NCBI GenBank assembly: GCA_964625275.1
Contig: CAZVBH010000001.1
Location: 1 to 56,441, forward strand
DNA length: 56,441 nt
DNA from: an uncultured Lachnoclostridium sp.
GTDB lineage: Bacteria > Bacillota > Clostridia > Lachnospirales > Lachnospiraceae
Reading direction: 5' to 3'
The notes under the pieces are model-generated. The model made no database searches and was not told the DNA's origin. It saw nothing but the letters and a program-made list of their open reading frames with translations. The first letter of the stretch is position 1. Each line of letters begins with the position of its first letter. Positions 1 to 56,441 of the stretch are shown piece after piece. The position numbers were made by a program, and so were the translations under genes.

Positions 1-113
1 TCACCACGTTCTTTGATTTCAGGTGTACCATCATAAGGCATCAAATTTAGTCTTGTATGCAAGTCGGCACGACTTCTAAGCAATTCTTGTATCTCACTAT
101 ATTGTACAGCCAT
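1..113 (-). CDS. 5' fragment (38 codons in window) of a gene running off the left edge. It is a paralogue of the Fic/Doc-type remnant at 5885-6153.
   Basis: Minus-strand ATG at 111-113, 7 nt downstream of AAGGAGGAG. Translation is MAVQYSEIQELLRSRADLHTRLNLMPYDGTPEIKERG... The first ~21 codons recur at 6153, where they are joined to a Fic/Doc-motif C-terminus. Product assignment is indirect. Confidence 0.5.
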   Translation of the reverse strand, partial: MAVQYSEIQELLRSRADLHTRLNLMPYDGTPEIKERG

Positions 114-227
114 TGTCTCTCCTCCTTTGGGGAACAATTATTGCTGATATCATATCAAAATGTTCCCCAATAGTCAATGAAGATTGGGGGACATTTTTTT
201 TGAACATATATTACTAAATGCTCCCCA
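49..227. repeat. Copy A of a ~180-bp dispersed repeat covering the 5' end plus promoter/operator region of the Fic/Doc-like gene. Copy B is at 6089-6265.
   Basis: Direct comparison at offset 6040 shows only a handful of substitutions and one small indel near 200/6240. Confidence 0.9.
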
Positions 228-228
228 G
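127..228 (-). promoter_or_regulatory. Promoter of the Fic/Doc-like gene overlaid by four copies of a 10-bp operator-like motif, TTGGGGAACA.
   Basis: Minus-strand -35 TTGACT (172-177) and -10 TATGAT (149-154) with a 17-nt spacer. Motif copies: 127-136 forward (perfect), 161-170 reverse (perfect), 184-193 forward (1 mismatch), 219-228 reverse (2 mismatches). CCCCAAT/ATTGGGG (165-171 / 183-189) brackets the -35. Confidence 0.55.
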
Positions 229-289
229 AGTCCGAAAAAATGATGTTTTTTCGGACTTTTGCCGAAGCATATAAGTTCATGATATAATG
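228..289 (+). repeat. Unit 1 of a 62-bp repeat (148-bp period), made of an AT-rich hairpin plus a promoter-like element.
   Basis: Hairpin AGTCCGAAAAAA-tgatg-TTTTTTCGGACT (229-257) followed by TTT. Then TTGCCG (259-264), an 18-nt spacer and TATAAT (283-288). There is 1 mismatch to the unit at 376-437. Confidence 0.8.
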
Positions 290-294
290 TGCGC

Positions 295-408
295 GTAGGC
301 AAAAGTGAGCATCATGCAAGTATGGCGTTCATGCTTGCATGAAAAGGCATACATGCATGATGTGAACGCGCCCGCGAGTCCGAAAAAATGAAGTTTTTTC
401 GGACTTTT
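295..408 (+). ncRNA. Candidate small RNA (~115 nt) bounded by the unit-1 promoter and the unit-2 hairpin.
   Basis: It starts about 7 nt after TATAAT(283-288). Internal 8-9 bp hairpin CATGCAAG(313-320)/CTTGCATG(334-341). Closing helix GCGCGT(291-296)/ACGCGC(366-371). It ends in the hairpin 377-405 plus TTT. No family recognised and no expression data. Confidence 0.25.
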
Positions 409-437
409 GCCGAAGCATATAAGTTCATGATATAATG
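376..437 (+). repeat. Unit 2 of the hairpin + promoter-like repeat.
   Basis: Hairpin at 377-405, TTGCCG at 407-412, TATAAT at 431-436. It points toward the ORF at 623. Confidence 0.8.
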
Positions 438-622
438 AGCGTTAGCGAGCTGGAGGAAGCGTAGCTTGTTCATATTTTCTACAGATAAAATACAGATATG
501 CTTCATACTAACTACAATTAGGACAGATATAATTTTATTTGTAATATAGCCAATCTATATTACGGGGTTATTTTCTACTATATGAAAAACTCGTTTGTTT
601 TGTTATACAGTGTATCAGAGGA

Positions 623-1117
623 GTGGTTGGTTTAATGAAAAGAGCACCGTTCAAGTGGATATTATACTATTTACAGCTTACCTTTGTAGGTGTATTTGTA
701 TTGGTATTATGTGTGTACAACATGGAAGTTAAACAAAAAGATTTTTTACAGAGAGGGATGTATACGGAAAATGTTCAGGGGATACAGTTATCTAGTAACT
801 ATTTGTCTTCTGTTTGTGGAGAAGTAGTTGATTTCAATATTCCTCAGATTAACACAGGGGATTTTATGATATATAAGAGATTATCAGAAGAATACAATGA
901 AATTGTAAGGGGAATCTATGGAACAAAAGATGTTTTCAATTACTCGTCTTATATAAAAAAGGGAAGATTTTTTGAGCAGAGTGATTACACAGAGAAAAGT
1001 GCGGTTGCGGTTATAGGGTATTCTATGCTTGACAGAATTTATACAGAAAATGGTATACAATATTTTGGTTATGATAATCAATTATATGAGGTGATTTCAA
1101 ATGGAAAAGAGAGATAA
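623..1117 (+). CDS. Membrane-anchored protein resembling the N-terminal TM plus extracytoplasmic domain of an FtsX/MacB-type (DUF1430-like) permease. Probably the 5' half of a disrupted gene.
   Basis: N-terminal TM helix (WILYYLQLTFVGVFVLVLCVY), then a soluble domain ending ...KKGRFFEQSDYTEKSAVAVIGYSML...YEVIS, typical of MacB-type periplasmic domains. It stops at 1115-1117 while the next ORF starts at 1101 in another frame. Confidence 0.4.
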   Translation: MVGLMKRAPFKWILYYLQLTFVGVFVLVLCVYNMEVKQKDFLQRGMYTENVQGIQLSSNYLSSVCGEVVDFNIPQINTGDFMIYKRLSEEYNEIVRGIYGTKDVFNYSSYIKKGRFFEQSDYTEKSAVAVIGYSMLDRIYTENGIQYFGYDNQLYEVISNGKER

Positions 1118-1607
1118 ATTACAAGGGGGAACCGAAATATTTCTGACTTTTTTAGCAACATGTGTTTCATACTATATGTATATGGATAAGTATCTAAAGA
1201 ACAATGTAAACATTATGAATTCTATCAATGAATTATCTTCCAAGGTATCCATCAGCACAGAAAAAATCTCTTATTTTTTTATTGGAATATTGACAATGTG
1301 TTTGCTGATTTTTCTTGTGATTGGATTTGTGATATATCGGATTATATTTAAGAAAGTATGTAAATGTGATGTGGAGGATTTTAAGTTATTTTTAGGTGTC
1401 ATGACATCTTATGCATTAAGCTTCTTAATTGGATATTATTTGATAGGATTAATTCCTTTAGTTATCATTACAGTATTATGTAATCTCGTTGAAATGGGGG
1501 CTGTCATTTTTTTTTGCTATGAGAATATTAAGGGAAAGGTTGTATTAGCAAGCTTAATTCGTGGAGTGTTAATCATCTTGAATGTTTTTTTTCAGTTGAC
1601 AGCATAG
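1101..1607 (+). CDS. Polytopic membrane protein, plausibly the 3' (TM-bundle) half of the same disrupted FtsX-like gene.
   Basis: It overlaps the previous ORF by 17 nt in a different frame and carries several hydrophobic helices (e.g. YFFIGILTMCLLIFLVIGFVIY). AT-rich codon usage. Confidence 0.35.
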   Translation: MEKRDKLQGGTEIFLTFLATCVSYYMYMDKYLKNNVNIMNSINELSSKVSISTEKISYFFIGILTMCLLIFLVIGFVIYRIIFKKVCKCDVEDFKLFLGVMTSYALSFLIGYYLIGLIPLVIITVLCNLVEMGAVIFFCYENIKGKVVLASLIRGVLIILNVFFQLTA

Positions 1608-1622
1608 GAATAAAAAGTAATT

Positions 1623-1661
1623 CGGATAACCTTATAACCATAAATTTTTAAGGTACAATCC
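1623..1661 (+). terminator. Short hairpin using the same AACCTTA/TAAGGT arms as the 116-bp element.
   Basis: CGGAT-AACCTTA ... TAAGGT-aca-ATCCG, immediately downstream of the stop at 1607. Confidence 0.4.
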
Positions 1662-1665
1662 GTTT

Positions 1666-1781
1666 TTAACCTTATCTGACTTTTCAGCATCAGTAGGAGG
1701 CTGGACGCCTACTGATGGGCCACGAAGTGGCTTTAAGGTTATGAGCAAGTAGCGAAGCGGACCCGGAATATCCGCTTTGAT
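1666..1781 (+). repeat. 116-bp structured intergenic repeat element, copy 1.
   Basis: Identical to 33269-33384 except for 2 substitutions. It contains the perfect hairpin CATCAGTAGG-N10-CCTACTGATG, GCCAC-gaa-GTGGC, and AAGCGG-N11-CCGCTT followed by T. Confidence 0.9.
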
Positions 1782-1831
1782 TGAGGTGGCTTCGACACCT
1801 CAATTCATATTATAAATTGGAGATATGAGAT

Positions 1832-2494
1832 ATGGACATACAAATTTTAATAGTGGAAGATGATAAAACTCAAAATGATGTACTTGCAAATTTTTTGAAA
1901 TATGAAAATTACAAAGTATATTCAGCATACACGATTCTGGAAGCAAGGGAGTATATGAAACAGGATATTCATCTGGTTATTTTGGATGTAATGCTGCCAG
2001 ATGGAAATGGACTTGCTTTTTTAAAAGAAATACGAAAAACAACGTCTGTGCCGGTAATTGTTCTTACTGCATTGGATGACGAGTATACGCAGATGCAGAG
2101 TTTTGATCTAAAAGCGGATGAGTATGTAGATAAACCAGTATCTCCAGTTGTCATGACAAAGAGAGTGAAGGCATTGGTGGAACGGATCTATGGAAATAGC
2201 AGTATTGTGAAGATTAACGGTTTTTTATTTGATTTTGAGCGTTTTGTTATAACATCTGAAAATGGTGAAGAAATAAAGCTGACGACGAAGGAGATTCAGA
2301 TCGTAAAACTTTTATATGATTATCATGGCAAGGTAGTGACTCGCGATATGATTCTGGATTTTGTATGGGGAAATGAATATGTCGGAGAGGATAGACTAAT
2401 AGATACCCATATCAAAAATATCAGGAAAAAATTAGGTAATGAAATAATTGTAACAGTAAAAGGTGTAGGATATCGGTTACAAGGGTTTATATAA
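1832..2494 (+). CDS. OmpR/PhoB-family response regulator.
   Basis: Receiver domain (ILIVEDD, LVILDVMLPDGNG, KP) plus a winged-helix C-terminus (...VKGVGYRL). RBS GGAGA lies upstream of the ATG. Confidence 0.9.
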   Translation: MDIQILIVEDDKTQNDVLANFLKYENYKVYSAYTILEAREYMKQDIHLVILDVMLPDGNGLAFLKEIRKTTSVPVIVLTALDDEYTQMQSFDLKADEYVDKPVSPVVMTKRVKALVERIYGNSSIVKINGFLFDFERFVITSENGEEIKLTTKEIQIVKLLYDYHGKVVTRDMILDFVWGNEYVGEDRLIDTHIKNIRKKLGNEIIVTVKGVGYRLQGFI

Positions 2495-2502
2495 TCAGAA
2501 GG

Positions 2503-3924
2503 GTGGTAGATTTTATACATATGAGAAAACTTAAAATTTTTTGGAAAGTATTTTACATGACGATGACGATTTTGAGTTTGATGGTTGTAATTGCTTATTT
2601 TTTATTATATCTACTTCTTCCGGATTTTTATAAAAGTTATAAGAAAGAGCAGTATCAGAATTTAACAAATGATTTTATAAAACAGTTTGCATTAGTAACT
2701 GATTTTGGGGAGGAAACGGAACTGTTATCGGTATATGCCCAACAGAATGGGATAGATTTGGAATTGCGTAATGACGTGGATGAAGTGATATTTGATTTTT
2801 ATCAGGGAAATTATATTGTTACAAATTGGGATTCCACAGAGCTTTCGGGTGATGAAGCCGGCGCAGCTGTGGAAATAAATGGAAATGGAGTTGCGGAGTA
2901 TGAAAAAGTTAGCGTTGAATGTAGTTATGTATTAAAAGATGGTTCTGACAGGACATTGACAGTTATGGTTCCACTTCAGCCATTGAATGAGGCAAAGGAA
3001 GTAATGATTCGCATTTATCCAGTTGCATGTGTGATTTGCATTGCATTTGCTTTTGTATTTGCTTTTGTGTTTTCGAAGATATATATAAAGCCCATTAAAC
3101 AGATTAGTATATTGGCAAGAAAAATGTCGTATTTGGAAGAAAATGTTGAAATACCGGTTAATTCTTCTGATGAGATAGGGCAACTAAGCCAGGATATCAA
3201 TCAATTATATCAAGAATTAAAAGGAACGATTGATACATTAAATACAGAGCTTAGGAAATTTTCTGATGCGGAGAATCGGAAGATTGGTTTCTTTCGAACA
3301 TTTTCCCATGAACTCAAAACGCCTTTGGCAGCTGCAAATGCTTTGTTGGAGGGTATGATTCATGAAATTCCACCATATAATACGAATCAACAAAAGTATT
3401 TAACAGAGTGCCGTCAATTTTTGGAGAAAGCAGTGGAATTGGTAAAAGAGTCGCTGTCTTTTTCAATGGTGGAGTACAGCGAGCAGGTTACGGTATGCAA
3501 TGTGAAAGAATTGGTTTATGATGTGACGTCTGATTATATGATGATTATACGTTCAAAACAGATTGAATATGTTGAGAAAATTCCCGTGGATTTTTTTGTG
3601 CAGACCAGGACAGGTCTTTTAAAAAAGGCAGTATCTAATATCGTATCAAATGCAGTCAATTATACACCGGGGAAAGGGCGGATTTATGTGTATTGCAAGG
3701 GGGACACTTTAATAATAGAGAACACCTGTATTCCGCTGCCTGCGGCTGAATTGGATAAAATTTATGAGCCATTTTATTCGGGGAATAATGATAATAAGAT
3801 GTCAAATGGATTGGGTTTGTCAATCGTAAAACAGCTGTTTGGTATGTTACATATTGATTACCGATTTGAACCATTGGAAAATGGAAAAGGAATGAAGTTT
3901 ATGGCATCTTTGGATAAAGTTTGA
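2503..3924 (+). CDS. Sensor histidine kinase with a ~130-aa extracytoplasmic loop.
   Basis: Two TM helices flank the loop. H-box FSHELKTPL, N-box SNAVNYTP, G-box NGLGLSIV. The start is uncertain (GTG 2503 or ATG 2521). Confidence 0.85.
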   Translation: MVDFIHMRKLKIFWKVFYMTMTILSLMVVIAYFLLYLLLPDFYKSYKKEQYQNLTNDFIKQFALVTDFGEETELLSVYAQQNGIDLELRNDVDEVIFDFYQGNYIVTNWDSTELSGDEAGAAVEINGNGVAEYEKVSVECSYVLKDGSDRTLTVMVPLQPLNEAKEVMIRIYPVACVICIAFAFVFAFVFSKIYIKPIKQISILARKMSYLEENVEIPVNSSDEIGQLSQDINQLYQELKGTIDTLNTELRKFSDAENRKIGFFRTFSHELKTPLAAANALLEGMIHEIPPYNTNQQKYLTECRQFLEKAVELVKESLSFSMVEYSEQVTVCNVKELVYDVTSDYMMIIRSKQIEYVEKIPVDFFVQTRTGLLKKAVSNIVSNAVNYTPGKGRIYVYCKGDTLIIENTCIPLPAAELDKIYEPFYSGNNDNKMSNGLGLSIVKQLFGMLHIDYRFEPLENGKGMKFMASLDKV

Positions 3925-4024
3925 GGAGCGATAAGATGATATTCCGGTTGGATTTTCTTATGGTTGTCGCGTCTAGCCTTCATCCAGCTTTTATCAAGGT
4001 CACTTTTCTTGGGCGGTTTCAAAC

Positions 4025-4246
4025 TCATTCAAATCCACCTCCCAGCATATTTGACAGATATGGATTAGCATAATTGCGTGTAATGCAGCTCTCAAACCAT
4101 GTCATGACTTCGCTGATAATAGGAATATCATAGTTTATGGCAAGAAATGAGAGGTAAGCTATTTTGGGATTAACATTTGTGTTAATCCTCTTCTTATTTA
4201 AGGAAGCTCCAAGAGTGATGCTGTCAGAGTTACGATTATAAATCAT
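4025..4246 (-). CDS. Unassigned 73-aa ORF, possibly a gene remnant.
   Basis: Open frame only. No RBS or motif recognised. A second short frame (MSLKPPKKSDLDKSWMKARR...) follows out of frame, which suggests decay. Confidence 0.2.
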   Translation of the reverse strand: MIYNRNSDSITLGASLNKKRINTNVNPKIAYLSFLAINYDIPIISEVMTWFESCITRNYANPYLSNMLGGGFE

Positions 4247-4348
4247 GGCAGACTTCTTGCCTGTAACAGCCTTGCGGAAAAGTGATTCAGAATGTAATTT
4301 TTGATTAAATATTCACGCACTTTAGTGCGAAAATTTAAGAAAAATACG

Positions 4349-4377
4349 TTGAAAATTACACGAATATTCATTATACT
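4349..4377 (+). promoter_or_regulatory. Sigma-A-type promoter for the ATPase gene.
   Basis: TTGAAA (4349-4354), 17-nt spacer, TATACT (4372-4377). The palindrome CGCACTttAGTGCG lies just upstream. Confidence 0.55.
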
Positions 4378-4406
4378 ATTAATATCATCTTTAGGGAGGA
4401 TTAAAT

Positions 4407-5702
4407 ATGTATAGGAAAATCAATGTTTTTTTAGAAGCCTGGAAAGAAAATAAATATCGTAAGCCATTAATATTACAAGGAGCCAGGCAGGTTGGAAAGA
4501 CATATTCAATTTTGGAGTTTGGACGTTCTCATTATGAGAATGTCGCATATTTTAATTTCGAGACGAATCCAAACCTGAACGCAACCTTTGAGGAAGATAT
4601 TAGTCCGGCTTATCTGATTCCGGTTTTGTCTCATATTTCCGGTCAGACCATAGTAAGAGAAAAAACACTAATAGTTTTTGATGAAGTGCAGCTTTGTGAA
4701 AGAGCACTGACTTCACTCAAATATTTTTGTGAAGAAGCATCTGAGTATCATATTATTGTAGCAGGCAGCTTGCTTGGTGTTGCTGTTAACAGAAAAAGAT
4801 TTTCGTTTCCTGTGGGCAAGGTAGATATAAAAACACTTTATCCATTAGATATGGAAGAATTTATGCTTGCCATGGGCGAAGCTGATTTGGTAAATCAGAT
4901 AAAAATATGCTTTCAGACTAATGCACCATTACCGACAGCATTACACAATGCGGCTATGAACCTTTATCGTCAGTATTTGGTGGTTGGGGGGATGCCGGAA
5001 TGTGTAGCACAGTTTTCTGAAACAGGAGATTATATACTTGTTCGTCATACTCAGGATACAATCCTTACAAGCTACTTAAATGACATGAGCAAATATAATA
5101 ATTTAAACGAAATCAAAAAAACCAGACTTACTTATGATAATATTACAGTGCAGCTTTCAAAAAAAAATACACGTTTTCAGTACAAGCTTATTAAAAAAGG
5201 TGGGAGAGCTTCAGAATTTGAAAATGCAATTGAATGGCTTTGTCTGTCTGGAATTGTATCGCAGATATACAAATTAGAACAGATTAAAAAGCCTCTCGAA
5301 AATTATCGGGATATCGATTCCTTTAAAATATATGTTTCAGATTTAGGCTTACTTGCAGCAAAAAAGAATTTAACAGCAGGCGATATCCTTTATATGGGAG
5401 ACGAATTAAATGATTTTAAGGGTGGAATGGTTGAAAATTATGTAAATGTGCAGCTTAGCATAAATGGCCATCGAACTTATTATTGGTCATCAGACAGAGG
5501 AGCAGAAATAGATTTTGTGATTCAGCTTGATGATAAACTGATTCCAATAGAGGTCAAATCAGCAGACAATACTAAAGCTAAAAGCTTAAAGATTTATATG
5601 GAGACATATAAGCCGGAATACGCAATAAAGCTCTCTACAAAGAACTTTGGCTTTGAAAATGGGAAAAAAAGTGTCCCACTTTATGCTGCATTTTGTATCT
5701 GA
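4407..5702 (+). CDS. AAA-type ATPase with a C-terminal PD-(D/E)xK-like domain (COG1373 / AAA_14+DUF4143 architecture, recalled from memory).
   Basis: Walker A GARQVGKT and Walker B LIVFDEVQ. The C-terminus GAEIDFVI...LIPIEVKS fits a D...ExK nuclease-fold motif. RBS AGGGAGG. Confidence 0.8.
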   Translation: MYRKINVFLEAWKENKYRKPLILQGARQVGKTYSILEFGRSHYENVAYFNFETNPNLNATFEEDISPAYLIPVLSHISGQTIVREKTLIVFDEVQLCERALTSLKYFCEEASEYHIIVAGSLLGVAVNRKRFSFPVGKVDIKTLYPLDMEEFMLAMGEADLVNQIKICFQTNAPLPTALHNAAMNLYRQYLVVGGMPECVAQFSETGDYILVRHTQDTILTSYLNDMSKYNNLNEIKKTRLTYDNITVQLSKKNTRFQYKLIKKGGRASEFENAIEWLCLSGIVSQIYKLEQIKKPLENYRDIDSFKIYVSDLGLLAAKKNLTAGDILYMGDELNDFKGGMVENYVNVQLSINGHRTYYWSSDRGAEIDFVIQLDDKLIPIEVKSADNTKAKSLKIYMETYKPEYAIKLSTKNFGFENGKKSVPLYAAFCI

Positions 5703-5730
5703 TTACAAAACTAATATAGCTATAAAACAA

Positions 5731-5782
5731 GTTGGGAAATTTAGAGATGGGATTCCTTTTCGCACCAGTTTTATGTTATACT
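5731..5782 (+). promoter_or_regulatory. Promoter-like block with an extended -10 (TGtTATACT), copy 1. It is an orphan that points antisense into the Fic/Doc remnant.
   Basis: About 52 bp closely similar to 6286-6337 (gttggGaaatttagagatgggattcctttTcgcacc..tgttatact). Confidence 0.4.
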
Positions 5783-5884
5783 AACTACAATGGGTGTCTT
5801 TTTTGTTAAGAGATATAAAAATTCATGGATTCGTGCTACAATAAATTGTAGTGTCACACCCACATTGTTGCCACAGCGAATTGC

Positions 5885-6153
5885 TTAGGATTGTATAGTT
5901 TTCCAGCAGTGTGCTTTTATAAATGCTGCAATCACAGCGATATCTTCGCCCTCATAGTATTTTATAAGCAATTGTTTGAATTCCGGCACTTCTTTTTCTG
6001 GAATCACCAAGAAACCACCGCCATGCGCAATAAGATAATGGTTTGCAAAAATGACAGAAGCCCGTTTATTGCCGTCCAAGAATATCTGAGTCTTGTATGC
6101 AGGTCGGCACGACTTCTAAGCAATTCTTGTATCTCACTATATTGTACAGCCAT
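5885..6153 (-). pseudogene. Fic/Doc-family gene remnant with an internal deletion and a frameshift.
   Basis: ATG at 6153 with the same RBS and the same first ~21 codons as the gene at 113. At ~6089 the sequence jumps out of frame into (L)DGNKRASVIFANHYLIAHGGGFLVIP, the distal part of the HxFx(D/E)GN(G/K)R Fic/Doc motif. The N-terminal frame terminates shortly afterwards. Confidence 0.7.
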
Positions 6154-6265
6154 TGTCTCTCCTCCTTTGGGGAACAATTATTGCTGATATCATATCAAAA
6201 TGTTCCCCAATAGTCAATGAAGATTGGGGAACATTTTTTGAATATATATTACTAAATGCTCCCCA
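6089..6265. repeat. Copy B of the ~180-bp Fic/Doc 5'-region repeat.
   Basis: See copy A (49-227). Confidence 0.9.
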
Positions 6266-6266
6266 A
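6167..6266 (-). promoter_or_regulatory. Duplicate of the Fic/Doc promoter/operator array. Here it lies in the divergent region upstream of the 6402 cassette.
   Basis: TTGGGGAACA at 6167-6176 forward, 6201-6210 reverse, 6224-6233 forward (all perfect), and 6257-6266 reverse (1 mismatch). Confidence 0.55.
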
Positions 6267-6285
6267 CCTAATATATATATAACAT

Positions 6286-6337
6286 GTTGGAAAATTTTAA
6301 GATGGGATTTCCTTTCGCACCGACTTTGTGTTATACT
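6286..6337 (+). promoter_or_regulatory. Promoter-like block copy 2, upstream of the two-gene cassette.
   Basis: Same block as 5731-5782, ending in the extended -10 TGtTATACT (6329-6337), about 65 nt before ATG 6402. Confidence 0.45.
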
Positions 6338-6401
6338 GGTGTAAATAAAAAAATATAGCTGTCATTTGACACTACCTGAGTGTTTTGAAAGAGGAAAAAT
6401 T

Positions 6402-6851
6402 ATGTTAAAGATAGTATTTGGAGAAATTGAAAATTCGATATATCATCCACCAACTTATTTTGATAATCGTTATGAGGATGATTGGATAACAGACCCTTTA
6501 ACTGTCAAGATGATAAAGGATATAGACAAATCAGATGTGATAGGACCATATCTGATTCAGAGTCCGGTATTAGGACCAATTTCTGTAAAAGAAATTTCAG
6601 GAGGAGTTAAAACTTTAATTCTTATGGCTTTTGATGAGTCCGGAAAAATATTTAATGCTTCAGTCTGTGGAGATAATTGTAGCAAGTGGATTAATGAAAT
6701 AGGTAGAACAAAAGATTTAACAATTAATCTTCATCATATTATGGATTTTAGTAATGCCAGAGAGTTTACTGCACTTATGTTAAATACTGGCAAAGTAGTT
6801 CACAGTTATGAAGAATACCTTTCAGAAGTATTTAGGATTGAGGAGCGATAA
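6402..6851 (+). CDS. Small (149 aa) protein. From memory it resembles Pfam DUF4869. It carries an ABC/SMC signature-like motif.
   Basis: ATG 6402 lies 7 nt after GAGG; the ORF-track TTG at 6366 is unlikely. Sequence MLKIVFGEIENSIYHPPTYFDN...KEISGGVKTLILMAFDESGKIF. The stop at 6849-6851 is 2 nt before the next ATG. Confidence 0.6.
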   Translation: MLKIVFGEIENSIYHPPTYFDNRYEDDWITDPLTVKMIKDIDKSDVIGPYLIQSPVLGPISVKEISGGVKTLILMAFDESGKIFNASVCGDNCSKWINEIGRTKDLTINLHHIMDFSNAREFTALMLNTGKVVHSYEEYLSEVFRIEER

Positions 6852-6853
6852 AA

Positions 6854-7822
6854 ATGAGAGGTCAATACCATATTGTTGTACAGAACAACAGGATACGTTA
6901 TGAGTTAAATATACGTCGCAATATCACTATCATTCAAGGTGATAGTGCAACTGGAAAGACAACTTTGGTGAATTTAATTGAACAAGCTGCTACTTTAGGA
7001 GAAGGTTCGGGGATAGATGTAATCTGTAAATGTCCATGCAGAACGTTGAGAGGAAATGATTGGCAGTTGATTTTAGCTGGTACTCATGAGCATATAATCT
7101 TTATTGACGAGGAAAATATTTTTATAAAGTCAATAGAATTTGCAAGAATGGTAAAAGAATCTGATAATTATTTCGTAATAGTAACTCGAGAGAGTCTGCC
7201 TAATTTACCATATTCGGTTGAAGAAATATATGGAATACATACTTCAGGCAAGTACCATGATTTAAAAAGAACTTATAATGAAACTTATAAGATTTATAGC
7301 ACAGAACTAACTGACAATAAAATCAAGCCCGAAATGGTAATTGTAGAAGATTCCAATGCAGGCTATGAATTTTTTTATTCGGTATTTAAGGAACATGGAA
7401 TAAACTGTTTAACCGCAAAAGGAAAGTCTAATTTGATTAAAATGACTTCACAGCAAAGTCAAGAAATTTTAATTATTGCCGACGGAGCAGCCATAGGTTC
7501 TGAAATGAATGAACTTTCAAAAATGATGGGTTGGAAAAAGTCTGTTAAGTGTTATCTTCCGGAATCTTTTGAATGGCTAATACTAAAATCTGGTCAGATT
7601 GATGGTAAAGAACTTCGGGATATATTATTACATCCAGAAGATTATATTAAAAGTGAAGAATATGTCAGTTGGGAAAGATATTTTGTTGCACTAATAGTTA
7701 GTTGCACCAAAGGAACCTATTTACAGTATTCTAAAAATAAGCTTAACGAGGTTTATTTAAAGGGCAAAATAAAGCAAGCAATTTTAGATGTAATTGAAGG
7801 TGTTGATTGGAATAATATTTGA
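6854..7822 (+). CDS. Mini P-loop ATPase (N-terminal ~115 aa) fused to a Toprim/DUF4435-like C-terminal domain.
   Basis: RBS GAGGAG. Walker A GDSATGKTT (aa 29-37), Walker B-like HIIFIDEE (aa 80-87), FVIVTRES. The C-terminal half has MVIVEDSNAGYEFF (E165) and ILIIADGAAIG (D210), a strand-E ... strand-D pattern like Toprim. The domain call is not HMM-verified. Confidence 0.55.
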   Translation: MRGQYHIVVQNNRIRYELNIRRNITIIQGDSATGKTTLVNLIEQAATLGEGSGIDVICKCPCRTLRGNDWQLILAGTHEHIIFIDEENIFIKSIEFARMVKESDNYFVIVTRESLPNLPYSVEEIYGIHTSGKYHDLKRTYNETYKIYSTELTDNKIKPEMVIVEDSNAGYEFFYSVFKEHGINCLTAKGKSNLIKMTSQQSQEILIIADGAAIGSEMNELSKMMGWKKSVKCYLPESFEWLILKSGQIDGKELRDILLHPEDYIKSEEYVSWERYFVALIVSCTKGTYLQYSKNKLNEVYLKGKIKQAILDVIEGVDWNNI

Positions 7823-7899
7823 TAATAACTTAAAATAGTAGAATTAAAAACAGAATTTTCGTTAGGCTCTGTTATATACTACAACCGAGGAGAAGCAAA

Positions 7900-9153
7900 A
7901 TGAGATTTTTACATTTATCAGACCTGCATATTGGCAAGTCACTTTATGGGGTATCATTATTGGGAAATGGAGACCAGGGAAAATGGGTCGAGGACTTTAT
8001 TACCCTGGCAGAGAATTTAAAGCCTGATGCAATAGTAATTGCAGGGGATATTTATGACCGAAGTGCTCCGTCAGGAGAGGCGGTCGAGTTACTGGATAAG
8101 CTGGTGACGGAGATTTCAAACCTTGACATCCCTCTTCTTATGGTCGCAGGCAACCATGATTCGGCGCAGAGGCTTAGCTTTGGCGGAAGCCTTTTGGCAA
8201 AGCAAAATTTACATATTTCAGGTACACTTTCTAAAGAATTGCCACATGTAACTCTGGAAGATGAGTATGGTCCGGTCACCTTTTGGCTTATGCCATACGT
8301 ATTTCCACATCTGGTGGCAGCTGTGCTTGAGGATGACAGCATTCGTGACTATGAAACGGCAGTCAGAAGATTGCTTGAAAGTCAAAATATTGATTTTACA
8401 AAGAGAAATGTGCTGGTAGCTCATCAGAATGTAACCCAAGGAGGCAAGGAAGCTGAAAGAGGTGGCTCAGAATCCATGGTGGGTGGAATTGACGGAATTG
8501 ACTATACTGCCTTTGACGGCTTTGATTATGTTGCATTAGGTCACATTCATTCAGCTTATTCAGTAGGACGTGATACCGTACGTTATGCAGGCTCGCCATT
8601 GTGCTATCACTTTGATGAGACCAGACAGAAGAAAAAAGGGCCTGTTTTAGTAGAGCTTGGCAAAAAAGGAACGGAGGTATCAATTGCAACTCAAACCATA
8701 GAGCCACTGCATCCTTTAAGAGAAATAAAGGGCGACTATAACGATATTATTAACGCTGAGACAAATAATAAGACAGAGGGTGAATATATTCGCATCGTTT
8801 TGAAAGACCGTCCTGTTGATCTAGACATTTCAACAAACCTTCATGAAATGTTTGAAAATCGACATAGCATCTTAATGGCGCTGACCAGTGAATATTATCG
8901 ATTTTCTTCGGTGGAATCATTAGAGACAACGAAAGATGTAGCAGCTAAATCCTTAGAGGAGCTTTTTTCAGATTTTTATACCCAGCTTAATGGCGGTATT
9001 CAGCCAGATGAGAGTAAGCAGGCCGTTTTAAAATTAGCAGAAGATATGGTGCGACGAGGAGAATTTAATGACCAAAATATTCCAAGCGAGAAAGAAGTTG
9101 ATGAATTGCTTGATTTTGTATTAAAACAGGAGGATGAGAATGAGACCGATTAA
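7900..9153 (+). CDS. sbcD: Exonuclease SbcCD, nuclease subunit SbcD.
   Basis: Calcineurin-type phosphoesterase motifs MRFLHLSDLHIG, GDIYD, AGNHD, GHIH. Translationally coupled to sbcC. Confidence 0.85.
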   Translation: MRFLHLSDLHIGKSLYGVSLLGNGDQGKWVEDFITLAENLKPDAIVIAGDIYDRSAPSGEAVELLDKLVTEISNLDIPLLMVAGNHDSAQRLSFGGSLLAKQNLHISGTLSKELPHVTLEDEYGPVTFWLMPYVFPHLVAAVLEDDSIRDYETAVRRLLESQNIDFTKRNVLVAHQNVTQGGKEAERGGSESMVGGIDGIDYTAFDGFDYVALGHIHSAYSVGRDTVRYAGSPLCYHFDETRQKKKGPVLVELGKKGTEVSIATQTIEPLHPLREIKGDYNDIINAETNNKTEGEYIRIVLKDRPVDLDISTNLHEMFENRHSILMALTSEYYRFSSVESLETTKDVAAKSLEELFSDFYTQLNGGIQPDESKQAVLKLAEDMVRRGEFNDQNIPSEKEVDELLDFVLKQEDENETD

Positions 9154-12100
9154 ATTAAAAATGACAGCTTTTGGTTCCTATGCAAAAGAAACGACAGTAG
9201 ACTTTAGCCAACTGACTAATGGGCTCTATCTTATCACCGGTGATACAGGCGCAGGTAAGACTACTATTTTTGATGCCATAGTATTTGCGCTATATGGCGA
9301 AGCAAGTGGTTCTGATAGAGTTGTTAATAAGATGCATTCTGACTATGTATCAAAAGAAACTGATACTGTAGTTGAGTTGGAATTCTCTCATGGTGGAAAA
9401 ACTTATAAGGTAGAGAGAAAATTTCATTTCCCAAAAATCAAGGGGACAAAAGATCAATATAGAGAAGTAAGTGAACCAAATGCAAATTTTTCTGAAGAAG
9501 GAAATGTAAATCCAATAACAAAAGCAGGTTCTGTAACCGCACGCTGCACAGAAATCCTCGGAATGGATGCTAAGCAGTTTAAAAAAATTGTCATGCTGGC
9601 TCAGGGTGAGTTTAAGAAATTTTTACAGGCGAAAAGTAATGAAAAAAATCAAATACTGGGAAATCTTTTTGACAATGAGCCCTATGTACGTTATCAAAAT
9701 CTTTTAGAAGCTGCAAAGGGCAAGCTGTATGGACGTCGTGAAGAATATGTTGATAAAAGAAATGATGCTTTGCAGAATGTTTTCATTATGCCCGAGGGAA
9801 TTGCTGATGCAGATAAAAATGACTATCTTCCTGACAATCCGGAGCTGTTAGCAAATTTGAGCAAGCTTATCAATGAGGAAGTGAAGCAATTAGAGGAGCT
9901 TAATGAAATTCGTAGAAAAGAGGAAGCTAAAAAATCGGATTTGACCTTTAAAAAGGGTGAGGCAGCAGGGAACAATAGTCTTTTAAAAGAGCTTGAAGAT
10001 AAAAATAAAGAGCAGGAGAGCTTGGCTTTAAAAGAGAATGAAATGAAGCTTCTTAAAGACGAATATGATAAGGTAGAGTGTGTATTTAATAAAGTAAAGC
10101 CAAAGGAAGAACGCCGGTACGAGGCATACGTCGCCGTCAACGAGGCAAAAAAAGAAATAGCTTCACTTCAAAAAAGAATAGAGGAGCAGGAAGAAGAATT
10201 AAATAAAGCCAAGAAGTTGGTTGAGGCTGATAAGGAGAATAAAGAGAAGATTAGAAAACTTGATAATGCTCTTCAAAATCTTGAAAGTGCAATGCCAAAA
10301 TATGATGAGCTTGAAAACAGGCAGAAAGCCTTAGCAGACTCATTAAGGCAGAATAATTCTTTAGAAAAAGAGCTTGAACAAAAACAGCAAAAAGAGGAAG
10401 AAATTGAAGTTAGCCTAAAGGAGATTAAGGAAAAAATAGAGAAGAGCTCTGATATAGATGTAAGAGTAGAAGCTCAGAAAAATGTTGCAATAAAAGCCTT
10501 GGAAGATGTTAATGCTCTGATTTCACTTAATAAAAAGTTAAAAGCTTATTATGAGCAAAAAGCAATTTTAGATAAACAGACTGAAGAGCTAAAATCCTTG
10601 ACAAATAGTGCTGCTTCTGCTGCGGAAAAGCATCAAAAGCTTTATCTGGCATTTATAAATGGACAGGCCGGTCTTTTGGCTGAAGACTTAGAAAAAGAGT
10701 TAGACGAATGGGGTAGTGCTTTTTGTCCTGTATGTAATTCGAGAATTTTGGCAGGAGAGCAGCATTATTTCCCAAAGCGAGATAAAAATACACCGACAAA
10801 GGAAGAACTGGATGAAGCTAAGAAAAAATTAGACGAGCTGGAGAACAAAAGAGCTCAAAAGAAAAGCGAGGTTGATTTACTAAGTGGTAAGCTTGAAATT
10901 TCACAGAAAGCAATTTTAGAGGACAGTACGAAAGTACTACCTGCTTGTGAAGGCTGGGTTCAGCTTACTAGTGAGCAGTATATTATAGAAAATTATAGTA
11001 AACTATATAAGATATATACTGACGAAAAAAATAAATATGATATTTTATGTAAAGAACAGAAGGACCATAAAAAGCTGACAAAAGAGCAGGAAGAATTGCA
11101 GGAGAAAAATGAAAATCTCAAGGCTGCCATTAAAAAGCTCTCAGAGGATAAAAATAAGGAATCTGCTAATGCAAAAGCTTATGAAGCTACAATTTCAGAG
11201 CTGAAAAAACAGCTAAGCTTTCCTAATGAAAATCAGGCTAAAGAGACTCAAAGAAGATGGAGCTTAGAGAAGCAAAGCTTGGAAGAGCTGGTAAGGAAGC
11301 ATGAAGAATCGCAAAAATCGGCACAGGAAAAGCTTACTGAAACTACCGGTAATCTTAAAGGTAGGCAGGATAGCTTGCCAGGCTTAGAACAAAAGCTGAC
11401 AGAGGCAAAACGTGACTTTAAGGAGGCTTATATTCAGGCAGGCTTTGAGGACTCTCAGGATTACCAAGAATTTTTAGACTTCTCACAACCAAAAGATCCA
11501 CAGCGGTGGCTTGAAGAAACAAATGAAGAATTGCAGGCTTATAAAACAAGCTGCATATCGGTGAAAAAAAGAATTCAAGAGCTCAGTGAACAGACTAAAA
11601 ATCTGAAATATACTGACATAGCTTTACTTGAAGAGCAAATTTATATTGCAGAAGAACGTATTAAAGAAGCTTCTGACTCTTGTAGAAAATTGGAAAACCT
11701 GCGTGATAATCACAAAAAGGTAAAAGAAAAGGTGAAAGAAGCAAACAGTTATCTGAAAAAGACCGATGCTGCCTATAAGCGTCTTAAAGAGCTTGCCGAT
11801 TTGGCAGTCGGCTCAAAGAGTGAAGGTGGTAGGCTGAGCTTTGACAGATTTGTAATGGGTGCGGTATTTAGGGAAATTCTTGCAATGGCCAATGTACGAC
11901 TTGATGTTATGAGTGGAGGAAAGTACAAGCTTGTACATCAGCTAGAGGCTTCAAGAACAAATGGGGCGGCAGGCCTGGAAATTGAAGTGCTGGATATGAA
12001 TACAGGGCAGCAAAGAGCAGCGTCTTCATTGTCCGGAGGAGAGTCCTTCTTAGCCTCTCTGTCGCTGGCGCTTGGACTTTCTGATGTTGTGCAGCTTCAT

Positions 12101-12319
12101 GCAGGAGGAAGGAAGCTTGATGCAATGTTTATAGATGAGGGCTTTGGCTCACTTGACGACGGTACCTTAGATACAGCAATCAGAGTACTAAATCAGTTGA
12201 CAGAGGGCAACCGGCTTATTGGCGTAATTTCTCATGTGGCCAAGCTTGAAGAGAGCATACCACAAAAAATTCGCGTGAAGAATAGCAATGAAGGCAGCTC
12301 CCTCACAATTGAATGTTAG
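9140..12319 (+). CDS. sbcC: Exonuclease SbcCD, ATPase subunit SbcC.
   Basis: Walker A GDTGAGKTT, long coiled coil, zinc hook CPVC, LSGGESF, Walker B MFIDEGFG. ATG 9140 is preferred (GGAGG 6 nt upstream); the ORF track starts at 9134. Confidence 0.85.
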   Translation: MRPIKLKMTAFGSYAKETTVDFSQLTNGLYLITGDTGAGKTTIFDAIVFALYGEASGSDRVVNKMHSDYVSKETDTVVELEFSHGGKTYKVERKFHFPKIKGTKDQYREVSEPNANFSEEGNVNPITKAGSVTARCTEILGMDAKQFKKIVMLAQGEFKKFLQAKSNEKNQILGNLFDNEPYVRYQNLLEAAKGKLYGRREEYVDKRNDALQNVFIMPEGIADADKNDYLPDNPELLANLSKLINEEVKQLEELNEIRRKEEAKKSDLTFKKGEAAGNNSLLKELEDKNKEQESLALKENEMKLLKDEYDKVECVFNKVKPKEERRYEAYVAVNEAKKEIASLQKRIEEQEEELNKAKKLVEADKENKEKIRKLDNALQNLESAMPKYDELENRQKALADSLRQNNSLEKELEQKQQKEEEIEVSLKEIKEKIEKSSDIDVRVEAQKNVAIKALEDVNALISLNKKLKAYYEQKAILDKQTEELKSLTNSAASAAEKHQKLYLAFINGQAGLLAEDLEKELDEWGSAFCPVCNSRILAGEQHYFPKRDKNTPTKEELDEAKKKLDELENKRAQKKSEVDLLSGKLEISQKAILEDSTKVLPACEGWVQLTSEQYIIENYSKLYKIYTDEKNKYDILCKEQKDHKKLTKEQEELQEKNENLKAAIKKLSEDKNKESANAKAYEATISELKKQLSFPNENQAKETQRRWSLEKQSLEELVRKHEESQKSAQEKLTETTGNLKGRQDSLPGLEQKLTEAKRDFKEAYIQAGFEDSQDYQEFLDFSQPKDPQRWLEETNEELQAYKTSCISVKKRIQELSEQTKNLKYTDIALLEEQIYIAEERIKEASDSCRKLENLRDNHKKVKEKVKEANSYLKKTDAAYKRLKELADLAVGSKSEGGRLSFDRFVMGAVFREILAMANVRLDVMSGGKYKLVHQLEASRTNGAAGLEIEVLDMNTGQQRAASSLSGGESFLASLSLALGLSDVVQLHAGGRKLDAMFIDEGFGSLDDGTLDTAIRVLNQLTEGNRLIGVISHVAKLEESIPQKIRVKNSNEGSSLTIEC

Positions 12320-12348
12320 TTTCTCAGATAAAATTGAAAGAAGATATA

Positions 12349-12351
12349 ATG
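12349..12351 (+). other. Preferred start codon of the YaaO-like gene.
   Basis: ATG 12313 overlaps the sbcC stop and has no RBS. ATG 12349 follows GAAAGAAG. Confidence 0.4.
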
Positions 12352-13899
12352 ACTTTATTAGAAAAATTAAAGGCACATTGCAATCAGGAAAACTATCCTA
12401 TGCATATGCCGGGACATAAAAGGAATTTAAATTTACTGGATGCTTATCAGACTGACATAACTGAAATTGAGGGCTTTGATAACCTTCACCATCCGACAGG
12501 TATTCTAAAGAACAGCATGGAGCATGCAGCTAAGCTTTATGGAACACTTGATTCAATCTATGTAGTAAATGGCTCAACTGCAGCCCTGCTTTCGGCAATT
12601 CATGTAGCTGTGCCAAGGGCTGGCAGGCTTTTAATGGCGCGTAACTGCCATTTAAGTGTATATAATGCAGTCATGCTTCGGAATTTAAATCCGGTTTATG
12701 TCTATCCCACAAAAGGACTTATAAAAGCAGAGGATGTGGAAGCAGCACTTGAAGAAAATGAGGATATCGCCGCAGCAATCATCACCTCACCTTCCTATGA
12801 AGGATATTTTAGTGACATTAAAGCTATTTCAGAAATTTGTCATAAAAGGAATGTGACACTTATTGTCGATGAAGCCCATGGAGCTCATCTTCCATTTATT
12901 CATACTAAGAATACCAGTGGAAAGAATTCTTATGAATCTTTTTTTGGAGTAAGCTCTTTATACCAGGGAGCTGATTTGGTAATTCAGAGTCTGCATAAAA
13001 CTCTTCCGGCCATGACACAGACTGCAATTCTTCATAGAAATTCAAATCGGATTGCTTATCGTGATTTGTTAAGGGCGCTTGACATATATGAAACCAGCTC
13101 ACCCTCTTATGTACTGATGAGTTCGATAGAAGAATGTATTCTGTATATGGAGAAAAATGCAGACAGATTATTTGCAGCTTACAAAAAAAACTTAGAAGAC
13201 ATCTATTCCTTTGCAGAAGCTCAGCTTTCAGGGCTGCTTTTGCCTATAAGCTTAGAAAAGAACCCGGAAAAAGTCCGCAATGTAATGCGTGATCCGGGAA
13301 AAATCCTGATAGACGGCAAAAAGTTGTCAATGACAGGTAGACAAATATATGATATAATTTATCGTGATTATGGTCTGGTAGCAGAGATGTACGAAGGTGA
13401 GTACTGTCTGCTGCTTACGTCGGTTTGTGATACGAATGAAGGCTTTGAAAGATTAAAAAAAGCACTAGTGGCTTTAACCTTAAAGGCTTCGAAAAATGAA
13501 AAAGCTTTGAAGAATGAAAAAGCTTTGAAGAATGAAAAAACCTCCATACTTAGCCTGCCGGAATTTCCAAAAGCAGAAAAACGTTTAAATCCCTCTAGGG
13601 CAGAAGAGCTTCCGTCTGAGTGGATAAGTCTTGAAGCTTTAGAAGAGGCTGTAAAAGCTAAGGCTGCTGAAGCTGAAAGCTTTTCAGATATAGACTCCAT
13701 TAAGGCGTCAGATGATTATTCCGCAATTATTTCGGCAACAACAATTACAGCCTATCCGCCGGGAGTACCGATAGTTACTGCCGGAGAGCTGATTAACGAG
13801 GAGGTTTTAAGCTTCATAAAGACCGAAATTAAGTCAGGTGCTGAAATATATGGCATTGATAATGACGGAATTTATATACTTAGCAAAAAGATGATTTAG
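12349..13899 (+). CDS. PLP-dependent Orn/Lys/Arg decarboxylase-family protein (YaaO-like).
   Basis: HMPGHKR near the N-terminus and PLP-lysine context QSLHKTLPAMTQ. ATG 12349 is preferred over 12313. Confidence 0.8.
   Translation: MTLLEKLKAHCNQENYPMHMPGHKRNLNLLDAYQTDITEIEGFDNLHHPTGILKNSMEHAAKLYGTLDSIYVVNGSTAALLSAIHVAVPRAGRLLMARNCHLSVYNAVMLRNLNPVYVYPTKGLIKAEDVEAALEENEDIAAAIITSPSYEGYFSDIKAISEICHKRNVTLIVDEAHGAHLPFIHTKNTSGKNSYESFFGVSSLYQGADLVIQSLHKTLPAMTQTAILHRNSNRIAYRDLLRALDIYETSSPSYVLMSSIEECILYMEKNADRLFAAYKKNLEDIYSFAEAQLSGLLLPISLEKNPEKVRNVMRDPGKILIDGKKLSMTGRQIYDIIYRDYGLVAEMYEGEYCLLLTSVCDTNEGFERLKKALVALTLKASKNEKALKNEKALKNEKTSILSLPEFPKAEKRLNPSRAEELPSEWISLEALEEAVKAKAAEAESFSDIDSIKASDDYSAIISATTITAYPPGVPIVTAGELINEEVLSFIKTEIKSGAEIYGIDNDGIYILSKKMI
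13492..13539 (+). repeat. In-frame 18-bp tandem repeat (about 2.7 units) encoding KNEKAL KNEKAL KNEK.
   Basis: Read directly: aaaaatgaaaaagctttg / aagaatgaaaaagctttg / aagaatgaaaaa. Confidence 0.9.
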
Positions 13900-13912
13900 G
13901 GGGCTTATTCAA

Positions 13913-14521
13913 TTGGGAAAGCTGTTTTTAGTAATGGGAAAAAGTGCAACAGGCAAGGACCATATTTATAAAGAGGTTCTGCAAATTGTAAACGAAGGGT
14001 TAAAGGAACCTATTTTAAAGCCGGTTGTATCTTATACCACGAGACCTAAAAGAGCAATGGAAACAGATGGCAATGAATACCATTTCGTATCTGTAGACAG
14101 GATGAATGAGCTCGATAAGGCAGGAAAGATAATTGAAAAAAGAGTTTATCATACCATCTATGGTGATTGGCATTATTTCACCAGCGATGACGGACAGATA
14201 GATTTAGCTGCGCATGACAGCATAATCATAGTCACGCCCGAGGCTTATGGAAATATTCGAAAATATTTCGGAGAAGAGCTTGTAAGACCTGTCTATATTG
14301 AAATAGATGATGGCGAAAGACTCAGACGTGCAATGAAAAGAGAAGCAAAGCAGGAAAAGCCTGCATATGCAGAAATGTGCAGAAGATTTTTAGCTGATGA
14401 AAAAGACTTTTCAGAAGAGGTTCTTAGGAATCTTGGAATAAATAAGAAATTTATAAATGACGATTTTGATACCTGCGTGCAGGAAATCGTCGCATATATA
14501 GAGAGCGAAAGCAGGAATTAA
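13913..14521 (+). CDS. Guanylate-kinase-family protein.
   Basis: P-loop GKSATGKD and YTTRPKRAMETDGNEYHFVS (the GMP-kinase TTRxxRxxExxGxxYxF pattern). TTG start 8 nt after GGGGG. Confidence 0.6.
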   Translation: MGKLFLVMGKSATGKDHIYKEVLQIVNEGLKEPILKPVVSYTTRPKRAMETDGNEYHFVSVDRMNELDKAGKIIEKRVYHTIYGDWHYFTSDDGQIDLAAHDSIIIVTPEAYGNIRKYFGEELVRPVYIEIDDGERLRRAMKREAKQEKPAYAEMCRRFLADEKDFSEEVLRNLGINKKFINDDFDTCVQEIVAYIESESRN

Positions 14522-15502
14522 ATGGCTGGATTTGAGGATATTGTAGGACAAAAAAGAATTATTAATCATTTGAAAAATGCCATTAAACTTGACAGACCGT
14601 CCCATGCCTATATTTTTCATGGTGATGATGGAATTGGAAAGCGACTTACGGCAGAGATTTTTGCAAAAGGGCTTCTTTGTGAAAAAATAGAAGGGGCACC
14701 CTGTGGCAAATGTCGTTCCTGCATACAGATGGATACCGGCAACAACCCTGACTTCATAAAGGTTACGCACGAAAAGAGTGTAATTAGTGTAGATGATATA
14801 CGTTCGCAGCTTATAAGTGAAATGCAGATAAAGCCATATACTGCAAAATATAAGATTTTTATGGTTGATGAAGCAGAAAAAATGAATGAGCAGGCTCAAA
14901 ATGCACTTCTAAAAACCTTAGAAGAGCCGCCTGAATATGGAGTAATCATTTTGCTGACAAACAACCTGAATATGTTTTTGGATACAATCCTCTCAAGAGC
15001 CGTAGCCCTGGCATTTATGCCGGCAGGCAGGTCAGAAATTAAGGAATTTCTAATGAAAAAAAGAGCAATTCCTGATTATCAGGCGAGGACGGCAGCGGCT
15101 TGTGCAGGGGGATGTCCCGGAAAAGCACTTAACTGGGTTGACAGTGAAGAATTTTCCGAAAGACGTGAAAAAAGCATGGAGGTCCTCAAAAAAATCGGAA
15201 AAATGGAACCGGCTTTCGCAATCAAAAGGTCAAAGGAATGGGCCAAGCAAAAGGATGACATTGATTTTTTCAGAAGGCTTCTTGAGGCATGGATAAGGGA
15301 TGTGCTTTATGTAAAGGCAACCGGCCGTACGGGAAGGTGCATGTTTGTGGACGAGAGTACTCTTCTAAAAGAACAGGCCGGAAAGCTGAGCTTCGAAAAG
15401 CTCGGACATATTCTTGAAATGAATGAATTGCTCGGCGAAAGACTGGGCTCTAATGTAAATACAGAGGTTAGCCTTGAAAGGCTTTTAATGGAACTTGGCT
15501 AA
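14522..15502 (+). CDS. holB: DNA polymerase III delta' subunit.
   Basis: HAYIFHGDDGIGK, zinc module CGKCRSC, Walker B FMVDEAEKM, SRA motif ILSRA. Confidence 0.85.
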   Translation: MAGFEDIVGQKRIINHLKNAIKLDRPSHAYIFHGDDGIGKRLTAEIFAKGLLCEKIEGAPCGKCRSCIQMDTGNNPDFIKVTHEKSVISVDDIRSQLISEMQIKPYTAKYKIFMVDEAEKMNEQAQNALLKTLEEPPEYGVIILLTNNLNMFLDTILSRAVALAFMPAGRSEIKEFLMKKRAIPDYQARTAAACAGGCPGKALNWVDSEEFSERREKSMEVLKKIGKMEPAFAIKRSKEWAKQKDDIDFFRRLLEAWIRDVLYVKATGRTGRCMFVDESTLLKEQAGKLSFEKLGHILEMNELLGERLGSNVNTEVSLERLLMELG

Positions 15503-15516
15503 GGGAGGTTTCAACA

Positions 15517-16437
15517 ATGGTAACAATTATCGGAGTACGTTTCAGACGTACAGGAAAAATATATTATTTCAGCCCGGGCGAATTTGAAATTTGCACCGGT
15601 GAACATGTAGTGGTGGAAACCATACGAGGTGTGGAATACGGCTTCGTAATTCTTGGACCAAAAGAAATTTCAGAGGATGAGCTGGTTTCTCCGCTAAAAG
15701 AAATTATCAGGCCTGCAACTCCGGAGGATGATGCGCAATATGCAGAAAATCTCGAGATGGAAAAAAAGGCAATTGTCATCTGCAGAGAAAAATGCGAAAA
15801 GCATGAGCTGGTGATGAAGGTAGTAGACTGCGAATATACCTTTGACCGTAATAAGGTGCTTTTTTACTTTACGGCAGACGGACGAGTTGACTTCAGAGAG
15901 CTCGTAAAGGATCTTGCATCTGTATTTAGAACAAGAATTGAGCTTAGACAGATAGGTGTAAGAGATGAGACAAAGCTTCTTGGAGGTATTGGTATTTGTG
16001 GACGAGAGGTTTGCTGTGCAAGCTATCTAAGCGAATTTATCCCAGTATCAGTAAAAATGGCAAAGGAACAGAGCCTGAGCCTTAATCCGACAAAAATAAG
16101 TGGAAACTGTGGACGACTTATGTGCTGTCTTAAATATGAGGAAGATGCCTACGAGTATTTAAATTCAAAGCTGCCGGGAATAGGAGATCATGTAATCACC
16201 TCAGATGGTCATCATGGAGAGGTTGTATCAACCTCCGTATTGAAGCAAAAGGTCAAGGTTTCACTGATTGTCAATGAGGGCAATGGACGTGATGATGATA
16301 TCAGAGAAATCAAGGAATATCCTGTCAGTGAGCTTAGGTTTAAGCCTTCAAAGCATCGTATTCACAAAGAGGATGATGCTGAAGCAAAAAAGCTGGAAGC
16401 ACTTGAAAGAAGAGAAAATAAGCATTTAGAGGACTAA
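15517..16437 (+). CDS. ricT: PSP1-domain protein (YaaT/RicT, stage 0 sporulation protein family).
   Basis: IGVRFRRTGKIYYF..., cysteine cluster CGREVCCASYL ... CGRLMCCLKYE. Confidence 0.85.
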   Translation: MVTIIGVRFRRTGKIYYFSPGEFEICTGEHVVVETIRGVEYGFVILGPKEISEDELVSPLKEIIRPATPEDDAQYAENLEMEKKAIVICREKCEKHELVMKVVDCEYTFDRNKVLFYFTADGRVDFRELVKDLASVFRTRIELRQIGVRDETKLLGGIGICGREVCCASYLSEFIPVSVKMAKEQSLSLNPTKISGNCGRLMCCLKYEEDAYEYLNSKLPGIGDHVITSDGHHGEVVSTSVLKQKVKVSLIVNEGNGRDDDIREIKEYPVSELRFKPSKHRIHKEDDAEAKKLEALERRENKHLED

Positions 16438-16440
16438 CGC

Positions 16441-17184
16441 ATGATTGACGAAACAATTCTCAAGCCGGGAGAACGCTTTGATGATCTGGAAAGAAATGGT
16501 TTTCATATTATTCAAAATCCTGAAAAATTTTGCTTTGGCATAGATGCCGTACTTTTGAGCGGCTTTGCCAGAATAAAAAAAGGCTCAAGAGTTTTGGATT
16601 TATGTACGGGAACTGGTATAATACCTATTCTTTTGGCTGCCAAAACTGAGGCCTCTGAAATAATTGCAGTAGAAATTCAGGAAGAAAGCGCAGACATGGC
16701 AAGAAGAAGTGTTTCGGTAAATGGTCTTGACGAAACCATTCGTATAGACATAGGAGATGTAAAGGATGCCATAAAGAACTATGGCAGGAATACCTTTGAT
16801 GCCGTAACCTGTAATCCTCCCTATACCCCTTGTGGAAAAGGGCTGAAAAATCCTGAGGATGCCAAAGCAATTGCAAGACATGAAATTCTTTGCAATCTAA
16901 GGGATGTATGTGAGCAGGCAGCAGGAGTTCTAAAAGAGGGCGGAAGATTTTTCATGGTTCACCGTCCGGCGAGATTAGTTGAGATAATTACCACAATGAC
17001 AGAGCTCAGACTTGAGCCTAAAAGAATAAAATTTGTTCAGCCGTTTGAGGATAAAAGCCCTAATCTTGTACTGATAGAGGCGGTAAAAAATGGCGGAAGA
17101 GAACTAAAGGTAGAAAAACCGGTTATCGTTTATAAGGAGCCGGGTGTCTACAGCGATGAAATTTATGATATTTATGGATATTAG
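16441..17184 (+). CDS. SAM-dependent methyltransferase of YabB / tRNA1(Val) m6A37 methyltransferase type.
   Basis: SAM motif VLDLCTGTG and catalytic NPPY (CNPPYTP). Confidence 0.8.
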   Translation: MIDETILKPGERFDDLERNGFHIIQNPEKFCFGIDAVLLSGFARIKKGSRVLDLCTGTGIIPILLAAKTEASEIIAVEIQEESADMARRSVSVNGLDETIRIDIGDVKDAIKNYGRNTFDAVTCNPPYTPCGKGLKNPEDAKAIARHEILCNLRDVCEQAAGVLKEGGRFFMVHRPARLVEIITTMTELRLEPKRIKFVQPFEDKSPNLVLIEAVKNGGRELKVEKPVIVYKEPGVYSDEIYDIYGY

Positions 17185-17339
17185 CCATGACCACAAGGTG
17201 GCATCAAGCTTGAAATAGTTAAGCTGACAAACAGGTGGAAAGGTTTGTTAGTTAATTCGTTAATTTATCAGGTTGCAAAAACCCACTACATTTAGATGGT
17301 GGGTAGTTGACTAACTTTGATTTTGAAAGGAATCGGTAT

Positions 17340-18197
17340 ATGTACGGAACGTTGTATTTAGTTGCAACACCAATAGGAAATCTTGAGGATATGACCTACA
17401 GAGCAGTAAGGGTGCTTTCAGAGGTTGACCTGATAGCAGCTGAGGACACAAGAAATTCAATAAAGCTGTTAAATCATTTTGAAATCAAAACGCCGATGAC
17501 CAGTTATCATGAATATAACAAAATAGATAAAGGTCATGAGCTCGTAGCAAAGCTGCAAAGTGGAAATAACATAGCTTTAATTACAGATGCAGGCATGCCG
17601 GGCATATCTGACCCGGGAGAAGAGCTTGTTGCAATGTGTCATGCAGCAGGGGTAACGGTCACTATTGTGCCGGGAGCCTGTGCAGCGGTTTCGGCTCTTG
17701 CCGTATCCGGACTTCCAACCAGAAGATTTGCCTTTGAAGCCTTTTTGCCTCCCGAAAAAACAGAGAAGCGAAAAAGAAATGAAATTCTTGAAGAACTGAA
17801 GAATGAAACAAGAACCCTGATTATTTATGAGGCCCCTCACAGACTGGTAAAAACCTTAGCCCAGCTTGAAGAGGTACTTGGAGACAGACGTATTTCTGTA
17901 GTAAGAGAGCTTACAAAAAAGCACGAAGAGGTCTTTAGGTCCAGCATAAAAGGAGCCAGGGAATATTTTGAGGTCAATGAGCCGAAGGGCGAATTTGTAC
18001 TAGTAATAGAAGGAAAAAGCAGAAAAGAAATCCGTCAGGAAGAGATAACTGAGTGGGAGAAAATGACTGCCACTGAGCACCTCAAGCTTTATCTTGACCA
18101 GGGTATGGACAAAAAAAGCGCCATGAAGGCAGTAGCCGCCGACAGAGGCGTAGGAAAAAGAGAAATATATTCACAGCTGCTTGAAGAAGAAAAGTAG
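17340..18197 (+). CDS. rsmI: 16S rRNA (cytidine1402-2'-O)-methyltransferase.
   Basis: GTLYLVATPIGNLEDMT, ITDAGMPGISDPG. ATG 17340 is preferred (GAAAGGA upstream); the ORF track starts at TTG 17307. Confidence 0.9.
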   Translation: MYGTLYLVATPIGNLEDMTYRAVRVLSEVDLIAAEDTRNSIKLLNHFEIKTPMTSYHEYNKIDKGHELVAKLQSGNNIALITDAGMPGISDPGEELVAMCHAAGVTVTIVPGACAAVSALAVSGLPTRRFAFEAFLPPEKTEKRKRNEILEELKNETRTLIIYEAPHRLVKTLAQLEEVLGDRRISVVRELTKKHEEVFRSSIKGAREYFEVNEPKGEFVLVIEGKSRKEIRQEEITEWEKMTATEHLKLYLDQGMDKKSAMKAVAADRGVGKREIYSQLLEEEK

Positions 18198-18231
18198 AGC
18201 TATGCTGTTGATTGACAAAAAGGAGTTATTT

Positions 18232-18924
18232 ATGTTAGGAATTATTGGAGCAATGGACGAAGAGGTCGATAAGCTCAAGACAGAAATGACAGAAGTACAG
18301 GTGAAGTCTAAGGCCTGCATGGATTTTTATAAAGGAAAGCTTGGCGGAAATGAAGTAGTGGTAGTTCGCTCAGGCATCGGAAAGGTCAATGCCGGAATAT
18401 GTGCTCAGATTTTAGCAGATGATTATGAAGTATCAGGAATAATAAACACCGGCATAGCAGGCTCACTTCGTGCAGAAATAAACATCGGTGACATCGTAAT
18501 TTCCACAGATGCGATTCAGCATGACATGGATGCAGTTGCCTTTGGCTATCCGTTAGGACAGATACCACGTATGGATACGCTTTCATTTCCGGCTGACAAG
18601 ATTCTTTCAGAGCGTGCGGTAAGCTGCTGCAAAAAGGTGCTTCCTGAGCTTCAGGTTTTTACAGGCAGGGTAGCCAGCGGAGATGAATTTGTTGCAAAGA
18701 AGGAACGCAAGGATTTTATATTCAGCGAGTTTGATGCTTACTGTTGTGAAATGGAGGGCGCAGCAATTGCTCAGGCAGCCTATTTAAACAAAATTCCATT
18801 CGTTATTATCAGAGCAATTTCAGATAAGGCTGATGACAGTGCCCACATGGATTATCCAACCTTTGAGGCAATGGCAATAGCCAATTCGGTTAAATTAATA
18901 AAAGAAATGGTGGCAGGTGAATAA
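18232..18924 (+). CDS. mtnN: 5'-methylthioadenosine/S-adenosylhomocysteine nucleosidase.
   Basis: MLGIIGAMDEEV..., SGIGKVNA, CEMEGAAIAQ. ATG 18232 follows AAAAGGAG. Confidence 0.9.
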   Translation: MLGIIGAMDEEVDKLKTEMTEVQVKSKACMDFYKGKLGGNEVVVVRSGIGKVNAGICAQILADDYEVSGIINTGIAGSLRAEINIGDIVISTDAIQHDMDAVAFGYPLGQIPRMDTLSFPADKILSERAVSCCKKVLPELQVFTGRVASGDEFVAKKERKDFIFSEFDAYCCEMEGAAIAQAAYLNKIPFVIIRAISDKADDSAHMDYPTFEAMAIANSVKLIKEMVAGE

Positions 18925-19409
18925 TGGAGAAAATAGCCAGTTTTACAATTGATCATTTAAAGCTTCTTCCGGGAATTTATGTATCGAGAAAAGACCATAT
19001 CGGTAACGAGGTTGTGACAACCTTTGACATTAGAATGACAAGACCTAATTATGAGCCGGTTATGAATACTGCCGAAGTACATACAATAGAGCATTTGGCA
19101 GCAACCTTTCTCAGAAATGATGCTGAATATGGCAGCAAGGTGGTATATTTTGGACCAATGGGCTGTCGAACCGGTTTTTATCTCCTCCTTGCGGGAGACT
19201 ATGAATCAAAGGACATTATTCCGCTTATGAGACGTCTCTTTGAGTTTATGGCAGACTTCAGAGACGAGGTACCGGGTGCAGCAGCAAAAGACTGTGGTAA
19301 TTATCTGGATATGAATCTGCCAATGGCCAATTATTTAAGCCGCAGATTTTTGGATGAGGTTCTAAGAGAAATTACTGGTGAGCATCTGGTATATCCTGAT
19401 AGCCTTTAA
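18924..19409 (+). CDS. luxS: S-ribosylhomocysteine lyase.
   Basis: HTIEHL metal motif and GCRTGFYL. TAATG overlap with mtnN. Confidence 0.95.
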   Translation: MEKIASFTIDHLKLLPGIYVSRKDHIGNEVVTTFDIRMTRPNYEPVMNTAEVHTIEHLAATFLRNDAEYGSKVVYFGPMGCRTGFYLLLAGDYESKDIIPLMRRLFEFMADFRDEVPGAAAKDCGNYLDMNLPMANYLSRRFLDEVLREITGEHLVYPDSL

Positions 19410-20082
19410 TATTTTTTAAAATATGTCTGTCACTTTCTAAGACACTGAGCATATGATATTTAAGTAAAAAAGCGACGGTATAATATTTTCCGTCATAGCC
19501 TGTTTTAAGAATATCAAGCAGAGGCATAACATATTCATAGGTTTCATTGATGTAACGCACAATGCGATTTTTGTCAAAGGCAGTTGCCATCGTTGAAACA
19601 TTATTACAGCGGTCGATGACCTTGACGATTGTAGCAATTCTATTTTTACTGATTGCGGCATAGTAACGGTCATGGGCCTCTTTTTTTGTCTCGCCATCCT
19701 TACGCTTATAGGTAAGACATCTGACAGCCTCCTGAATTTCGGAATTAAAAGGAAGCTCATCAGGCTCTACATTACAGTCCTCGCAGACATCATGAAGCAG
19801 AATACTGGCAATAATATTGTCTTCATCGACACCGAGGGCAAAGGCATGACAAGCCATCAGAAGAGGATGATTAATATAAGGAATGTGTTCCTTGCCCTTG
19901 CGTGTCTGACCATTGTGGAAGGTTTTCATAAGAGGAAGTGCAACCTGAGTAGAGGAAAGGTCTCTTAGCTCAGCGGCGCGTTCAACGAAGCCATACATAT
20001 TGTCCTCAGAGAAAATACGGTCATGTAGCTCCCAGGACTCAGGATCGGGTTTAAGATATAGGTCAAATTCATCTAAATTCAT
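19372..20082 (-). CDS. HD-domain protein of the RelA/SpoT-type (p)ppGpp hydrolase fold.
   Basis: YINHPLLMACH ... ILLHDVCEDC (HD motif) ... KVIDRCNN. Confidence 0.7.
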   Translation of the reverse strand: MNLDEFDLYLKPDPESWELHDRIFSEDNMYGFVERAAELRDLSSTQVALPLMKTFHNGQTRKGKEHIPYINHPLLMACHAFALGVDEDNIIASILLHDVCEDCNVEPDELPFNSEIQEAVRCLTYKRKDGETKKEAHDRYYAAISKNRIATIVKVIDRCNNVSTMATAFDKNRIVRYINETYEYVMPLLDILKTGYDGKYYTVAFLLKYHMLSVLESDRHILKNIKGYQDIPDAHQ

Positions 20083-20199
20083 TTAAGAGCTCCTCTTTCT
20101 GTCAGCCTGGCTTTAGATAAAAGCCTTATGCTTATAATAAAAGCTAAATAGAATAAGTGCAAGAGGAAAATACAACTTTGCAATAAAACTTCTTGCTTT

Positions 20200-20862
20200 T
20201 TATTCTGAAACAGCAGTTACCTCGTGCATAATTCGAGCATATAGTATTCCTATAAGTGTACTAAAGAGAGTTGCAAAAAGCCCTGCGCCGACAATTGCAG
20301 CAGGATTAACACTACCATACTTACTTCTGTAAGCGATTATATTGACGGGAATAAGCTGCAGAGAAGAAATATTTATTATAAGAAAGGTACACATGGCATT
20401 GCTGGCAGAATCAGGATTTAAGGACTTGAGCTGTCTCTTACTAAGCAGCCTACCCTTTTGTTTAGTCCTTTTTAGCATTATTTGACAATGCTCTTCATGA
20501 CAGCTCTTAAGCTCCTTCATGGCTAAAATGCCGCTCGGAGTGGCAGCCCAGCCAAGACCTAAAATATTGGCAGTCATGTTCATTGCAATATATTCACAGG
20601 CTTTGCTGCCCTTTGGTATGTCGGGATAAAGAAAGCTGATAATACCGGACAAAAGCTTTGTGATTTTTTTGATTAATCCGGTCTTTTCTGCCACCTTCAT
20701 AAAGCCGCTCCAAAGACCGACGATTCCACACATATATATGACAAGCTCGACCGCAGCAGTAGAGCTCTCAAGAATTCCGGTTCCAAGCTCCTCTGCCACG
20801 CCGGTAACTATACCAAAGCCGATTCCGAGAATCAGCATGATTTCCCATAAATAATTCAGCAA
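20200..20862 (-). CDS. Nucleoside-recognition (Gate) domain membrane protein, SpmA-like.
   Basis: MLNYLWEIMLILGIGFGIVTG... Polytopic. There is a basic insert (KRTKQKGRLLSKRQLK). No spmB-like partner is adjacent. Confidence 0.6.
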   Translation of the reverse strand: MLNYLWEIMLILGIGFGIVTGVAEELGTGILESSTAAVELVIYMCGIVGLWSGFMKVAEKTGLIKKITKLLSGIISFLYPDIPKGSKACEYIAMNMTANILGLGWAATPSGILAMKELKSCHEEHCQIMLKRTKQKGRLLSKRQLKSLNPDSASNAMCTFLIINISSLQLIPVNIIAYRSKYGSVNPAAIVGAGLFATLFSTLIGILYARIMHEVTAVSE

Positions 20863-21014
20863 GGCCTCTCCTACTATGTATAATAGCTCTCATGTATTAT
20901 ATATGAGCCAAAAGTATTTCTATTACCAGTCATTATAAACATATCAAAAACCCTTAAAGCTATATTGTCTGCAATAAAACACGTCAATATTTGGAAAATA
21001 TCTTTCATAAACAC

Positions 21015-21043
21015 TTGTAGAAAATAAACACTGGGTATATAAT
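21015..21043 (+). promoter_or_regulatory. Sigma-A-type promoter upstream of the double MerR gene.
   Basis: TTGTAG (21015-21020), 17 nt, TATAAT (21038-21043). Confidence 0.5.
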
Positions 21044-21146
21044 GAGACTGGGTAACAAAGTTAACTGGTACGGGCTGATAGCGAGGGGCTATTTCAGACG
21101 GGAGGAAAGATTAATAAAGCCCGGAATTTTCGACAGAGGAGAAGAC

Positions 21147-22904
21147 ATGGAAAGCTTATTAGTTACAGGGGAGTTTATGGAATTAACAGATGTCACAAGA
21201 AATACCCTGATTCATTATGACAATATCGGACTATTAAAACCGGTCATGACCAATAAACGTGGAGACCGCTTTTACCATCCCTTTCAGGCTTATACGATGA
21301 GCCTGATTCAAAATTTTCAGGCCGCGGGCATGAGTCTTGACAGCATCAAAAAAGCGTTTTCGGGAGCAGATGACGGAAGCGGCGTAATCGATGTTTACAA
21401 AAATAATGGAGAAGAAATCAAAAAAGCAAGTGAAGGGCTTCACGAACAGTACAGAGAATCCGTAAGAGCCTATCGCTATATTGAAAAAACAGCTGATGTG
21501 GCAAAATTTTTCAATAAGTATGATCCGGAAGGAGATCCTGTTCTTACATCCATAAAAATCCAGGGAAGCTGTAAGATGACTTTTTTTGATGGACGACTAT
21601 CCATGATAGGTAAGGCATACTATGATCAGGTAAGCGCTCACATTAAAAATACTTATGGCAAGCTTCGCGACGGCACCTTCCCGATTGTAACGCATTTTGC
21701 AAAAGATGATTTTATGAATGGCAATGATTATGCCTATGCAATCAGCACCTATACACTCTACAAAGGAAATCGCAGCTTTGATGAGCTTTCTAAGATGGAT
21801 TGTGTTATTATGCGTAGAAATGGAGATGCAAAGCAGCTGCCATTTGCAATGCAGAAAATACGAGAATTTATGGTTAAGAACAATCTTGTGCTCGCAGACA
21901 ATCTTGTCATAATGACTAATGTATTCAATGTTGACGGACAGGGCAAGAGGTTTGCAGACCGTCTTATTGTTGCACCGGTCGTTAAAAATGATGGCACACA
22001 GACCGTTAAATTTAATGAAAATTTGGAAGAAAAGCTGGCTGCCTATGAAAAAAATCAGGCGGATATTGATGAATTAGTTTCCTCCGGTGAATTTATAAAA
22101 ATGTGTGGAATTACAAGAAATACCCTCAATTTTTATGAAAAAAACAATCTGATTCATCCGGCAGTGATTAAAGATAATGGCTATAAGCTCTATGGAGTTT
22201 CTCAGCTCTTCCAGTATATCAGCATAAAAGGTCTTAAGCAGGCAGGCTTTTCAATAGATGAAATTAAGCATCAGATTACCTACAAGGATGGTATGTATGC
22301 AATAGATACAACTCATGATGAGTTTATTGAAAAACAGAAAAAGCTGATACGTGAAAATATTGATAAATATGTTACGAAAATTCTTGCAATGAAAAACATC
22401 TGTGGATGGCTTAGTGAGTTTGCAAAAATTGAAGATAAAATTAGTGTAGATGTAGTTCTTGACAGAAACTGGTTCTACAGACCGATTCCTTATGAAAAGG
22501 ACAATAAAGGAAGCACCAGAGGCATAAGACATGAGCTGGTGCGAACAGTGAAAAGAGCGAAGCACAATCCTGACATAATTCCTTATCCTGTCGGAGCGGT
22601 GCTTTCAAGAGACTTAGATCCCGAAAAGGATTCCTCAATGGTTCTGATTCATCCCGGCAAAGCAAGGCATGGAGACCGTAAGATGAATGGTCTGTATCGT
22701 GTTTTTTCAATGCGTGCGGATGGCTTGAATTTCAGGGAAAAAATAAAAGCCTTCGCTGATGGAATCAATAACGAAGGCATTTATAAAATACGTGGTGATA
22801 TTATATCAGTTTTCTACTCAATTGAAAAAAGAGTTACTGAGCAGTTAAATCTTGATGAGATGACCTTGATTTGTGCAGTTATTTTCCCTTTGCAGAAGAG
22901 GTGA
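21147..22904 (+). CDS. Tandem-fused MerR-family regulator with two complete HTH + effector-domain modules.
   Basis: HTH 1 is LLVTGEFMELTDVTRNTLIHYDNIGLLKP...; HTH 2 (from ~22070) is LVSSGEFIKMCGITRNTLNFYEKNNLIHP... ATG 21147 follows AGAGGAG. Confidence 0.75.
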   Translation: MESLLVTGEFMELTDVTRNTLIHYDNIGLLKPVMTNKRGDRFYHPFQAYTMSLIQNFQAAGMSLDSIKKAFSGADDGSGVIDVYKNNGEEIKKASEGLHEQYRESVRAYRYIEKTADVAKFFNKYDPEGDPVLTSIKIQGSCKMTFFDGRLSMIGKAYYDQVSAHIKNTYGKLRDGTFPIVTHFAKDDFMNGNDYAYAISTYTLYKGNRSFDELSKMDCVIMRRNGDAKQLPFAMQKIREFMVKNNLVLADNLVIMTNVFNVDGQGKRFADRLIVAPVVKNDGTQTVKFNENLEEKLAAYEKNQADIDELVSSGEFIKMCGITRNTLNFYEKNNLIHPAVIKDNGYKLYGVSQLFQYISIKGLKQAGFSIDEIKHQITYKDGMYAIDTTHDEFIEKQKKLIRENIDKYVTKILAMKNICGWLSEFAKIEDKISVDVVLDRNWFYRPIPYEKDNKGSTRGIRHELVRTVKRAKHNPDIIPYPVGAVLSRDLDPEKDSSMVLIHPGKARHGDRKMNGLYRVFSMRADGLNFREKIKAFADGINNEGIYKIRGDIISVFYSIEKRVTEQLNLDEMTLICAVIFPLQKR

Positions 22905-24537
22905 AATTAACCTCCTGCATGTCGCTGAACTCCTCAGGTCGCACATATCTTACCTCAGAGAGCTCATCATCAGGAAGAATGGTTTTTTCTGTGTCATATT
23001 GCTTTGAAAAGAGCTTATCCTTAGGTGCTCTTTTAACAGGAAAAACGAGCAGGATGACAATAGTACCAATTAAAAATATCAAAGCGCCACAGATGGCGGC
23101 AAATGATTTGGCAGGTGTATATAAATTATATATGCCTGCCTTTATTTTATTCCAGGTCGTATTTTTCTCTGTCTTTACCGTAGCTACAGAATACTGATTT
23201 ACGCCTTGAGCGTTATCAGGATTTATCAGAAAAGAAGGAAAATATTTTGCAAATTCTGAAGCCAGCATTGAAGCATTTTCCGTATAAAAAAGAATATCTG
23301 CCTTGCCGGCATACTGACCATTATAATAAAAGTCAACTGCTCCAATGACATTTTCACCGTAGAGGTAATCATCAATCTGAACCAGAGAAATTTCATGAGT
23401 GATAAGGGCACTATCTGTCCCGGCAGGAACGATGACGGTAGCTGATTCATCAATATAAACAGATTGAGAATCCTCCGCCTCGAACATTTCACAGTTAGAA
23501 AAAAGTGTTCCGATTCCCGTTGTGGAGGAAGACAGAAGCTCAGTTACAGACTTTGCCTCATAAGCATCAAAGGCATAGTCAAAAAGCTTTTTTGTATCCT
23601 CATAGGTCGTTTCATTTTCAGGAGCATTAAGCACAATACAAACAAGATTAAGACCTTTATAGGAAGCATAAGTGCAAAGAGCCCAGGTACCATCACCGCC
23701 GTAAGCTGTTCCACCTGTTTTTCCGGCATAGGTATAGCTGTAGCTGTCCTTGCCATTTATAAATCTATGGGTATTGGAAATGGTAATTCCACCGGAGGAT
23801 AAGCCTAAGGAGGACGTACCGAGAATTGTTTTTAGCTCAGGCTCGGATTTCATAAGTGCAGAGGCAACAAGTGCCAAATCATAGGCACAGCTGCTTTGAC
23901 CTTCTTCGTATTTACCCAGACCGTTTACAAAATTAGAATTTAATAAGCCGAGCTCCTTACCATAGGAGTTCATAAGGGCTGCAAAACCGGTCATGCTTCC
24001 ACCTGCCTTTTCGCAAAGTGAATAAGTGGAATCCTCAGCAGAGGCAACCAAAGAGCCCTTTATTGCATCATATACGGAATAGGTACTGCCGGAGGTATAG
24101 CCAACATTTGCAGCGGTAGGAAAATCCTGTGAGGCTGCAGTCGTAGAGCAGGTAATTGTCTGAGTAAGCTCTAATTCATTAAAGCATACATAGGCTGTTA
24201 AAAGCTTTGTAAGACTAGAAGGCTGTTCACTCTCTAAAGCATTTTTTGCATACAGAACAGAACCGGAATTAATATCCATGACAACTGCTGCTCCGGAGGT
24301 TATTTCAGGACCATCAGTCAGCAAGGGTTCAGTTTCATCTCTGCTCACATTTGTTCTATCTATAGCTGATGAAGCTGATGTACTATTATCGTCATCTGAT
24401 GAAAGGTCTGCTTCATTGTCATCCGTTTCGGCGAACGCTCTTTGAAAAAAATCAGACTGTACGGATGAAGGAAAAAAGCCGCAGGCAAGAATTCCGGCGG
24501 CTGTAAGTACAGCTGTTATAATTTTAAAACTACGCAT
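22879..24537 (-). CDS. Serine-type D-Ala-D-Ala carboxypeptidase (peptidase S11) with a signal peptide and a C-terminal TM anchor.
   Basis: SxxK motif (SSLTK) and KTG motif (AGKTGGT), N-terminal signal sequence, C-terminal helix FAAICGALIFLIGTIVILLVF. Confidence 0.85.
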   Translation of the reverse strand: MRSFKIITAVLTAAGILACGFFPSSVQSDFFQRAFAETDDNEADLSSDDDNSTSASSAIDRTNVSRDETEPLLTDGPEITSGAAVVMDINSGSVLYAKNALESEQPSSLTKLLTAYVCFNELELTQTITCSTTAASQDFPTAANVGYTSGSTYSVYDAIKGSLVASAEDSTYSLCEKAGGSMTGFAALMNSYGKELGLLNSNFVNGLGKYEEGQSSCAYDLALVASALMKSEPELKTILGTSSLGLSSGGITISNTHRFINGKDSYSYTYAGKTGGTAYGGDGTWALCTYASYKGLNLVCIVLNAPENETTYEDTKKLFDYAFDAYEAKSVTELLSSSTTGIGTLFSNCEMFEAEDSQSVYIDESATVIVPAGTDSALITHEISLVQIDDYLYGENVIGAVDFYYNGQYAGKADILFYTENASMLASEFAKYFPSFLINPDNAQGVNQYSVATVKTEKNTTWNKIKAGIYNLYTPAKSFAAICGALIFLIGTIVILLVFPVKRAPKDKLFSKQYDTEKTILPDDELSEVRYVRPEEFSDMQEVNFTSSAKGK

Positions 24538-24553
24538 TTGCTGCCCTTTCTAA

Positions 24554-25297
24554 TTATTGCTTTTTGCCCTGGCCATAGTAGGCATTAGGACCATGTTTTC
24601 TAAGATAGTGTTTATCCAAGAGAACATCATTAATCTCAGGCAAATCATTTTGTGCCTTGATGCTTGAAGAATGGTAAGACATTCCCGCAACCTTAACTGC
24701 TGAAGAATGATAGGACATTCTTGCAACCTCTTCAAGAACTACAGCATTTACAACTGCTGCCTTTGGAGAATTTCCCCAGGTAAAAGGACCATGAGAAGCC
24801 ACGAGAACGGCAGGAACACTCTTGTAATCATTGTCTTTACTAAAGGTTTCAGTAATTACAAGACCTGTATTTTTTTCATAGTCGCCACGAATTTCGTCAT
24901 CAGTCATATCCCTCGTGCAAGGAATAGTTCCATAGAAATGGTCTGCATGAGTGGTTCCACCTGCAGGAATTGAGGTCTTAGCCTGTGAAAAAACAGTTGC
25001 CCAATGAGAATGAGTGTGGACAACCCCACCGATTTCAGGCCAGGCCTTGTAGAGTTCAAGATGAGTAGGTAAATCAGAAGAAGGATTAAGATTACCCTCA
25101 ACTACATTGCCCTCAAGGTCAGTTACTACCATATCAGCTGCTTTCATTGCATCATAGTCAACTCCTGAAGGCTTGATAACAACAAGACCTTTTTCGCGGT
25201 CTATACCTGAAACATTTCCCCAGGTAAAAATAACAAGACCATGCTTGGGAAGCATAAGATTAGCTTCCAGTACAGATTGCTTTAATTCCTCTAACAT
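24554..25297 (-). CDS. araD: L-ribulose-5-phosphate 4-epimerase.
   Basis: Class II aldolase/epimerase motifs ([32 protein letters not shown]). Confidence 0.85.
24665..24736 (-). repeat. Imperfect 36-bp in-frame tandem duplication inside araD ([12 protein letters not shown] / [12 protein letters not shown]).
   Basis: tgaagaatgGtaAgacattcCCgcaacc (24665-) versus tgaagaatgAtaGgacattcTTgcaacc (24701-). Confidence 0.8.
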
Positions 25298-25299
25298 AT

Positions 25300-26940
25300 T
25301 TATTCTCCTTTCACTTCATTACTAAGCCTTGCAAGTCTCTTTAAGACTTCATTGGCTCCGCCACCAAAATAATTGGAAAGCTTTTTGTATTCGTTGTAAA
25401 GTCGTTCGTAGATAACTACGTTTTCAGACACAGGATAGCAGGTTAAAATATTGCTTTCACCCATAGCCGATGAGGCAGTGAGAATATCCTCATAGCCACC
25501 CATCGTACTTCCGGCCGCAACAGCACCATAGATTGAAGCACCAAGAGCGGCACTATTATCAGTAGCAGCAGTATGTACAGGTATTCCTAAAATATCAGCA
25601 AAAAGCTGAAGAAGTTTATCATTCTCTGTTAAAGTAGTTCCCGTAAAATAGTAATCAGATACCGGAATACCGGATTCATTTAATTTATTAACCAGAGCTT
25701 TAAGGTTAAAGGCATATTCCTCCAGAGTGGAACGAAGTATGTCCCAAGGATTTGTTTCCTCCTGAAGACCAACAAGAACACTGCCAAGAGATTTTTCACT
25801 TGCTGACCAATTTGAACCATGTTTGCCTGAAACAGCTATAATGCCACATTCGCCTGCTTTTTCAGCCAAGGCTCTTTCAATAATCTCATTTCTAAAAGAG
25901 GCAGGTGGCATACTGATGCTCTTTGAAAATTCGCTTAAAATGGTATCTAAATCGCTGCCGGAGGTAACATAATAAGACAGTGCTTCATTTAAATTGTCGG
26001 CATGAAAGCGAGAAAAGCTATTTACAAATTTTTCTCTATCAGAAAGAATGACATTTGTCGAACAGCCGGCGCCGGTTGTAATAAGCCTTCCGAGTTCACT
26101 TATCTTAAGGGCAGGGAAAACTGCCTGCAAAGCGGTAATGCCTACACTGACAGACGTATTCTGATTAAGACCGAGAGCAGAAGCTACGGCAGGAGCCAGA
26201 GTACCTGCTCTTTTGCCGGTTGAGCTAAAACCTCCTGCAAGCTTGGTATTAGCTAGATTTTTGAGGGCGGAATCAATGGCAACTAAAAATTCTTCCGAAG
26301 GATAATTATTATCAAGAAGAAGCATTGAAAGCTCAGCCAATTCAGAAGACCTCAAATAGATTCCTGTAAGCTGCCATACAACCCAGTCAGAGGCTTCAAT
26401 AAAATAATCACAAAGCTCATAAACCTTAGGAGCTTCCTTAAAGGTCTCAACGATTTTAGCGAGAGAGCAGAATGAATTAATCTGACCGCCACTTACGGAT
26501 AGAAAATCTTCACCGCGGTTTTGGGCAATTTCTAACAGCTTCTTAGCAATTTTATCAGAGGCTGCATGAGTAGGCAGCTTGGCATATGCATGAGGCTCAT
26601 TCATATATTCGTTAAAAAAGCAGACAGGAGTGCCATCTCTCATCACCGGAAGAATGGTTCCGGGAACGAAGCTTATTCCTATACCAATAACCTCGCAGGA
26701 ATTTATTCCGGCCTCTTTAATTACTGCCGGAATTGTTTCTGTAAGAACATCGAGATAGTCCATAGGATGAGAAAGAGAGAAGTCTAAAGGAACTGTCTTT
26801 CCATTTGGAAGCTGCATAGGCTTCACTGCATGGGCATAATTTTTAACTTTTTTTGCCGACACTTCGCCGGTCTCTGTATTTACTAAAATGGTGTTGGCAA
26901 AGGATAGTCCATAATCAACACCAATACTATATTTTGCCAT
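25300..26940 (-). CDS. araB: FGGY-family carbohydrate kinase, probable ribulokinase.
   Basis: N-terminal YSIGVDYG, length ~546 aa, 2-nt gap to araD. Confidence 0.65.
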
Positions 26941-27081
26941 TAAAAAATCCTTTCCATGTAAGTCCTAAAAATCAAATCTAAAAATGAAATCTGCTTTTAG
27001 AAAGCTAAAACTTACAATAATGCAAGCTTAAATGAGTAAGATATAAAGCTGTTTGTAGGATAAGCCTTGAAAAATGTGAAA

Positions 27082-27693
27082 TTAATGCTTACCTCTAAAA
27101 AAAGAAGAAAATCCGGCAATAGGTGTAAGATAGTCCTTGTCAGTTATCATAAGATAACGCTGTTTTCTGGACTTGCGCGCAGCCTCCTTTAAAAGATGAT
27201 TTGGAACGCGCATTTCCCTAAAAACATTTTCACCGCCTTTTGGAAAGGTCTTCTTGTCAAGAATGATATATACCTCAGGCGAAAACAAGAAATAATATCT
27301 TTCATCCTCTTCTATATCGTCAAAAAGATGCCATTTATATTGCTGATGTGAAACCCTTGTATGAAGATTGACATATTTCTCGTCAATGGTAACTATCTGG
27401 TCTACATCGGCATGAACAGAATTTACCGCTTTAGAGCGAAAAACAAGTGGCCATATAACGAGAACCGCAAACAGCATGATAAAGGTAAGAATCAGAAAAA
27501 CTCCCATCATCGTCCAGCTTGTCTTTAAAACCAAATGTCTTAAAAAACCGGTAAAAGCAAGTATTGTTGAAACAAGCATTGCTATATAAAATCCAATACG
27601 GATTAATTTACATTTTTTGGAATGCATCCACATATAAAAACCAATTCGGTTAACTAAATCATCTGTAAAATGAATATGATTTTCAGTATGCAT
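27082..27693 (-). CDS. Membrane protein, YcxB-like (two TM helices plus a cytoplasmic domain).
   Basis: ATG 27693 lies 6 nt after AAAGGGG. Two hydrophobic helices, then ...YKWHLFDDIEEDERYYFLF. Confidence 0.4.
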   Translation of the reverse strand: MHTENHIHFTDDLVNRIGFYMWMHSKKCKLIRIGFYIAMLVSTILAFTGFLRHLVLKTSWTMMGVFLILTFIMLFAVLVIWPLVFRSKAVNSVHADVDQIVTIDEKYVNLHTRVSHQQYKWHLFDDIEEDERYYFLFSPEVYIILDKKTFPKGGENVFREMRVPNHLLKEAARKSRKQRYLMITDKDYLTPIAGFSSFFRGKH

Positions 27694-27851
27694 TATAAAC
27701 CCCTTTCTCTTTCGCATTTGAATATATGATAACACAACAAATTGACTAATTACAAGTAGTTAAATAAAAAACTTAATACTTTGTTTTATTGACTCTGCGC
27801 TCTCAAATGATTATACTGTAGATTAGTGATATACAAAGGAGAGAAAGTGCC

Positions 27852-29423
27852 ATGAGGGAAGAAAATAATTCATCAGCGAATGAAATTAATGAAATATGCA
27901 AAAAGGCAATTACTGACTTTTATTATAAGAATGGTCGTTATCCGGAGCAGGAAGAGCTGGATTTAATCGTAAAAGAAATTAAGTCACGTCATAAAAGACA
28001 GAGAATGTCAGGCTCGGGGCAGGGAGCAGCCAGACAAGTCCAGTCAAGACCAAATCAAAGAGCTGCCGGACCGGGGCAGTCAAGACCAAAGCAAATACCG
28101 GCTCAGCAGGTAGAAGGCAGTAATCGTACAAACAGACCGGCACAGACAGAAAACAGACGAGCAGGCCAAAGACCGGCACAGACAGAAAACAGACGAGCAG
28201 GTCAAAGACCGGTTCAGGGAGAAAACAGAAGACCAGTACAAAGACCGGCACAGACAGAAAGCAGACGAGCAGGCCAAAGACCGGTTCAGGGAGAAAACAG
28301 AAGACCAGTACAAAGACCGGTTCAGGGAGAAAACAGAAGACCGGTACAAAGACCGGTTCAGGGAGAAAACAGAAGACCGGTACAAAGACCGGCTCAGGGA
28401 GAAAACAGACGGCCGGCTCAGACCGGGAACCGTCGTTCACAGCAGACCCAGGCCGGCAAAGGTAATTCGCGACCACAAAGAAGTGTTCCACCTAAAAGAA
28501 ATGATAAGCCATCAAAGGAAGCTCTTACAAATCGCAGCCTTGTGGCAATTTGCATAGTGCTTATAGTAGCTGTTTTTATGGTAGTGGTTATTGCAAAATC
28601 ACTTTCCGGCAATGGCAAAAAGGCAGGAGAAACAAATAAATCTAACGGAGCAGCAACCGTTACACAGGCGCTTGATAATGCCAAGCAGCCGGATGAAGCT
28701 GATCCTAATGATACAACAGCTGATAATACAACTCCGGAGGCGACACCTACACCTGAGCTTGAGTACATCGATCAGAGTACACTTTTAGATACCAACAGCA
28801 TAGACTATTTAAAAGGACTTTCATCAAATGGTTCAGTGATAGAAATAATTGATGGTATTACCTATGTAGAAGGACAGATGATTGTGAATAAAACCTACTC
28901 ACTTCCTGCTGATTATGTGCCTGAAGGTCATGACGGACTTGATTTGTCAGATACTGAGTATTCCTATGAAGGAGTAACTCAGGAGGTTTGGGATGCCTAC
29001 ACTCTGATGAAAAATGATATGGCGGAAGAAGGACTTTCAATAAGTCCATGCTCAGGATACAGATCTTATAATTGTCAGGTCGGACTATGGCAGGCTTATG
29101 CAGACAGAGATGGTGCAGAGGCAGCAGATACATATTCAGCAAGAGCTGGTTATTCCGAGCATCAGAGTGGACTTTGCATGGATATCAATTCTGCAAGTGA
29201 CTCCTTCACATCTACTGCAGAGGGAGAATGGCTTGATAAAAATTGTTGGAAATATGGTTTTTGCATAAGATTTCCGGAAGGCAAGCAGGAATATACCGGC
29301 TATAAATATGAAAGCTGGCATGTAAGATATGTTGGAACAGAGCTTGCTGAAAAGCTTTATAATAATGGAGACTGGCTTTCACTCGAAGAGTACTTTGGAC
29401 TTCAGAGCGCATATAACAGTTAA
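27852..29423 (+). CDS. M15 (VanY-type) D-Ala-D-Ala carboxypeptidase with a long repetitive basic N-terminal cytoplasmic region and one TM helix.
   Basis: SGYRSY, SEHQSGLCMDI, ESWHVRYVG. TM helix LVAICIVLIVAVFMVVVIA. Confidence 0.85.
   Translation: MREENNSSANEINEICKKAITDFYYKNGRYPEQEELDLIVKEIKSRHKRQRMSGSGQGAARQVQSRPNQRAAGPGQSRPKQIPAQQVEGSNRTNRPAQTENRRAGQRPAQTENRRAGQRPVQGENRRPVQRPAQTESRRAGQRPVQGENRRPVQRPVQGENRRPVQRPVQGENRRPVQRPAQGENRRPAQTGNRRSQQTQAGKGNSRPQRSVPPKRNDKPSKEALTNRSLVAICIVLIVAVFMVVVIAKSLSGNGKKAGETNKSNGAATVTQALDNAKQPDEADPNDTTADNTTPEATPTPELEYIDQSTLLDTNSIDYLKGLSSNGSVIEIIDGITYVEGQMIVNKTYSLPADYVPEGHDGLDLSDTEYSYEGVTQEVWDAYTLMKNDMAEEGLSISPCSGYRSYNCQVGLWQAYADRDGAEAADTYSARAGYSEHQSGLCMDINSASDSFTSTAEGEWLDKNCWKYGFCIRFPEGKQEYTGYKYESWHVRYVGTELAEKLYNNGDWLSLEEYFGLQSAYNS
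28134..28421 (+). repeat. Eight in-frame 36-bp tandem repeats encoding RP(A/V)Q(T/G)ENRR(A/P)(G/V)Q.
   Basis: Units start at 28134, 28170, 28206, 28242, 28278, 28314, 28350 and 28386. A partial ninth unit runs to ~28442. Confidence 0.95.
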
Positions 29424-29559
29424 AAAAGCTTTGAGTGTATAAACATAGAAGCACCATCGCTTCTTTAGCGAAGTGGCTTTTGATAATATAGCCCTTGCAA
29501 ACCCCTATGCTTTAGCATAGGGGAGCGTCATAAATAATAGTGGAAAAGAGGAATTTACA

Positions 29560-30432
29560 ATGAAATACATCTTAGAAAATAGCGAGCTTAAAGTAGAATT
29601 TGATTCAAAAGGTGCCGAGCTTACGGCAATTACAGGCAAAAAATCAGGACTCTCCTATATGTGGAATGCGGGAGCTGCCTGGAAGCGTCATTCACCTGTG
29701 CTTTTTCCGATAGTAGGTGGCATTAAGAATAAGACCTACAGACTTGATGGAAATGAATATCATCTAAATCAGCATGGCTTCGCAAGAGACTTAGAATTTA
29801 CTCTTTTAGCTAAGAGCGACAAAGAAATATCCTTCAGCCTTTCTGAAAATGAAGAAACACTTAAGCTTTATCCTTGTAAATTTGAACTTGTCATTACCTA
29901 CATATTAGAAGGAAGCTCACTTAAAGTAGTTTGGAAGGTGGTAAATACCAATGATAAAGAAATTTTCTTCTCAATTGGTGGACATCCTGCCTTTTCATGT
30001 CCGCTAAATGGAGGAGAGCAGACAGATTATTATCTGCATTTTGACGAAGAAGGACCTCTTGAATATAACCTTCTTTCCTCAGAAGGACTATGCATGGATA
30101 AAAAATATGAGCTGCCTACAGATAATGGATATGTAAAGCTTACTTATGAATTCTTTGATAAAGATGCACTTGTAATGTATAATGACAGAGTGAGAACGGT
30201 AAGCCTTGCAGGACCGGACAAGTCAGATTATCTCAAGGTTACCTTTGATGCACCGGTTTATGGAATCTGGTCAGCAAAGGGAGCACATGCACCATTTGTC
30301 TGCATTGAGCCTTGGTATGGCAGATGTGACGATGATGACTTTACGGGCACCTGGCAGGAGCGTAAATTTGGCAACAGACTTGAGACCGCAGACAGCTTTG
30401 AAAAGAGCTATACGGTTACAGTTATCCAGTAG
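29560..30432 (+). CDS. Aldose 1-epimerase-family protein.
   Basis: Length and motifs (SPVLFPIVG, NQHGFAR, GGHPAF, EPW). Confidence 0.75.
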   Translation: MKYILENSELKVEFDSKGAELTAITGKKSGLSYMWNAGAAWKRHSPVLFPIVGGIKNKTYRLDGNEYHLNQHGFARDLEFTLLAKSDKEISFSLSENEETLKLYPCKFELVITYILEGSSLKVVWKVVNTNDKEIFFSIGGHPAFSCPLNGGEQTDYYLHFDEEGPLEYNLLSSEGLCMDKKYELPTDNGYVKLTYEFFDKDALVMYNDRVRTVSLAGPDKSDYLKVTFDAPVYGIWSAKGAHAPFVCIEPWYGRCDDDDFTGTWQERKFGNRLETADSFEKSYTVTVIQ

Positions 30433-30498
30433 TAAATATTAAAACCATTAGATGGTTAATCATTAGTATGATAATAATATAAAAAATCGGAGGCTTTT

Positions 30499-31935
30499 AT
30501 GAGTTTAATTGGAGATGCACCATTTTGGGAGTATTTTGAAGAAATATGCAGTATTCCCCATGGCTCGGGAAATACTGATGAAATCAGCGAATATTTAGTA
30601 AATTTCGCAAAAGAGCAGGGACTTAAATATGTCAAGGACGAGCTTAATAATGTAGTGATTTATAAGTCTGCTACAGAGGGCTATGAAAATAAGCCTGCAG
30701 TCATTTTACAGGGACACATGGACATGGTTGCTGTTAAGACAAAGGACTGCGTAAAAGACCTGGAAAAGGATGGACTCGATTTAGAGATTAATGATGAATG
30801 GCTCAGTGCAGTTGGCACCAGTCTCGGTGGAGATGATGGCATAGCAGTAGCTTATATGCTTGCAATTCTCGCCTCAAAGGACTATAAGCATCCGGCTCTT
30901 GAATGTGTAATTACTGTCGATGAAGAGGTCGGAATGGACGGCGCCTTCGGCATAAAGGCAGAGCAGCTGCTTAAAGGCACGAGAATGATGAATATGGACA
31001 ACGAGGGTGAGGGCGTTTTCCTTGCAGGCTGTGCAGGCGGTGCAAGAATTGACTGCAGCATACCTGTTGAGAGAAAGCTTCGGGACGCCATTGTCTATGA
31101 ACTAAAAGTAAGTGGACTTAAGGGTGGTCACAGTGGAGTTGAAATCAATGACAACAGAGTGAGCGCAGCAACCATAATTGCCAGATTTTTATGTGAGCTG
31201 AAGCTCGGCCGAACAAGACTTATAGATATAAAATGTGGTGAAAAGGATAATGTTATCGCAAATAGCGGTTATATTAAATTTATCTGCTCAGCACCAAAGC
31301 CTGACGTAATGGAAATTCTCGATTTCTATGCCGAGGTCTTAAAGGAAGAGCTGGCAACAAGAGAGCCGGGTCTCAAGCTTGAGTATGAATGTCTTGGCAA
31401 TGAGATAAATGTAAATGCTCTCAACAGAGCTACCTCTGATAAGGTTATGGATTTCCTTTTAGCACTTCCGCAGGGCGTAGATACAATGAGTGCAGACGTT
31501 CCTGATTTAGTTGAAACCTCAGATAATATTGGAATCATAGACCTTACTGAGAATGAGCTTAAGTGCTCAGTATCAGTACGAAGCTCTTATGCTTCAGCAA
31601 AGCAGGCACTTTGCGACAAGGTTATTGCTGTTGCAACACTTGCCGGAGGTACGGCAAAGCAGCTTGGAGATTATCCGGGATGGGCCTACAGAGTAGACTC
31701 TCCATTGCGTGATATTATGGTTGAGGCCTACAAGGAAATGTACGGAAATGAACCAAAGGTTGAGGCCATACATGCCGGAGTAGAGTGTGGACTTTTTATC
31801 GAAAAGCTTGAAGGACTTGATTGTGTATCCTACGGACCGGACATTGAAGCAATTCATTCAGTAAATGAGCGCTTAAATATTCCGTCTGCAGAAAGAGTAT
31901 ATGACTTTACCGTTAAGGTACTTGAAAGAAGCTAA
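30499..31935 (+). CDS. pepD: Aminoacyl-histidine dipeptidase (M20 family).
   Basis: FEEICSIPHGSGN, LQGHMDMV, GGDDGI, TVDEEVGMDGA. Confidence 0.85.
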   Translation: MSLIGDAPFWEYFEEICSIPHGSGNTDEISEYLVNFAKEQGLKYVKDELNNVVIYKSATEGYENKPAVILQGHMDMVAVKTKDCVKDLEKDGLDLEINDEWLSAVGTSLGGDDGIAVAYMLAILASKDYKHPALECVITVDEEVGMDGAFGIKAEQLLKGTRMMNMDNEGEGVFLAGCAGGARIDCSIPVERKLRDAIVYELKVSGLKGGHSGVEINDNRVSAATIIARFLCELKLGRTRLIDIKCGEKDNVIANSGYIKFICSAPKPDVMEILDFYAEVLKEELATREPGLKLEYECLGNEINVNALNRATSDKVMDFLLALPQGVDTMSADVPDLVETSDNIGIIDLTENELKCSVSVRSSYASAKQALCDKVIAVATLAGGTAKQLGDYPGWAYRVDSPLRDIMVEAYKEMYGNEPKVEAIHAGVECGLFIEKLEGLDCVSYGPDIEAIHSVNERLNIPSAERVYDFTVKVLERS

Positions 31936-31953
31936 TTAGGGAGGCTAAAGAAT

Positions 31954-33264
31954 ATGTGGATTGACGAAAGTGTATTTTATCAGATTTATCCGATGGGATT
32001 TTGTAATGCCAGCTTTGAAAATGATGGCATCTGCAAAAGAAATATTTTGGAATTTGCAGATTGGAGCTCACATCTTGCAAAGCTTGGAGTAAATGCAGTA
32101 TATTTTTCACCTGTATTTGAATCAGATACCCATGGCTATAATACCAGAGATTACAAGATAATTGATAAGAGACTTGGAACAAATGAGGACTTTAAGGAGC
32201 TGGTAAAAAAGCTGCATGCCGATGGCATAAAGGTTGTTCTCGATGGTGTCTTTAATCATGTTGGACGAGGCTTCTGGGCATTTAAGGATGTTCTTGAAAA
32301 AAGATGGGATTCACGTTACAAGGATTGGTTCAATATCAGCTTTGACGGCAATTCCAACTACAATGATGGTCTGTGGTATGAAGGCTGGGAAGGCTGTTAT
32401 GACCTTGTAAAACTCAATCTTAGAAACGAAGAGGTAATTCAGCATCTTTTTGAGGTTGTCCGTTTCTGGGTTGATGAATTTGATATAGACGGACTTCGTC
32501 TCGACGTAGCCTACTGCCTTGACAGGGATTTCCTTCACAGATTGAGAGAGCTTGCAAATGGCATTAAGCCTGAGTTTGCCCTGATTGGCGAGCTGCTTCA
32601 TGGCGACTACAACCAGTTTGTAAATGACGGAATGCTTCATTCCTGCACAAATTATGAATGTTATAAAGGACTTTATTCCAGCTTTAACAGCAGTAATATG
32701 TTTGAAATAGTTCATTCGCTGAAAAGACAGTTTGGACCTGAGCAATGGACACTCTATAAAGGTAAGCATCTTCTTGCTTTTGTAGACAATCATGATGTAA
32801 CAAGAGTGGCAAGCATACTTCAAAATCCAAATCATCTTCCACTTATCTACGGACTTCTCTTTGCAATGCCGGGCATCCCATGTATCTATTACGGAAGCGA
32901 GTGGGGCACTAAGGCAGAAAAATCTCAGGGAGATCCGGCACTCAGACCTTGCTTTGAAAAGCCGGAATGGAACGAGCTTACAACTACGATAAGTAAATAT
33001 GCAAAGGCTCACAGAGAAGAAAAGGCAATTCAGTATGGTGATTTTTCTTCACCTGTACTTACAAATAAGCAGTGTGTTCTTGAAAGAAGCTGTGATGGCG
33101 AAAGAATATTTGCTGCAATAAATATGGATGAAAACGGCTATGATGCCTGGTTTAATACAGGAGCTTCTAAGGGAATCAACGTACTTACCGGTGAAGAAGT
33201 AAGCCTTACGGACGGAAAGCTTTTTATGCCGGGCTATAGCGTACAGTATATTAAGCCATTATAA
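31954..33264 (+). CDS. GH13 alpha-amylase-family glycoside hydrolase, cytoplasmic.
   Basis: Conserved regions DGVFNHVG, GLRLDVA, LIGELLH, FVDNHDV. No signal peptide. Confidence 0.85.
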   Translation: MWIDESVFYQIYPMGFCNASFENDGICKRNILEFADWSSHLAKLGVNAVYFSPVFESDTHGYNTRDYKIIDKRLGTNEDFKELVKKLHADGIKVVLDGVFNHVGRGFWAFKDVLEKRWDSRYKDWFNISFDGNSNYNDGLWYEGWEGCYDLVKLNLRNEEVIQHLFEVVRFWVDEFDIDGLRLDVAYCLDRDFLHRLRELANGIKPEFALIGELLHGDYNQFVNDGMLHSCTNYECYKGLYSSFNSSNMFEIVHSLKRQFGPEQWTLYKGKHLLAFVDNHDVTRVASILQNPNHLPLIYGLLFAMPGIPCIYYGSEWGTKAEKSQGDPALRPCFEKPEWNELTTTISKYAKAHREEKAIQYGDFSSPVLTNKQCVLERSCDGERIFAAINMDENGYDAWFNTGASKGINVLTGEEVSLTDGKLFMPGYSVQYIKPL

Positions 33265-33268
33265 GATA

Positions 33269-33384
33269 TTAACCTTATCTGACTTTTCAGCATCAGTAGG
33301 AGGCTGGACTCCTACTGATGTGCCACGAAGTGGCTTTAAGGTTATGAGCAAGTAGCGAAGCGGACCCGGAATATCCGCTTTGAT
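33269..33384 (+). repeat. 116-bp structured intergenic repeat element, copy 2.
   Basis: Matches 1666-1781 with 2 substitutions, both at predicted unpaired positions. Confidence 0.9.
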
Positions 33385-33417
33385 CAAATTATTATAAGCT
33401 TTAGAAAGGAGTGGACA

Positions 33418-34482
33418 GTGAAATTTATTCATACCTCAGACATACACTTAGGTGCTGAGCCTGAAATGGGAACACCCTGGGCCGAGGCACGTCAAAATGA
33501 AATCTGGAATACACTGCAGAGAATGCTTGATGTATGTAATGAAGAAGAAATTGATCTTTTTCTGATAGCAGGCAATTTATTTCACAAGCAGCCGCTTCAA
33601 AAGGAGCTTAAGCGTTTAAATGAAATGTTTGCAGGTCTCAAGAAGACGAAGGTTGTCTTTATAGCGGGTGACCATGATTATTTAAGTGCGAGGTCACGTT
33701 ATCGAAATTTTAAATGGTGTGACCGGGTAATAATGTTAGACAAAAGGGATCTCGAAGAGAAATATCTTTATGGACTAGACACAACGGTCTATGGCTTCTC
33801 CTATATGGAAAACGAGATTTATGCCCCACTATATCGTGATGTAAAGCCAAAAAAATCCTCAGGCATACACATACTTTTAGCTCATGGAGGCGACCAAAGC
33901 CACATTCCGATTGACTATGCAAAGCTGTCGGATTCGGGCTTTGACTATATAGCACTTGGACATTCTCATAAGCCGAGAAAATTTGACAATCATATGTATT
34001 ATCCGGGAATTCCGGAACCAATAGATAAGGATGAGGTCGGAAAGCATGGCTTTATAAAAGGAGAATTTATCTGGGATGCCGGTGAATACAAGCTGGAAAC
34101 AGAATTCGTTCCATTTTCACAGCGAATGTATATAGATATACATGTACGAGTATCTACTGATGATACAAATGCCTCAGTCATAAGAAAAATCACTTCAGAA
34201 ATGTTGAAAAATGGCGCAGGCAATCTTTATCGTATTTATATAGAAGGAATCAGAAATTCGGCAATTGAATTTGATAAAGAAGCAATTGCCGTTAAAGGTA
34301 TGATTACCGAGGTAATAGATGAAACCGTTCTTGACTATAATTACGAAGAGCTGCGGGATGAGAATGACGATAACATAATTGGCGAGTTTATAGAACACAT
34401 CAGGAGCCTTGACGGAGATGAGGCACTAAAGGACAGAGCGCTTTATTATGGCATTGATGCACTCTTAAAGGCTAAGGAATAA
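33418..34482 (+). CDS. Metallophosphoesterase, SbcD-like DNA-repair exonuclease (B. subtilis YhaO type).
   Basis: KFIHTSDIHLG, AGNLF, AGDHD, GHSH. GTG start after AAAGGAG. Confidence 0.7.
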   Translation: MKFIHTSDIHLGAEPEMGTPWAEARQNEIWNTLQRMLDVCNEEEIDLFLIAGNLFHKQPLQKELKRLNEMFAGLKKTKVVFIAGDHDYLSARSRYRNFKWCDRVIMLDKRDLEEKYLYGLDTTVYGFSYMENEIYAPLYRDVKPKKSSGIHILLAHGGDQSHIPIDYAKLSDSGFDYIALGHSHKPRKFDNHMYYPGIPEPIDKDEVGKHGFIKGEFIWDAGEYKLETEFVPFSQRMYIDIHVRVSTDDTNASVIRKITSEMLKNGAGNLYRIYIEGIRNSAIEFDKEAIAVKGMITEVIDETVLDYNYEELRDENDDNIIGEFIEHIRSLDGDEALKDRALYYGIDALLKAKE

Positions 34483-34502
34483 AAGAAAACGGAAAGGATA
34501 AC

Positions 34503-36599
34503 ATGAAGCTACAGGTTGCAGAATTGAAAGGATTTGGTAAATTTGTCGACAGAAGATTTGAGTTTTCTGATGGCATAAATATTGCTTACGGGCCAAATGA
34601 GGCCGGTAAATCTACCATTACGGCCTTTTTGTATGCAATGCTCTTTGACCTGGACAGCGATGAAAATGATGCTTTTCGTAAGGATATGTTTACAGCCTGC
34701 AAGCCCTGGATAGGAACTGACGAATTCGGCGGTGCAATTGAGTTTGTACATAATGGCGGAAGCTACAGACTTGAAAAAAGCTTTGCAAAAAAAGGGACAA
34801 CACTTAAGCTAAAGGATTTAAGCACAGGTCATGAGCTTTATCCGGCAGCAGAGCATCTAAGGGATATGTTTCCCGGACTAACCTCAAGAGAATATTTAGG
34901 CACCTACTTTAATGTGGAGGGTGAAAATTATCCTGATGTCTCAATTGTGCAAAGCATTAAAAAGCATATGGCTGATAAAAAGAGAGAAAATACCAAAGGC
35001 ATAGATACAGATTATGCCATTGAAATGCTTGAGGAGAGAAAGCTTTTAATCTCTCAGGACAGCGACAGTGAGAAAATTAAAAAGCTTGATAAAATAATAG
35101 CTGAAGAAGAAAAGACAGAAAGAGAGCTTGACAAAATAGCAGCAATGGAGCTTAAAGGTCTTGCCGAGGTTGAAGAATTAAACGTAAGGTATGCAGAGCT
35201 TTCCAAGCTGTCACTTTTTGAAGAAAAAGAGCAGGACTATTATACGTATAAAGAAAGATATCTTACCTATAAAAAGGATTTGGAAAAGGCAAGAGAAATA
35301 TCAGATCAGCTGGAAACGACAATAATCAGACGTGAAGAGCTCGATGAGAATGCCGGAATGCTGGACCGATGCAAGGAAGAGCTTCAGGCGGTACGGTCTT
35401 TTATGCGGGACAACAGCGAAAAAGAGGCGAAGGCACGTCAAAGTATAGATACTACAGGAAGACTTTTGATTTCAGAAGCAAAGGATAATCAGTATAAACA
35501 GATTATTTTTCTGGGATTTGCGATTTTTATGTGTCTTGCAGGCCTTGTAACCATTCTTGAAAAAATACCTTTGAGATACAGCATTATATGCTTTATTGCA
35601 GCGATTGGCTGTACGGCAGCCTTTATAATGCTCACCATAAAAGGAAAAGGCAGACGCAGTCTTACAAAGGACGAGCTTGCAAAACTAAAGGACCAGGTGA
35701 CAGAGCTGGATGGTGAAAAGAAAATGTTCTTTAGGGCACATTCATCAGAGGAGGAGCTTATTGTTCGTCTTGAGAACTGTCTTAAAGAGGACGGACGACG
35801 CCCGGATGTTGTTGCTAAGGAAGAAGAGCTGATGAAGGAGCTTCAGGCACTTGATGAAGACCTTGCAAAGCGAAAGGATGATTTATTTAAATTTTTCTCC
35901 CAATTCGGGATGCTGGAAAATCTAAAGGATGATGAGCTTTTTATTCAGGAGGGAGCACTTCTTGAGGCAGCAGCTAAAAGAAAGAGTGAGCTTACTGAAC
36001 TAAAGAAAAAGATATCGGGACTTAAGGAATCACTTCTTAAAATGCACATGCAGGTTGAAGCCGGAGAAGAGAATGAGGCACATCTTCTTGAACACAGAAA
36101 TGAAAAGAAGCAGATTCTTGACAAGAAAAAGGAAAGAGAGCGTGAAATCAAAGCTATTGAGATGGCTATAAGCATGATTAACGAGCTTTCAAAGGAAAAT
36201 AATTCCAGCATAGGTAAGGCAATAAATGAAAGGGCAAGCAGTTATGCCGCAGCCTTTACCGATAATAGATATACTTCATTTTCGGCGGATGATTCTTTAA
36301 ACTGCAGGGTGGATTATTATGATAAATATGTGGACGTAGGCAGACTGAGCAATGGAACCAGAAAGCAAATGAACATGGCATTAAAGCTCTCAGCAGGAGA
36401 TTTGATTCTTTCAGATTATGAGCTTCCGATTGTTTTTGATGATTCCTTTGTTTACTATGATGATTCACGTCTTGCCGCAACCCTAAAGCGCCTTAGTGAA
36501 ATGCATGGAAAACAGATAATTATATTTACCTGTCAAAGCAGAGAAGAGACAATTCTTAATCAGCTTGGCATAAATTATTCATATTTGGGTATTGAATAA
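34503..36599 (+). CDS. SbcC/SMC-like AAA ATPase with a central TM hairpin (YhaN type).
   Basis: Walker A GPNEAGKST, coiled-coil segments, two adjacent hydrophobic helices (IIFLGFAIFMCLAGLVTIL / IICFIAAIGCTAAFIMLTI), LSNGTRKQ, Walker B PIVFDDSF. Confidence 0.6.
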   Translation: MKLQVAELKGFGKFVDRRFEFSDGINIAYGPNEAGKSTITAFLYAMLFDLDSDENDAFRKDMFTACKPWIGTDEFGGAIEFVHNGGSYRLEKSFAKKGTTLKLKDLSTGHELYPAAEHLRDMFPGLTSREYLGTYFNVEGENYPDVSIVQSIKKHMADKKRENTKGIDTDYAIEMLEERKLLISQDSDSEKIKKLDKIIAEEEKTERELDKIAAMELKGLAEVEELNVRYAELSKLSLFEEKEQDYYTYKERYLTYKKDLEKAREISDQLETTIIRREELDENAGMLDRCKEELQAVRSFMRDNSEKEAKARQSIDTTGRLLISEAKDNQYKQIIFLGFAIFMCLAGLVTILEKIPLRYSIICFIAAIGCTAAFIMLTIKGKGRRSLTKDELAKLKDQVTELDGEKKMFFRAHSSEEELIVRLENCLKEDGRRPDVVAKEEELMKELQALDEDLAKRKDDLFKFFSQFGMLENLKDDELFIQEGALLEAAAKRKSELTELKKKISGLKESLLKMHMQVEAGEENEAHLLEHRNEKKQILDKKKEREREIKAIEMAISMINELSKENNSSIGKAINERASSYAAAFTDNRYTSFSADDSLNCRVDYYDKYVDVGRLSNGTRKQMNMALKLSAGDLILSDYELPIVFDDSFVYYDDSRLAATLKRLSEMHGKQIIIFTCQSREETILNQLGINYSYLGIE

Positions 36600-36783
36600 T
36601 AGACAATAATTGAGTATGATATCATAGGTGACGTGAGAACTGGTCAAGGTTTGATTCGCAAACAGCTTCACTGCTTGCTTATTAACCTTAAGCTCATTTC
36701 AAATAAGCTTAGCCTGTGTTCATGTTACGGGTATGTTAATAATTAGGTTGGGAACCAAAGATTATTTATAGGAGTTAAATGTG

Positions 36784-37953
36784 ATGAGAAAAAAACAATT
36801 AAAGAAACTAGCTGTTACCACAGCACTTTTTCTTGGAACCTGTGCGGCACTTGCAGCATGTGGAAAAAAGAAAGACACTGATACTGACAGCTCAACAGCT
36901 TCTTCAGCAGATGCAACAGAAGATGTTGCTACACCTGCTGTTGTTGCAACAGTTGACGATGTATTAAGCATTGGTGATTACAAGACCTTTTCTTATGATG
37001 CTTATGTATCAGAGGATACCGATCCCGTAGAATATTATGAAAGTCTCGTAGACACATATGCAACCTATGGTTACACAGTAAGCCTTGAAGATCCTGACAG
37101 AGTCGGAACTGAAGTAGTTGACGGAGATACAATCAATATTGACTACACAGGCTATGTTGATGGAGAAGAATTTGACAATGGCTCAGATACTGACTATGAT
37201 TTGACAATCGGCAGTGACAGCTTCATTGATAGCTTTGAGGATGCACTTATCGGAAAGATAGTCGGTGAAACCGTAGATATTGATGTTGTATTCCCTGATG
37301 AATACGAAAATAATCCTGACATGGCAGGACAGGCAGCTACTTTCACGGTTACAATTAATTATGCAACTAAAGAAGAGGAGCTTACAGTAGACAATGCTTA
37401 CGATGGACTCTTCGGCTTTGATACTTATGAAGACTGTATCGCAGATATCGAAGAATATCTTGCAGAAGAAGATGAAAGCAATGCCGAGTCAGCAGTAACT
37501 ACAGCAGAGCAGGATTATCTTAATTACATTATAGACAATTCAGAATTTGCAGACCTCGATGCAGCAATTGAGTATTATTTCTACATCTACTATACAGGTG
37601 AAGAGACTTACTATACTGAACAGGGCTATGATATGGAGACAATCGCCTCCTACTATGGTTATGAGGATCTTGCAACCTTTAAGGATGATATGTATGATTA
37701 TGCAGTAACAACCGTTAAGGAAAGCATTATTTTAGAGGCAATTGCAGCAGAAGAAGGCATCGAATTTACTGATGAGGTTTATCAGGAAGAAGCAGCAAAT
37801 CTCATCGCATCAACAGACTATGAAGTAGATGATTATGCAGCGCTTTATGATGGCTATTATGGAGACGGCTCCTTCAGACAGTATATTCAGGATACCTACA
37901 TTCTTGATTTCTTATTCAATACTTATGCAACAGTAAATGAAGCAGAAGAATAA
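36784..37953 (+). CDS. Lipoprotein with a trigger-factor-like FKBP PPIase domain and C-terminal domain.
   Basis: Lipobox LAAC. GDTINIDYTGYVDGEEFDNGS...TIGSDSFIDSFEDALIGK resembles the trigger-factor PPIase domain. Very acidic. Confidence 0.65.
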   Translation: MRKKQLKKLAVTTALFLGTCAALAACGKKKDTDTDSSTASSADATEDVATPAVVATVDDVLSIGDYKTFSYDAYVSEDTDPVEYYESLVDTYATYGYTVSLEDPDRVGTEVVDGDTINIDYTGYVDGEEFDNGSDTDYDLTIGSDSFIDSFEDALIGKIVGETVDIDVVFPDEYENNPDMAGQAATFTVTINYATKEEELTVDNAYDGLFGFDTYEDCIADIEEYLAEEDESNAESAVTTAEQDYLNYIIDNSEFADLDAAIEYYFYIYYTGEETYYTEQGYDMETIASYYGYEDLATFKDDMYDYAVTTVKESIILEAIAAEEGIEFTDEVYQEEAANLIASTDYEVDDYAALYDGYYGDGSFRQYIQDTYILDFLFNTYATVNEAEE

Positions 37954-37970
37954 AAAAGTAAAAACAGATT

Positions 37971-38006
37971 AAAAAAGGCAGGGCAGTATTTGTCCTGCCT
38001 TTTTTA
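37971..38006 (+). terminator. Rho-independent terminator with bidirectional A/T flanks.
   Basis: AAAAAA-GGCAGG-N11-CCTGCC-TTTTTT. Confidence 0.8.
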
Positions 38007-38018
38007 ATTATTTGACAG

Positions 38019-38047
38019 TTGCGATTTACTTTCCTGCGTGATATAAT
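38019..38047 (+). promoter_or_regulatory. Promoter of the oxidoreductase operon.
   Basis: TTGCGA, 17 nt, extended -10 TGaTATAAT (38039-38047). Confidence 0.5.
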
Positions 38048-38109
38048 AAATCTCATGGGTAAAATTTCTAATAAATAAAAACATGCAAAGTATTGACGGA
38101 GGTACTATT

Positions 38110-38691
38110 GTGAAGAATACAGTTGAAATCAGATGGCATGGACGAGGCGGTCAGGGTGCTAAGACAGCAGCACTTCTTTTAGCTGACGTATGCTTCAAAA
38201 ATGGAAAGCATGTACAGGGCTTTCCTGAATATGGTCCGGAAAGAATGGGCGCACCAATTACAGCTTATAATCGAATCAGTGAGGATGAGCTGAGAGTTCA
38301 TTCCAATATTTATGATCCTGATTATGTAGTAGTGGTAGATGAAACCTTGCTTGAATCAATTGATGTTACAGCCGGATTAAATCCCAAGGGTGCGATTGTA
38401 ATAAATACAACAAAGCCAAAGGAGGAAATAATACCTCATCTTAATAATTATCAGGGAAAGCTTTATACCCTCGATGCAAGAAAGATATCAGAAGAAGCAC
38501 TTGGCAAATATTTCCCTAACTCACCTATGCTTGCAGCAATTGTGGCAGTAAGTGGTGTAATGGAAAGAGACATTTTCCTTTCACAGATGCGTGAGTCTTA
38601 TCAGCATAAATTTGCAAAAAAGCCAGAGGTTATTGATGGAAATATGCAGGCTCTGCAGGTAGCCTTTGATGAAGTGGCAGCACAGATTTAA
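38110..38691 (+). CDS. 2-oxoacid:ferredoxin oxidoreductase, gamma subunit.
   Basis: IRWHGRGGQGAKTAA. GTG 38110 follows GGAGG. The substrate (pyruvate or another 2-oxoacid) is not determinable. Confidence 0.8.
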   Translation: MKNTVEIRWHGRGGQGAKTAALLLADVCFKNGKHVQGFPEYGPERMGAPITAYNRISEDELRVHSNIYDPDYVVVVDETLLESIDVTAGLNPKGAIVINTTKPKEEIIPHLNNYQGKLYTLDARKISEEALGKYFPNSPMLAAIVAVSGVMERDIFLSQMRESYQHKFAKKPEVIDGNMQALQVAFDEVAAQI

Positions 38692-38706
38692 AAAGGAGAA
38701 TTAAAA

Positions 38707-39012
38707 ATGGCGAATAAAATTCCAACTGATATAAGCAAAATAACAGAAAGCTCTCCATGGCAGGACTTGACGCCGGGCAACCAGGTATATGGACCGGCAA
38801 CCTCCAAACACTTCAACACAGGCGAATGGAGAACAATTACACCATATCTGGACATGTCAAAATGTAAGCAGTGTCTTCTTTGTGCACCCGTATGTCCTGA
38901 TTCCAGTATTCCTGTAAAGGATGGCTTAAGACTTGAATTTGATTATGACCACTGCAAGGGCTGCGGAATTTGTGCAAAAGCATGTCCTTTTGGCGCAATA
39001 ACAATGAAGTAG
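38707..39012 (+). CDS. 2-oxoacid:ferredoxin oxidoreductase, delta (2x[4Fe-4S]) subunit.
   Basis: CKQCLLCAPVCP and CKGCGICAKACP. Confidence 0.85.
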   Translation: MANKIPTDISKITESSPWQDLTPGNQVYGPATSKHFNTGEWRTITPYLDMSKCKQCLLCAPVCPDSSIPVKDGLRLEFDYDHCKGCGICAKACPFGAITMK

Positions 39013-39023
39013 GAGGAGCAAAG

Positions 39024-40217
39024 ATGTCTATAAAAGAAAGATTATCAGGCAATGAAGCAGTTGCCTATGCAATAAAGCAGATAAATCCGGATGTAATGCC
39101 GGCATTCCCTATTACACCATCTACTGAAATCCCACAGCTTGTAGCAAATTACATAGCAAACGGACAGATGGATACAGACTTTATCCCCGTAGAAAGTGAG
39201 CACAGCTCCATGAGTGCAACAATGGGAGCTTCAGCAGCAGGAGCAAGAGCACTTACCGCAACCTCCTCCTGTGGACTCGCATTCATGTGGGAGCTTCTTT
39301 ATGTAGCAGCAAGTGACAGACTTCCAATTGCCCTTGCCCTCGTAAACAGAGCGCTTACAGGACCAATTAATATCAATTGTGACCATTCTGATTCAATGGG
39401 TGCAAGAGATGCAGGCTGGATTCAGCTCTATGCAGAGAATAACCAGGAGGTTTATGATAATTTCATTCAGTGCTTCAGAATTTCAGAGCACAAGGACGTA
39501 ATGCTTCCTATCATGGTTTGTCAGGATGGCTTCATAACAAGTCATGCCCTTGCAAATATCGAGCTTATCGAGGATGATAAGGTACGTGCCTTTGTAGGAG
39601 AATACGAACCGGAAAATTATCTTTTAAATAAAGACTGTACAATGTCAGTCGGACCTTATGCAGTATCAAATTACTATATGGAGTCACATAGGGCTCAGGT
39701 TCATGCAATGGAGAATGCAAAGCAGGTAATTCTCGATGTTGCAAAGGAATTTGAAGCAATGACAGGCAGAAAATATGGCTTCTTTGAAGAATATAAAATG
39801 GAAGATGCTGATTATGCAGTAGTAATCATCGGCTCAGCAGCGGGAACAACAAAGGATGCAATTGACGAGCTTAGAGAAGAGGGCATTAAGGCAGGTCTCA
39901 TAAAGATAAGAGTATTCAGACCATTCCCTGCAGAGGAAATTTGCGAAGCACTTAAAAATGTAAAGGTTGTAGCAATTCTTGACCGTTCAGAGACCTTCTC
40001 TACACAGGGAGGACCACTTGCAGGAGAGGTCATCGCAGCTATGTACAGAAGTGGCATGGCCGCAAAGACAGTTTCTTATCTCTACGGACTTGGCGGACGT
40101 GACTACAAGGTGAGTGATGCAAAAGAGGTTTATTACAACCTTCGTGACATAAATGAATTTGGTAAAGAGGCAAAGCAGTTTGAATATATCGGACTTAGAA
40201 GCCGCGATGACAACTAG
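39024..40217 (+). CDS. 2-oxoacid:ferredoxin oxidoreductase, alpha subunit.
   Basis: LSGNEAVAYA...AFPITPSTEI...ESEHSSMS. ATG 39024 follows AGGAGGAG. Confidence 0.85.
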   Translation: MSIKERLSGNEAVAYAIKQINPDVMPAFPITPSTEIPQLVANYIANGQMDTDFIPVESEHSSMSATMGASAAGARALTATSSCGLAFMWELLYVAASDRLPIALALVNRALTGPININCDHSDSMGARDAGWIQLYAENNQEVYDNFIQCFRISEHKDVMLPIMVCQDGFITSHALANIELIEDDKVRAFVGEYEPENYLLNKDCTMSVGPYAVSNYYMESHRAQVHAMENAKQVILDVAKEFEAMTGRKYGFFEEYKMEDADYAVVIIGSAAGTTKDAIDELREEGIKAGLIKIRVFRPFPAEEICEALKNVKVVAILDRSETFSTQGGPLAGEVIAAMYRSGMAAKTVSYLYGLGGRDYKVSDAKEVYYNLRDINEFGKEAKQFEYIGLRSRDDN

Positions 40218-40227
40218 GAGGAAGAAA

Positions 40228-41169
40228 ATGGCAGAAAATACTTATAATTTCAAAGAAGTTTGCAGCAAGCCTGAACGTCTTGCTCCAGGTCACAGAATGT
40301 GTGCCGGCTGTGGTGGAACGATAGCAGTAAGAACCGTACTCAGAGCACTTCATGAAGGTGACAAGGCAGTAATCGGTAATGCAACAGGCTGTCTTGAGGT
40401 TTCAACCTTTATGTATCCTTATACAGCTTATGAAGACAGCTATATTCATAATGCTTTTGAAAATGCAGGCTCAACAATGTCAGGTGTTGAGACAGCCTAT
40501 AATGTTTTAAAAAGAAAAGGCAAGATTAACGATACCTATAAATTTATTACCTTTGGTGGTGACGGTGGAACCTATGATATCGGTCTTCAGTCACTCTCAG
40601 GAGCAATGGAAAGAAATCATGACATGGTTTATGTCTGCTATGACAATGGTGCTTACATGAATACCGGTATTCAGCGTTCCTCAGCGACCCCAATGTTCGC
40701 AGATACAACAACAACTCCTGTAGGCAGCCAGAGTAACGGAAAGCTGCAGAACCGTAAGGATTTGGCATCAATAATTGCTGATCATGATGTGCCTTATGTT
40801 GCGCAATCAACACTTCTTGGCAATTTTAAGGATCTTTATACAAAATCAGAAAAGGCAATTTATACACCGGGTGCAGCCTTCTTAAATGTAATGGCACCAT
40901 GTCCAAGAGGCTGGAGATATCCGACCGAAGATATAATGGAAATCTGCAAGCTTGGCGTAGAGACCTGTTACTGGCCACTTTTTGAAGTAGATCATGGCAA
41001 GTGGATTCTCAACTATGAGCCAAAGAAGAAGCTCCCAATTGAGGACTTCCTTCGTCCACAGGGCAGATTTAAGCACCTTTTCAAGAAAGGTAATGAGGAC
41101 CTCATCGCACAGTTCCAGGCAGAGGTTGACAGAAGATGGGAAGATCTTCTTTACAAATGCAACAGATAA
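40228..41169 (+). CDS. 2-oxoacid:ferredoxin oxidoreductase, beta (TPP-binding) subunit.
   Basis: CAGCGG, GGDGGTYDIG, YDNGAYMNTG. ATG 40228 follows AGGAGGAAG. Confidence 0.85.
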   Translation: MAENTYNFKEVCSKPERLAPGHRMCAGCGGTIAVRTVLRALHEGDKAVIGNATGCLEVSTFMYPYTAYEDSYIHNAFENAGSTMSGVETAYNVLKRKGKINDTYKFITFGGDGGTYDIGLQSLSGAMERNHDMVYVCYDNGAYMNTGIQRSSATPMFADTTTTPVGSQSNGKLQNRKDLASIIADHDVPYVAQSTLLGNFKDLYTKSEKAIYTPGAAFLNVMAPCPRGWRYPTEDIMEICKLGVETCYWPLFEVDHGKWILNYEPKKKLPIEDFLRPQGRFKHLFKKGNEDLIAQFQAEVDRRWEDLLYKCNR

Positions 41170-41175
41170 ATTTTA

Positions 41176-41218
41176 AGACCCTGCCTCACTTATTAAGTGA
41201 GGTATAGGGACTTTTTTG
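41176..41218 (+). terminator. Rho-independent terminator of the oxidoreductase operon.
   Basis: CCTCACTT-att-AAGTGAGG (41184-41202) with an outer CCC/GGG pairing, then CTTTTTT. Confidence 0.7.
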
Positions 41219-41328
41219 CTATAAAGCGTTAACTACTGAAAAGGCACCCCCAATAAAGGCGTTTTTTTGCTTAATAAGAGGTGAGCTTTTCAGCTAAGCT
41301 AAAATAAGATAAAGGGAAGGTAAGATTA

Positions 41329-42279
41329 ATGGAAACAACAGGCATGGGACTTGAAGTAGTTGACCTGGTTAAAAAATATGGAGAAAAGACAGTAGTAAAT
41401 CATCTGTCATTTACCATGAATAAGCCGGGAGTTTATGCACTTTTAGGCACAAATGGAGCAGGAAAGACCACCTCGATAAGAATAATTCTTGGAATGCTTG
41501 CAAGTGATGGAGGAACCGTAACCTTCAACGGCAGACCTCTAAGAGTCGGAGAAATGAATATCGGCTATATGGCAGAGGAAAGAGGCCTCTATCCAAAGGT
41601 AACACTTATGGATCAGATGATTTATTTCGCCAGTCTTAAGAACATATCAAAAAAGGAAGCAGAGAGAAGAATCAAATACTGGGCAGAAAGACTGCAGCTT
41701 ACGGAATATTTTTATCCTGTAGCAGTCGGCAAAAAAAAGCCAAAGCCATACAAGGCTGACCAGCTTAGCAAAGGTAATCAGCAGAAGGTTCAGCTTATGG
41801 CGACACTAATTTCCGATCCGGAAATTATTGTATTGGATGAGCCGCTTAGTGGCCTTGATCCCGTAAATACTGACCTCTTTAGAGAAATTATCAAGGAAGA
41901 AGAAGCACGCAACAAATATATAATAATGTCCAGCCATCAGATGGCTACAATTGAAGAATTCTGCTCTGATTTAACAATTCTCAATCGTGGCAATGTAGTT
42001 TTACAAGGCAATCTCAATGAAATCAAAAAATCCTACGGAAGAGTCAATCTTGTAATCAAGGCAGATGCAGATATCAGCTCCTTTATTAGCGAAATGAACT
42101 TAAATGTTGTAGAAAAAACACCATCTGAAACGAAAATCAGACTTGAAGCTGAGGAACAGGCTAAGGGACTTTTAAATAAGCTGGTAGAGGCAGGAGTTCC
42201 AATCGTAAAGTTTGAACTCACTGAGCCTTCACTTCATGAAATATTTGTAGAAAAGGTAGGAAAAGAAAGCAATGAATAA
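41329..42279 (+). CDS. ABC transporter ATP-binding protein (ABC-2 / NatA-YhaQ-like).
   Basis: GTNGAGKTT, LSKGNQQK, IVLDEPLSGLD, SSHQM. Confidence 0.85.
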   Translation: METTGMGLEVVDLVKKYGEKTVVNHLSFTMNKPGVYALLGTNGAGKTTSIRIILGMLASDGGTVTFNGRPLRVGEMNIGYMAEERGLYPKVTLMDQMIYFASLKNISKKEAERRIKYWAERLQLTEYFYPVAVGKKKPKPYKADQLSKGNQQKVQLMATLISDPEIIVLDEPLSGLDPVNTDLFREIIKEEEARNKYIIMSSHQMATIEEFCSDLTILNRGNVVLQGNLNEIKKSYGRVNLVIKADADISSFISEMNLNVVEKTPSETKIRLEAEEQAKGLLNKLVEAGVPIVKFELTEPSLHEIFVEKVGKESNE

Positions 42280-43666
42280 ATCTGAATATCGTGGCTTCTC
42301 ACAGGTGTTCAGGTTTACCTTTAAACAGGCATGGAAATCAAACTCTTTAAGAATCAGTACCTTTGTTATGGTGCTAATCATGCTTGTGGCTTTTCCTGTG
42401 ATGGCATATTTTCAAAAGGAAGATACAGACAGCTCCTGCAATATAGAAAAGGTTTATGTAATAAATGATGATGAAGCAAGCATTGGACTGACGGCTTCAG
42501 CACTTAAAAGTGGAATTGCAGATTCTGAAAACTTTGCGGAGCTAAGCTTTGAAGACTCAGATAAGACAAAGGATGAGTTGGAGGAGGAAATAAAAAAGGA
42601 ACATTCCAACGAAGTAATTCTTAGTGCAGTTCTTGACACACTGATGGGAGAGTATTCATTTAAGCTTTATTATGATCCGGACAGTGATGTAGAAGAGGAC
42701 GAGCTTGATGAACTTGGAACAGACCTTAGTGAATGGTTTGACAAATATAAGCTTTCTGCTTATGAAATAAGCGAGGAAGCGCGCGCAATGGTAAGTAAAG
42801 ACATAGATTATGACACAGCTAGCGAAAAAGAATATCTTGCGGATAAAGAAGGCAACGATGTAGTAGTAATAGATAATAATGACTACAATGTTGTCTATGC
42901 TGTGCTTATGATTACATACATGGTGGTAATAATGTCAGCCTCAATGGTAGGCAGTAAGGTTGCAGAAGAAAAGACAAATCGTGTGGTTGAGTATCTCATG
43001 ACAACCGTAAGACCGATGGCTCTTATTACCGGAAAAATCGTTGCGATGCTGCTTTGTGCAGTCGGTGAGGTTGGAGCGATATTACTTGCAGGCTTTATAT
43101 CCACAAAGGCAGCAAAGCTGATGTTTGATGTGGATATGGCGGGACTTTTCTCCGGCTTCCTGTCAACAGATGCAATAAAGAGTCTCTCCTTTATAAATAT
43201 TATTCTTTGCCTTATAATTATGGCACTTGGAATTTATATCTTTGGACTTATTTCAGGCCTTTTTGCAGCTTCAGTAAGCAAGATGGAGGAGCTTCAGCAG
43301 GGCATGGCAGCCTGTACACAGCTCATTATGATAGCATTTTTTGCAAGTCTTGCGGCAGTAGAGCTTATGTGGACTGTGGGAATAAATACTTATGTTAAGT
43401 TTATAATGTACTTCCCTGTTACCTCAGCCTTTGTCATGCCGGGAGCCTTATTCATTGGCAAGGCAGGAATTGTCGATGCCCTTATAGTGATTGTGCTTCA
43501 GGTAATAACGGCACTTTTGGTTCAGAAGCTTGTATCAATGATTTATGAGACGATAATAATGATGAATGGCAGCCCAATAAAGCTAAAACAGATGATACAA
43601 ATCGCAAAAGGCGCAATAGCCGATTCCAGAGCAAAGAGCAGAGGAGGTGCAGGACATGAAGAATAA
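42272..43666 (+). CDS. ABC-2-type permease with a large acidic extracytoplasmic loop.
   Basis: N-terminal TM helix, a ~170-aa D/E-rich loop, then 5 TM helices. The start overlaps the ATPase stop. Confidence 0.65.
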   Translation: MNKSEYRGFSQVFRFTFKQAWKSNSLRISTFVMVLIMLVAFPVMAYFQKEDTDSSCNIEKVYVINDDEASIGLTASALKSGIADSENFAELSFEDSDKTKDELEEEIKKEHSNEVILSAVLDTLMGEYSFKLYYDPDSDVEEDELDELGTDLSEWFDKYKLSAYEISEEARAMVSKDIDYDTASEKEYLADKEGNDVVVIDNNDYNVVYAVLMITYMVVIMSASMVGSKVAEEKTNRVVEYLMTTVRPMALITGKIVAMLLCAVGEVGAILLAGFISTKAAKLMFDVDMAGLFSGFLSTDAIKSLSFINIILCLIIMALGIYIFGLISGLFAASVSKMEELQQGMAACTQLIMIAFFASLAAVELMWTVGINTYVKFIMYFPVTSAFVMPGALFIGKAGIVDALIVIVLQVITALLVQKLVSMIYETIIMMNGSPIKLKQMIQIAKGAIADSRAKSRGGAGHEE

Positions 43667-44984
43667 ATTATCAGGATTTATGCCTGTATTCAGATATACA
43701 CTTAAAACACAGCTTAAGTCCAAAAAATTCATAGCCATAACCTTGATTTTTGCAATCATTCTGCTTGGAGGAGCGGCAGCGGCATTTGTGCTGTTAAATC
43801 AACCGGAGGAAGAGGTCGATGCATCCGAGTTTAATATAGAAAAAGCCTATGTAATAGATGATACAGGTCTTGGCATAGCTGATTTTTCAGCTTATGCAAA
43901 GCAGCTAGAGGATGAGTATCTGACTGGGGTTGATTTTGAGGAATGTACCGATGAGGACAAGCTTATTGAGGAAGAAGGAGAAGACAACGACTTTGTTCTC
44001 GTTAAACAGACAGAAACTGAGGATGGCTATCTGTTGCGAATCATAACTTCTGATGATTCGGATATAGATGGAGAGCTTCTGGATGTATTTGGAGAAGGTC
44101 TTGTAGCCTGCTTTCAGCTTCATGTATATAAGGCTTCAGGTCTTTCAGAAGCAGCACTTGCAAATGCATTGATTCAGACAGATTATACGACCTTGAGCTT
44201 TGACTCTGATGAAGACGAGATGAAGGACATAATAGAGGTCATAGTATTTATGCTTCTTCTATTCGTGATTTATATGATAGTCTTACTTTATGGACAGAAA
44301 ATATGCAGTGAGGTCAGCATGGAGAAAAGCTCTAAGCTTGTAGAACAGCTGCTAACCTCAGTAACCCCGTACGGACTGGTTGCAGGAAAGGTTTTTGCAG
44401 TAATATTAACCTCACTCATTCAGTTTATAATTTGGATTGTGGCAGCAATTTGGGGTATTTTTGGCGGAGATGCAATGGCAAAGATGCTTTATCCAAACTA
44501 CGAAAGTAAGGTAGACTATGCACTAAATATGATACGTGAACTGTTTGGAATGATGGCCTTTGATAAAGCGGCAGTAGTTATGGCTATAGTCCTAATGCTT
44601 GTAGGAATTATATTCTATCTTGTGCTTGCAGGCTTTGCAGGAAGCTTCGTAACTAAGCCTGAAAATGCAGCCAGCGTACAGATGCTCTTTGTGATGCCTA
44701 TAGTAATCAGTTTCATGATAGATTTAATACAATTGGTAAATGGAGAAGGCAGCGTTTCAAATGTCCTTCATTTCATTCCATTCACAGCAGCAATGATAAC
44801 ACCCGGAGCGATGCTTTTAGGAGCAATACCACTTTGGATGGGAATTGTATCAGCCGTCATCTCAATTATAGGAGCAATGCTTCTAATGTATGTAGCAGCA
44901 AAAATTTATAAAGCGCTTCTTTTCTTTAATGGAGCAAAGCTTACACCAAAGCTGGTTCTGGGAATGTTTAAAGCGAAGAAGTGA
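43656..44984 (+). CDS. Second ABC-2-type permease, paralogous in architecture.
   Basis: Same topology. ATG 43656 lies 8 nt after GAGGAGG (the ORF track starts at GTG 43647). Confidence 0.65.
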   Translation: MKNKLSGFMPVFRYTLKTQLKSKKFIAITLIFAIILLGGAAAAFVLLNQPEEEVDASEFNIEKAYVIDDTGLGIADFSAYAKQLEDEYLTGVDFEECTDEDKLIEEEGEDNDFVLVKQTETEDGYLLRIITSDDSDIDGELLDVFGEGLVACFQLHVYKASGLSEAALANALIQTDYTTLSFDSDEDEMKDIIEVIVFMLLLFVIYMIVLLYGQKICSEVSMEKSSKLVEQLLTSVTPYGLVAGKVFAVILTSLIQFIIWIVAAIWGIFGGDAMAKMLYPNYESKVDYALNMIRELFGMMAFDKAAVVMAIVLMLVGIIFYLVLAGFAGSFVTKPENAASVQMLFVMPIVISFMIDLIQLVNGEGSVSNVLHFIPFTAAMITPGAMLLGAIPLWMGIVSAVISIIGAMLLMYVAAKIYKALLFFNGAKLTPKLVLGMFKAKK

Positions 44985-45000
44985 AATGCCTAATTAGAAC

Positions 45001-45016
45001 GAATATCCGCTTTGAT
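45001..45016 (+). repeat. Isolated 3'-terminal 16 nt of the 116-bp element.
   Basis: gaatatccgctttgat is identical to 1766-1781 and 33369-33384. Confidence 0.8.
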
Positions 45017-45086
45017 TATGATGTCAGTTGAGACAATGATTTGAATTGTGCTTTTTTTATTAAAGCGTGGTTTTATTCAAGGGAAA

Positions 45087-45117
45087 TTGTGAATATTGAC
45101 TAGTCATATATTCACAA
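45087..45117. promoter_or_regulatory. 31-bp near-perfect palindrome upstream of the orphan FtsX-like genes.
   Basis: TTGTGAATAT-TGACT|AGTCA-(t)ATATTCACAA. It contains a TTGACT -35-like hexamer. Confidence 0.5.
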
Positions 45118-45153
45118 TGATTGGCATCAGAGACCAACTATGTGGGCTAAAAA

Positions 45154-46290
45154 ATGATTATAATAATTAAAAATAATATTAAAACTGCTTGGAAAACTAA
45201 AAAAGCTTTTGTTATTCTCTTGATTTTAGTGCAGATGCTATCTGCTTTTGCAATACTTTTTGTTATGGGTGCTATTTCAAATGATTATATGTCTTTGAAA
45301 GAAGATATGCATTCAAATACTTATCTTTATTTAAATATAAATGATCGGGAAAATAATCCTATATATTTTAAAGATATAGAGAAAATGTTTTTTGATATAG
45401 ACGAAGAATTTAATGGCATTTATAGTAGTATCGGGGTTTCGTTTCCATATATTTATGGAGATAATTTTTATACAAGTATATTTTGCAAGTTTTCAATAGA
45501 AAATGGCAAATATATAACGAATTCAACGTTAGATAGGGAAAAACTTGATTTGATTAGTGGTCAAATTTTTACGAATGAGACACTTAATTCAGATATCTGT
45601 TATGCAACATTAAGTGCCGATGACGGTCAATATTCAGAAAAATATTATGCATATAATGATACTAAAATAGAAATAATTGGTGTAGAAAAAACAACTGAAA
45701 GAGGTTCAACAGCTCTTGTTTTTAATCCCGCGACAGCCAGAAAAATGAATGTATCTGTAACTGGTATTGTTTTGTCACTTAATCGCATTTTAGCAGAAAA
45801 TGAATTGGATGAATTATTACAAATCACAGATCGTTATATGGGCGGTTCGTATTCTACCCAGCTTGAAACTTATTCTAATGAAGATGCTGCTGCTGTTTTA
45901 AAATCAACCTTTTCAGTATCTGCTATTACCATGGTTGCAACAGTAATAGTACTGTTTATAATCTATAATTTTTTCTTTACACTTAGAAAAAATAATTATG
46001 CAATCATGCAGATTTGTGGCTGCAGAAGATTAAAAGGTACATTTATTCTTCAGGGTGAGATGATGCTGTTAAGTGTACCGTCAATAATACTTGGTACATT
46101 GATTTTCAGGCTTTGCCAGAAGTACTGGTTAAACAGTATATTTATGTATATGGAAATCACCATCACAACTAAAGTGTGTTTATACTTTACGATATTTGAA
46201 ATTGTTGCCATATTTGTTTTGTTCTTTTTGCTAAGTTTTTGGTTTTCTATGAAAAGTATAAAAAGCCAACTGATATATGCAAAGGAGTAG
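45154..46290 (+). CDS. FtsX-like permease-family membrane protein (orphan, AT-rich).
   Basis: N-terminal TM helix, ~210-aa extracytoplasmic domain, C-terminal TM bundle with LRKNNYAIMQICGCRRLKG, resembling the FtsX R-x-x-E-I-x-x-L-x-x-x-G loop. Confidence 0.6.
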   Translation: MIIIIKNNIKTAWKTKKAFVILLILVQMLSAFAILFVMGAISNDYMSLKEDMHSNTYLYLNINDRENNPIYFKDIEKMFFDIDEEFNGIYSSIGVSFPYIYGDNFYTSIFCKFSIENGKYITNSTLDREKLDLISGQIFTNETLNSDICYATLSADDGQYSEKYYAYNDTKIEIIGVEKTTERGSTALVFNPATARKMNVSVTGIVLSLNRILAENELDELLQITDRYMGGSYSTQLETYSNEDAAAVLKSTFSVSAITMVATVIVLFIIYNFFFTLRKNNYAIMQICGCRRLKGTFILQGEMMLLSVPSIILGTLIFRLCQKYWLNSIFMYMEITITTKVCLYFTIFEIVAIFVLFFLLSFWFSMKSIKSQLIYAKE

Positions 46291-46295
46291 TTGGT

Positions 46296-47477
46296 ATGTT
46301 AAGATTAACAATATTTGAATATTTCAGAGAAATTAAAAATGTATTTATTTCTATTTTTATAGCGGGGTTATGTTTGTTGATAACAATTTTATATTCTTTT
46401 CTGAATTATGAAAATGGCAAATTGCAGCCGTTTGAAGAACTGAGTGAAAAAAAAGGATTCGTGACTTACTTGTCAACAGAACAAAATGAAGAATATGAAA
46501 ATTATTTGTTTGAAAGAGATATTTCGGAATACCCGGGTATAGAAACAGAATATATTTCATATACTGCCTATTTGAAGTTGGGAGAAAAAAGTCTTAAAAC
46601 TTATGTTTATGATGAACTTATTTGGAATAACTGGAAAGGAAGACTGAAGGATGGCAGATGGTTTAAGAAAAGTGACACAAAAAGTGATACAATTCCTGTT
46701 ATAATAGGTGGAGATACGACAGGCTATAATGTAGGTGATATATATTCAATTGATTTTAATGGAACTAAGGTTGAAATAATCGGATTGATGCAGGATAGTA
46801 CTGAAGTATTTGACATGGAAAGCTATTCTTTTGAAAATTTCAATTATTCGGGCTTTTATAAGGCACCAAACACTTCAGAGGGGGCTGCTTATGCTATCTG
46901 TCAATATGAGGTATTAGAAAATACTGAAGTTTATTTTGCTGATGCCGGCAACTGGGCAATTTATATTTATGATGATTCATTATCGGATGAGGAATGTGAT
47001 AAACTTAATGCTGATTTGAATTTTAGCTGTGGTGGCTGTGGAAAAGATTTGGATACATTTATAAAAGAATCTAAAATGGTTGCGAATAGAAAGATATATA
47101 CATATATACCAACTATTTTGGTTAGTATTCTTATTATGATTGCAGCAATTTATTGTCTGTCATTTGTAAAGGTTCAAAATAGTGAGAAAATTTACAGCGT
47201 TTATTATTTAAACGGAGCCAGCAAACCTAGAATTTACCTGATAGTAATTGGGTATGTACTGATAACAACACTATTCTCAGCTATATTTTATATAATAGGA
47301 GGATTATGGTTTGATTCATATGCCAGAAGACACAATATAATGTATTCATTCTGGGGTGCATCAGTTAAGTCGCCGGTATTACTATACTTATTCTTTGGAA
47401 TTATAATGTCGACATGTTTGATATTAGAACTTAGAAATAAAACTGCAGTCGAGCTTTTAAAGAGCAGAACTTTGTAA
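46296..47477 (+). CDS. Second FtsX-like permease-family membrane protein (orphan, AT-rich).
   Basis: ATG 46296 follows AAAGGAG. MacB-type loop (GRWFKKSD...IPVIIGG...VEIIGLMQ). FtsX loop EKIYSVYYLNGASKPRI. Confidence 0.6.
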   Translation: MLRLTIFEYFREIKNVFISIFIAGLCLLITILYSFLNYENGKLQPFEELSEKKGFVTYLSTEQNEEYENYLFERDISEYPGIETEYISYTAYLKLGEKSLKTYVYDELIWNNWKGRLKDGRWFKKSDTKSDTIPVIIGGDTTGYNVGDIYSIDFNGTKVEIIGLMQDSTEVFDMESYSFENFNYSGFYKAPNTSEGAAYAICQYEVLENTEVYFADAGNWAIYIYDDSLSDEECDKLNADLNFSCGGCGKDLDTFIKESKMVANRKIYTYIPTILVSILIMIAAIYCLSFVKVQNSEKIYSVYYLNGASKPRIYLIVIGYVLITTLFSAIFYIIGGLWFDSYARRHNIMYSFWGASVKSPVLLYLFFGIIMSTCLILELRNKTAVELLKSRTL

Positions 47478-47485
47478 ACTGCATT

Positions 47486-47520
47486 TTAACCTTATCTGAC
47501 TTTTCAGATAAGGTTAAAAT
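47486..47520 (+). terminator. Hairpin built from the 5' 22 nt of the 116-bp element folding directly on itself.
   Basis: TTTTAACCTTATCTGA-cttt-TCAGATAAGGTTAAAA, 9 nt after the stop at 47477. Confidence 0.6.
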
Positions 47521-47764
47521 TTTCGAATGTCTGGCGGTTAGCTGAAATACTGACCTCTAATATTGAACTAATATTTTCTCTTTCCCATGGTGTATCAGCT
47601 TTTTCAGATTCTTTCAAAAACTGCTCAACATCTTCAATCTTTGCATTTCTTAAGATAATAAAACATATTAATCTGCACTCCTAATTATTCTTTTCTTAAT
47701 TCGCCACAAAAAGAAAGAAATAAATCTTCGTCTTTCTCTTCTTCATCATCTTCTAATTAAAGAC

Positions 47765-47800
47765 TAACAAAAACATCCCCAGGAGAATCTCCTGGGGATG
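47765..47800 (-). terminator. Rho-independent terminator of prs.
   Basis: Perfect 12-bp stem CATCCCCAGGAG-aat-CTCCTGGGGATG, followed on the minus strand by TTTTTGT. Confidence 0.85.
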
Positions 47801-47817
47801 AGTGTTATAAAAAGCTT

Positions 47818-49002
47818 TTATTTTATTTCTTCACCACGTTCACGCTTCTCAAGAAGTCTGTGGATTCTTTCGGTAGGACTGAGATAATCACTAATTGAAG
47901 CATCGTGATTAAGTGAGTCTATCAAAAGTGCGACATACTTATCCATATCAGCACTAATATACCATTCTCTTGAAAGAAGCTCAGGTGTCTGATAAATCAG
48001 GTTGGTCGTAATTACTCGATAGATGAGACCGGCTTTATAGGCTTCATCGAATTTTTCAAGACCATTAGTGAAAAGACCAAAGGTTGAGCATACGAAAATA
48101 CGTCCTGCATTTCTTCTTTTTAACTCTTTAGCTGTATCAATCATACTCTCGCCTGATGAAATCATATCATCGAGAATGATAACATCTTTACCCTCAACAT
48201 CAGTACCGAGGAACTCATGGGCAACAATAGGATTTCTTCCATCGACGACTCTTGTATAATCACGTCTCTTATAGAACATACCCATGTCTGCGCCAAGAAC
48301 GGTAGCAAAATAAACTGCACGTCCCATTGCACCCTCATCAGGAGAAATAATCATAAGATCTTTTGAATTGATTTTGATGTCAGGAACATTTTTAATAAGT
48401 GCCTTGACAAACTGATATGCAGGCTGAACATTCTCAAATGAATTATAAGGAATGGCATTCTGCACACGAGGATCATGAGCATCGAAGGTGATGATTGAAT
48501 CTACGCCCATATTTACAAGCTCCTGAAGAGCGATTGCACAGTCAAGGGATTCTCTGGCACTTCTCTTGTGCTGACGACTTTCATAAAGGAAAGGCATGAT
48601 AACAGTAATTCTTCTGGCTTTGCCACTAATAGCAGCAATGACTCTCTTTAAATCAGAAAAATGATCATCAGGAGACATAGGACTCTTCTGACCACATACA
48701 GTATAAGTAAGGCTGTAATTACAAACATCAAGAATAATGAAAATATCCTTACCTCTGACGGATTCATTGATAACACATTTAGCTTCACCGGTACCAAAAC
48801 GAGGACACTTAAAATCAATAAGATAAGAATCCCTCTGATAATTATGAAAAGCAGCATCTGCCTTGAATTTGCTTTCCCTGTTTTTTCTCCAACCGGCAAT
48901 ATACTGGTCAACCTTTGCTCCCATGGCTTCACTGCTCTTGAGAGCGATGATTCCAAGCGGGCCGTAAGAAATGTCTTCCGTAAACATATCTTCCTGAGAC
49001 AT
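47818..49002 (-). CDS. prs: Ribose-phosphate pyrophosphokinase (long form).
   Basis: RFGTGEAK, DAHDPRV, VIILDDMISSGES. ATG 49002 follows AGGAGGA (the ORF track extends to 49146). Confidence 0.75.
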   Translation of the reverse strand: MSQEDMFTEDISYGPLGIIALKSSEAMGAKVDQYIAGWRKNRESKFKADAAFHNYQRDSYLIDFKCPRFGTGEAKCVINESVRGKDIFIILDVCNYSLTYTVCGQKSPMSPDDHFSDLKRVIAAISGKARRITVIMPFLYESRQHKRSARESLDCAIALQELVNMGVDSIITFDAHDPRVQNAIPYNSFENVQPAYQFVKALIKNVPDIKINSKDLMIISPDEGAMGRAVYFATVLGADMGMFYKRRDYTRVVDGRNPIVAHEFLGTDVEGKDVIILDDMISSGESMIDTAKELKRRNAGRIFVCSTFGLFTNGLEKFDEAYKAGLIYRVITTNLIYQTPELLSREWYISADMDKYVALLIDSLNHDASISDYLSPTERIHRLLEKRERGEEIK

Positions 49003-49058
49003 AGACGATAATCCTCCTAAAGTAGTAAAATAATTTTTACAACAGGCACATATGTAAA

Positions 49059-49071
49059 GCTCATTTTGAGC
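49059..49071. promoter_or_regulatory. Perfect palindrome GCTCATTTTGAGC in the prs leader. It is the third copy of the CTCATTTTGAG motif.
   Basis: Read directly. The other copies are at 56161-56177 and 56206-56218. Confidence 0.5.
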
Positions 49072-49192
49072 AACAATACGCAATGTTACCACGTATACTA
49101 AGTATAGACTAACCGCAAAAATAAATCTATAGTTAAAATACACCAATATCTTTTTTTTTATTTAAAAATCTGTACAAAATGCCATGACTTTA

Positions 49193-50191
49193 TTACTGCT
49201 TAATTCTATTGTCATCACCCGGCATTGTCAAAAGCTGATAGTAAGCCAAAATTCTGGATGAAATTCTCTCGGAATATCTTTCTTTAAGGTCGTTTGGAGA
49301 AAGATTCGAGGTTATGACTGTAGGAAGTCTTTTTAAAAGTCTCTTTTCGATAAGATTAAAAAGCTGAGAATTTGTAAATTTGCTTGAATTTTCAGCTCCT
49401 AAATCATCCAGAATAAGACACTCGGCAGTATATATAAAATCAAGGTCATCTTCAGTTGCCTTGGCCTCATAACCATTTGCAAAAGTATTTTTTCGGCAAT
49501 ATTCAAAAAAATCCAGGGCTGACATATATAGAACAGAATGAGCTCTGTCTGTCAGATAACCGGCAATGCAATTTGCCAAAAAGGTCTTCCCGGTTCCTGT
49601 ATTGCCCGAGATATACAGATTTTTAAATTCTGTATCGAAGCTTTTACAAAAAGAGGTAGCATTAGCAAAGCTGCTTTCCATAATTTGGTAACAGGACAAA
49701 CCACTTCCTTTGTAGCTTTCTTCACTACTGTACAGTGAATCATCAAAATTGCCAAAGCATTCCTTCGCCAAAAGCTCACGTCTTTCAGGAGTCATGTAGA
49801 AGGTGTCAATAACTGTCCTTATGTAGCAACGACATTTGGAAATGATTATGCCATCCCTGTCGCGTATAACTCCGGTATCATTACATTCCGGACATTCATA
49901 TATATTTTCAAGATAATCTGCCGGAAATCCTGCCTTAACAATCAGCTGACGTTTTGTGTCAATTAGAGCCTCATTAGTAAGCTTTAACTCCGTAAGGGCA
50001 GATTCATCAGAGGCCAAAAGAGACATTCTGGCCGCACGCATAGAATTATCAATAATCTTATCATTTATTTCTTCAATTGCAGGCTGAACGGAGATGACCT
50101 CCTCGGTACGTTTGGCAAGTAAATCCCTTGCATGGTAATGACGCTGCTCGTAAATGCGTGAAATAATGTCAGATTGAGAATTTGAAATCAT
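49193..50191 (-). CDS. DnaC/DnaI-type helicase loader ATPase.
   Basis: Zinc ribbon CPECNDTG...CRC, Walker A GNTGTGKTF, Walker B LILDDLGAE. Confidence 0.8.
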   Translation of the reverse strand: MISNSQSDIISRIYEQRHYHARDLLAKRTEEVISVQPAIEEINDKIIDNSMRAARMSLLASDESALTELKLTNEALIDTKRQLIVKAGFPADYLENIYECPECNDTGVIRDRDGIIISKCRCYIRTVIDTFYMTPERRELLAKECFGNFDDSLYSSEESYKGSGLSCYQIMESSFANATSFCKSFDTEFKNLYISGNTGTGKTFLANCIAGYLTDRAHSVLYMSALDFFEYCRKNTFANGYEAKATEDDLDFIYTAECLILDDLGAENSSKFTNSQLFNLIEKRLLKRLPTVITSNLSPNDLKERYSERISSRILAYYQLLTMPGDDNRIKQ

Positions 50192-50220
50192 AGAGCTTTC
50201 CTCCTACGGATAAGGATGAA

Positions 50221-51528
50221 TCAACCTTCGTCCGGTACTGCTTTTAAGCTGGCTTTTAAAGCTGCAAAAGAACCTTTGGCATAATTCTTATTTATAAGCT
50301 GATATTCCAGCTTTTCGGCTTCCTCTTTAGAAACCTTCCTCTGCTCAAAATCATTAAACTGATTATAGGCATTTCCCTGCTTTGAAGGAGCTTTGCCTGA
50401 CTTATCATATTTCAGACGATTATCAGCCTTACGCTTCTTCTGATATTCGTTGTATTCATCAAGAGTATGAACCTGGTTGCTGTGAAGACTGTCAATTATT
50501 TTTAACAGACATTTATAAGCGCCATCAGGAGCATAGGCCTTCGCATCCTTGCAGGCCTCAATAACAACGCGCTGGTCAATGCCATAATTGAAAATCCAGC
50601 TGTCAATTGTTTCAATTTGGGAACTGCCCCAGCCACCGGAAATACCTAATTCATTACGGCAGCTCTTAAGAAAACCATTGTGATACTGGTCAAGAAATTT
50701 AGCATCGCTGACCGTAGTTACATTCTTTGAAGCCCAGTCAGTAGCAACAGAGCTTATGTATGCAGGTGACGTTTTTTTGACAATATTGCAGCAATAATCA
50801 TAAAGATAAATAATAAGCTCATCATCAAAATTCGTACCATTAATAATGCTTGCAAGAGTATTTGTATCATCCAGACTAAGATTCTTTGGAGACATAAGCT
50901 TTTCAACCACATTAAACAGCTTCTGATAACGGGTATCGGTCTCTGCAATTGAAAAAAGCTCCTCAGAGGTAAGAGCGGGAAGGACAAAGCCCGACACGCT
51001 TTCCGGTTCAGAAGATGAAATATCTTCTCCGGACGTTTCTAAAACAGCTAAATCAGTTTTAGCTCGAAAATCAGAAACAGTTAAATCATCTTTAGCCATG
51101 AAATTAGTCAAGTTAATGCTTTCTTGATTATCTTGATTAATTTCTTTGGCAGACTCATCAGACGTCTCTTCGGTGCCATAATTATAATAATTATTGTCAG
51201 GGCAAGCCCAAGCCTCCCTGTCTACAAATAACGCATTTATGTCATTTAATTTGATATTATCGATTTCACCGGATTTGTCTAGGGTAAATTCAAGAATACC
51301 TTCGGACATCCAGTGCTTAAGTGATTTTTTTACTTTGTTGGCAGTAAGGTCAAGTGTATTTGCAATCTGCTTTAATGAAATTTCAGCAGAAGGAACATTT
51401 GCATATCTGAGGATATAAAGGTAGACCTTGAGATCCTGCTCGTTAGAATCGGGCATGAAATTATCCAGAAAAAGATTGGAAATGACCGTAACCCCTGTAT
51501 TATATCCGTTTGAACTAATCTTACACAT
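50221..51528 (-). CDS. DnaD-domain replication initiation protein (Firmicute DnaB/DnaD type).
   Basis: N-terminal winged-helix region (LKVYLYILRY...SLKQIANTL) and C-terminal DnaD-like repeats. ATG 51528 follows GGAG. Confidence 0.75.
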   Translation of the reverse strand: MCKISSNGYNTGVTVISNLFLDNFMPDSNEQDLKVYLYILRYANVPSAEISLKQIANTLDLTANKVKKSLKHWMSEGILEFTLDKSGEIDNIKLNDINALFVDREAWACPDNNYYNYGTEETSDESAKEINQDNQESINLTNFMAKDDLTVSDFRAKTDLAVLETSGEDISSSEPESVSGFVLPALTSEELFSIAETDTRYQKLFNVVEKLMSPKNLSLDDTNTLASIINGTNFDDELIIYLYDYCCNIVKKTSPAYISSVATDWASKNVTTVSDAKFLDQYHNGFLKSCRNELGISGGWGSSQIETIDSWIFNYGIDQRVVIEACKDAKAYAPDGAYKCLLKIIDSLHSNQVHTLDEYNEYQKKRKADNRLKYDKSGKAPSKQGNAYNQFNDFEQRKVSKEEAEKLEYQLINKNYAKGSFAALKASLKAVPDEG

Positions 51529-51650
51529 TGCTTTACTCCATATTACATAAAATGTGTACGGCCACATAACTGCCGAACGATTCATACTATACCACAAGAT
51601 TATAAAAAAAGAAATACCCCCAAAAACCGTAGAAGGTTGTAGAATGGAAA

Positions 51651-51668
51651 TGTGGATAATGTGGATAA
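51651..51668 (+). promoter_or_regulatory. Two abutting perfect DnaA boxes (TGTGGATAA TGTGGATAA).
   Basis: Read directly. They lie about 125 bp upstream of the dnaD-like start codon. Confidence 0.75.
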
Positions 51669-51749
51669 CTCGGTGGAATAGATTTTGTAAAAGCCTGTCG
51701 AAGCTCTGAAAAGCCCATAAATTCGGGAAATCCTACGACTTAAATCGCC

Positions 51750-51801
51750 TGAAAAAAACAAAAAAATATCCACAGCCTTAGACCCCTGGGTCAGGCTGTG
51801 G
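51750..51801 (-). terminator. Rho-independent terminator of murC, whose stem contains DnaA-box sequence.
   Basis: CCACAGCCT(51770-51778) / AGGCTGTGG(51793-51801) with inner GACC/GGTC. The minus strand continues ataTTTTTTTgTTTTTTT. Confidence 0.7.
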
Positions 51802-51814
51802 ATAATGTGGATAA
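51766..51814. promoter_or_regulatory. Second DnaA-box group: one inverted 8/9 box plus two abutting perfect boxes.
   Basis: aTATCCACA at 51766-51774; TGTGGATAA at 51797-51805 and 51806-51814, ending 2 nt before the murC stop codon. Confidence 0.75.
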
Positions 51815-51815
51815 C

Positions 51816-53219
51816 TTATTTACCGAGTAGGTGTTCGCCTATTTTTACTACATCTCCGGCGCCCATAGTTATCAACATGTCGCCGTTTACTAAATTATTT
51901 AATAAAAAATTTTCAATTTCATCGAAGGTTGGAAAATAATAGGCTTCTACACCCAAAGCCTTCAGCTCTTCACATAAATCAGCCGAGCTAATGACACCTT
52001 CATCAACTTCTCTTGCCGCATAAATCTTAGCAAGTACAACCTTGTCGGCTGCGCGCAGAGCCTGAACGAATTCATCCTTCAGGGCAATTGTTCTGGAATA
52101 GGTATGAGGCTGGAAAACACACCATACATTCTTGGCATTATATTTCTTCGCAGTTGCAAGTGTCGCAGATATTTCAGTAGGATGGTGAGCATAATCATCG
52201 ATGATTGTTACACCACAGATTTCACCCTTCTTCTGAAAACGTCTTTCTGTTCCTGTAAAAGAAAGAAGACCTTCCTTTATATGTGCCATTGAAATTCCCA
52301 ATGCTCTTGAAAGAGCAATTGCTGCGAGAGAATTGGATACATTGTGAAGACCCGGAACACCAAGAGAAATAGTTGTAATACCAATACCATTTTCGATAAG
52401 CTCATAGGTAGCCCTGCCAAGCTCGTTAAACTCGATATTGGCAGCAGTATAATTATAAGGAAACTTAGCTGCATCCTCACCCTCAGGTGTCAAGCCATAA
52501 GTAATTACAGGACATTTGCAGCCTTCAGTAATTTCCTCAAGCTTGGAAATTGCTCCATTAATAACAAGATGACCATCTTCCGGAAGAAGACGTACATATT
52601 TATTAAATGAATGTCTGATATCATCAAGGTCCTTAAAGAAATCAAGATGGTCGGCCTCGATATTTAAAATTACTTCATCGGTAGGGAAGAATTTGAGGAA
52701 TGAATTGGTATATTCACAGGCTTCAAATAAAAACTGATTTCCCTCACCAATTCTAAGATTACCACCAATTGCAGGAAGCATGCCTCCGACAGAAATGGTA
52801 GGATCCGTATCTGCTGATAAAAGGATTGTTGCAAGCATTGAGGTGGTGGTTGTCTTGCCATGAGTACCGGCAACACCAATAGAGGTCTTGAAGAACTTAC
52901 AAAGCTCGCCAAGTAAGGTGGCACGATCCATCATTGGAAGACCACGTCTGACACATTCTGCATACTCAGGATTGTCCGGATGGATTGCAGCCGTATAAAC
53001 CACGACATCAATATCATCAGTAATATTGTCTGCATACTGACCATAATATATTTTGATACCCTTTTGACTAAGGAGTTTTGTGATTTCGCTTTTGTCTCTG
53101 TCTGAGCCACTAACCTTAAAGCCTTTTGAGGCAAGCAGGGCAGCCAGACCACTCATGCTGATTCCACCGATTCCAATAAAATGAATATGAACCGGATTAT
53201 TAATATCTATCTGATACAT
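51816..53219 (-). CDS. murC: UDP-N-acetylmuramate--L-alanine ligase.
   Basis: HFIGIGGISMSGLA, GTHGKTTTTSM. ATG 53219 is preferred. Confidence 0.9.
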   Translation of the reverse strand: MYQIDINNPVHIHFIGIGGISMSGLAALLASKGFKVSGSDRDKSEITKLLSQKGIKIYYGQYADNITDDIDVVVYTAAIHPDNPEYAECVRRGLPMMDRATLLGELCKFFKTSIGVAGTHGKTTTTSMLATILLSADTDPTISVGGMLPAIGGNLRIGEGNQFLFEACEYTNSFLKFFPTDEVILNIEADHLDFFKDLDDIRHSFNKYVRLLPEDGHLVINGAISKLEEITEGCKCPVITYGLTPEGEDAAKFPYNYTAANIEFNELGRATYELIENGIGITTISLGVPGLHNVSNSLAAIALSRALGISMAHIKEGLLSFTGTERRFQKKGEICGVTIIDDYAHHPTEISATLATAKKYNAKNVWCVFQPHTYSRTIALKDEFVQALRAADKVVLAKIYAAREVDEGVISSADLCEELKALGVEAYYFPTFDEIENFLLNNLVNGDMLITMGAGDVVKIGEHLLGK

Positions 53220-53580
53220 AAGGAAGGTCCTTTCTGAAAAAATCATCATATTAAGTTTAAAATTAAGTTTTAAAACTATAGTAGGTTTTGAAAACTTGTA
53301 AAAATTTCCTAAAAATTAATGATAGCATTTAATTGAATAAAATCAAGAGTAAATATTGCCAAAATGATATAAATTGCCGGTAAAAGCAACAAAATAAATC
53401 ATAAAGAGTGAAATCAACAAAAAGTGTAAGAAAGGCATTTTGTGAAAAATTTATGAAAATTTTGTGCGAAAAAGGTCGATTTAGAACGATAAAAACGACT
53501 ATCAGCCCCAAAAAGCAGTAAAACATTGTTGAATGTGTACAAAAAAACGAAATTTTATTAAAAAACTTTATAAAAAATTG

Positions 53581-53609
53581 TTCACAAATCGGAATGAGTA
53601 TGCTATACT
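53581..53609 (+). promoter_or_regulatory. Promoter of glgCD.
   Basis: TTCACA (53581-53586), 17 nt, extended -10 TGcTATACT (53601-53609). Confidence 0.5.
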
Positions 53610-53650
53610 GGAAACAGTTACAATTGACTAAACTATACGAGGTAGAACAA

Positions 53651-54925
53651 GTGATTAAGAAAGAAATGATAGCCATGTTGCTCGCAGGTGGACAAGGATC
53701 CCGTCTCGGCGTGCTGACCTCTGGCGTAGCTAAACCTGCAGTTGGCTTTGGCGGAAAGTATTCTATAATTGATTTCCCTCTCAGCAACTGTATTAATTCG
53801 GGTGTTGATACAGTCGGCGTGCTGACACAGTACCAGCCACTGAGACTTAACACTCATATTGGAATCGGTATTCCATGGGATCTTGACAGAAATGTAGGTG
53901 GTGTTTCAATTCTCCCACCTTACGAAAAAAGCACTAATGCCGAATGGTATTCAGGAACAGCGAATGCTATATTCCAAAACCTCCGTTTTATGGAATATTA
54001 CAATCCCGAGTATGTTCTCGTCCTTGGTGGTGACCACATTTACAAAATGGACTACGAAGAAATGCTCAATTACCACAAGGCAAATAATGCAGACATTACC
54101 CTTGCTACAATTCAGGTACCATGGGAAGAGGCCAGCCGTTTCGGTGTAACAATTACGGATGAAAATATGCGTATCACCGAATTCGAAGAGAAGCCAAAGA
54201 ATCCAAGAAGTAACCTTGCGTCAATGGGTATCTATATCTTCACCTGGAAGGTACTTAGAGAAGCACTTCTCACACTTCAGGATCAGGAGGGCTGTGACTT
54301 TGGTAAGCATATTATCCCTTATTGCCACAACAGAGGTGACAGAGTATTTGCTTACGAATTCAAGGGCTACTGGAAGGATGTAGGAACTCTTGGCTCATAT
54401 TGGGCAGCAAATATGGAGCTCATTGATATTGTTCCGGTATTCGATCTTTATGACGAATTCTGGAAGATTTATACAAAGAGCGACATCATCAGACCACAGT
54501 ATATCTCAGACACAGCAGTAATTAATCGTGCAATCATCTCTGAAGGTACGGAAATCTATGGTGAGGTTCACAATTCTGTTATCGGTGCAGGCGTAGTTAT
54601 TGAAGAAGGCGCAGTGGTTCGTGATTCAATAATTATGAAAAATTGTGTAATCGGTAAAGGAACCTATCTTGAGAAAGCAATCATAGGTGAAAATACAGTT
54701 GTCGGTGAAAACTGTAAAATTGGTGTTGGTGAATCTGTTCCTAATGAACAATATCCAAAGATTTATGGCGATGATCTTGTTACAGTCGGCGAAGATACAG
54801 TTATTCCTGATAGCGTTACCGTTGGAAAGAATACAGTTATCAGCGGCGGAACTGCAGAAGATGATTATATCAACGGAATACTCCCAAGTGGCGGAAGTTT
54901 AATTAAGGCAGGTGACAGACGATGA
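53651..54925 (+). CDS. glgC: Glucose-1-phosphate adenylyltransferase.
   Basis: (V)[42 protein letters not shown] 53651 lies 8 nt after GAGG. Confidence 0.9.
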
Positions 54926-56043
54926 AAGCAATAGGTATTATTTTAGCTGGTGGCAATTCTACCAGAATGAAGGAATTATCCAATAAAAGAGCTATTGCAG
55001 CAATGCCTGTTGCAGGAAGCTATAGAAGTATTGACTTCGCACTCAGTAACATGAGTAACTCCCATATTCAGAAGGTAGCCGTACTTACCCAGTACAACAG
55101 CCGTTCACTTCATGAGCACTTAAGCTCATCAAAGTGGTGGGATTTTGGACGTAAGCAGGGAGGCCTTTATACTTTCGCACCAACCATTACAACAGATAAC
55201 AGCTTTTGGTACAGAGGCACCCTTGATGCAATCTGTCAAAACCTTGATTGGATTCGCGACAGTCATGAGCCTTATGCAGTAATTACCTCAGGTGATGGTA
55301 TTTATAAGCTCGATTATAATGATGTTATCAATTATCATATTGAAAAGCATGCAGATATTACAGTAGTTGTAAGAGATGCTTCAGATGATGAAGATATTAC
55401 AAGATTCGGTTCAGTAACTGTAGACCGTAACAACAAAATCGTTGATTTTGAAGAAAAGCCTTTAAAGTCAAGCTCGAACCTTATTTCCACAGGTGTTTAT
55501 GTAATAAGAAGAAGACTTCTTATTGAGCTTTGTGAAGAGGCAATTCGTGATGATCACTTTGATTTTGTAAGAGGTATTCTTGTTCGTTACAAAGATTCTA
55601 AAAATATTGCAGCTTACAAGATGAATACCTACTGGGCTAACATTGCATCAGTTGAATCCTATTACAAAACAAATATGGATTTCCTGAAGAGAGAGGTAAG
55701 AGATTACTTCTTCAAGGAGCATCCGGATGTTTATTCAAAGGTAGATGACCTTCCACCTGCAAAGTACAATCCAAATGCAGCAGTAAAGAACAGTCTTGTT
55801 GCAAGCGGAACAATCGTAAATGGTCAGGTAGAAAACTCAATTATTTTCAAGAAGGTTTATATCGGCGATAATTGTGTAATTAAAAATTCAATTATTCTCA
55901 ATGATGTTCATATCGCAGACAATACATACATCGAAAACTGTATCGTAGAGGCTCATGGAACAATTCATGCAGGACAGCATCTTGTAGGAACACCGGATGA
56001 CATCAAGATAGTAGTTGAAAAGAAAGAAGATTATTCAAATTAG
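54922..56043 (+). CDS. glgD: Glucose-1-phosphate adenylyltransferase regulatory subunit GlgD.
   Basis: ATGA overlap with glg[34 protein letters not shown]. Confidence 0.85.
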
Positions 56044-56120
56044 TCCTCTTTCGGAGAAATACAGGGGTACGGAACTAAGAGACCTTGGTTCATTGAAAAA
56101 ATTAGAATGATTAAATAAAA

Positions 56121-56155
56121 AAGAAAGCAGATGTGTGGGGCATCTGCTTTTTTTA
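56121..56155 (+). terminator. Rho-independent terminator of glgCD.
   Basis: GCAGATG-tgtgggg-CATCTGC followed by TTTTTTTT. Confidence 0.85.
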
Positions 56156-56160
56156 TTATC

Positions 56161-56223
56161 ATACTCATTTTGAGTATGGGCAGGTGTTCTTATATTGACA
56201 AATATGCTCATTTTGAGTATAAC
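56161..56223 (+). promoter_or_regulatory. Promoter flanked and overlapped by two CTCATTTTGAG palindromes.
   Basis: ATACTCATTTTGAGTAT (56161-56177). TTGACA (56195-56200), 17 nt, TATAAC (56218-56223). The spacer contains GCTCATTTTGAGT (56206-56218). No ORF follows before the window end. Confidence 0.5.
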
Positions 56224-56441
56224 ATAAGCATTAAATATCAGGAACATATTTTAGGCGTTTTAGATATAAAAGGAAATTCATCTTATATCAAAAATCGCAG
56301 CTTATTTTAAGACTTTTGCCCACAAAGCAAAGGCCTTTTTTAAAACTAAAATAGCCACGCAATGAAAGAAAGAAATATACAAATATTGTTGCTATTTTTG
56401 GTGTCTTGTGCTAAGATAAGACTAAGATAATTATTTTGACA

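Follow-up and report, generated by a model that had tools for sequence, protein, structure and literature searches.

Organization of the locus

Within the 56,441-nucleotide stretch of DNA analyzed here (the window), which comes from an uncultured Lachnoclostridium sp. (contig CAZVBH010000001.1), two closely spaced genes, denoted A and B, are located on the forward strand, as are the promoter-like block, the ribosome-binding sites and the coding segments described below. Gene A (6402..6851) starts with the ATG at 6402, ends with the TAA stop codon at 6849-6851, as read directly from the sequence, and encodes a 149-aa DUF4869 protein with a predicted ABC/SMC-head-like fold that contains neither a P-loop nor a catalytic Walker B motif. 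Gene B starts with the ATG at 6854, 2 nt after the stop codon of A, ends at 7822 and encodes a 322-aa protein. The positions of the two ORFs, the 2-nt interval and the presence of a separate ribosome-binding site (RBS) for each gene are exactly as described in the initial annotation. By direct reading, the RBS of A, AGAGGA (6391..6396), is 5 nt ahead of the ATG, and that of B, GAGGAG (6840..6845), lies within the 3' end of A. An alternative, longer version of gene A, with a TTG start at 6366, is unsupported because the N-terminal M1-L2 of the A protein is invariant among the homologs. The spacing between A and B is between -4 and +16 nt in 59 of the 65 homologous pairs. Both A and B are real genes, not chance ORFs, and are coupled translationally.

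Upstream of A, there is a promoter-like block (6271..6337) that ends in TGTTATACT, with an extended -10 element (TATACT, 6332-6337), and has a copy with 81% identity at 5716-5782 (repeat family D3). This block might function as a promoter; the consensus promoter scan did not call it because no match to the -35 hexamer is present. A conserved upstream promoter/operator or the end of a mobile element was considered and rejected because the 110 nt upstream of A are unrelated among loci. The location of the pair in an AT-rich patch holds in part: the GC content is 0.32-0.35 over positions 6000-8000 compared with 0.37-0.45 downstream, but the whole region from 500 to 8000 is similarly AT-rich. A search of the whole window for Rfam families detected no RNAs.

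Domains and motifs of the A and B proteins

Protein A, for which the initial annotation suggested DUF4869, is a full-length member of this family (Pfam PF16163), with E=8.2e-53, a score of 178.1 bits compared with the gathering cut-off of 28.9 and an alignment that spans positions 1-126 of the 128 in the profile. The family of A comprises at least 8000 clusters, and no paper mentioning DUF4869/PF16163 was found in a literature search. In a Foldseek search of the PDB with the AF2 model of A (pLDDT 93.4), the best 50 matches are all ABC ATPase heads, including those of SMC, Rad50, cohesin, MsbA, PtuA and AriA, and the top one is the SMC head 1e69_A (E=3.5e-3, probability 0.98, TM-score normalized to the query of 0.43). 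The likeness of A to ABC heads, as judged from the model, is at the level of the fold only. A profile search of A against PDB sequences produced no matches, and no sequence homology is detectable between A and B or between A and OLD.

There is no Walker A motif (GxxxxGK[ST]) in A, and the strand equivalent to Walker B reads I-F-N-A-S, with N85/A86 standing where D/E would be expected. The earlier observation that A carries a motif resembling the ABC signature together with the following helix is borne out: the sequence ISGG is found at S66-G68 (codons 6597..6605), in the context [IL]-S66-G67-G68-V-K-T, and in the AF2 model this motif would cap the N-terminus of helix 67-77, the position of the ABC signature motif, with strand 83-85 coming next. 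Each of the residues S66, G67, G68, V69, K70 and T71 is at least 98% conserved in 76 homologs. Conservation and the model further delineate the segment of residues 84-112 (6651..6737), where FNAS is a degenerate Walker B strand, CGDNC is found at the D-loop position and LTINLHH at the H-loop position; the predicted secondary structure consists of strand 83-85, helix 91-103 and strand 106-110, and F84, N85, A86, S87, C89, G90, N92, C93, W96, L110 and H112 are invariant among the 76 sequences. When read along the sequence, these motifs are colinear with the signature, Walker B, D-loop and H-loop of the C-terminus of SbcC encoded in the same window. Judging by the model, A is another domain of ABC-head origin, in which the P-loop and catalytic Walker B have been lost but a signature-like SGG persists. 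For DUF4869, previously without an assigned fold, partner or function, this analysis contributes the ABC-head fold and B as the obligate partner. An inter-subunit Cys4 metal site, formed by C89/C93 of A and C58/C62 of B, was also considered and dropped because the B cysteines are not conserved across the family.

Protein B (AF2 model, pLDDT 95, pTM 0.91) appears to consist of a minimal ABC-type P-loop ATPase domain (residues 1-150; 6854..7303), delineated by conservation, the AF2 model and hhalign, and a Toprim-like alpha/beta domain with a helical C-terminal extension (residues 155-322; 7316..7822), delineated by the model and conservation. The motifs that the initial annotation quoted for B are all in place, namely, GDSATGKTT with K35 (Walker A, G29-T36, 6938..6961, reading G29-x4-G34-K35-T36), HIIFIDEE with D85/E86 (Walker B, I81-E86, 7094..7111, reading I81-x-F-x-D85-E86), FVIVTRES with R112 and, in the C-terminal half, MVIVED with E165/D166 and IIADGAA with D210. 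In the alignment of 93 diverse homologs of B, the invariant residues are R22, G34, K35, E86, R112, D166, D210, E237, E240, E274 and Y292. The distance from Walker A to Walker B, previously given as about 45 residues, is indeed short but amounts to 50 residues after K35. In the model, three beta-strands precede Walker A, and residues 53-80, the approximately 28 aa between helix alpha1 and Walker B, form two short strands and one 6-residue helix. Walker B follows Walker A so soon that there is no room in B for a signature motif or a helical lobe, in agreement with the original description of an SMC/RecF/OLD-type ATPase head lacking space for the signature; B has no conserved S-G-G and no helical lobe, and T111-R112-E113 occupies the H-loop position.

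The nature of this ATPase domain bears on an unlikely alternative under which A is a sensor or adaptor involved in cue binding or oligomerization, with the SGG outside ATP binding, and B works without a signature, similarly to AAA+ or STAND ATPases. Members of the B family match AAA_23, AAA_29, ABC_tran, AAA_15 and SMC_N but also AAA_22 and nSTAND3, with scores against AAA_22, nSTAND3 and AAA_14 that are about equal to those against the ABC-type models, and the 50 residues from Walker A to Walker B are a typical distance for non-ABC ASCE ATPases. However, the B model shows two features of ABC heads, the three-strand N-terminal sheet ahead of the P-loop and a terminal beta-hairpin, the best-matching folds for B are the ABC-type OLD, GajA and PtuA, and the most conserved residues of A are the equivalents of the signature, Walker B and D-loop rather than a surface patch.

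Sequence searches assign B to no established family. Comparison of B with Pfam, NCBIfam, PADLOC and PHROGs, and with PDB using phmmer/hmmsearch, yielded only weak, generic matches to the N-terminal P-loop; there was no Pfam match above the threshold and no curated family. PADLOC has no model that covers the A-B pair, with no match for A and no match for B to PARIS (AriA/AriB). In RefSeq, the members of the B family are annotated as "hypothetical protein", and some NCBI records misname them "translation initiation factor 2". Structural comparison of the whole chain with the PDB, using Foldseek, points to the OLD family: the top match is GajA (8wy5_A, E=7.5e-4), followed by TsOLD (6p74, E=2.4e-3), the retron-Eco8 OLD effector (9lpa_B and 9p4j_A, E=1.4e-2) and GajA again (8sm3_A, E=1.5e-2), with PtuA of Septu further down (E=0.24). 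The matches between B and OLD proteins are weak, with TM-scores normalized to the query of at most 0.24, rmsd of 16-20 Å and E-values about 1e-3. The best viral match of B is annotated as 'ATP-dependent endonuclease'. Comparison of B with Toprim, DUF4435 and OLD by HMMER and hhalign gave nothing significant, and an hhalign comparison of the B family with P2 Old was likewise non-significant; against a profile of 13 aligned OLD proteins, hhalign produced colinear but weak matches, in which the P-loop of B falls on the OLD P-loop (E=1.5e-4, probability 52%) and G190K191...D210 of B, from the end of beta2 to the Asp after beta3, falls on G430K431...D453 of OLD (E=0.003, probability 10%). The likening of B to the Toprim proteins of the OLD/GajA type stands at the level of weak whole-chain structural neighbors but not at the level of significant sequence similarity.

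The Toprim fold is characterized by a four-stranded parallel sheet, a Glu after beta1, a Gly after beta2, a DxD motif after beta3 and an additional acidic 'glutamate helix' with a T-x-E motif (PMC6755086). By these criteria, the C-terminal domain of B, which in the AF2 model contains four parallel strands (161-164, 184-187, 205-208 and 231-234), would have E165 as the Glu, G190 as the Gly, D210 as the first Asp of DxD and S238-F-E240 as the counterpart of T-x-E (PMC6755086). The DxD motif is incomplete, with Ala in place of the second Asp (D210-G-A212). The acidic cluster includes E165/D166, D210, E237/E240 and E274, with G190-K191 after beta2. D166, D210 and E240 are invariant, E165 and G190 are at least 90% conserved, and S238 is at least 90% conserved among the 93 homologs and invariant in a separate conservation analysis. 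If the model is correct, this cluster (E165/D166, D210, S238/E240 and E274) would bind divalent metal, and B would be a fusion of a minimal ATPase with a probable metal-dependent nuclease.

A very unlikely alternative is that B has no nuclease moiety and that its C-terminal domain has instead a regulatory or ligand-binding role, resembling receivers or flavodoxins, so that A-B would be an NTPase switch or sensor with a different output. Local Foldseek matches of this domain to receiver domains carry the top probabilities (0.97-0.99, up to 0.99, with TM-scores normalized to the target up to 0.56), the combination of ED after beta1, D after beta3 and S after beta4 resembles the DD/D/T of receivers, and the incompleteness of DxD is in line with this reading. 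A search of sequence databases with the C-terminal domain alone gave no significant match, DUF4435 being touched by 1 of the 47 C-terminal domains (E=0.029), and a profile search of the PDB returned only a weak receiver match (E=0.16). Against a receiver-like domain, there are four strands instead of five and the conserved Lys after the fifth strand is absent; the domain contains the extra invariant acids E237, E240 and E274 as well as G190-K191 after beta2 as in the OLD Toprim domains; the best whole-chain matches are OLD-family proteins, in which the domains come in the same order; and a histidine kinase is not a conserved neighbor.

Distribution and genomic context

The two genes were anticipated to be syntenic elsewhere, and this is strictly the case: A adjoins B in all 77 loci in which the flank is present (76 in the A-B order and one in the B-A order), and in the look-ups centered on A, B is always next door. 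Grouping of the B homologs at 90% identity yields 5975 clusters, and at 50% identity, there are 3104 representatives. Gut Firmicutes carry the pair very commonly, and it is abundant in Lachnospiraceae from human and animal gut; its range covers Lachnospiraceae, Oscillospiraceae, Negativicutes and Actinomycetota at similar identity. The contexts of the pair vary over the three phyla in which it occurs. A and B co-evolve, their pairwise distances being correlated with r=0.79, compared with r=0.75 for the two domains of B itself. Two metagenome-assembled genomes each contain two divergent copies of A-B, and in one lineage, a 145-nt deletion excises the nuclease core of B, with A intact. A conjugative megaplasmid and some viral contigs also carry the pair, which is rare among both phages (3 of the 2.9 million contigs in IMG/VR, along with 5 fecal contigs that lack annotation) and plasmids (3 records).

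The defense-islet context that was proposed for the pair is weakly supported. In the window, the neighboring gene encodes a 431-aa AAA_14+DUF4143 protein, corresponding to the AAA/PD-(D/E)xK ATPase recognized at the outset, that matches the PADLOC candidate PDC-S01 (E=1.8e-171); the Fic/Doc remnant reported nearby is a 64-aa fragment that contains the DGNKR motif but reaches only E=0.077 in the Pfam search. Among the immediate neighbors of the homologs (n=125), there are 4 HsdS, 3 integrases and a few matches to mad models, and the remainder are mostly housekeeping genes; other neighbors in homologous loci include ATPase-PD-(D/E)xK genes, toxin-antitoxin genes, a WYL regulator and IS66. The PDC-S01 neighbor and, near the homologs, a modest overrepresentation of genes for HsdS, integrase and ATPase-PD-(D/E)xK are consistent with a defense islet, but most of the neighborhood is not of this type. 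Clustering of all flanking ORFs from 80 loci rejected a third conserved component, the most frequent neighbor cluster after A and B, an ABC transporter ATPase, being present in 15 of the 80 loci.

Immediately downstream of the pair, sbcD and then sbcC follow in the window, as originally reported, but this adjacency recurs in none of the 80 other loci, so that a functional link of the pair to sbcDC was rejected. The arrangement in the window, with a gap of 77 nt between the pair and sbcD and no terminator-like site found in it, is nevertheless what could be expected if A-B were a housekeeping or accessory factor of DNA repair and recombination, either a RecF/RecR-like combination of ABC and Toprim or an SbcCD helper, and possibly transcribed together with sbcDC here, a role that we consider decidedly unlikely. 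The pairing of RecF, an ABC protein, with RecR, a Toprim protein, is a known repair pairing that counts in favor of such a role. The prevalence of housekeeping genes among the neighbors and the LysRS-A-B synteny that is common to several genera point in the same direction; the apparent enrichment of tRNA synthetases among the neighbors comes down to one LysRS gene common to a few related genera and accordingly does not represent independent events. Furthermore, the OLD family is not always defensive, as illustrated by the archaeal OLD-family protein Cran1, whose role is in the cell cycle and not in defense (PMC12796447). Conversely, in addition to the lack of sbcC or sbcD beside the pair in the 80 other loci and of a third conserved gene, a repair role is at odds with the patchy distribution that crosses phyla at similar identity, the divergent duplicate copies within single genomes and the deletion allele that circulates in one species.

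The deletion that removes only the catalytic core of B and leaves A intact, along with the strict co-occurrence of the two genes, is also compatible with an addiction or toxin-antitoxin-like module that has no immune role, in which B would be a toxic ATP-dependent nuclease and A its inhibitor, leading to post-segregational killing. The small gene comes first in this compact, tightly coupled and self-contained operon, and in some loci, a PhdYeFM toxin-antitoxin pair and transposases adjoin A-B. We regard this possibility as unlikely: A is as conserved as B, and its invariant SGG/FNAS/CGDNC core is of the type found in a contributor to a catalytic site, unlike a fast-evolving antitoxin; in addition, A is predicted to have an ABC-head fold, and plasmids seldom carry the pair. 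Because abortive infection is the function of many toxin-antitoxin-like modules, this explanation overlaps with the one that we favor.

Proposed mechanism and comparison with known systems

The A-B pair appears to be an undescribed minimal variant of the OLD-type ATPase-Toprim systems; literature searches on OLD, Toprim and ABC found no paper describing this architecture. A-B is probably a conflict or defense module, as suggested by the spread of the pair over distant lineages at similar identity, the divergent duplicate copies, the deletion of the nuclease core and the HsdS, integrase, toxin-antitoxin and PDC-S01 neighbors; the rarity of the pair on phages and the predominance of housekeeping neighbors count against this role. 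The explanation that we favor, at a probability slightly short of even, is that A-B is a self-contained, two-subunit OLD-type ATPase-nuclease reduced to the minimum. Under this scenario, B carries the nucleotide-binding and hydrolytic half of the ABC ATPase, with K35 in the P-loop, D85/E86 in Walker B and R112 at the switch position, and the SGG of A would complete the ATP sandwich over the P-loop of B, in an AB or A2B2 complex. Binding and hydrolysis of ATP in this composite site might restrain or, alternatively, license the Toprim nuclease of B. The equilibrium would be shifted by a trigger, for instance, a cue from a phage or plasmid. Similarly to the OLD, PARIS and Gabija nucleases, B could then cut DNA or tRNA, halting either the invader or the cell that it has infected. 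More specifically, and only tentatively, the pair might be an obligate half-site ABC ATPase in which the P-loop-less A donates the sole signature to the Walker-only B, so that the nucleotide sandwich is fully divided between two minimal polypeptides and gates the Toprim nuclease of an as yet unnamed immune system with a wide distribution in gut Firmicutes.

If this interpretation is valid, A-B would be the smallest known relative of the ATPase-Toprim effectors of OLD, Gabija and PARIS and a natural experiment on the minimum of an ABC ATPase that is needed. The Walker and signature motifs would reside on two mini-proteins, and therefore, the coupling between closure of the ATP site and licensing of the nuclease would be amenable to genetic and structural dissection in about 470 residues total. 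The Pfam family DUF4869 would gain a fold, a partner and a testable function, and so would the family of thousands of 320-aa proteins to which B belongs. To our knowledge, few defense systems of gut Lachnospiraceae have been experimentally tested.

Among the known systems, the heads of SMC, Rad50 and cohesin are the best structural matches of A; the short chains 3kta_B and 1xew_Y are, presumably, the C-terminal halves, carrying the signature, of head constructs made of two chains. In A and B, the lost motifs are complementary, which recalls the ABC heterodimers that combine one consensus site with one degenerate site. Unlike in such heterodimers, the degeneration in A-B is complete, with separate minimal polypeptides one of which has only Walker A/B and the other only the signature. 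Unlike SMC/Rad50 and the ABC transporters, A-B has neither a coiled coil nor a transmembrane partner.

The Class 1 OLD proteins (P2 Old and Thermus scotoductus OLD) resemble the model of B in combining an N-terminal ABC-type P-loop ATPase with a C-terminal domain, Toprim-type in OLD and Toprim-like in B, that contains a Glu after beta1, Gly-Lys after beta2, an Asp after beta3 and a downstream Ser/Thr-x-Glu. B is about half the size, with 322 aa compared with 586 aa in P2 Old and 538-724 aa in the other 12 aligned OLD proteins, and differs from Class 1 in having no signature motif, helical lobe or dimerization insert and in the reduction of DxD to D-G-A. The 13 aligned OLD proteins carry G264-x-G266 and H332 where B has no S-G-G and no H-loop His. 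The separate 149-aa ABC-remnant partner at the side of B is absent from the Class 1 OLD proteins. GajA of Gabija (Class 2 OLD) and the retron-Eco8 effector (Class 3) have the ATPase-Toprim architecture that is predicted for B; unlike in these systems, neither a UvrD-like GajB helicase nor a reverse transcriptase/ncRNA adjoins the A-B pair, and B is much smaller and its Toprim domain has no helical insert.

PARIS, the proposed Class 4 OLD, similarly consists of two genes with ABC parts and a Toprim domain, namely, the ABC ATPase AriA and the DUF4435/Toprim nuclease AriB. AriA is among the structural matches of A (8v49_C and 8v47_H), and the spacing of the acidic segments 19-43, 80-87 and 109-115 in AriB (PMC12409363) resembles that of E165, D210 and E237-240 in B. 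The PARIS nuclease is encoded apart from its ATPase, which is complete (~55 kDa), whereas in A-B, the P-loop is fused to the predicted nuclease, and only a P-loop-less, signature-bearing remnant is encoded separately.

Organization of the gene pair

Gene A (149 amino acids) runs on the plus strand from the ATG at 6402 to the TAA at 6849-6851, behind the ribosome-binding site AGAGGA (6391-6396), and gene B (322 amino acids, plus strand) begins with the ATG at 6854, two bases past the stop of A, and ends at 7822, its ribosome-binding site GAGGAG (6840-6845) lying within the 3' end of A. This layout, claimed in the initial annotation, was confirmed in the sequence, as were the motifs placed in B (GDSATGK35TT, HIIFID85E86E, FVIVTR112ES, MVIVE165D166 and IIAD210GAA) and in A (IS66G67G68VKT). 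A TTG at 6366 is unsupported as an alternative start of A: the A homologues invariably begin with M1-L2. The cassette had also been described as an AT-rich patch; its GC content (0.32-0.35) is indeed lower than that downstream (0.37-0.45), but the entire region from 0.5 to 8 kb is similarly AT-rich.

The two genes are syntenic elsewhere, a check that had been proposed. A survey of one genome per GTDB species yielded at least 577 species with a relative of B; 80 loci were fetched, three of which begin at or inside B, and in all 77 informative loci A adjoins B, in the order A-B in 76 and B-A in one (L009, 8001-9504). One locus (L023, 2031-3883) has the arrangement A-A-B, the tandem A genes being 65% and 49% identical to the A of the window. 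Conversely, look-ups from A homologues found a B-type gene directly 3' every time, either intact (319 amino acids, no Pfam match) or as two fragments (L087, L088 and L090). In 59 of 65 pairs, B starts at a distance of -4 to +16 nt from the stop of A, and the pairwise divergence of A and B is correlated (r=0.79) as tightly as that of the two domains of B itself (r=0.75). Among the flanking genes of the 80 loci, no third conserved gene was found beside A-B, and the 110 nt 5' of A are unrelated between loci. Because none of the 80 other loci has sbcC or sbcD beside A-B, sbcDC was rejected as a part of the unit, which, given the strict A-B adjacency and the lack of a third gene, consists of two ORFs. 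The sbcDC context noted initially is real in the window, where sbcD starts 77 nt past B, but is local to it. No terminator-like site was found in this gap (7823-7899), so that read-through may be allowed and one transcript may cover A-B and sbcDC in the window genome. A rival reading of A-B, as a repair or recombination accessory, is favoured by this adjacency in the window and weakened by its absence from the other loci.

Fold and motifs of the two proteins

Protein A was assigned to Pfam DUF4869 as a full-length member (E=8.2e-53), in agreement with the initial annotation, and has no match in PADLOC, PHROGs, NCBIfam or PDB sequences. AlphaFold2 models it with confidence (pLDDT 93.4, pTM 0.87), and the best 50 PDB matches in a Foldseek search are, 50 of 50, ABC-ATPase nucleotide-binding domains, among them the SMC head 1e69_A (E=3.5e-3, prob 0.98), cohesin and condensin heads, Rad50, MsbA, PtuA and AriA; the E-values are marginal, the matches nonetheless unanimous. 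The P-loop is entirely absent, and the most conserved residues among 76 homologues are arranged as in the C-terminal half of an ABC head. S66-G67-G68-V-K-T, N-capping helix 67-77, takes the position of the signature motif, F84-N85-A86-S87 with strand 83-85 that of Walker B, where Asn and Ala replace Asp and Glu, C89-G90-D-N92-C93 that of the D-loop, and strand 106-110 followed by H112 that of the H-loop. The C-terminus of SbcC of the window shows the same motif order (LSGGE, MFIDEG, GSLD, VISH). On these grounds, A is modelled as a degenerate remnant of an ABC head, predicted to be catalytically dead, in which the signature motif survives.

Searches of Pfam, NCBIfam, PADLOC and PHROGs place B in no curated family and give only sub-threshold matches in the P-loop region, the best being the PADLOC LmuB model (3.3e-5); the RefSeq name is "hypothetical protein". 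The B homologues, almost all about 320 amino acids long, form 5975 clusters at 90% identity and 3104 representatives at 50% identity, and members of the family touch ABC-type models (AAA_23, AAA_29, ABC_tran, AAA_15, SMC_N) as well as the generic P-loop models AAA_22 and nSTAND3. Some homologues (P0031, P0066, P0075, P0077, P0110) are named 'translation initiation factor 2' in NCBI/nr, a name for which no support was found in sequence, Pfam matches or fold. Two longer proteins, P0273 (509 amino acids) and P0271 (489 amino acids), are B-like at residues 1-200 only, with unrelated sequence beyond, the last part of which resembles YaaC in P0273 (E=1.6e-6); such proteins could be chimeric or have swapped their effector.

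In an alignment of 93 diverse members, which share 33-48% identity with B of the window, R22, G34, K35, E86, R112, D166, D210, E237, E240, E274 and Y292 are invariant, and the AlphaFold2 model built from this alignment is very confident (pLDDT 95.0, pTM 0.91). In residues 1-150, the P-loop comes after three beta-strands and is followed by helix 35-52. From there to the Walker B strand (I81-E86) there are only about 28 residues, with two short strands and a helix of six residues; beyond Walker B lie helix 94-102, strand 106-110, which closes with T-R112-E, and, at the end, a beta-hairpin. The earlier claim of an ABC/OLD-like head with no room for a signature is thereby borne out, and the model presents this half as an ABC head cut down to its RecA-like core, lacking both the helical lobe and the signature motif.

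Residues 155-322 are modelled as an alpha/beta domain with four parallel strands (161-164, 184-187, 205-208 and 231-234), then helices. Measured against the Toprim definition of Schiltz et al. 2019 (PMC6755086), B has E165 after beta1, with the invariant D166, G190 after beta2, then K191, and D210 after beta3 as the first Asp of the DxD, the second being replaced by A212; G190-K191 coincides with G430-K431 of 13 aligned OLD proteins, and S238-F-E240 after beta4 resembles T506-x-E508 of the OLD 'glutamate helix'. The top whole-chain Foldseek matches of B are GajA 8wy5_A (E=7.5e-4) and Thermus OLD 6p74 (2.4e-3), then the retron-Eco8 effector (1.4e-2) and GajA 8sm3_A, and the best viral structural match is annotated 'ATP-dependent endonuclease' (2.1e-4). 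The TM-scores against OLD-family structures are low (<=0.24), as expected when the 322-residue B is set against chains of 450-750 residues with large inserts. Against a reference set of P2 Old and a further 12 OLD proteins, diverse and from plasmids, hhalign gave only two matches, in register and colinear, both below significance: the P-loops (E=1.5e-4, prob 52%), and G190K191...D210 on G430K431...D453xD455 (E=0.003, prob 10%). The OLD-like reading of B therefore stands on fold, topology and motif geometry, not on demonstrable sequence homology; the Toprim/OLD character claimed initially is partly borne out, E165 and D210 being present and the DxD incomplete (A212). Taken alone, the C-domain has local matches to receiver domains (Foldseek prob up to 0.99), and a rival reading is that it is receiver-like and not a nuclease. 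Among known folds, the models lie nearest to ABC heads (A) and to OLD-type ATPase-Toprim proteins (B), and we regard these structural assignments as likely.

The ABC motifs of the two proteins are complementary, Walker A and B occurring in B only and the signature in A only. The two proteins might assemble with the SGG of A closing over ATP at the P-loop of B, a composite site that we consider an evenly balanced proposition; alternatively, A could be a sensor or adaptor whose SGG lies outside ATP binding. The composite site would control the Toprim-like domain, a putative two-metal nuclease cutting DNA or tRNA.

Distribution, neighbours and repeats

The pair occurs in Lachnospiraceae, Oscillospiraceae (Ruminococcus), Negativicutes (Selenomonas, Dialister, Phascolarctobacterium) and Actinomycetota (Atopobiaceae, Collinsella), the identity to the window protein in these groups, 36% to 55%, overlapping that of many Lachnospiraceae loci. 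Such overlap across phyla argues for horizontal spread of A-B. Each of two MAGs carries two divergent copies (L032/L037; L051/L078), and a conjugative Ruminococcus albus megaplasmid has A-B next to IS66 elements. With only three IMG/VR contigs and five unannotated fecal 'Bacteriophage sp.' contigs, A-B is rare on phages. In one species, B has suffered a 145-nt deletion on many contigs (L087, 8451-9265; L088, L090 and 13 similar contigs) that starts at VED (beta1), stops just short of DGAA (beta3) and shifts the frame, A remaining intact; one contig of this species has an intact B (L089, 5217-6176). This natural deletion of the Toprim-like core indicates that B is dispensable and that the lost part is the predicted catalytic core, and it counts in favour of a rival reading of A-B as a pure addiction module.

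The immediate neighbours at the 80 loci are for the most part housekeeping genes. Raw counts among 125 neighbour genes include four HsdS, three integrases and some mad-type matches; AAA-ATPase_like+PDDEXK_9 genes adjoin the pair in about five loci, and annotated examples are a PhdYeFM toxin-antitoxin pair with transposases and, elsewhere, a WYL/WCX regulator. In the window, a 431-residue AAA_14/DUF4143 ATPase (4407-5702, plus strand), upstream of A-B and beside a Doc-type remnant, is a full-length match to PDC-S01, a candidate for phage defence in PADLOC (E=1.8e-171), and its relatives also flank A-B at L006 and L015. Support for the proposed defence-islet context is weak; the neighbourhoods, with a modest excess in raw counts, fit an accessory, conflict-type module. 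Directly 5' of A-B in several genera lies a class II Lys/Asp/Asn-type tRNA synthetase with a C-terminal tRNA_bind domain (L029, 5503-7440; L045, 1674-3755; L069, 5488-7419; a fragment in L046, 6930-7427), a single shared synteny that explains the seeming excess of tRNA genes among the neighbours; its parallel with tRNA-Lys cleavage by AriB, the PARIS Toprim nuclease, is probably coincidental.

Just 5' of the cassette, a direct repeat of about 180 nt (49-227 and 6089-6265, 99% identical, with TTGGGGAACA/TGTTCCCCAA palindromes) brackets about 6 kb with a two-component system (1832-3924), the AAA_14/DUF4143 ATPase and the Doc remnant, which suggests duplication or recombination-mediated insertion. 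A 67-nt block, 81% identical between its copies, both ending in a TG-n-TATACT extended -10, precedes gene A (6271-6337) and recurs just past the PDC-S01 gene, facing the antisense strand of the Doc remnant (5716-5782). A 77-nt repeat (217-293 and 365-441, 92% identical), with the hairpin AGTCCGAAAAAATGATGTTTTTTCGGACT in each copy, may be a small repeated intergenic element.

Comparison with known defence systems

By analogy with OLD, PARIS and Gabija, A-B might answer invading elements; such a defence or conflict role has, in our estimate, about an even chance, and the whole chain, from composite site to nuclease to defence, a slightly smaller one. The initial annotation knew of no named defence system with this architecture, and none emerged: PADLOC-DB v2 has no model covering A-B, DUF4869 (PF16163) is not mentioned in the literature searched, and the architecture is undescribed in the OLD/Toprim/ABC defence literature searched, a passing mention in the ABC survey of Krishnan et al. 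2020 being possible. A-B is not PARIS, because the split between ABC and nuclease parts is placed differently and PADLOC gives no AriA/AriB match for A or B, and it is not Gabija, because the helicase is missing; identity with a retron effector was also rejected. The pair would work like an OLD-family system, from which it differs in several membership features: B has neither a complete single-chain ABC head nor the dimerisation insert, its DxD is incomplete, and its sequence homology to OLD is below significance. A-B is classed here as a minimal OLD-like ATPase-Toprim module of two subunits that divide the ABC motifs between them.
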